NCBI GenBank assembly: GCA_003663325.1
Contig: QMZT01000014.1
Span: 1 to 20,875, forward strand
Length of the DNA stretch: 20,875 bases
Direction of reading: 5' to 3'
Source of the DNA: Candidatus Aenigmatarchaeota archaeon
GTDB taxonomy: Archaea; Aenigmatarchaeota; Aenigmatarchaeia; QMZP01; QMZT01
How positions within the stretch are numbered: position 1 is the first letter of the stretch; the number at the start of each line of letters is the position of its first letter. Below are positions 1 to 20,875 of the stretch, in pieces. The notes under the pieces were generated by a model, which saw only the letters and a list, made by a program, of their open reading frames with translations, made no database searches and had not been told where the DNA came from. Made by a program: the position numbers and the translations under genes.

Positions 1-55
1 CATCTCAACACAAACAACACTAGCAAAATATCTCATTAACACCAATTAACTTATC

Positions 56-97
56 CACGCCGTAATTCCACTGGTCTGTGACCAGTGGATAGGCGTG
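56..97. repeat. GC-rich extended inverted repeat (perfect 9-10 bp stem CCACTGGTC/GACCAGTGG with 3-nt loop, flanked by CACGCC/GGCGTG)
   Basis: Read directly. CCACTGGTC at 68-76 and its exact reverse complement GACCAGTGG at 80-88. The outer CACGCC (56-61) pairs with GGCGTG (92-97). It lies upstream of dapF in an otherwise AT-rich intergenic stretch. Confidence 0.6.
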
Positions 98-147
98 GTC
101 ACCAATGAAACAAGATTTAAATGAGTTCTTGTTATCTTAAAACTATT

Positions 148-939
148 ATGAAAATAACGCTCATGCATGGATGCGGAAATAACTATGGAATAATTGAGGA
201 TTTGGATGGTGAGCTAGAGCCACATTATAAAAGGCTTTCACAACAAATTTCCCGAACAATGGGAAGTGATGGTGTTCTTTTTGTATGTAAGGGGGAGCGA
301 ACAGATTATAGAATGAGGATTTTCAATCCAGATGGTTCGGAGGCAGAGATGTGCGGTAATGGTATAAGATTGTTTGCAAGATACCTGTATGATAAGGGAA
401 TTGTAAAGGAGCTGGAAGTGCCTATAGAAACATATGATGGAAGTATTGTTGTTTTACCCAAACTTAAGATAGAAAACGGCGAGGTTGTTTCTGTAACCGT
501 TGATATGGGGAAAGGAAAATTGCTGGATAGAAAATGCATACAGATCAACGATACTACCTTTTATGGCGATCATATCTCTGTAGGCAACCCACATTATGTC
601 ATACTTACTGATGAAGCTTCTAAGAGTATGGCAATAAAATACGGGCCTTTGATAGAGATGCATGAAAGCTTTAGGCCAGAAAGAACAAATGTTGAGTTTG
701 CAAAGCCTTGGAGAGATAAAATGAGGCTTTACGTATGGGAAAGGGGAGCTGGACTTACACAAGCATGCGGAACTGGTGCATGTGCTGCAGTATTTGCTGG
801 CTATAAAAGGGGTTTAAACGGGAGCGATGTTAAGGTTTTTTTGCCCGGCGGTGCGTTGGAGGTTTCCATTAGGGATGATGATAATATATTTTTAACTGGG
901 CCAGCAGAGTATATTGATGAGTACTATATTGAGTTGTAA
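148..939 (+). CDS. dapF: diaminopimelate epimerase
   Basis: The ORF 121-939 carries both DapF catalytic-cysteine motifs, 'EMCGNGIR' and 'ACGTGACA', plus 'GNPH' and an N-terminal 'MHGCGNNYG' (cf. MHGxGNDF). The TATA-like ATTTAAAT at 116-123 lies about 27 nt before ATG 148, so 148 is the more likely leaderless start. ATG 121 is the alternative. Confidence 0.88.
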   Translation: MKITLMHGCGNNYGIIEDLDGELEPHYKRLSQQISRTMGSDGVLFVCKGERTDYRMRIFNPDGSEAEMCGNGIRLFARYLYDKGIVKELEVPIETYDGSIVVLPKLKIENGEVVSVTVDMGKGKLLDRKCIQINDTTFYGDHISVGNPHYVILTDEASKSMAIKYGPLIEMHESFRPERTNVEFAKPWRDKMRLYVWERGAGLTQACGTGACAAVFAGYKRGLNGSDVKVFLPGGALEVSIRDDDNIFLTGPAEYIDEYYIEL

Positions 940-949
940 ATAACACAGG

Positions 950-1283
950 GTGAAAAATGAGTTGGGACAGAAAATACCTAATGATCCCAGAGTCACAAGA
1001 ATCGGAAGGATTCTAAGAAAATACTCTATTGATGAATTACCTAATCTGCTGTATTGGTGGTTTGGTTTTGGCCCAGGAATGGAAAAGGAAAACCTATCGA
1101 GCAAGAAGGGGAATAATACCACCATGCGTGGTGGTTCCAAATTATTCGGAACTAACACCAAAAGAAATGGCAGAGATTGATCTAAGATACTTAGAGGAAT
1201 ACCAAAAAGACCCATTCACCGCAAAACTCAGGGTAATAGCAGGCTTGGTAAGAAATTATATAAATGGCTATAAGAACGCTTGA
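950..1283 (+). pseudogene. decayed C-terminal remnant of a bacterial-type sugar transferase (Bac_transf / WbaP-like phosphoglycosyltransferase), split across two frames
   Basis: Frame A (950-1180) reads 'KNELGQKIPNDPRVTRIGRILRKYSIDELPNLL', matching the conserved '..[23 protein letters not shown]' block. Frame B (1029-1283) reads 'RRGIIPP..SELTPKEMAEIDLRYLEEYQKDPFTAKLRVIAGL', following the 'KPGITGWAQV..SWEEKLELDLYYVENWSLWLDLKILLKTI' pattern. The two halves lie in different frames, with the switch around 1085-1110. The whole N-terminal TM/catalytic half is missing because dapF ends at 939. Confidence 0.6.
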
Positions 1284-1284
1284 A

Positions 1285-1899
1285 CTACTTAAAAACCTCT
1301 ATAACCCTGTAATTAACACCAAGCTCTTTCAATATATTTGTTATTTTTTCCATATAAGGTTGACCAATTATTACAGCGCTATTCCCTATTCTTTCCCCTG
1401 CCTCTTCGATCACACCTTTATACCTTTTATTTTTTCCCCAGTATCCAAAAATTTTTCTATTGAGTTTAACCCTCGTTTTAGCATCTTTAGGTGTGCTCCA
1501 TTCTATTATCGCATATTTATTTAGATTTGCTTGAACAGACTTGCCGAATAATAGAATACCATCTTTAGTCACAGAATCCCTCAATCCCCATTCATCAAAC
1601 GAACCAATTACTATATTTATGGGATTTTCTACTCCAATTGCTTTCCATATCTCAAACGTTTTGGAAAAGAAAAATTTCTCTCGTATATAGCCGATATCCT
1701 TTTTTAATGCCGCCTCTCCATCTTTATAGCATTCTACGAATATATCAACATCACTACTATTTTTAATGTCACCTCTAGCCACAGACCCAAATAGATAAAT
1801 ATTTCTTATTTTATCGATTTTCTCTGTCTCAAGCATCTTTATCATGAACGAGATAAATGAACATGCATAAGCAATAAGTTGTTTCTGTCTAAACCTCAT
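1285..1899 (-). CDS. minimal nucleotidyltransferase (MNT, Pol-beta superfamily) with C-terminal extension; antitoxin-like partner of the upstream HEPN-like gene
   Basis: 'LFGSVARGDIKNSSDVDIFV' is the GS..(8-12)..DxD nucleotidyltransferase signature. The start ATG 1897-1899 overlaps the stop of the upstream ORF by 11 nt, implying translational coupling. An alternative start is ATG 1845. The ~100-aa C-terminal extension is unassigned. Confidence 0.75.
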   Translation of the reverse strand: MRFRQKQLIAYACSFISFMIKMLETEKIDKIRNIYLFGSVARGDIKNSSDVDIFVECYKDGEAALKKDIGYIREKFFFSKTFEIWKAIGVENPINIVIGSFDEWGLRDSVTKDGILLFGKSVQANLNKYAIIEWSTPKDAKTRVKLNRKIFGYWGKNKRYKGVIEEAGERIGNSAVIIGQPYMEKITNILKELGVNYRVIEVFK

Positions 1900-2290
1900 C
1901 CAAAACCCCCTCCTTCTCCACTATATTTTTTAACTCATTAAATAGGTTTAGATAGTCCTCTAACTCATCTTTTTTCCTTCTCTTTCCATAGCAGAGTATA
2001 TTTCTACGCTTCTCTATCTCTACCAACAAATTTATTATCTTGTCCTTTTCAGGAAAGTCAAAATGAAGCGTTTCTTTTGCTTTTCTTATGGATGAGAAAT
2101 CCGTATGCTTCAGTATCCTTTCCTCGCTAAGTAAGCCAAGTTTATGTAGCATAACTTCTACTATTTCCGTTGCACAAACAGATACATGAAAGCCTAGACT
2201 TCTTTGTCTCCTCTCTAACCCAAGCTCTATAGCTTCTTCTATCTCTTCTAGACTTTCCCTTATATTTTTGACATGCTCTTCTATTTTCAT
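1889..2290 (-). CDS. HEPN-like helical protein (Rx4H motif 'RSLGFH'), toxin-like partner of the MNT
   Basis: The track ORF 1889-2350 begins with a TTG inside the operator repeats. The first ATG (MKIEEHVKN...) is at 2288-2290. 'ERRQRSLGFHVS' fits the HEPN R-x4-6-H pattern. Its small size, predicted helical character and 11-nt overlap with an MNT gene fit HEPN/MNT modules. Homology is not proven. Confidence 0.5.
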   Translation of the reverse strand: MKIEEHVKNIRESLEEIEEAIELGLERRQRSLGFHVSVCATEIVEVMLHKLGLLSEERILKHTDFSSIRKAKETLHFDFPEKDKIINLLVEIEKRRNILCYGKRRKKDELEDYLNLFNELKNIVEKEGVLDEV

Positions 2291-2299
2291 GTTCTCTAA

Positions 2300-2380
2300 T
2301 AACAATTGTATTGTTACAACTTTATAAACCTTATTGTTATTTTGTAACAACTCTATTGTTACATCTGAACAACAATTTAA
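2300..2380. promoter_or_regulatory. operator-like array of TTGTT/AACAA half-sites and palindromes around a TATA box, upstream of the HEPN-like/MNT operon
   Basis: ACAATTGT (2303-2310) is a perfect palindrome. TTGTTACAA (2311-2319) and its reverse complement TTGTAACAA (2342-2350) form an inverted repeat. Further ATTGTTAT (2333-2340), ATTGTTACAT (2355-2364) and AACAACAATTT (2369-2379) follow. TTTATAAA (2321-2328) is TATA-like and lies about 30-38 nt before ATG 2290. Confidence 0.55.
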
Positions 2381-2388
2381 AACAAAAG

Positions 2389-3324
2389 CTATCGCATATC
2401 CTTACTCTTTACTTTCTTTGCATGCTCAATGAGCCTGTGAAGGTAATCAAAGGTAAAGTTTTGCCATTCTTTCCATCTTGTTGGACCAAATCTCTCATAC
2501 CCTTCTATTACCTTTGCTTTTTCTCCCAACTCCTCTGCAGCTGTATGTACCTTTCTCCCGAGCTCTTTAGCCTTCTTATAGACCTCGTAGTAAATCTCTC
2601 TATAGCGATAGTCTCTCAAAAGATGGTGATCTAGTATAACTTTAGACTCTGTATGAGTAATGATATAAAGTGTATTTTCGATAACCTTCTTTAGGTTTTC
2701 AAAGGATGCGAGAAAGCCAAGCAGATAGGAAGGAAAGCCATCCAAAATAAGCAAGCTTGGGTCTTGCTTGGTAATAAGCTTTGCATAACTATTAATGTAC
2801 GGCCCATCTATATCTGAGGAATGTAAAAGCTTGCTATCATTATCCTTTATACTTACCATGATAACCTTGCCCAAATTCGTTCCCTCTACCCCATGCCACA
2901 GAGGTGGTGAGAACTCTATTATTGTGGAACCAAATTTGAATTTCTTATTATCAGCAACCTCTATCTTCTTTGGCTTTACTATTTTTAAAAAATAGCTTGC
3001 CCTTTTCATTTGGCTTGCGTTTATATTATTAAGAGGATCCTTTATTAACAAATGCTTTCCCCTGTAAAGCTCGCTTTGCGGTATATGATGGTCGTAATGG
3101 TAATGGGTTATGATTATTATATCTGCATCCTTGCATGCTTTCTTTATCCTGCCTTTATACTTCATCTTTAATGCAAGCTTTTCGTATCTTGGCAATGGGA
3201 AAGAACCAGTCTCGCCTGCAATCCCAGGGTCAATGCATACTCTAACATCTTTTGTCTCAACAAAAACACAGCTTGATTTAACACCAAAGGAATCGAAGGC
3301 TACATATTTAACTTCCATATTCAA
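2389..3324 (-). CDS. metallo-beta-lactamase-fold hydrolase, archaeal COG2248/UPF0282-like (paralog 1)
   Basis: Contains 'THYHYDHH' (the HxHxDH MBL motif) and the N-terminal 'FDSFGVKSSC..DPG'. It is clearly paralogous to ORF 18666-19613, which shares the same motifs and length. Confidence 0.85.
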   Translation of the reverse strand: MNMEVKYVAFDSFGVKSSCVFVETKDVRVCIDPGIAGETGSFPLPRYEKLALKMKYKGRIKKACKDADIIIITHYHYDHHIPQSELYRGKHLLIKDPLNNINASQMKRASYFLKIVKPKKIEVADNKKFKFGSTIIEFSPPLWHGVEGTNLGKVIMVSIKDNDSKLLHSSDIDGPYINSYAKLITKQDPSLLILDGFPSYLLGFLASFENLKKVIENTLYIITHTESKVILDHHLLRDYRYREIYYEVYKKAKELGRKVHTAAEELGEKAKVIEGYERFGPTRWKEWQNFTFDYLHRLIEHAKKVKSKDMR

Positions 3325-3369
3325 TATTGAACAAAGTTATTAATATGGGTTGTGGGCAAATCTATAATT

Positions 3370-4374
3370 ATGATAATTGCTATCTCTGGCACACCCGCAA
3401 CAGGAAAGACGAGCGTTGCTAATGAGCTTAAGAAATTAATTAATTGGCCTGTTTTTCATTTAAATGAAATGGCTGAAAAGTATGGACTTTACTCGGGATA
3501 TGATGCAGAGAGAGGATGCAAAATAGTGGATATAGAGAAGGTAGCAAAAAGGATCAAAGAGGCAGAGAAAAAGTACAAGAATATTATTATAGAATCCCAC
3601 TATGCTCATGAGATAGAGTGTGATATAGTTATTATTTTAAGAACGAAGGTCAGCACGCTGAGGGCAAGGATGAGAGAGAAGGGCTGGAAGATAGGAAAAA
3701 TAGAGGAGAATGTAATAGCGGAGATAATGGAGGTGTGTAAAACAGAAGCACTAAGCGCTGGAAGGGGCGTCTATGAGATTGATACAACAGGGAGGCATGC
3801 CAGCTATGTAGCCCATGAAATAGCAGAATTTCTAAGGTTATATGTAAATTGCACGAAGAAGGATATTGTTATAAAGGAAAAGCACAAAGCTATGTTAAGA
3901 AAACCATTCGGTAGGGTTATAAAGGATATAAAGGTGATAAAAGGCGTAGTTAAGAATAACAATAAGAAAATGCTAATAAGCGTTGGTGATGTCACATCAA
4001 GCACGCTTGTTGATAACGCAATATTTCCCAATATTATTATCATAGATAACATGGTAAAAAGGAAGGCCTTTAATAAGAAAATAGAATATGGGAGCTATGT
4101 TATAAATGCAAATAACCCAAGAGGAAGGATAACACCCTCTCTATGGAAAAGCGTGCTGAGGGCTATAAATATAGGTAATGACGTTAAAGTTAAGGTTAAT
4201 GGAGAAGAGGATATGGCTGTCATACCGTGTGCCATTTTTGCCCCTAATGGCAGTATTATACTTTATGGCCAACCAGATAACGGTATGGTTATGGTTAATG
4301 TTGATGAAAAAAAGAAGGCAGAGGCGAGGGAAATAGTTAAAATGTTAATGGGTGTGAGTGAGTTTAAGATCTAG
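3370..4374 (+). CDS. fusion protein: N-terminal Fap7/AK6-like P-loop kinase + C-terminal DUF359 (archaeal GTP-dependent dephospho-CoA kinase family) domain
   Basis: The N-terminus 'MIIAISGTPATGKTSV' is a Walker A motif. 'IIIESHYAHEIECDIVIILRTKVSTLRARMREKGW' matches the Fap7/AK6 core. The C-terminal half has 'LISVGDVTSS' and 'VNGEEDMAVIPCAIFAPNGSIILYGQP', matching the VGD and (D/N)GEEDLA(V/L)P hallmarks of DUF359. Alternative start is GTG 3352. Confidence 0.75.
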   Translation: MIIAISGTPATGKTSVANELKKLINWPVFHLNEMAEKYGLYSGYDAERGCKIVDIEKVAKRIKEAEKKYKNIIIESHYAHEIECDIVIILRTKVSTLRARMREKGWKIGKIEENVIAEIMEVCKTEALSAGRGVYEIDTTGRHASYVAHEIAEFLRLYVNCTKKDIVIKEKHKAMLRKPFGRVIKDIKVIKGVVKNNNKKMLISVGDVTSSTLVDNAIFPNIIIIDNMVKRKAFNKKIEYGSYVINANNPRGRITPSLWKSVLRAINIGNDVKVKVNGEEDMAVIPCAIFAPNGSIILYGQPDNGMVMVNVDEKKKAEAREIVKMLMGVSEFKI

Positions 4375-4383
4375 GCGAGGGGT

Positions 4384-5283
4384 ATGTTTAGCTTATTAAA
4401 AAAGAGGATGGCAAGCTCTATAGAGAGGTTTGGAAAAAGGGTAAAAGAGAGGGAGATAAGTGAGAAGGATATAGATGAGTTTATTTCAGACATACAAATA
4501 GATCTGCTCAGCGTGGACATAAGTCTGGAAGTAGTGGAATTTCTCAGGCAAAGGTTAAAGGGGATGCTTGTTGGTATGAGTGTAAAAAGGTCTGAACTAA
4601 AAAGAATAATAGCCAAGGCTATTGAAAATGTTATGCTTGAAATACTAAATGCTGGTAGCTATGAAATAAAAAGTTATGGAAAGGGTACGTGCGTGCTCTT
4701 TCTCGGATTCAATGGGACAGGCAAAACAACAACACTTGCAAAAATAGGCAAATTACTGATGGAAAAGGGCTACAGCGTTGTATTTGCTGCTGGGGATACA
4801 TTTAGAGCTGCAAGTATAGAGCAACTCGCTATACATTCAAAAAAGCTTGGTGTTAAGCTAATAAAGCATAGCTATGGTGCTGATCCAGCAGCCGTTATAT
4901 TTGACGCGATAAAGCATGCCAAGACAAAGGGAATAGATTTTGTGCTTGCCGATACCGCTGGTAGAAGCCACTCGAATAAAAATTTAATGGAAGAGCTTAA
5001 AAAAATTGTCAGGGTTAACAACCCAGAAATCAAATTGCTTATATTAGATTCGCTCAGCGGTATAGATGCTATAGAGCAGGCAAAGATGTTTAATGATACT
5101 GTTGGAATAGATGCCATGATCTTTACAAAGGCTGATGTCAATGAGAAGGGCGGTATCATAATATCTGTCTGCCATGAGATTAAAAAACCTATAGCTTTCC
5201 TTTGTACTGGTCAGAGCTATGATGATATCAAAAGATTTGAAGCAAAAGAATTCGTTAGGCACATTCTACCCTTTCAGGATTAA
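4384..5283 (+). CDS. ftsY: signal recognition particle receptor FtsY (SRP GTPase, NG domain)
   Basis: Contains 'FLGFNGTGKTTTLAKI' (G1), 'DTAGR' (G3) and 'TKADV' (G4). At 299 aa with no M-domain it is FtsY rather than Ffh/SRP54. The GAGGG upstream of the ATG is RBS-like. Confidence 0.9.
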   Translation: MFSLLKKRMASSIERFGKRVKEREISEKDIDEFISDIQIDLLSVDISLEVVEFLRQRLKGMLVGMSVKRSELKRIIAKAIENVMLEILNAGSYEIKSYGKGTCVLFLGFNGTGKTTTLAKIGKLLMEKGYSVVFAAGDTFRAASIEQLAIHSKKLGVKLIKHSYGADPAAVIFDAIKHAKTKGIDFVLADTAGRSHSNKNLMEELKKIVRVNNPEIKLLILDSLSGIDAIEQAKMFNDTVGIDAMIFTKADVNEKGGIIISVCHEIKKPIAFLCTGQSYDDIKRFEAKEFVRHILPFQD

Positions 5284-7401
5284 AATAAACGTTAACAGTT
5301 TGAGAAGGAAAGGAAGAATGCTTGAGCTTGTAAGCCCAAAAATGGGAATCAAGAAAATGGTACAGGCTAGCGCACCTATGCATGCTCCGCCAAGATCTGC
5401 AGCATAAAGCCTCCCTGTCGTTTCCTCAATACCCCTCTTTTTACTGAAGTATAATTTTGCCGCCAAGGGAAACTCAAAGCCTACCATAGAGGATATTGTT
5501 AAGGTTATTAATGGAAAGATTATATTTGCTATTATAATTTCCATTTCTGGTGGAAGGGCAGCTATAGATATCATTAATAAAGGCAGCGCTATGGAGTAGA
5601 AGGCTATGGATAGCTCGGTAAATAACAGCGCTCTGTAAGTCAATTTGTTTATTCTCTTATTAGCCAAAAAAGAACCTATTGCTAGGCCAAGCATAAACAT
5701 TGTTACTATAACACCTATTTGTTGATAAACATAACCATATATACTCTGAAATGCTATCAAGATTATTATTTCTAAAAACGATGCGGCAAAACCTGTAGTA
5801 AATATAGCAGCGGGTATGGTATGCCTTGTCAAGATGCCAAAGAAAAGTACAACAAGAGCGATTATAGCAACAATAGCTACTATGCTCGTATGGAAATGAG
5901 CTAGCCAATACTTTATGCCGTAGTAATAGGCAATCGGTCTGAAATCTTCATTAATGATGGGCATTTTTCTTATAACATTATTTATATATTCTATTCTCGT
6001 CTTACTTAGCTCGGAAGATAGATAATACTTATTAACATATTCTGTATCTATGCCGGCCATCATTAGCTCTCCAGAAATGTTGTACGTTAAATTGCCATCG
6101 GAAGCAATAATAAACATGGTATCACCTGGTATTAGCAGGCTGTGATTAAATACGTGAGAAATAGTTGTATAGATCACCGAAACCATATCCCTTGTTGCAT
6201 TGCCTATATAATTTTCCGAACCCGCTAGATTGATCTCAATTACACCATCCTTTTTTAATCTTTTCTTTGCTTCTTGGAAAAACTGAATAGTGTAGAATCT
6301 GTTTATTTGAGCTGTTAGTGGATCTGGAAGGTCTACGATGATAACATCATACTTCTTGTCAGCTGTTTTGATCCATAGCCTCCCATCCATAATAATGGTC
6401 CTTATCTTGCCTTTGGGATACTGCGTAAATATAATCCCAGCTCTTATTATTTCTGGGTCCAGCTCTACATAATCAACACTTGCATTATATTTCATAAGTT
6501 CACCCAAGCTCCCACTTATACCCCCAGATATTAAGAGAACGTCTTTCGCATGCGTTCTTTGGGACATCGCATAATGCACAACCTTTTCACTCATTATGGT
6601 ATTATTTGTGCTAAAAAGCGGCACGCCGTTCTCAAAGAAATTGATTTGGTTTGAGGTCTTTGTAATAACTAGGAATCCATAGGGTGTGTTTTTATTGAGA
6701 AGTATCTCTTGCCCTTTATACATCTGCTTAAGTGTTAAGGAATGGATATCAAGCAATAACGGTATGGAAAGAAGTAAGATGGAAAGAAGGAAAAGGGAGG
6801 CTGGATATTTTTTATTGACAGCATAGGAGAGCAGGCAAGAGGCAAGGAGGTTTATAAACATAACAATATATGCCATCTGAAAGGAATTGAAAAGAAAAAT
6901 GAGAATAAAGGAAAATATGAAGCCGCCTAGTATATCTCCTATATTATCTATGAAATAAATTTTTCCTATATCCTCGCCCCTCCTTTTTTCAGAATAAAGG
7001 GAGGCAGCAAATGTTAATAACATGCCCGAGATAAAGCAGTATGGGAAAAGTATAAGGAAAGGGTAAGTTATAACCTCTGTAAAGCCTGCCATTACACCAT
7101 AGACAAGCGCGTTTGTTTTTATTGTTCTGGTTAGATAAAAGGAAATGAATGGTAAAACAGCTATAATTAATTGCAATGCAATAAACAGCTTGTTTCTTTT
7201 GAAAAGGTTTGGTATGTACTTTGCAAAGTAGCTCCCAATACCATTAATCAAAAGCCAATCCATCAATATTATTCCAACTACAAGCTCATTTCCATTAAAT
7301 ATATTTAGAAATTCTCTCAATATAGCAAGCTGCGTGACCATGGAAGATATACCGAGTGCTGTTACACTAAATAATAAAGCATTTCTCTTGTCTATGTGCA
7401 T
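5266..7401 (-). CDS. polytopic membrane protein with embedded spermidine-synthase-like (PABS) domain
   Basis: Multiple hydrophobic segments lie at both ends. The central 'VLLISGGISGSLGELMKYNASVDYVELDPEI' and 'DVIIVDLPDP' correspond to the SpeE GGGDGG and DVIIVDSTDP blocks. It overlaps the ftsY 3' end by 18 nt (convergent). Confidence 0.8.
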   Translation of the reverse strand: MHIDKRNALLFSVTALGISSMVTQLAILREFLNIFNGNELVVGIILMDWLLINGIGSYFAKYIPNLFKRNKLFIALQLIIAVLPFISFYLTRTIKTNALVYGVMAGFTEVITYPFLILFPYCFISGMLLTFAASLYSEKRRGEDIGKIYFIDNIGDILGGFIFSFILIFLFNSFQMAYIVMFINLLASCLLSYAVNKKYPASLFLLSILLLSIPLLLDIHSLTLKQMYKGQEILLNKNTPYGFLVITKTSNQINFFENGVPLFSTNNTIMSEKVVHYAMSQRTHAKDVLLISGGISGSLGELMKYNASVDYVELDPEIIRAGIIFTQYPKGKIRTIIMDGRLWIKTADKKYDVIIVDLPDPLTAQINRFYTIQFFQEAKKRLKKDGVIEINLAGSENYIGNATRDMVSVIYTTISHVFNHSLLIPGDTMFIIASDGNLTYNISGELMMAGIDTEYVNKYYLSSELSKTRIEYINNVIRKMPIINEDFRPIAYYYGIKYWLAHFHTSIVAIVAIIALVVLFFGILTRHTIPAAIFTTGFAASFLEIIILIAFQSIYGYVYQQIGVIVTMFMLGLAIGSFLANKRINKLTYRALLFTELSIAFYSIALPLLMISIAALPPEMEIIIANIIFPLITLTISSMVGFEFPLAAKLYFSKKRGIEETTGRLYAADLGGACIGALACTIFLIPIFGLTSSSILPFLLKLLTFILILKG

Positions 7402-7446
7402 AATAAGCTTTTTAAAACCATCAATAAATTATTAATTGGTGAGTGC

Positions 7447-7638
7447 ATGCCAATAGGCCCATTAGAAATATTGCTCATAGTCTTTATAATACTCATCCTT
7501 TTTGGTCCAAAAAGATTACCACAGCTTGCAAGGGCTTTGGGTGAAGCTGTACGTGAATATAAAAAGGGACTTGAGGAAGGGAAAGGGAGTAAAAAAAGAA
7601 AAAAGAAAAAGAGCAAGAAGAGCAAGCTTGCTGGATAA
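7447..7638 (+). CDS. tatA: Sec-independent (Tat) translocase subunit TatA/E with Lys-rich C-terminal tail
   Basis: 'MPIGPLEILLIVFIILILFGPKRLPQLARALGEAVREYKKG' is the canonical TatA TM and amphipathic-helix motif (FG.K.LP.L.R.LG). The track ORF starts 17 codons earlier at 7396. The tail is KKRKKKKSKKSK. Confidence 0.85.
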   Translation: MPIGPLEILLIVFIILILFGPKRLPQLARALGEAVREYKKGLEEGKGSKKRKKKKSKKSKLAG

Positions 7639-8335
7639 AAAGAGTGTTTATGAGCATTTAGAGGAGCTAAGAGCAAGAGTAATAAGAGTGTTTGTAATAT
7701 TTTCTGCTTTTTTCCTTTTTAGTTTGTTTTTTATTGTGCAAAAGCTATTTGATATTTTTTCGCATGCATTGCAAGCCTTAAATATAAGGTTGGTTTCTAT
7801 TGGCCCAATAGATTATTTCATGGCACTTTTAAACATGTCCACCTTCATAGCCTTTCTTTTAACATTTCCTGTTTTAATCCTCGAAGCGTATATGTTTTTA
7901 TACCCTGCACTTAAACCGAATGAAAAAAGACTTGTTATTTTTGCCTTTATAGCTTCGTTCCTCCTTTTCTTTTTTGGCGTAGCCTTTGGTTACTTTGCCA
8001 TTGTTAGAATAAGTATGCAATTTTTTTCAAGAATTGCTGCGGCGTCAGGAATTGAGAATATATGGAGCACCAGTCTTTTCACCTCATTTGTTTTGTGGTC
8101 ATGCATACTGGCAGGATTGTCATTTCAGATGCCTGTATTAGGTGCTCTCCTCTCCAAAGCAGGGCTCTTAAGTAGCAATAAAATGAAAGAAGGCAGGAGG
8201 TATTTTATATTGTTTATTTTCATACTTGCTGCTATAATAACACCCCCAGACCCACTTACCCAAATATTGCTTGCGCTCCCGATGATACTGCTGTATGAAG
8301 TAACATTATTTTTTATTAAAGTATTTGGTCAATAA
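7628..8335 (+). CDS. tatC: Tat translocase subunit TatC
   Basis: 'HLEELRARVIRVFVIFSAFF...' is the typical TatC N-terminus and the protein has six hydrophobic segments. The only in-frame ATG is 7502, which overlaps tatA by 137 nt and encodes a Lys-rich artefact. A TTG at 7628 overlapping the tatA stop is my proposed start. The start is uncertain. Confidence 0.8.
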   Translation: MLDKKSVYEHLEELRARVIRVFVIFSAFFLFSLFFIVQKLFDIFSHALQALNIRLVSIGPIDYFMALLNMSTFIAFLLTFPVLILEAYMFLYPALKPNEKRLVIFAFIASFLLFFFGVAFGYFAIVRISMQFFSRIAAASGIENIWSTSLFTSFVLWSCILAGLSFQMPVLGALLSKAGLLSSNKMKEGRRYFILFIFILAAIITPPDPLTQILLALPMILLYEVTLFFIKVFGQ

Positions 8336-8350
8336 TAAAAATTAGAAAAT

Positions 8351-8496
8351 GCCCCGGTAGTCTAGTCCGGTTAAGGATGATGGCCTCTCGAGCCATAGAC
8401 CCGGGTTCAAAGCGCCTCTCTTTACGAGAGCTCCCGCTTCTACAAAGAGACCCGCGGGAGAGAAATATGTACAATGAGAAAATCCCGGCCGGGGCA
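8351..8496 (+). tRNA. tRNA-Glu (anticodon CUC) interrupted by a ~71-nt insert in the T-loop (between positions 59 and 60)
   Basis: Hand-folded. Acceptor GCCCCGG (8351-57) pairs with CCGGGGC (8489-95), with discriminator A at 8496. D-stem is GTCT/GGAT with an AGTCCGGTTAA loop. Anticodon stem ATGGC (8380-84)/GCCAT (8392-96) encloses the loop CTCTCGA, giving U33-CUC-G37. T-stem 5' CCGGG (8401-05) pairs with 3' CCCGG (8484-88). The T-loop TTCAAA|T is split by an insert at 8412-8482. Confidence 0.8.
8412..8482 (+). other. putative non-canonical tRNA intron (71 nt) with internal hairpins
   Basis: It lies between the two halves of the T-loop. It contains CTCTC..GAGAG (8418-8432) and a 7-bp stem CTCCCGC..GCGGGAG (8432-8459). 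The exact boundaries are ambiguous by 1-3 nt because of flanking A runs. Confidence 0.6.
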
Positions 8497-8498
8497 TG

Positions 8499-9248
8499 TT
8501 ACTTTTTCTTTGCGATCTTTTCAAAGGCTCTAAGCATTTCTAAAGGAAATGGGAAGATTATGGTCGAATTTTTCTCTGCGGCGATATCAGAAAGTGTTTG
8601 GTAGAGCCTTAATTGTAAAGCTTCGGGTGTTTTTTCAATAACTTTTGCAGCCTCTGTTAATTTCTTTGCTGCCTGTGCCTCGCCTTCTGCAAGAATTATT
8701 CTCGCTCTTCTATCACGCTCAGCCTCTGCCTGGTGTGCCATTGCCCTCTTCATATTCTCTGGAAGCTCAATATCCTTTATCTTAACATCCGTTACCTTTA
8801 TTCCCCACGGATCTGTTTCCTTATCTACAATATTTTTTATTTTCGAGCCTATCTCTTCTCTTTTTGCCAATATTATATCGAGCTCAGCCCTACCACACAT
8901 ATCCCTTAAAGCAGACTGCGAAAGCTGTGAGACCGCATACCTGTAATCCTCAACCTCAAGTATAGCTTTGCTGGCATCACTAACCCTAAAGAACACAACA
9001 CCATTAACCTTTATTGGCACATTATCTTCTGTCATGACCTCCTGAGAAGGTATATCTATGGTTACAACTCTCATATCAACCTTTTCAAGCCTTTCTATTA
9101 TAGGTATTATCCACCTAAGCCCAGGGCCGAGCACACCAACAAATCTGCCAAGCCTAAATTTAACACCCCTTTCATACTGATTTATTATCCTTATACCAGA
9201 TAATGCTAAAAGCAATGCAAAAATACCTAGCCAAACAAACCATGCCAT
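8499..9248 (-). CDS. SPFH/band-7 (stomatin/prohibitin-like) membrane protein
   Basis: An N-terminal TM is followed by the 'YERGVKFRLGRF..PGL..IIP.IE...VDMR' SPFH core and a C-terminal coiled-coil 'AEAERDRRARIILAEGEAQAAK'. Confidence 0.88.
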   Translation of the reverse strand: MAWFVWLGIFALLLALSGIRIINQYERGVKFRLGRFVGVLGPGLRWIIPIIERLEKVDMRVVTIDIPSQEVMTEDNVPIKVNGVVFFRVSDASKAILEVEDYRYAVSQLSQSALRDMCGRAELDIILAKREEIGSKIKNIVDKETDPWGIKVTDVKIKDIELPENMKRAMAHQAEAERDRRARIILAEGEAQAAKKLTEAAKVIEKTPEALQLRLYQTLSDIAAEKNSTIIFPFPLEMLRAFEKIAKKK

Positions 9249-9280
9249 AATTAGGTTTTACTATTGTGATTTAAAAACTT

Positions 9281-9658
9281 TTATTTTGGGTCTTCTTCCA
9301 AAAGATACTCAATGGGGTATCCTTTTCTCTCCCAGAACCCAATATTCCTAATAAAATAAACATACGGGACATGCTCCAGAATGAATTTTCTTACCTCTTT
9401 GCCATCAGGTATTTCTATAACTTCATTATCTTCCGGGTTATCCGGGTCTTCGAGAACAAAAACAAAACCTGACTCACCTCTATAATAACCCCTTAGCTTT
9501 GGTTTATAAGCTACATGATCTATACGCCATCCATATACATCCATATCTAACCTTAAAGCAACAAGACCATTATTTGCATACCTCGACTCCGTATCTAAAG
9601 AATCTAAATACTTAACCAAATCCTTGGCTGGGATCTTGTCTCCAAGTTCCCATACCAT
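9281..9658 (-). CDS. hypothetical acidic protein (125 aa)
   Basis: Clean ORF with no recognisable motif. A palindromic TATA at ~9681-9688 lies 23-30 nt upstream of its ATG. Confidence 0.5.
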   Translation of the reverse strand: MVWELGDKIPAKDLVKYLDSLDTESRYANNGLVALRLDMDVYGWRIDHVAYKPKLRGYYRGESGFVFVLEDPDNPEDNEVIEIPDGKEVRKFILEHVPYVYFIRNIGFWERKGYPIEYLLEEDPK

Positions 9659-9708
9659 AACAAATTTGCTAATGTTAGATTTATAAAGATTTATTGTTCA
9701 CCACTATT

Positions 9709-9734
9709 TGCAGTTTTTGCAGTTATGCAGTTAT
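9709..9734. promoter_or_regulatory. three tandem TGCAGTT(N1-2) direct repeats upstream of the TATA box of gene 9281-9658
   Basis: TGCAGTT occurs at 9709-9715, 9718-9724 and 9726-9732, with an 8-9 bp period. It sits 50-75 nt upstream of ATG 9658 on the gene side and just downstream of the LeuA-family gene stop (9749). Confidence 0.45.
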
Positions 9735-9748
9735 AGGTATGCTAAGAG

Positions 9749-11443
9749 TTAAAACCTGTTTAGCTTTACAATGGCATTAACAGCATCGATTATGGCATTG
9801 TATGTGGATTCTAATATATTTTGCGCCACGCCCCTTCCAAAATAACTTTGCCCCTTATAGCTTATCTCTACTCGGCTCTTTGCCCATGCCTCTTGCCCCT
9901 TGCTTACCTTGCTCATATAATTATTTTTACCATTTCTACCCTTCTCTATAAATGCTCGTTCTTCCTCATTAAATGGTATTTCATCCAGTATTTCAAACCC
10001 TGGTGCACCCATGCCCCTATATATCGCATTTTCTTCCCAATTCCTCAATTCAATCTCTAAGCCTGTTGCATTTTTAATCGCATTCATAAATGCATCAACA
10101 GGACCGACACCATAACCTTTACTCGATACGACATTCTCATTAACCTTAACAACCGCATTTACTCTTGGCTTGTCATATTTTGAACCCTCAACAACATAAT
10201 CTATTAGCTCAACAGCATCCTCAGGGCTTGCACCTCCCAGTATTTCCTCGGCCAAAAGCATAGCTTCTGTTTCACTCAAACTTCCACCAAGTTTGATGCT
10301 CATCTTTTTTGCCCGTCTTGTAAGCTCTTCTAATTGCTTTGCGTTATAATCAATACAAGCCTCACCATATCCATGTTCACGTAAGAAATTGGCAACGGTG
10401 TTTCTTCCGGAGGTTTGACCAAGTACTATTTCGCTTCCTCTACCAACACTTTCTGGTTCAATAACATGGTATGTTTTTCTATTTTTGATAACACCTTTTA
10501 CATGGATACCTGAGCTCGTTGTAAATGCGACCTCACCACTCACAGGATGGTTCAATGGTAACGGCTTGCCAATAACGTTACTCACCAGTTGGGCAAGTTC
10601 AAAAAACTTCTCTGTTTTTATATGGTTTGTGTCTATTCCGTAAAAATCCTCATGTACCCTTAAATTCTCTATAACTACTAACCAATCTACATTTCCAGCT
10701 CTCTCACCAAGCTGAAGAACACAACCCTCTACTTGTCTTACACCAGCCTCTATACCTTTTAAGGTTGTTGCTACGGCGTTCCCGCTATCATTATGTATAT
10801 GCGCGCTTAACGTTACATTTTCTATACCTCTTACCTCTTCTCTTAATTTCTTTATGATATCATAGTATTGGTCAGGCCTCGCAAAGCCTGTCGTGTCTGG
10901 CACGTTGATCACATCGGCCCCATGCCTGATCGCTTCCTCAACCGTTTTAGCTAAAAACTCATAATCTGTCCTCAATGCATCTTCTGATGAATATTCTACT
11001 GTACCATGCTCACCCATAAGCTCTCTTGCGATGCTAACACCATCCCTTATCATACCTATAATCTCCTTTTCTCTTTTACCGTGACTGTATTCCATAAGTT
11101 CTTTTGAAGTTCCTATAAAAACATGTATCCTTCTCTTATCAGGATCAGCTAACCTGATACTATCATACGCCAGCTCTATATCATCTTTTACCAACCTGGC
11201 AAGAGAACATATAACTGGCACGTGCTCAAGCATCGACCTTTCCCTTGATCCAATGTACTTTGAGACCCTCCTGAGTGTGGGATAATCAATCTCATTAGCT
11301 GCAAATCCGGCCTCGATCACATCAACCCCAACATAAGCCAAGGCTTTTGCTATAACAAACCTTCCCCATTCATCCACACCTATTTTTGGCGTTTGCATAC
11401 CATCTCTTAGTGTGGTATCAAGCACTTTTAATCTATCTCTCAC
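9749..11443 (-). CDS. 2-isopropylmalate synthase / citramalate synthase family protein (long LeuA-type with C-terminal regulatory domain)
   Basis: Contains 'VLDTTLRDGMQ' (DRE-TIM metallolyase N-motif), 'HIHNDSGNAVATT' (HxH metal site) and 'EGCVLQLGERAGN'. At 564 aa it has a LeuA-dimerisation-like C-terminus. Confidence 0.85.
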   Translation of the reverse strand: MRDRLKVLDTTLRDGMQTPKIGVDEWGRFVIAKALAYVGVDVIEAGFAANEIDYPTLRRVSKYIGSRERSMLEHVPVICSLARLVKDDIELAYDSIRLADPDKRRIHVFIGTSKELMEYSHGKREKEIIGMIRDGVSIARELMGEHGTVEYSSEDALRTDYEFLAKTVEEAIRHGADVINVPDTTGFARPDQYYDIIKKLREEVRGIENVTLSAHIHNDSGNAVATTLKGIEAGVRQVEGCVLQLGERAGNVDWLVVIENLRVHEDFYGIDTNHIKTEKFFELAQLVSNVIGKPLPLNHPVSGEVAFTTSSGIHVKGVIKNRKTYHVIEPESVGRGSEIVLGQTSGRNTVANFLREHGYGEACIDYNAKQLEELTRRAKKMSIKLGGSLSETEAMLLAEEILGGASPEDAVELIDYVVEGSKYDKPRVNAVVKVNENVVSSKGYGVGPVDAFMNAIKNATGLEIELRNWEENAIYRGMGAPGFEILDEIPFNEEERAFIEKGRNGKNNYMSKVSKGQEAWAKSRVEISYKGQSYFGRGVAQNILESTYNAIIDAVNAIVKLNRF

Positions 11444-11646
11444 TCAATCACCTCCAAGAAAATTGATAAAGAATTGAGACAAAACCAATGAGCGCTCTTT
11501 ATAAGAGCAAGAGCAACAACAAAAGTAGGCAAGTTAGCAAGGTATCGCTGCGGTGCATACAAAACATATTACATGGCTCCATGATTTATTCTTCTATTCC
11601 AAAATATTTAAATCATTATTATACCTGCTGTTTTAAAAATATTTTT

Positions 11647-14600
11647 ATGAGCAAATCCAAATGCATGGTTGCGTTCATTTTATTGGTAGGTTTATTTTTA
11701 GCCGAGCTATGTTTTAGCTACAATACACAAATAGACAAAAAGCTGTACAGCTTTTACACAAGTCAAAAGGACGGGTATGTTGATGTTATAGTAAAAGTAA
11801 AAAACAGCTCTTTGGGCAAATTTCTCTTGAAAGAAGGCGGGATAAGAAGGTATTTAAGGGACAATGCAATTGCGATAAGGGTTAGTATGAGCGAGCTAAA
11901 AAGGCTTATAGAAGCTGGAGATATTGAGCAAATAGGTTTGGATAGAAAGGTGAGACCATTTTTACAGCAATCCGTGCCTTTGATAAGAGCCAATGATACA
12001 TGGAAGCTAAGAGCTGATGGGATAAATATAAGTGGCTCTGGGCTCAGCGTGTGTGTAATCGATACTGGGATAAACTATATGCATCCAGATTTAGGTGGAT
12101 GCAAGCTTATTAGAAATAACTATACAGGCAATATAAAAAGCTACAGGCTTGAGTCGCCCCATGAATATGAAAACTCAACCACATATTTATGGGATATAAC
12201 TATGCCAGGGTTTACAAAGATAGCAGTTCATTTTAAGAATATAAGCACGGAGGCAAATTACGATTACGTCAAGGTTTACGATAAAGATATGAGATTGCTC
12301 TCCCTCTACTCTGGAGCTCATGAAGACGTATGGACACCATCAGCTAGCGGGAACAGGATTTATATAAAACTTATTACCGATACCTATGTAAGTGGTTATG
12401 GATTTTATATAGATAAGGTTATAAATGGGAGTGTAAATACAACCTACAGCTGGAGTAATTGTACGAAGGTTATAGACGGGTATGATATTTATAATTCTGA
12501 TCAAGATCCGATGGATGATAACGGTCATGGGACGCATGTTGCAGGGATAATAGCTGCAAACGGCAATATATATGGGGTAGCTAAAGATGCTAAGCTTGTT
12601 GTGCTAAAGGTTTTCCCTGCAAACGGTGAAGCAACAGTTAGTGATGTTATAGCTGCTATTGATTGGTGCCTAAACAAAAGCAAGGAGTATAACATAACGG
12701 TAATAAGCATGAGTTTAGGAACAGATGAGCTGTATGACAGCTATTGCGATAATAGCGATATAGAGAATGAGCTAATGGCTAACGCTATAGATGATGCAGT
12801 AAGCATGAATATAAGTGTTGTTGTTGCTACAGGAAATGATGGCTCAACCAGCGGCGTGTCTTCTCCAGCATGTATAAAAAATGTGATAAGGGTCGGCTCG
12901 ACAACAAAAAGTGATACTATTTCCTCCTTTACCAATAGAGGAGCAAACTTTAGCGATATAATACTTGCCCCTGGGAGTAGTATAAACTCAACATGGAACA
13001 ACGGATATGCTATCAAGGATGGTACAAGCATGGCCGCGCCGCATGTATCCGGAGCCATAGCATTAATAGTGCAAGCGTATAGATCCGAGTATGGAATCAT
13101 GCCGCTCCCTCAAACTATAAAAGACATTATAATCAACACAAGTAAGAAAATATATGATTCCGCAACAGACATCAATTTCAGCAGAATTGATGTGTACAGC
13201 GCTGTTACCTCTATATTATTCCCATCCATAAAGATAGAGTCCCCATTAAATAGAGCATATAACACAAGCAACATACACTTCAACATAACTGTCAATAAAG
13301 CATTAATCAATGCTACATTTAGTATTAACAACGGCACGAATTCGAGCATGAAAAATGACACCTTATTCCATTGGTATAATACATCTTATATGCTTGAGGA
13401 CGGGCACTATAACGTAACATTTTATGTGCAGGCCATTAACAATTACAGCAACTCAGCAACAGCTCATTTTATTGTAGACACCACCCCACCAAAAATAGAT
13501 TTCATCCAGCCAACACCAAAAAACAACAAGATAATCAATACAACCACACTCTATATCAATATATCAATCAATGAATCAAATCCCTCTACACTTATTTTAT
13601 ATTTAAACGACACCATGGCTTTTGCCTACAATATCCATAATAGTGAGTGGCTTGATATAACACTTAATCTTTCTGATGGTAAATATGAATATTATGCGTG
13701 GGCTAATGACAGTGCTGGCAATAAAAATCAAACAGAGGAGAGAAATATAAGCATAGACACTACTCCACCATCTTTAACCCTTGTTGTGCTTAATCCTGAG
13801 GTAATCGAAGGGGAGAACATAACATTTCTTTTGAATGCAACCGATAACATATTGCTCTCTACCGTCTGGTACACAATAAGCAACGAAACCTTTTCTAAGC
13901 ATTATATTGTTTCCCATACCTCCATTTTTGGTGAATATACAATAAACTATAATACATCCAATATTAGCATTGGTAGCTACAACCTTACCGCATACGCTAA
14001 CGATAGCGTTGCCCATACAACCCATTATAGCTTGCGCTTTACTGTGTCTCAGGGGGTAGAGTTAAGGGTAAGGATTAGGGATAGAGAAGGTGTGGAGAAG
14101 AATATTAGCAATATAGCAATACTATACCAAAGTACTGGATGGAAGAGGAATGAAAGTTACAACACAAGCACGCTTTATTCTTTTTTGCCTGCTGGCTTTT
14201 GGAAAATAGAAATAATTGATAACACCTTCAACGCAACGCTTTTCAATGTAAATATAAGCCAAAATGAGAGCATAGATATGGTGATAGACAAGCTTAATGA
14301 AAGCAAGATAAATGTTGCTGATATATCACAGCTAACAAGGAACATAGCAAAGGCTGTATTTTTCCATACAAATGCTAGTGCCAGCTATACTATTATAAAA
14401 ATACCATATAATAGCTCAAGGCTTGATGAGACGAAGATGTCTATATTCGTATGCCACAACTTTACAAATTATGAATGCAAGGATGGGTGGGAGAATATAA
14501 CCAATACAACATCTATAGACTATGACAATGATATAGTTAGCCTCAACCTTACAGCATACTCTGCAATCGTAATAACACAAGATAAGTACTGCGGTGATGG

Positions 14601-15435
14601 TATAAAGGATGAATGGGAGGAATGTGATAACACAGACTTTAATGGAAAAACATGTTCAACTTACGGTTTCGCATACGGTAACCTTTTATGTAGTAATGAA
14701 TGCAGGATAATAACAAGTAACTGCTATAATATTGCTAAAACACCTGCAATATTTATTCCACTCAAGAAAATAAAGAAAAAGGTTTATAATGCTACTATAG
14801 CCTTACCAGAAAAAGTAATTAAAGGGCGTGTTGGCACGAGGCTGGCTGTACCACTAACCATACATAATACAGGAAATAGCGTGATTAATGCTGAGCTAAT
14901 TATAAATTCCACATGCAACCTCACTCTATATAAACCCATATATGATATCATCTTGCACCCCGGGGATGAAGAAAACATAACTATACATTTTACCCCAAGC
15001 CAGGTAGGTAGTTGCGTGCTTCATTTCTATCTGCTTCACGAGAAAGTAAAATTACATAAAGAGCTAAGGCTGGAAGTGATGAAGAAAATACCGTGTAATT
15101 ATAACCATGTGTGCGAGGAGTGGGAGAGCAAGGAGTGCAAGGATTGTGCAAAGAAGGTATGCATACAGGTTATAACCCCTGCCATTTCTCCAGAAGGTAT
15201 ATGCAAAGAATTTCCCACGCCATGCGATGTACCAAATGGCTGGAAAATCGTGGATAAGTGCGAAAAAAGTGTAAGAGAGCTAAAGGAAATAGAACAAGAG
15301 AGAAAGAAACCATCCAAATACACACCGCACACAAACCCATATATTCCATATATTTACATAATACACGGCTTGATGGTATCCTTGCCGATAGCATTTCTAT
15401 TACTATTTGTTAAGTTTTGGTTAAATATGACCTAA
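11647..15435 (+). CDS. membrane-anchored S8 subtilisin-like serine protease / surface glycoprotein (about 1263 aa from ATG 11647)
   Basis: The catalytic triad is present in context: 'CVIDTGINYMHPDL' (Asp), 'HGTHVAGIIAANG' (His) and 'GTSMAAPHVSGAIALI' (Ser). Signal peptide is 'MSKSKCMVAFILLVGLFLAELCFS'. A CUB-like segment lies between Asp and His. There are dozens of N-x-S/T sequons, a 'VDTTPP' repeat at two sites, a 'CGDGIKDEWEECDNTDFNG' Cys-rich repeat and a CARDB-like segment. The C-terminal TM is 'IIHGLMVSLPIAFLLLFV'. The track ORF begins at 11488. The 53 upstream codons lack signal-peptide character. Confidence 0.9.
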   Translation: MSKSKCMVAFILLVGLFLAELCFSYNTQIDKKLYSFYTSQKDGYVDVIVKVKNSSLGKFLLKEGGIRRYLRDNAIAIRVSMSELKRLIEAGDIEQIGLDRKVRPFLQQSVPLIRANDTWKLRADGINISGSGLSVCVIDTGINYMHPDLGGCKLIRNNYTGNIKSYRLESPHEYENSTTYLWDITMPGFTKIAVHFKNISTEANYDYVKVYDKDMRLLSLYSGAHEDVWTPSASGNRIYIKLITDTYVSGYGFYIDKVINGSVNTTYSWSNCTKVIDGYDIYNSDQDPMDDNGHGTHVAGIIAANGNIYGVAKDAKLVVLKVFPANGEATVSDVIAAIDWCLNKSKEYNITVISMSLGTDELYDSYCDNSDIENELMANAIDDAVSMNISVVVATGNDGSTSGVSSPACIKNVIRVGSTTKSDTISSFTNRGANFSDIILAPGSSINSTWNNGYAIKDGTSMAAPHVSGAIALIVQAYRSEYGIMPLPQTIKDIIINTSKKIYDSATDINFSRIDVYSAVTSILFPSIKIESPLNRAYNTSNIHFNITVNKALINATFSINNGTNSSMKNDTLFHWYNTSYMLEDGHYNVTFYVQAINNYSNSATAHFIVDTTPPKIDFIQPTPKNNKIINTTTLYINISINESNPSTLILYLNDTMAFAYNIHNSEWLDITLNLSDGKYEYYAWANDSAGNKNQTEERNISIDTTPPSLTLVVLNPEVIEGENITFLLNATDNILLSTVWYTISNETFSKHYIVSHTSIFGEYTINYNTSNISIGSYNLTAYANDSVAHTTHYSLRFTVSQGVELRVRIRDREGVEKNISNIAILYQSTGWKRNESYNTSTLYSFLPAGFWKIEIIDNTFNATLFNVNISQNESIDMVIDKLNESKINVADISQLTRNIAKAVFFHTNASASYTIIKIPYNSSRLDETKMSIFVCHNFTNYECKDGWENITNTTSIDYDNDIVSLNLTAYSAIVITQDKYCGDGIKDEWEECDNTDFNGKTCSTYGFAYGNLLCSNECRIITSNCYNIAKTPAIFIPLKKIKKKVYNATIALPEKVIKGRVGTRLAVPLTIHNTGNSVINAELIINSTCNLTLYKPIYDIILHPGDEENITIHFTPSQVGSCVLHFYLLHEKVKLHKELRLEVMKKIPCNYNHVCEEWESKECKDCAKKVCIQVITPAISPEGICKEFPTPCDVPNGWKIVDKCEKSVRELKEIEQERKKPSKYTPHTNPYIPYIYIIHGLMVSLPIAFLLLFVKFWLNMT

Positions 15436-15919
15436 AAATGGGGTAAAGTAAAGAGGGAACCAAGATACCAATCAAAGCCCCGCCCATTATATCAAATAAT
15501 GTGTGTACATGAAGCATGTATCTGGAAACACCAACAAGAGCAGGGAGCAAGTAAAGAACACAATATTTTTTCCTTCTATAAAATATTGTAAATGCTGTTA
15601 TCGCAGAGAATATGCCAGAGGTATGACCAGATGGGAAAGAGCTGTCTAATGGGCAGTATGGATTACACATGCTGGAGTTATTAGTACACGGTATGCATGG
15701 CCTCTCTATATGCAAAGAGGATTTTAAGAAAATAACAAAAAAATAGGTCAGCAAAAGCGCAAAAGAAAAGTAGAGCGCAAATGTTTTAGCATGCCTTGTT
15801 TCCTTCTTTCCTGCCTTTGCTATAAATCTTTTATAAAGATAAACGCTCCAGGTAAGCAATAATAGAAAAAGCAAAAAATAAATACCTCCAAATAGGGTTA
15901 AAAGATACCATATATTCAT
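15410..15919 (-). CDS. PAP2-family phosphatase (lipid phosphate / polyprenyl-diphosphate phosphatase-like)
   Basis: All three PAP2 motifs are present: 'KSSLHIERP' (KX6RP), 'FPSGHTS' (PSGH) and 'SRYMLHVHTLFD' (SRX5HX3D), with about 5 TM segments. Its ATG lies 1 nt after the rpl3 stop. It overlaps the protease 3' end by 26 nt (convergent). Confidence 0.85.
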   Translation of the reverse strand: MNIWYLLTLFGGIYFLLFLLLLTWSVYLYKRFIAKAGKKETRHAKTFALYFSFALLLTYFFVIFLKSSLHIERPCIPCTNNSSMCNPYCPLDSSFPSGHTSGIFSAITAFTIFYRRKKYCVLYLLPALVGVSRYMLHVHTLFDIMGGALIGILVPSLLYPIFRSYLTKT

Positions 15920-15920
15920 T

Positions 15921-16931
15921 CTACCCCTGTTGAGACTTAAGGGATATATGCACTATTTCTTCTGGCTCCTTAATAAGAGGCTTTCTTACAGCCTTCCTCA
16001 TCATCACAAGCCTTTTCTTAGACCCTGGAACAGAACCATCAACTAGTAAATACGTATTTGGGACAATACCATAACTAACGAATCCTCCTTTTGGAGATAT
16101 ACCACCATCACCTATCTTTAAAATCTTTTTATTATACTCTGTCCTGGTCTGGAAACCAAGCTGACCAGCCATAGCTACAGCTCCTGGAAGAACCCTTGCA
16201 GGTGTGCGTGGTGCAAGATTACCAATATGCCTCCTTTTCTTATTATGCTTTCTGCCCCTTATCTTAACTCCAAACCTCTTAACAACACCTTGATAACCTT
16301 TCCCTTTATCAACAGCCTTAACATCAACGTACTCCCCCTCATCAAACACATCTCTTATTGTTATTTGCTTACCAAGAACAGATCTTGCATACTCCCACTT
16401 CTTTTTGATATCATCCCCGCTAAGTGCAATCTCGAACAATTCCGGTTTCTTTTTCCCAATCCCAGATTCCTTTGGTACAGTATGAACAAGCAGTCTTATA
16501 TCGCTTGCCTTTTCTATTTCATTTTCTATCTCCTTGGCTTTATTCTTATCAATTTTCTTTGGCAGGTCAACCTTTCTTGCGAGATTTTTATCTAAATTTT
16601 CGGCCCATATAACGGTTTTTGTTTTCTTTCCATAGCCTCCCTTTTCATATACCTTTATCCCACAAACAATTACCGGAGGTATATCCAGCACAGTCACAGC
16701 CTTAACCACTTCTTGCCCATAGGTTGCTGAACCTTTTTTATTATCCTTAATACATACATGCAACATACCAGCTTTGTACCCGCAGAACGCAACGGGTTTA
16801 ACATCCTTAATAATACCGCTGATCCTTTCCAAATACTCCTCAGAGTAACTAAAGTTTTGATAGATCCTATTGGCTCTTTTCCTGGGCCAAAATGCCCTGG
16901 AACCAGCAACAGGCTTGTGCCCCTTAGCCAT
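15921..16931 (-). CDS. rpl3: 50S ribosomal protein uL3 (archaeal type)
   Basis: 'MAKGHKPVAGSRAFWPRKRA', 'FCGYKAGMLHV', 'KGKGYQGVVKRFGV' and 'TEYNKKILKIGDG' are all diagnostic for archaeal/eukaryotic L3. Confidence 0.95.
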   Translation of the reverse strand: MAKGHKPVAGSRAFWPRKRANRIYQNFSYSEEYLERISGIIKDVKPVAFCGYKAGMLHVCIKDNKKGSATYGQEVVKAVTVLDIPPVIVCGIKVYEKGGYGKKTKTVIWAENLDKNLARKVDLPKKIDKNKAKEIENEIEKASDIRLLVHTVPKESGIGKKKPELFEIALSGDDIKKKWEYARSVLGKQITIRDVFDEGEYVDVKAVDKGKGYQGVVKRFGVKIRGRKHNKKRRHIGNLAPRTPARVLPGAVAMAGQLGFQTRTEYNKKILKIGDGGISPKGGFVSYGIVPNTYLLVDGSVPGSKKRLVMMRKAVRKPLIKEPEEIVHISLKSQQG

Positions 16932-17051
16932 AATATCACTTTAATATCAATACATTTTAATTTTTATTATTCATAAGAACTTATTTAAGCTTTTTAATGA
17001 AATGCTGTTTGAATTTAAAACAATATTAATATCTATGCAATATTTATTAGT

Positions 17052-17972
17052 ATGCTCAGCATTGTGTTTTTGGGAACGGGCTCGGGTATACCAACAATCA
17101 GCCGTAATCATTCCTCTATATATTTACACTATGAAGGATGGCATGCATTGTGGGATTGCGGTGAGGGGACGCAGAGGCAATTATTGATAGCAGGAAAAAG
17201 CTACATGGCAATAGACCATATCTTCATTACCCATTGGCATGCAGATCATTGGGCAGGTATAATAGGTTTATTGCAAACGATGAACTTGGAAAAGAGGAGA
17301 AAACCACTATACATTTATGGTCCCGATGCAGAGAGATTTGTTGCAGATATCTTGGATATGGATTACTGGGGAATAAACTTTGAGGTTAGAGCTGTGCAGG
17401 TGCCTTATGAAGGCAGCGAGATAAAAAAGATATATGAGGGCAAGGGGTTTGATGTTTTTTCCATACCAACAAAGCATTCTATACCAAGTGTAGCATATTG
17501 CTTTAAGGAAAGGGACAGGTGGAATGTTGATATAAAAAAGGCTGAAAGGCTTTACGGGCTGAAGCAAAGCCCAATAGTAGGCAGGCTAAAGAAATATGGA
17601 GAAATTGTCTTTAAAGGAAAGAAGATAAGGCTAGAGGATGTTGCAACCCTTAGAAAAGGGATAAAAGTGGTATATACTGGGGACACAGAACCTTGTGATA
17701 ATATAGTAAGGCTCGCAAAGGACGCTGACATACTTATCCATGACTCAACATTTACAGAGCAGGTTGAGGATAGGATGCATTCTGGGGCTAAGGAGGCCGG
17801 GGAAATAGCAAAAAAGTCAAATGTTAGGCTGCTTGTCCTTACACACTTCTCCAGAAAATACACAAATGCAAACATATTGGAAAAGGAAGCCAAAAAGATT
17901 TTTCCTAACGTAAGGGCTGCAAGAGATTTTATGAAGGTATACTTCAGGAAGGGGGAAATAATTATTAAATAG
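17052..17972 (+). CDS. rnz: ribonuclease Z (tRNA 3'-processing endonuclease, short form)
   Basis: 'MLSIVFLGTGSGIPT' and 'ITHWHADHWAGIIGLL' (HxHxDH) match the ElaC/RNase Z family, and the length is typical. Confidence 0.9.
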   Translation: MLSIVFLGTGSGIPTISRNHSSIYLHYEGWHALWDCGEGTQRQLLIAGKSYMAIDHIFITHWHADHWAGIIGLLQTMNLEKRRKPLYIYGPDAERFVADILDMDYWGINFEVRAVQVPYEGSEIKKIYEGKGFDVFSIPTKHSIPSVAYCFKERDRWNVDIKKAERLYGLKQSPIVGRLKKYGEIVFKGKKIRLEDVATLRKGIKVVYTGDTEPCDNIVRLAKDADILIHDSTFTEQVEDRMHSGAKEAGEIAKKSNVRLLVLTHFSRKYTNANILEKEAKKIFPNVRAARDFMKVYFRKGEIIIK

Positions 17973-18602
17973 CTATTTAACTGTTATAACAAGCTGCTTT
18001 TCCGCTCCCCATATCTTATCTGTTGGTGTATCCTCGTTGCATTCATCATACCTCGGAACCTCACCACCACTATCGTAGCATGCATATACATTAAACATAT
18101 ATGTGCCCTTGGGTGTATTTGCAGGTGTCTTTATCTCCAACCAAAACTCTCCTGTGTGACCTATTTTTATAGGCTTCTTTGTTTTATCCCATGTGAGCCA
18201 ACTTGTCATAAATTCCTCTAATGTAATGCCGCCACCCCCTGCAAGCTCACATTCACTTATATCCCCTTCTGGACAAACATTTGGGCTTGCAGCAGAAGGA
18301 ACGACATTTATTACAAATCTATGATCTTGACCGTCAGCTGCGTTATTTTTAATCCCACCCAGCATTCTTATACCTTTTCCTGCCTCTAATTCGTAACTGC
18401 TAGGGAAGATTGCAAAATTCTCACCAGTGCCGCCAAAGGTACGTTGCAATTCATTCCTTGCCTGCTGCGTTAGATCTGTTGTTAGTCCGCTAATATTAAT
18501 TATAACACCACGTAACCACCAAATGGCAAGACTTAACAGAACAATAGCAAAAACAACGGCTATTATAAATCCCAAACTCATCTGTATTGCTCCACTTCTC
18601 AT
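17973..18602 (-). CDS. secreted/pilin-like protein with putative class III (type IV prepilin-like) signal peptide
   Basis: The N-terminus 'MRSGAIQMSLGFIIAVVFAIVLLSLAIWW' is a short charged region, then 'QMSLGF' (cf. archaeal pilin QxSxEF), then a ~20-aa hydrophobic helix. The C-terminal region has four Cys. TATATAAA at 18626-18633 lies ~25-30 nt upstream of the ATG. Confidence 0.5.
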   Translation of the reverse strand: MRSGAIQMSLGFIIAVVFAIVLLSLAIWWLRGVIINISGLTTDLTQQARNELQRTFGGTGENFAIFPSSYELEAGKGIRMLGGIKNNAADGQDHRFVINVVPSAASPNVCPEGDISECELAGGGGITLEEFMTSWLTWDKTKKPIKIGHTGEFWLEIKTPANTPKGTYMFNVYACYDSGGEVPRYDECNEDTPTDKIWGAEKQLVITVK

Positions 18603-18665
18603 AATTTAATTTTATGCCAACTCCTATATAAATATTGATTGCCTCTTGCCCTAAGCTGGCTTCCT

Positions 18666-19613
18666 TTATTTTTCTATCTTGCTGTTGATCTTTTTGAACA
18701 ACTCTGCATAATACTTTTCAACATCAACCTCCCTCTTCCCTTCCGTTATCTCCTTTCTCCACATCTCTAGAAAGAAATTCTCTAAGCCGTAAAATTCAGC
18801 CGAGGTTAAAATATCCTTATTAAGGGATTGTGCTAAGCTGAACACATCTTTCATTCGCTCTTTATAATCAATATCCCTAAGGATATGATGCTCCAAAATA
18901 ATCACCCTTGCATTTGTATTTTCAATGGCCTTCATAAGGTTTTGTTTAGAATTCTCAAAGTTCGAAGCCTTCATTCTCCATCCCAAAAAGATCGTGGGAT
19001 AGCCATCTATTATCGCAAACTCGGGGTTTTTCTTTAGAAACCATGACAAAGCATCAGGATCTGCCAAGCTCTGGGCATCGCTTCCGAACAAAAAAGAGCT
19101 TTCACAATCCTTTATATAAACCATTATAACCTTTCCAACCCTGCTACCAACATCCCCATGCCAAACAGCATGGGAGAATTCTATTTCTGTTTCTCCAAAT
19201 ACAGCCTTTGTTCCATCAGCCCAGCTGAGCTTTTTAACCAGCCCTTTTACATTATTCTCAAACACCCTTCCCCTACTCTTTCCAGATGCATTAATATTTT
19301 TAAGCCTGTCCTTAGCAAACACAATCTTTCCTTTAAAGCAAGCTTCATACATCTCCTTGTCTTCAGGAAAGGGGTGGTGGTCGTAATGATAATGGCTAAC
19401 AACAACTATATGTGCATACCTGCTGCATACCTCCATTATCTTCTCTCTTGCCAACCTTAATGCATACTCTTCAGCCTCTGTCGGTAAAAGTCCGTATCTC
19501 TTTGGCCCTAAAGCAACACCAGGATCTATGTATACGTTAACATCCTTTGTCATAATTAGTGTGGACATGCTTCTTACTCCAAAAGAATCAAAGGCTATTG
19601 GGATGATCTTCAT
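18666..19613 (-). CDS. metallo-beta-lactamase-fold hydrolase, archaeal COG2248/UPF0282-like (paralog 2)
   Basis: Contains 'SHYHYDHH', 'FDSFGVRSMST..DPG' and 'AVWHGDVGSRVGKVIMV', matching 'PLWHGVEGTNLGKVIMV' in paralog 1. Confidence 0.85.
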   Translation of the reverse strand: MKIIPIAFDSFGVRSMSTLIMTKDVNVYIDPGVALGPKRYGLLPTEAEEYALRLAREKIMEVCSRYAHIVVVSHYHYDHHPFPEDKEMYEACFKGKIVFAKDRLKNINASGKSRGRVFENNVKGLVKKLSWADGTKAVFGETEIEFSHAVWHGDVGSRVGKVIMVYIKDCESSFLFGSDAQSLADPDALSWFLKKNPEFAIIDGYPTIFLGWRMKASNFENSKQNLMKAIENTNARVIILEHHILRDIDYKERMKDVFSLAQSLNKDILTSAEFYGLENFFLEMWRKEITEGKREVDVEKYYAELFKKINSKIEK

Positions 19614-19669
19614 AAAAATAATTTTGCAAGAGCTAATAAAATTTTTACCTTCCAGAGTTTAAAGCCGGC

Positions 19670-20125
19670 CTACCACCTATACCAATATCCGATCCTCACA
19701 TCCTTGGGCTTATCAAATCTCGGCACATAAGGCTTTATGTCCAGAACAGGAGAATTGTTTATCGCATCCAACCCTTTAACGTGCAGCTCATTTCCTTCAA
19801 TCTTTATTAATTTTACCAATCTCAAGGCTATAGGATTTGGTCTGTATTGACTTCTTGAGGCAAATACACCAACCACAGGCAAGCCTTTAATACTTTTTGG
19901 ACCAGGATAGGTTAGTAATTCAATTTTCTTAACCCCATGCAAAAAATAGATGACAAAGATGTGTGAAAATCTCTCCAAGCCCTTTAACCCCCTTCCGAAC
20001 TTTTTGTTAATTACTATTTTCGATCTTATCTCACTATCCAAACCCTTCTCGCATGCAGATATTATACTACGTGGATCCTTAAAGCTTGATACAACAAATC
20101 CAATAGGCTCAAGATTTATCTCCAT
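19670..20125 (-). CDS. TsaA/YaeB (TrmO-like, UPF0066) family protein
   Basis: 'EPIGFVVSSFKD', 'GLKGLERFSHIFVIYFLH' and 'LDIKPY' match the TrmO N-terminal domain (PIG.V.S.F, GLE.FSHL.V.F.FH, LDIKPY). Confidence 0.7.
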   Translation of the reverse strand: MEINLEPIGFVVSSFKDPRSIISACEKGLDSEIRSKIVINKKFGRGLKGLERFSHIFVIYFLHGVKKIELLTYPGPKSIKGLPVVGVFASRSQYRPNPIALRLVKLIKIEGNELHVKGLDAINNSPVLDIKPYVPRFDKPKDVRIGYWYRW

Positions 20126-20201
20126 ATATTTTATTGGGGCCGATCGATTTTAATAAGCTTGTTAAAAAATAAAAAAGAAAAAAGCTTGTGTAGCTAAGTA
20201 A

Positions 20202-20657
20202 TCAAAAATCAGGGAACTCACTGAATACTTCAATATATGCTCTCGCTGTCTCTGGGTGTAACTTTATGCTGCGCTTTTCTAGCTCATATAAACCTCTTAC
20301 CATTTCCTCTACCCTTTCCCATACTGGATGGTTATAAAGCTCTGAACCGCTCACACCACTTTCTTTAGCCTTTTTTATTGCTGTTAACGTATCTTCTGCA
20401 ACTCCACGCAAATGATGGTTTAGTGCAGTTTCCATTAATTCTTCCTTTCTTGTGGCAACATGTATTCTGTATACTGTTAGGAACCATTCCCAGCCAGTCT
20501 CGTGCTCTTTGCTTGCTATTGTCCTCAAAGCTTCATCTGTAAAATGTTTTGTGGCCTCGACATTACCTTGGCTAGCAAACTGCTCTGCTCGTTCAAGCAT
20601 ATCTTCAGGATCTTCTGTACCTAATAGCGGATAGCCTGTAAATCTTTCAGCTATCAT
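20202..20657 (-). CDS. hypothetical helical protein (about 150-168 aa)
   Basis: Clean ORF. The track start GTG 20708 lies in an A-rich tract. Plausible ATG starts are 20705 and 20657. No recognisable motif. Confidence 0.45.
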   Translation of the reverse strand: MIAERFTGYPLLGTEDPEDMLERAEQFASQGNVEATKHFTDEALRTIASKEHETGWEWFLTVYRIHVATRKEELMETALNHHLRGVAEDTLTAIKKAKESGVSGSELYNHPVWERVEEMVRGLYELEKRSIKLHPETARAYIEVFSEFPDF

Positions 20658-20819
20658 ATTACCATCTATTAATAGTAAATATTTACATTTAAAAAATCTT
20701 TTCATCACATTGTTAAATGCAAAGCTTAGAATAAAAAATAAAAAAAAGAAATAAAAAGAAAAATAATTTTCGTTACTCTGGATTAGAGAATTTTTCTACA
20801 CAAAGGAGGTCGGTGTGGA

Positions 20820-20875
20820 ATGAGGTTGGAGAGCAGAGAGGATATAAAGAGAAGAATAGAGGAATATTTTGATAG
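20820..20875 (+). CDS. 5' end of an unidentified CDS (MRLESREDIKRRIEEYFD...) running off the window
   Basis: ATG 20820 is preceded by AAGGAGGT (20803-20810), a strong Shine-Dalgarno at -9, and by a long A-rich tract. Only 18 codons are visible. Confidence 0.35.
   Translation, partial: MRLESREDIKRRIEEYFD

Follow-up and report, generated by a model that had tools for sequence, protein, structure and literature searches.

Two kinase-like domains that are usually found in separate proteins, a Fap7/AK6-type P-loop kinase and a DUF359 dephospho-CoA kinase (DPCK), appear to share one reading frame in the stretch of DNA analysed here (the window; 20,875 nucleotides of contig QMZT01000014.1, Candidatus Aenigmatarchaeota archaeon). 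This raises the question of whether the fusion is real, and, if it is, what two such modules do in a single polypeptide. A preliminary description of the locus had proposed that the fusion implies a functional coupling, with nucleotide channelling or a bifunctional enzyme as examples.

Two kinase modules in one reading frame

Positions 3352..4374 (+) form a single uninterrupted open reading frame, as previously described, which encodes 340 aa when counted from GTG 3352; residue numbers throughout refer to this 340-aa frame. The start itself is more likely to lie further downstream. All but a few of 36 aligned homologues have N-termini of the form MI(I/V)A..GTPG, typically MIIAI, the NCBI annotation of a 100% identical protein from a Candidatus Aenigmatarchaeota MAG (P0001) has 334 aa, and a TATA-like TTATTAATAT, read by eye, is located ~28 nt upstream; consequently, ATG 3370 is most likely the true start, and the fusion gene would span 3370..4374 (+) and encode 334 aa. 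A divergent gene for a metallo-beta-lactamase-fold protein (2389..3324 (-), Pfam Lactamase_B) is separated from it by a short intergenic region with the putative promoter of the fusion gene. On the other side, ftsY, encoding the SRP receptor (4384..5283 (+), Pfam SRP54 and SRP54_N), lies 9 nt downstream on the same strand and is probably co-transcribed with the fusion gene, in this genome only.

The N-terminal module (3370..3858 (+), aa 7-169) was recognised by Pfam, NCBIfam, PDB phmmer and Foldseek. Pfam AAA_18 matched aa 9-127 (E 4e-22, 79 bits against a cut-off of 29), NCBIfam PRK03839 ('putative kinase') matched at 4e-34 with 118-122 bits, under its cut-off of 152, and the phmmer search of PDB returned Fap7 (4cvn, 3.6e-20) at the top, then human AK6/hCINAP (5e-13), with no Adk or Cmk below 0.01. 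In the Foldseek comparison, the model of this half gave a TM of 0.79 and an rmsd of 1.9 Å with 4cvn, versus TM values of 0.44-0.60 with Adk and Cmk. By these profile and model comparisons, the N-terminal half is a Fap7/AK6-type P-loop kinase.

All motifs quoted in the preliminary description for this half are present: GTPATGKTS (aa 13-21, nt 3388-3414), ESHYAHEIECDIVIILR (aa 81-97) and KGW (aa 110-112). In the Walker A motif, or P-loop, GTPATGKT (3388..3411 (+), aa 13-20), residues G13, T14, P15, T17, G18 and K19 are invariant in 37 fused proteins, and position 20 is T in 34 of them and S in the remaining 3. The Walker B region E81-S-H83 (3592..3600 (+)) is the counterpart of D71-G-H73 of aFap7, the enzyme of Pyrococcus abyssi, and of yeast D82/H84; the roles of these residues in Fap7 were described for yeast D82/H84, human H79 and aFap7 D71/H73 (PMC4019466). 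H83 is found in 37/37 fused proteins, and position 81 is occupied by E in 33 and by D in 4, a conservative change. The LID segment (3640..3711 (+)) contains R97, R106, K110, W112, K116, E119 and N120, which match the ATP-sensing and uS11-contacting residues of aFap7 (R96/R100/Y102/K106/E109, according to the alignment and PMC4019466). Here R106, K116, E119 and N120 are invariant (37/37), K110 is K or R, and W112 is W, F or Y, and within the uS11-contact set (aFap7 R96, R100, Y102, K106, E109 and E47) the only variable position is E53, with E in 21 sequences and K in 16.

Thus the N-terminal half shares with aFap7 (4cvn, and 4cw7 with Rps14) and with hCINAP the fold, the Walker A motif, the Walker B histidine, the LID arginines and most of the uS11 contacts. 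It differs from aFap7 in having ESH in place of DGH, with the Walker B Asp changed to Glu, and in a longer NMP hairpin of eukaryote-like length.

Other assignments of this half were rejected. As CoaE (PF01121) it matches through the P-loop alone (aa 7-41, 15-18 bits against a cut-off of 27), as Cmk it reaches 43 bits against the cut-off of 102 of the archaeal CMP kinase model TIGR02173, and as a classical Adk it yields a weak Foldseek TM and no PDB phmmer match below 0.01. The fused lineage has, two genes away, a classical adenylate kinase of its own (PF00406 with ADK_lid), and therefore the N-terminal module is not the Adk of the cell.

The C-terminal module (3865..4350 (+), aa 172-333) was assigned to the DUF359 / arCOG04076 GTP-dependent dephospho-CoA kinases by Pfam, NCBIfam, PDB and Foldseek. 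The match to Pfam DUF359 (PF04019) at aa 215-331 covers profile positions 1-124 of 126 (E 1.7e-33, 115-117 bits against a cut-off of 25). NCBIfam NF041125 (GTP-dependent DPCK) matched at 5e-30 with 104-107 bits, below its cut-off of 300, although this model is named for Thermococcales and is a weak test for a divergent DPANN sequence. In PDB the C-terminal half matched 8jvc at 7e-22, and its model aligned with 8jvc/8jvg/8jvf at target-normalised TM values of 0.77-0.85 (Foldseek E 1.5e-15). The profile search returned no unrelated family for this half. Both domain assignments of the preliminary description, AAA_18 and DUF359, were right; the motifs VGDV (aa 211-214, nt 3982-3993) and NGEEDMAV..P (aa 283-292) were likewise found where it had placed them.

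The function of the DUF359 family as DPCK has been proved genetically, by CoA auxotrophy, and biochemically, and the catalytic aspartates D48, D67 and D125 of TK1697 from Thermococcus kodakarensis were defined by mutagenesis (PMC6650551). Their counterparts are found here in VGD213 (3982..3990 (+), Asp48; G212 and D213 in 37/37), D232 (4045..4047 (+), Asp67; 37/37) and GEED287 (4201..4212 (+), Asp125; G284, E285, E286 and D287 each in 37/37). The two proteins have the same fold and ~30% identity, with VGD and GEED in common besides the three aspartates. Judging by the alignments and the model, the C-terminal half is a DUF359 GTP-dependent DPCK. Enzymes that use acetyl-CoA are employed by Aenigmatarchaeota (PMC8407114), and CoA is therefore required.

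At the junction (3844..3909 (+), aa 165-186), the end of the Fap7 helix alpha7 runs straight into the DUF359 N-terminus (..DIVIK..LRKPFG) without a flexible linker, whereas in TK1697 the DPCK N-terminus is not welded to such a helix. The spacing from the invariant T145 to the invariant G187 is 40-42 residues in all 37 homologues. The AlphaFold model of the fusion has a pLDDT of 92.6 (91-93 across the junction) and a pTM of 0.87; AF2 models of two fusion proteins with a mutual identity of 39% gave pTM values of 0.87 and 0.89, which indicates a defined interdomain arrangement, at least as predicted. In aFap7, a C-terminal extension past helix alpha7 packs on the NMP domain and touches Rps14 (PMC4019466). 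Its archaeal motif, PG[KS][IV]DW, is absent from the fusion, and the DPCK module begins at the very position of the canonical PGxIDW extension, a whole domain thus standing where aFap7 has a short segment. The extension is missing as well in the close solo Fap7 proteins L011-L017 and L022, and is present in other archaeal Fap7s.

Conservation and authenticity of the fusion

The same architecture was found in at least 38 protein clusters with 37-53% identity, nearly all from Aenigmatarchaeota (DPANN), and in 10 GTDB species representatives, one of which is the complete 742-kb chromosome CP070804.1. At the same time the fusion is uncommon, occurring in ~14 of ~6,200 family representatives, of which ~99.8% are single-domain; the earlier statement that the two domains are normally separate proteins was accurate. 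Mean identity among the 37 fused sequences is only ~42-54%, yet all known catalytic residues of both halves are invariant, as would be expected of purifying selection on catalysis; this is also what lends support to the bifunctional reading in the preliminary description.

Chance or misassembly is countered most strongly by the homologues, of which at least 37 independent ones (37-53% identity) keep the single-ORF architecture. An error of sequencing or assembly that joined two neighbouring genes in a MAG is so improbable that it may be set aside: one relative (L086) does have the halves as separate ORFs 26 nt apart, but at least 37 independent assemblies have one ORF, the base composition is even across the junction (GC 0.34-0.41), where no stop or frameshift was found (~3844-3909), and the conserved DUF359 N-terminus of L086 itself extends upstream of the called ATG in another frame. 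The latter shows that L086 derives from a fusion by frameshift and does not preserve an ancestral pair of genes. Hence the fusion is genuine, conserved and rare.

The fusion also appears to be undescribed, as had been supposed: no paper in the searchable literature contains both Fap7 and dephospho-CoA, and the DUF359 fusions reported by Shimosaka et al. (2019) are with PPAT only. The fused architecture is already present in public databases under automatic names.

Gene neighbourhood and origin

Around both solo and fused genes, the order RFC(-) / fap7(+) / M48 peptidase(+) is retained, a synteny at the level of the clade, and no second copy of Fap7 was found within ±10 kb of the fused loci. 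By positional orthology with the solo Fap7 of other Aenigmatarchaeota, the fusion gene is the genome's own Fap7. None of the neighbours of the window gene (the metallo-beta-lactamase gene, ftsY and others) is common to other fused loci.

Standalone DUF359 genes are surrounded differently. At ~40 of 44 loci they lead a cluster in which rps24e and rps27ae (encoding eS24 and eS31; see also PMC6650551) come next in the same orientation. TK1697 itself, with ~177 aa, stands alone and its gene precedes ribosomal-protein genes, whereas the domain in the window is the C-terminal half of 334 aa and lies outside the S24e-S27ae operon. The DUF359-rps24e-rps27ae context is absent from the window gene and from the other fused loci; at one locus (L085) an S24e-S27ae pair is located 9 kb away.

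Some related Aenigmatarchaeota possess a solo Fap7 with neither the extension nor a fused DPCK; a solo Fap7 is also encoded on the complete 875-kb chromosome CP066684.1. Bootstrapped neighbour-joining trees recovered the fused C-halves as monophyletic in 2 of 100 replicates, the fused N-halves to the exclusion of solo proteins in none of 100, and fused together with solo proteins in 43 of 100, and the trees of both halves did not separate one origin from several. As to the order of events, we infer that the fusion took place once and that the DPCK part was later lost in some lineages. Among the best 120 profile matches and in an HMM scan of the retrieved loci, no PPAT could be attributed to the fused genomes and no DUF359 elsewhere to the solo-Fap7 genomes.

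Another route, read-through of a conserved adjacent pair, was considered and rejected. It finds no footing in 8 related Aenigmatarchaeota genomes, where no DUF359 lies within ±10 kb of solo Fap7, and L086, the only split case, is a frameshifted fusion.

Independent or coupled modules

From these results, a hypothesis regarding the role of the protein may be put forward, and we hold it with moderate confidence: it is bifunctional, with two intact and rigidly joined catalytic modules that act independently and were fused in a subclade of Aenigmatarchaeota at the resident fap7 locus. The N-terminal module would serve as the lineage's own Fap7, the AK6-type ATPase/adenylate kinase that escorts uS11 (Rps14) into the small ribosomal subunit of archaea and eukaryotes, and the C-terminal module would phosphorylate the 3'-OH of dephospho-CoA at the expense of GTP to yield CoA. 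By arising at the resident fap7 locus, the fusion would have taken the DPCK out of its usual eS24/eS31 operon. The gain may be that, in a very compact genome, two housekeeping kinases are always expressed together and in a 1:1 ratio, with no metabolite passed between them. What has been observed comprises the fused architecture and how it is conserved, intact active sites in both halves, the folds and the positional orthology; both activities and their independence we infer.

A two-module protein with a C-terminal DPCK and a very short linker has precedents in the PPAT-DUF359 fusions (Shimosaka et al. 2019), also encountered in the present search (P0042, P0044 and L061), and in eukaryotic COASY (PPAT-DPCK). 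In those proteins the partner performs the preceding step of the same pathway, whereas in the window protein it is a ribosome-assembly ATPase that shares no substrate with the DPCK; unlike the genuine PPAT-DUF359 fusions, the window protein has no Pfam match to the PPAT domain (PF01467). Elsewhere DUF359 is fused to PPAT, DHH/DHHA1 and TYW3, and such an assortment of unrelated partners suggests that it is a promiscuous fusion partner.

Alternatively, the fusion could couple the DPCK to small-subunit biogenesis, with the module placed instead of the Fap7 extension at the uS11-binding face, where it might take part in handling uS11, tie small-subunit maturation to GTP/CoA status, or exert a second, ribosome-related role of the DPCK. 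We consider this unlikely, although it draws on several observations: there are two ties between DUF359 and the small subunit, independent of each other, namely the rps24e/rps27ae operon and the fusion to Fap7; the module is attached where the aFap7 extension contacts Rps14; the predicted pTM is high and the junction fixed; the TYW3-DUF359 fusion presents another translation-related partner; and one homologue (P0081) carries an extra Lys/Arg-rich tail of ~90 aa. On the other hand, metabolic kinases are commonly encoded within operons for ribosomal proteins, as adk and cmk are in the spc operon, and related Aenigmatarchaeota manage with a Fap7 that has neither extension nor DPCK. Moreover, the family is proven to act as DPCK (PMC6650551), and the window protein retains the catalytic residues. 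The wider proposition, that small-subunit biogenesis in archaea involves the DPCK both physically and functionally, with the module replacing the Fap7 extension and forming a rigid unit with Fap7 here, and with the gene in the eS24/eS31 operon in most other archaea, seems to us rather improbable; were it true, the fusion would serve as a 'Rosetta stone', pointing either to a second role of DUF359 in connection with the ribosome or to a checkpoint of 30S maturation on GTP/CoA status.

Nucleotide channelling, in which the Fap7/AK6 module would supply or recycle nucleotide for the DPCK module, is very unlikely, and the claim of the preliminary description that the fusion implies it, or functional coupling in general, is unsupported, as no product of one module is a substrate of the other. 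It is true that both modules are predicted nucleotide-dependent phosphotransferases on one rigid polypeptide, that a broad NMP-kinase specificity has been reported for AK6-type enzymes, and that JGI labels some homologues 'broad-specificity NMP kinase'. However, Fap7 uses ATP and AMP, and DPCK uses GTP and dephospho-CoA. NMP kinases yield NDPs and not GTP, and GDP, the product of DPCK, is no substrate for an NMP kinase (PMC6650551, PMC4019466), so there is no shared intermediate. In addition, the AMP site is filled by the uS11 tail in the aFap7-Rps14 complex (PMC4019466), and the fusion is limited to one small clade, whose relatives have apparently lost it several times or never acquired it.

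Equally far from the favoured reading is a dead scaffold, that is, a Fap7-like domain that only stabilises the DPCK, or a vestigial DPCK in an organism that depends on a host and imports CoA: PF04019 is often lost altogether in DPANN lineages (PMC8421398, PMC10134863), solo-Fap7 relatives exist and both halves miss their NCBIfam cut-offs, but the known catalytic residues of both halves are invariant in 37 sequences, and we regard this possibility as highly improbable.

Beside the reading of two independent modules stands one further observation: the confidently predicted rigid interface, the fixed junction and the replacement of a uS11-contacting element exceed the needs of pure co-expression and speak against independence. 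Some coupling between the modules is possible.

Each module is part of the nearly universal core of archaea. It was through gene fusions of DUF359 that the long-missing archaeal DPCK came to be identified, and a second conserved partner is noteworthy. Should the modules be independent, the protein is a tidy case of genome compaction in DPANN; if they are coupled, it would link cofactor synthesis to archaeal ribosome assembly and offer a testable reason for the presence of DPCK in a small-subunit operon across many archaea. Annotation is affected too, since PF04019 is a single-copy marker in CheckM and fusions that are truncated or frameshifted are taken for standalone DPCKs: the apparent standalone DPCKs nearest to the fused clade (P0102, P0110 and P0108) all turned out to be of this kind.

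Domains, structure and catalytic residues of the fused protein

The ORF at 3352..4374 of the forward strand (340 codons) is unbroken and stays in a single frame around the junction proposed in the preliminary description, and the GC content is even across this junction. ATG 3370 is most likely the true start codon, because most homologues begin with MI(I/V)A..GTPG; residues are numbered here in the 340-aa frame. A 334-aa NCBI protein from a Candidatus Aenigmatarchaeota MAG (P0001) is 100% identical to the window protein. The motifs cited in that description were each found in place, and Pfam agreed with its assignment of the two halves: residues 9-127 matched AAA_18 (E = 4e-22) and residues 215-331 matched DUF359 (E = 1.7e-33), both well over the gathering score. 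Compared with the known families, the N-terminal half is a member of the Fap7 family (AK6-type ATPases that chaperone uS11, or Rps14, into the small subunit), but it lacks the Fap7 C-terminal extension and falls below the strict equivalog cut-off of NCBIfam (residues 7-164, PRK03839, 'putative kinase'). Likewise, the C-terminal half is a member of the dephospho-CoA kinase (DPCK) family, but below the strict equivalog cut-off (residues 176-331, 'GTP-dependent dephospho-CoA kinase').

The best PDB sequence match of the C-terminal half was the GTP-dependent DPCK of Thermococcus kodakarensis (8jvc, E = 7e-22), and that of the N-terminal half was Pyrococcus abyssi Fap7 (aFap7) of the Fap7-Rps14 complex (4cvn/4cw7, E = 3.6e-20), with human AK6/hCINAP as the next hit. 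An AlphaFold2 model of the window protein, built from 37 homologues, was confident (pLDDT 92.6, pTM 0.87), with pLDDT above 90 at the junction. In Foldseek comparisons, the modelled C-terminal half matched the DPCK structure with a TM-score of 0.77-0.85, and the N-terminal half matched that of Fap7 with 0.79 (rmsd 1.9 Å). For P0033, a fused protein with only 39% identity to the window protein, a second model reached a pTM of 0.89, and such values for two domains of ~165 aa each suggest that the domains hold a defined mutual orientation. The spacing between the invariant Thr145 and Gly187 is 40-42 residues, so the junction is near-constant in length.

The aspartates Asp48, Asp67 and Asp125, required by the T. 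kodakarensis enzyme TK1697 according to mutagenesis (PMC6650551), correspond to Asp213, Asp232 and Asp287, each unchanged in 37 of 37 fused proteins. Numbering of the aFap7-Rps14 paper (PMC4019466) was carried over to the N-terminal half via the PDB-hit alignment. There, the Walker A lysine, the Walker B histidine His83 and the LID arginine Arg106 are invariant, as are Lys116 and Glu119, which map to uS11-contact positions; residue 110 (Lys in the window, Arg100 in aFap7) is Lys or Arg without exception, residue 112 (Trp; Tyr102 in aFap7) is always aromatic, and glutamate stands in for the Walker B aspartate, a conservative change. Mean pairwise identity among the fused proteins is 54% in the N-terminal and 42% in the C-terminal half. 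With their catalytic residues invariant, both halves look catalytically competent and subject to purifying selection. The N-terminal module was rejected as the adenylate kinase of the cell, since a related locus has a separate, classical one (PF00406 with ADK_lid) at a distance of two genes from fap7.

Distribution and origin of the fusion

The fused architecture was found in other genomes as well: AAA_18 and DUF359 occur together in 38 clusters (90% identity), the named members of which are nearly all Aenigmatarchaeota and the proteins 324-349 aa long, a 264-aa fragment (P0037) being the sole length exception. Ten GTDB species representatives, among them the complete 742-kb chromosome CP070804.1, encode both domains in a single ORF. 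When 1.84 billion cluster representatives were scanned exhaustively with HMMER, 6,229 relatives of either half were recovered, of which only ~14 cross the junction. Therefore, the Fap7-DPCK fusion is genuine and clade-conserved, and rare overall. One fusion (P0081, 424 aa) carries an extra, very Lys/Arg-rich C-terminal tail of ~90 aa. An archaeal-type fusion (P0003) is filed under 'Candidatus Peribacteraceae bacterium' and an archaeal-type Fap7 with a PGSVDW tail (L037) under 'Desulfobacteria bacterium'; given these bacterial names, both contigs are probably mis-binned.

The three 'standalone' DUF359 proteins nearest to the fused ones turned out to be artefacts. Two of them (P0102, L081:1-558; P0110, L087:1-633), called standalone 'UPF0218/DUF359', are fusions cut near contig ends, with the C-terminal helix of Fap7 still legible in frame upstream; such cut fusions could distort architecture counts and marker-gene statistics. 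The third, P0108, comes from locus L086 (3090-4072, Logan assembly ERR15087788), where fap7 and DUF359 are separate ORFs in different frames with a 26-nt gap, and the conserved DUF359 N-terminus extends upstream of the called ATG. Judging from the sequence, the two genes were once fused, and a frameshift of one base in the linker, whether from genuine fission or from an error in the assembly, now separates them.

A conserved gene order runs through the Aenigmatarchaeota: RFC small subunit (-), fap7 (+), M48 peptidase (+). M48 follows Fap7 in nine genomes with solo Fap7 (L011, L012, L014, L015, L017, L022, L029, L035 and L074), and the DPCK module lies exactly between the two in several fused genomes (L005/L082, L006, L007, L010, L085 and L086); therefore, by position, the N-terminal module of the fusion is orthologous to the Fap7 of this lineage. 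Canonical archaeal Fap7 proteins end with an extension bearing the PG[KS][IV]DW motif. The extension packs on the NMP domain and contributes to the Rps14 interface (PMC4019466), and in the fused proteins the DPCK module occupies its place. The nearest solo relatives, in which the Walker B region has the same unusual ESHYAH sequence as in the fused proteins, stop right behind helix α7, with neither extension nor DPCK. Bootstrapped neighbour-joining trees, in which these solos fall among the fused sequences, do not separate single from multiple fusion events, and DPANN lineages commonly lose PF04019 (PMC8421398, PMC10134863). We prefer a scenario in which the fusion arose once, displacing the Fap7 extension, and the DPCK part was then lost in some lineages.

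In L011, L014, L015, L017 and L086, a conserved housekeeping cluster comprises CarS, a dNK/Tmk-like kinase, classical Adk and RFC small subunit (-), then fap7, M48 peptidase and prenyltransferase (+), which brings three nucleotide kinases near one another. Outside Aenigmatarchaeota, fap7 (+) and DUF359 (-) are neighbours at just one locus of the set, L052:1643-4060 (Methanosarcinales UBA261), where they are standalone, convergent and 1.2 kb apart, probably by chance.

Possible function and association with the small subunit

In the best-supported reading, the protein is bifunctional and each module does a job of its own: Fap7 would handle uS11 and promote small-subunit maturation at the expense of ATP, and the DPCK module would convert dephospho-CoA to CoA with GTP as the donor. 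Aenigmatarchaeota rely on acetyl-CoA enzymes (PMC8407114) and therefore need CoA.

DUF359 is a frequent fusion partner: besides its fusion to PPAT, which was already known, it is joined to a DHH/DHHA1 phosphoesterase (P0174, 494 aa) and to the wybutosine tRNA methyltransferase TYW3 (P0200, 370 aa; the same cluster occurs on a 1.37-Mb NCBI contig). The papers on DPCK discovery, including that of Shimosaka (PMC6650551), mention PPAT fusions only. In agreement with the preliminary description, which knew of no report of the fusion, the combination is undiscussed in the searchable literature: no paper pairing Fap7 with dephospho-CoA was found there, and the family identifiers themselves occur in only five papers. 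The fused proteins are already public, with automatically assigned names such as 'broad-specificity NMP kinase/uncharacterized protein (UPF0218 family)'.

In ~40 of 44 loci with standalone DUF359 (L018-L080, GTDB genomes of methanogens and other archaea, including Methanobacteriales, Methanosarcinales, Methanoregula and DHVE2), the genes downstream of it on its own strand are rps24e and then rps27ae, the gap to rps24e being 3-90 nt where detected and rps27ae lying ~310-470 nt downstream. Ribosomal-protein genes are also found downstream of TK1697 (Shimosaka, PMC6650551). In the fused clade, DPCK is outside this cluster and is joined instead to a small-subunit assembly factor. What is left is a hint: DPCK has two independent associations with the small subunit, one by operon and one by fusion where Fap7 otherwise carries an element that contacts uS11. 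The mundane explanation would be mere co-regulation with growth, for which there is a parallel in adk and cmk, genes found in ribosomal operons; a genuine mechanistic link between DPCK and the small subunit seems improbable to us. Nucleotide channelling between the modules, suggested in the preliminary description, has no chemical basis, since they share no metabolite: an NMP kinase produces NDPs, not GTP, and does not act on GDP.

Other genes in the window

At 1285-2350 (-), a 204-aa Pol-beta-type nucleotidyltransferase gene overlaps by 11 nt an ORF of 153 aa that had no Pfam match, a pair resembling MNT/HEPN-type toxin-antitoxin systems. The gene at 5266-7401 (-) encodes a 711-aa protein, strongly hydrophobic by eye, with a spermidine/spermine-synthase domain at residues 268-388, and overlaps the convergent ftsY at its 3′ end by 18 nt. 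An S8 subtilase of 1,315 aa with an inserted CUB domain and Ig-like domains is encoded at 11488-15435 (+), and the ribosomal protein uL3 gene at 15921-16931 (-) has a PAP2 phosphatase gene on one flank.

Follow-up and report, generated by a model that had tools for sequence, protein, structure and literature searches.

A tRNA-Glu(CUC) gene of Candidatus Aenigmarchaeota interrupted in the T-loop by a probable protein-spliced intron at position 59/60

The stretch of DNA analysed here (the window, 20,875 nt of contig QMZT01000014.1) contains at positions 8351-8496 a real archaeal tRNA-Glu(CUC) gene that is interrupted in its T-loop. The gene is very probably functional and colinear, belonging to a member of Candidatus Aenigmarchaeota (DPANN) and carrying at tRNA position 59/60 a 71-nt archaeal intron that is removed by protein enzymes (Table 1). 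Introns at 59/60 in the T-loop are a known class, present in Crenarchaeota and in ARMAN-2, and what is new is the Aenigmarchaeota tRNA-Glu(CUC) example, with its relaxed splicing motif and fairly long, structured intron.

The genes of the window are archaeal, including those for ribosomal protein L3, TatC, an SPFH/Band 7 protein, an RNase Z-like metallo-beta-lactamase, TrmO and an FtsY/SRP54-type GTPase. No collected protein exceeds 63% identity to L3, and nearly all of the named matches of L3, one of them among the closest, are from Candidatus Aenigmarchaeota/Aenigmatarchaeota; DapF has the same sequence as NCBI entries that carry the label Candidatus Aenigmarchaeota archaeon. The original prediction, which was made from the letters alone, had guessed at a DPANN or Thermoproteales lineage, and the closeness of L3 and the identity of DapF to Aenigmarchaeota entries bear this guess out on its DPANN side. 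The DNA of the window lies within a 32.4-kb ENA metagenome contig, and a 4.9-kb contig in GCA_011039365.1 is 99% identical to it. The gene tables of the 32-kb contig hold no EndA or RNA ligase gene, and a tblastn search of all fetched DNA with a Methanocaldococcus jannaschii EndA sequence as query gave no significant match.

The two exons, joined in silico (8351-8411 to 8483-8496), form a 75-nt tRNA-Glu(CUC) in which all 21 stem pairs are intact, with a 7-bp acceptor stem, a D-arm, a 5-bp anticodon stem with a 7-nt loop and a 5-bp T-stem with a 7-nt T-loop. ARAGORN recognises this spliced 75-mer as tRNA-Glu(ctc) with every stem paired, in agreement with the earlier claim that both halves fold into a perfect cloverleaf, and the conserved tRNA bases U8, G18-G19, U33, T54-T55-C56 and A58 can be read in the sequence. 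CCA is not encoded at the end of the 3' exon. A perfect 12-nt Watson-Crick partner, made up of T-stem and acceptor, has a chance expectation of about 4e-6 within some 70 nt (hand arithmetic), which excludes a chance origin. The spliced product is identical at 60-68 of 75 positions to other archaeal tRNA-Glu(CUC) genes, uninterrupted ones included; tRNA-Glu(CUC) genes that share the T-arm but have no interruption, by-catch of the metagenome scan described below, match it at 55-66 of 75. The tRNA exons have a G+C content of 63%, against 38% for the genome.

Table 1. Features of the interrupted tRNA-Glu(CUC) gene, its intron and its flanks. Positions are those of the window; arrows mark the predicted cuts; MFE, minimum free energy.
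Feature	Position	Strand	Evidence or remark
5' exon, tRNA positions 1-59 (acceptor 5' strand, D-arm, anticodon arm, variable region, T-stem 5' strand, T-loop TTCAAA)	8351-8411	+	sequence; ARAGORN on spliced form; Rfam partial match
3' exon, tRNA positions 60-73 (T60, CCCGG, CCGGGGC, discriminator A)	8483-8496	+	sequence; ARAGORN
Acceptor stem GCCCCGG/CCGGGGC	8351-8357 / 8489-8495	+	discriminator A at 8496
D-stem GTCT/GGAT; D-loop AGTCCGGTTAA	D-loop 8364-8374	+	sequence
Anticodon CTC (34-36), flanked by T33 and G37, in arm ATGGC-CTCTCGA-GCCAT	8387-8389	+	sequence; ARAGORN cloverleaf
T-stem CCGGG/CCCGG	8401-8405 / 8484-8488	+	pair probabilities 0.6-0.89
T-loop TTCAAA + T	8406-8411 + 8483	+	sequence
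71-nt intron at tRNA position 59/60	8412-8482	+	removal restores 7-nt T-loop; register; comparison with 17 other genes
Outer helix of splicing motif (T-stem 5' strand)	8401-8405	+	pairs with 8484-8488
Central helix, 5' strand U54-A57	8406-8409	+	three pairs and an A.A mismatch with 8477-8480; MFE fold, register analysis
Central helix, intron strand AGAA	8477-8480	+	MFE fold, register analysis, comparison
5' splice site AA↓G, in a loop and not a closed 3-nt bulge, predicted cut 8411/8412	8410-8412	+	unpaired p 0.72-0.96
3' splice site, 3-nt bulge AA↓U, predicted cut 8482/8483	8481-8483	+	MFE fold; unpaired p 0.90-0.97
7-bp intron stem CTCCCGC/GCGGGAG	8431-8437 / 8454-8460	+	in MFE fold
Companion stem CTCTC/GAGAG	8416-8420 / 8426-8430	+	with the 7-bp stem, the favoured two-hairpin fold
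Long hairpin common to related introns	8417-8450	+	alignment, pair counts; model R1 50.5 bits
Long hairpin, outer stem TCTCTTT/AAAGAGA	8417-8423 / 8444-8450	+	
Long hairpin, internal loop AC/AC, inner stem GAGAGC/GCTTCT, loop TCCC	inner stem 8426-8431 / 8436-8441	+	
TATA-like AT-rich stretch TATTTTTTATTAA, possible promoter	8307-8319	+	about 32-44 nt upstream of the tRNA 5' end
TTTTT run, possible termination signal	8503-8507	+	7 nt past the tRNA 3' end

On the raw window ARAGORN called no tRNA, and with intron search over 8300-8550 it returned nothing, because the program models introns of the anticodon loop only. The Rfam tRNA model RF00005 scored 25.7 bits on the unspliced DNA, over the 5' part only (8351-8407) and below its gathering score of 29, which is what an interruption of the T-loop would lead to. 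No Rfam family matched at gathering threshold, and a search of 8250-8600 with E up to 10 returned only the 5' part of the tRNA and a chance anti-hemB match on the minus strand (13.5 bits). tRNAscan-SE 2.0 looks for non-canonical archaeal introns by default (PMC8450103), and the organism would be reported to lack tRNA-Glu(CUC) by any pipeline that makes no provision for non-canonical introns of archaea.

An insert of 71 nt within the T-loop, at position 59/60, had been predicted, and exactly 71 nt separate TTCAAA from the T that completes the loop. Owing to the AAA and AAAA runs at the ends of the insert, junctions at 56/57, 57/58, 58/59 and 59/60 all lead to an identical mature product, so that the sequence alone is ambiguous and it is structure and comparison that point to 59/60. 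All four registers were tested for the geometry used by the splicing endonuclease, in which an outer helix is combined with a central helix of 4 bp and with two bulges of 3 nt, both cut after the second base. The 59/60 register is the only one to combine an outer helix, a 3-nt bulge and a central helix; in the registers from 56/57 to 58/59 the outer helix is absent and the central helix poor. The predicted position is therefore the sole one to fit the splicing geometry, and the same register is found in 17 other tabulated genes.

The bulge-helix structure of the 59/60 register is present in the MFE fold, in which U54-C56 pair with G8478-A8480 and A57 stands opposite A8477. The window does not form the strict hBHBh' motif (motif names as used in PMC3239211 and PMC6379350), as its central helix has three pairs and a mismatch and its inner helix, past the 5' site, is limited to two possible contiguous pairs (C-G and G-U). 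What it forms is a relaxed motif (hBH or bulge-helix-loop), with the 3' site held by a 3-nt bulge that two helices flank and the 5' site in a loop. The original prediction had seen no clean canonical bulge-helix-bulge by eye and had suggested folding as a way to look for a BHB- or hBH-type motif; both the lack of a canonical motif and the relaxed one recovered in the MFE fold, with its intact 3' bulge, agree with this reading. Removal of 8412-8482 restores a standard tRNA, as is the case for BHB introns excised by EndA. The motif of the window is weaker than that of most of its relatives.

These relatives were found with a pattern search across one genome per species of the GTDB set, in which the anticodon arm and T-arm of tRNA-Glu(CUC) had to be followed by a base other than T after TTCRAA. 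The search returned 18 loci, most of them labelled Aenigmatarchaeota, Micrarchaeota, Parvarchaeota or 'uncultured archaeon', and because the pattern selects interrupted genes, these loci demonstrate conservation of geometry, not intron frequency. Two further intron-bearing genes (L028 and L037) came from JGI metagenomes, scanned for a tRNA anchor, a gap and a loose hairpin motif; these two were the only useful results of the scan, which returned mostly uninterrupted tRNA-Glu genes since the loose motif matched within acceptor and trailer. A scan of viral contigs gave no matches.

In all 17 further tRNA-Glu(CUC) genes that bear an intron and have a readable 3' exon, which are mostly from DPANN, the interruption lies at 59/60 and in the same register, with introns that are divergent in sequence and range from 10 to 190 nt in the tabulated genes. 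A 4-nt intron segment pairs with U54-A57 at all four positions in 11 of the 18 tabulated genes (window included) and at three of four in the other seven, and the chance of at least 11 full matches among 18 is about 4e-16 for uniform bases. A 3-nt NN↓U bulge followed by the T-stem is present in 18/18. The A opposite A57 that is seen in the window recurs in L002 (AGAA) and L016 (AGGA). The inner helix reaches 4-8 bp in eight of the 18 genes and is weak or absent in the others; the full 3-4-3 motif at 59/60, with an inner helix of 4-5 bp, is formed in L006, L007, L013, L015, L019 and L037. The geometry of the splice sites is kept across orthologous genes despite the divergence of their introns. 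Four relatives (L002, L010, L013 and L018) have a second intron in the D-loop region, and L009 is circularly permuted at 59/60, with the 3' segment, a GG linker and the 5' segment in this order, giving tRNA-Glu(ctc) when rejoined.

Expression of the gene would begin with the transcription of a precursor that measures about 146 nt without its leader and trailer, and the exons of this precursor would fold into the cloverleaf. The predicted structure and the comparison with relatives suggest that U54-C56 (and A57) would pair with 8477-8480, placing the AA↓U bulge beside the T-stem. An EndA of the broad-specificity type described for DPANN would then recognise this relaxed hBH-type motif and cut after A59 and before U60, by analogy with the 59/60 intron of ARMAN-2 tRNA-Cys, which is cleaved in vitro. 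As is general in archaea, the exons would be joined by an RtcB-type ligase, which would probably also circularise the intron, and the absence of CCA from the DNA suggests that it is added post-transcriptionally.

The intron of the window has two alternative structures. The 7-bp CTCCCGC/GCGGGAG stem that had been noted in the original prediction exists and belongs to the MFE fold (p about 0.92), and together with its companion stem it makes up a two-hairpin fold that dominates the predicted ensemble of the window (p about 0.92-0.95). The introns of L005, L006 and L037 have no clear equivalent of this stem. By eye, the L028 intron can form a 7-bp stem of this kind, but its register is shifted.

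The other structure is a long hairpin that is shared with related introns and is mutually exclusive with the 7-bp stem in the window, where its population is predicted at about 0.01. Over its first 45 nt or so the window intron shows homology to those of L005, L006, L028 (the same as L008 where readable) and L037, and the remainder of the five introns is unalignable. In the shared shape a 2x2 internal loop separates an outer stem of 7-10 bp from an inner stem that is capped by a U-N-N-C loop, and in L006 and L028 the hairpin is part of the MFE fold. Across the 16 pairs of the five-sequence alignment 85% of cells are paired, compared with 55-60% when the strands are slid by one or two columns and 36-40% at three, and 6/16 pairs change on both sides (among five sequences, two of which are closely related). 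All seven outer-stem pairs are intact in the window, including one compensatory C-G. A search of 249 kb of fetched DNA with the covariance model R1 found only the introns used for training and a weak match in the L013 intron, so the element is not evidenced elsewhere or as mobile; the core motif of the hairpin occurs once in the window, with no second copy, and Rfam has no family that matches this intron or those of the relatives. The exons of L019 are near-identical to those of L006 and its intron is unrelated, which indicates that the hairpin is dispensable for splicing at 59/60. Its most likely role is that of an intron-side helix beside the 5' splice site, or of a folding aid, and it is read here as kept by descent together with mild selection. 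That it has a function of its own is conceivable but unsupported.

Three other accounts of the gene have to be weighed against splicing at 59/60. One is that the gene is a dead tRNA pseudogene, never spliced, into which 71 nt were inserted, for example as a small mobile element whose arrival duplicated a target AAA. The A runs flanking the insert (TTCAAA↓G and GAGAAAA↓T) can be read as such a target duplication, the unspliced gene fails in ARAGORN and stays below the Rfam tRNA threshold, and no splicing enzyme is seen on the contig. Decay is nevertheless highly improbable in view of the 21 intact stem pairs of the cloverleaf and of the 17 other genes, which are interrupted at 59/60 by unrelated inserts and always keep intact exons and the complement to U54-A57, as would be expected under selection for splicing and not under decay; moreover, apart from these introns, neither the window nor 249 kb of related DNA holds another copy of the insert or its core motif. 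It is scarcely more credible that a real intron is excised at 56/57, 57/58 or 58/59, or by way of a shifted helix (UUCA/UGAG) with a larger bulge. This account draws on the identity of the mature sequence at all four junctions, on broad-specificity enzymes having been reported to accept bulges of 1-4 nt (PMC3239211), and on the predicted ensemble, in which the shifted 4-bp helix with its 5-nt bulge is slightly more populated (0.35-0.39, about 0.37) than the productive register (0.22-0.25, about 0.24). The shifted helix is considered non-productive, as symmetric cuts within it would, from the geometry of the BHB, leave a 9-nt T-loop, and the registers from 56/57 to 58/59 are opposed by the helix defects described above. 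The relatives, most of which are free of the A-run ambiguity, always have exactly NN↓U beside the T-stem, and excision at 59/60 remains the preferred reading.

The third account accepts the intron and concerns its hairpin, which would be a functional RNA module (a protein-binding site, a circular RNA or a folding switch) under selection in the tRNA-Glu introns of Aenigmarchaeota. It is based on a hairpin core that is common to the window, L005, L006, L028/L008 and L037 while the rest of their introns cannot be aligned, on the compensatory changes in 6/16 pairs, and on the mutually exclusive downstream stem that the window, and by eye L028 too, can form. This account is unlikely, given that the comparison covers five sequences, two of them closely related, that the shuffle control ignores relatedness, that there is no Rfam match and by eye neither C/D boxes nor a K-turn signature, and that the L019 intron is unrelated despite its L006-like exons; the hairpin may simply be an intron-side helix kept by descent. 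A broader form of the idea, in which the 59/60 intron is old in DPANN and the shared Aenigmarchaeota-type hairpin is a selected RNA module and not leftover spacer, is a little less likely again. Were it true, the module might serve as a binding site, persist as a stable circular intron RNA or act as a two-state fold that governs the timing of splice-site presentation, and the window intron, with its long hairpin or its more stable two-hairpin fold, would exemplify such a switch.

Several other identities of the insert were rejected. Group I and group II self-splicing introns have a catalytic core of hundreds of nucleotides, and the insert, at 71 nt, had no match to an Rfam intron family over 8250-8600 with E up to 10. 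In euryarchaeal tRNA-Trp the intron carries a box C/D guide RNA, with C box RUGAUGA and D box CUGA. The window intron has no CUGA and no Rfam snoRNA match (boxes sought by eye), and the nearest C-like string, AAUGAGA at 8473-8479, shares bases with the strand to which the T-loop pairs. Neither a K-turn nor a nested BHB was found by eye in the intron. The exons are colinear and 71 nt apart, and a split or permuted gene was therefore rejected for the window. Three short ORFs (52-75 aa) over the region were dismissed because they run through the tRNA stems. An origin by partial tRNA duplication was also considered, on account of two 7-mers, GCCTCTC and AGACCCG, that recur between exon and intron; these are not far from chance level, and AGACCCG is absent from the relatives.

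Non-canonical BHB introns were reportedly described by Marck and Grosjean in 2003 and by Sugahara and colleagues in 2008 in Thermoproteales and other Crenarchaeota. The window shares with these introns splicing by protein enzymes and a non-canonical position, 59/60 being a listed archaeal tRNA intron site and hBH and HBh' motifs being among those reviewed (PMC4090602), and the several introns per tRNA of Crenarchaeota recur in the relatives with a second intron. It differs in that Crenarchaeota belong to another superphylum and have an (alpha-beta)2 EndA with the crenarchaeal loop L1, whereas DPANN EndA enzymes have been reported with other inserts, L2 and L3 (PMC5829648).

The closest known system is that of ARMAN-2 (Candidatus Micrarchaeum acidiphilum), in which the 59/60 intron of pre-tRNA-Cys(GCA), 13 nt long and with a relaxed hBH motif, is cleaved in vitro by an epsilon2 EndA (Fujishima et al. 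2011, PMC3239211), and pre-tRNA-Pro(GGG) has introns at 53/54 and 59/60 (PMC3239211). The window resembles the tRNA-Cys case in its DPANN host, its T-loop position at 59/60 and its arrangement of one intact bulge beside the T-stem and a second splice site in a loop. The ARMAN-2 cases, however, concern Cys and Pro tRNAs of Micrarchaeota and not tRNA-Glu(CUC) of Aenigmarchaeota, and the 13-nt tRNA-Cys intron contrasts with 71 nt and internal hairpins in the window. Permuted tRNA genes joined at 59/60 occur in Thermofilum pendens and in the red alga Cyanidioschyzon merolae (Chan et al. 2011, PMC3218864); they too have a T-loop break at 59/60 and a BHB-type motif that includes the T-stem, and L009 has the same layout for tRNA-Glu(CUC), but the window is colinear (5' exon, intron, 3' exon). 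The canonical hBHBh' introns at 37/38 differ in lying in the anticodon loop and not the T-loop, and the window departs from them further by its open 5' bulge and one central mismatch, although the same enzyme family and chemistry would be expected to act on it.

The window adds tRNA-Glu(CUC) of Aenigmarchaeota to the list of T-loop (59/60) introns and leaves knowledge of the splicing mechanism unchanged. The more interesting leads are the covarying hairpin of the related introns, the permuted relative and the disruption of 59/60 across several DPANN phyla. This disruption takes every known form, with introns that are short, long or double and with a permuted gene, which supports 59/60 as a preferred break point and the view that a break here is tolerated since one of the helices in the splicing motif is provided by the T-stem.

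The TATA-like stretch upstream of the gene and the T run downstream of it (Table 1) are compatible with expression, if only weakly so in a genome of 38% G+C. TATA-like boxes are present at similar upstream distances in several of the related genes.

A circularly permuted tRNA-Glu(CUC) gene is encoded on the minus strand, around 5100-5240, of L009, a related locus in another genome (CAZCGS010000049.1, 'uncultured archaeon isolate SRP141552_co1_229'), with a gene order of the 3' segment TCCCGGCGGGAGCA (positions 60-73), a GG linker and the 5' segment (positions 1-59). Rejoined, these segments form a 75-nt tRNA-Glu(ctc) as recognised by ARAGORN, and the leader of the gene is able to pair with UUCA because UGGG AA|U precedes the T-stem strand. 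Thermofilum pendens is the only reported source of archaeal permuted tRNAs in PMC4033280 and PMC3218864.

The tRNA-Glu(CUC) gene of the window is accompanied by a 23-nt direct repeat with 74% identity, in which the stretch ahead of the tRNA 5' end (AATAATAAAAATTAGAAAAT|GCC) resembles that ahead of the 3' exon (AATATGTACAATGAGAAAAT|CCC). This repeat could have arisen by chance in AT-rich DNA, or it could be left over from a time when the gene was split or permuted. Two exon 7-mers, GCCTCTC and AGACCCG, also reappear within the intron in the same order, and in the related locus L006 the start of the intron (CGAGCCTTTC) resembles the anticodon-arm sequence of its own tRNA (CGAGCCTCTC).

The related tRNA-Glu(CUC) genes at L002, L010, L013 and L018 each contain two introns, one of about 23-41 nt in the D-loop region and one at position 59/60, and are hosted by genomes of Micrarchaeota, Aenigmatarchaeota and 'uncultured archaeon'. 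The intron of the metagenomic gene L037 (Ga0315547_1059607) resembles that of L006, but immediately 3' of the conserved hairpin it has gained approximately 51 nt of mostly palindromic sequence (CATGTGCAC...GTGCACATG), an insertion inside an intron and possibly a small mobile element. A further tRNA match in L006 (2481-2614, minus strand; 134 nt, 38.3 bits) is probably another intron-containing tRNA gene of the same genome.

Features of the window and of L042 (genes on the 32-kb contig)
Feature	Location	Strand
23-nt direct repeat	window 8331-8353 and 8464-8486	
GCCTCTC	window, anticodon arm 8383-8389; intron copy 8414-8420	
AGACCCG	window, variable region and T-stem 8397-8403; intron copy 8448-8454	
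RNase Z-like metallo-beta-lactamase	window 17052-17972	+
TrmO-family tRNA methyltransferase	window 19670-20125	-
Metallo-beta-lactamase-fold paralogues	window 2389-3324 and 18666-19613	-, -
Nucleotidyltransferase with small ORF	window 1285-1899 with 1889-2350	-, -
Nucleotidyltransferase with small ORF	L042 7545-8571	
S8 peptidase, about 1300 aa, CUB/Big domains	window 11488-15435	+
Protein of >2400 aa, Laminin_G_3 domain	L042 1-6326	

Two tRNA-processing genes, an RNase Z-like and a TrmO-family gene, share the contig with the intron-bearing tRNA gene, and neither a splicing endonuclease nor a ligase is present on that contig. The same contig encodes two paralogous metallo-beta-lactamase-fold proteins of 311 and 315 aa, located 15 kb apart, whose N-termini are closely alike (…AFDSFGV[KR]S…DV.V.IDPG…). 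Nucleotidyltransferase (NTP_transf_2 / Polbeta) genes, each with an adjoining small ORF, form two pairs on the 32-kb contig, in an arrangement that looks like a toxin-antitoxin pair. Much of the contig is occupied by two very large predicted surface proteins, the S8 peptidase and the Laminin_G_3 protein.
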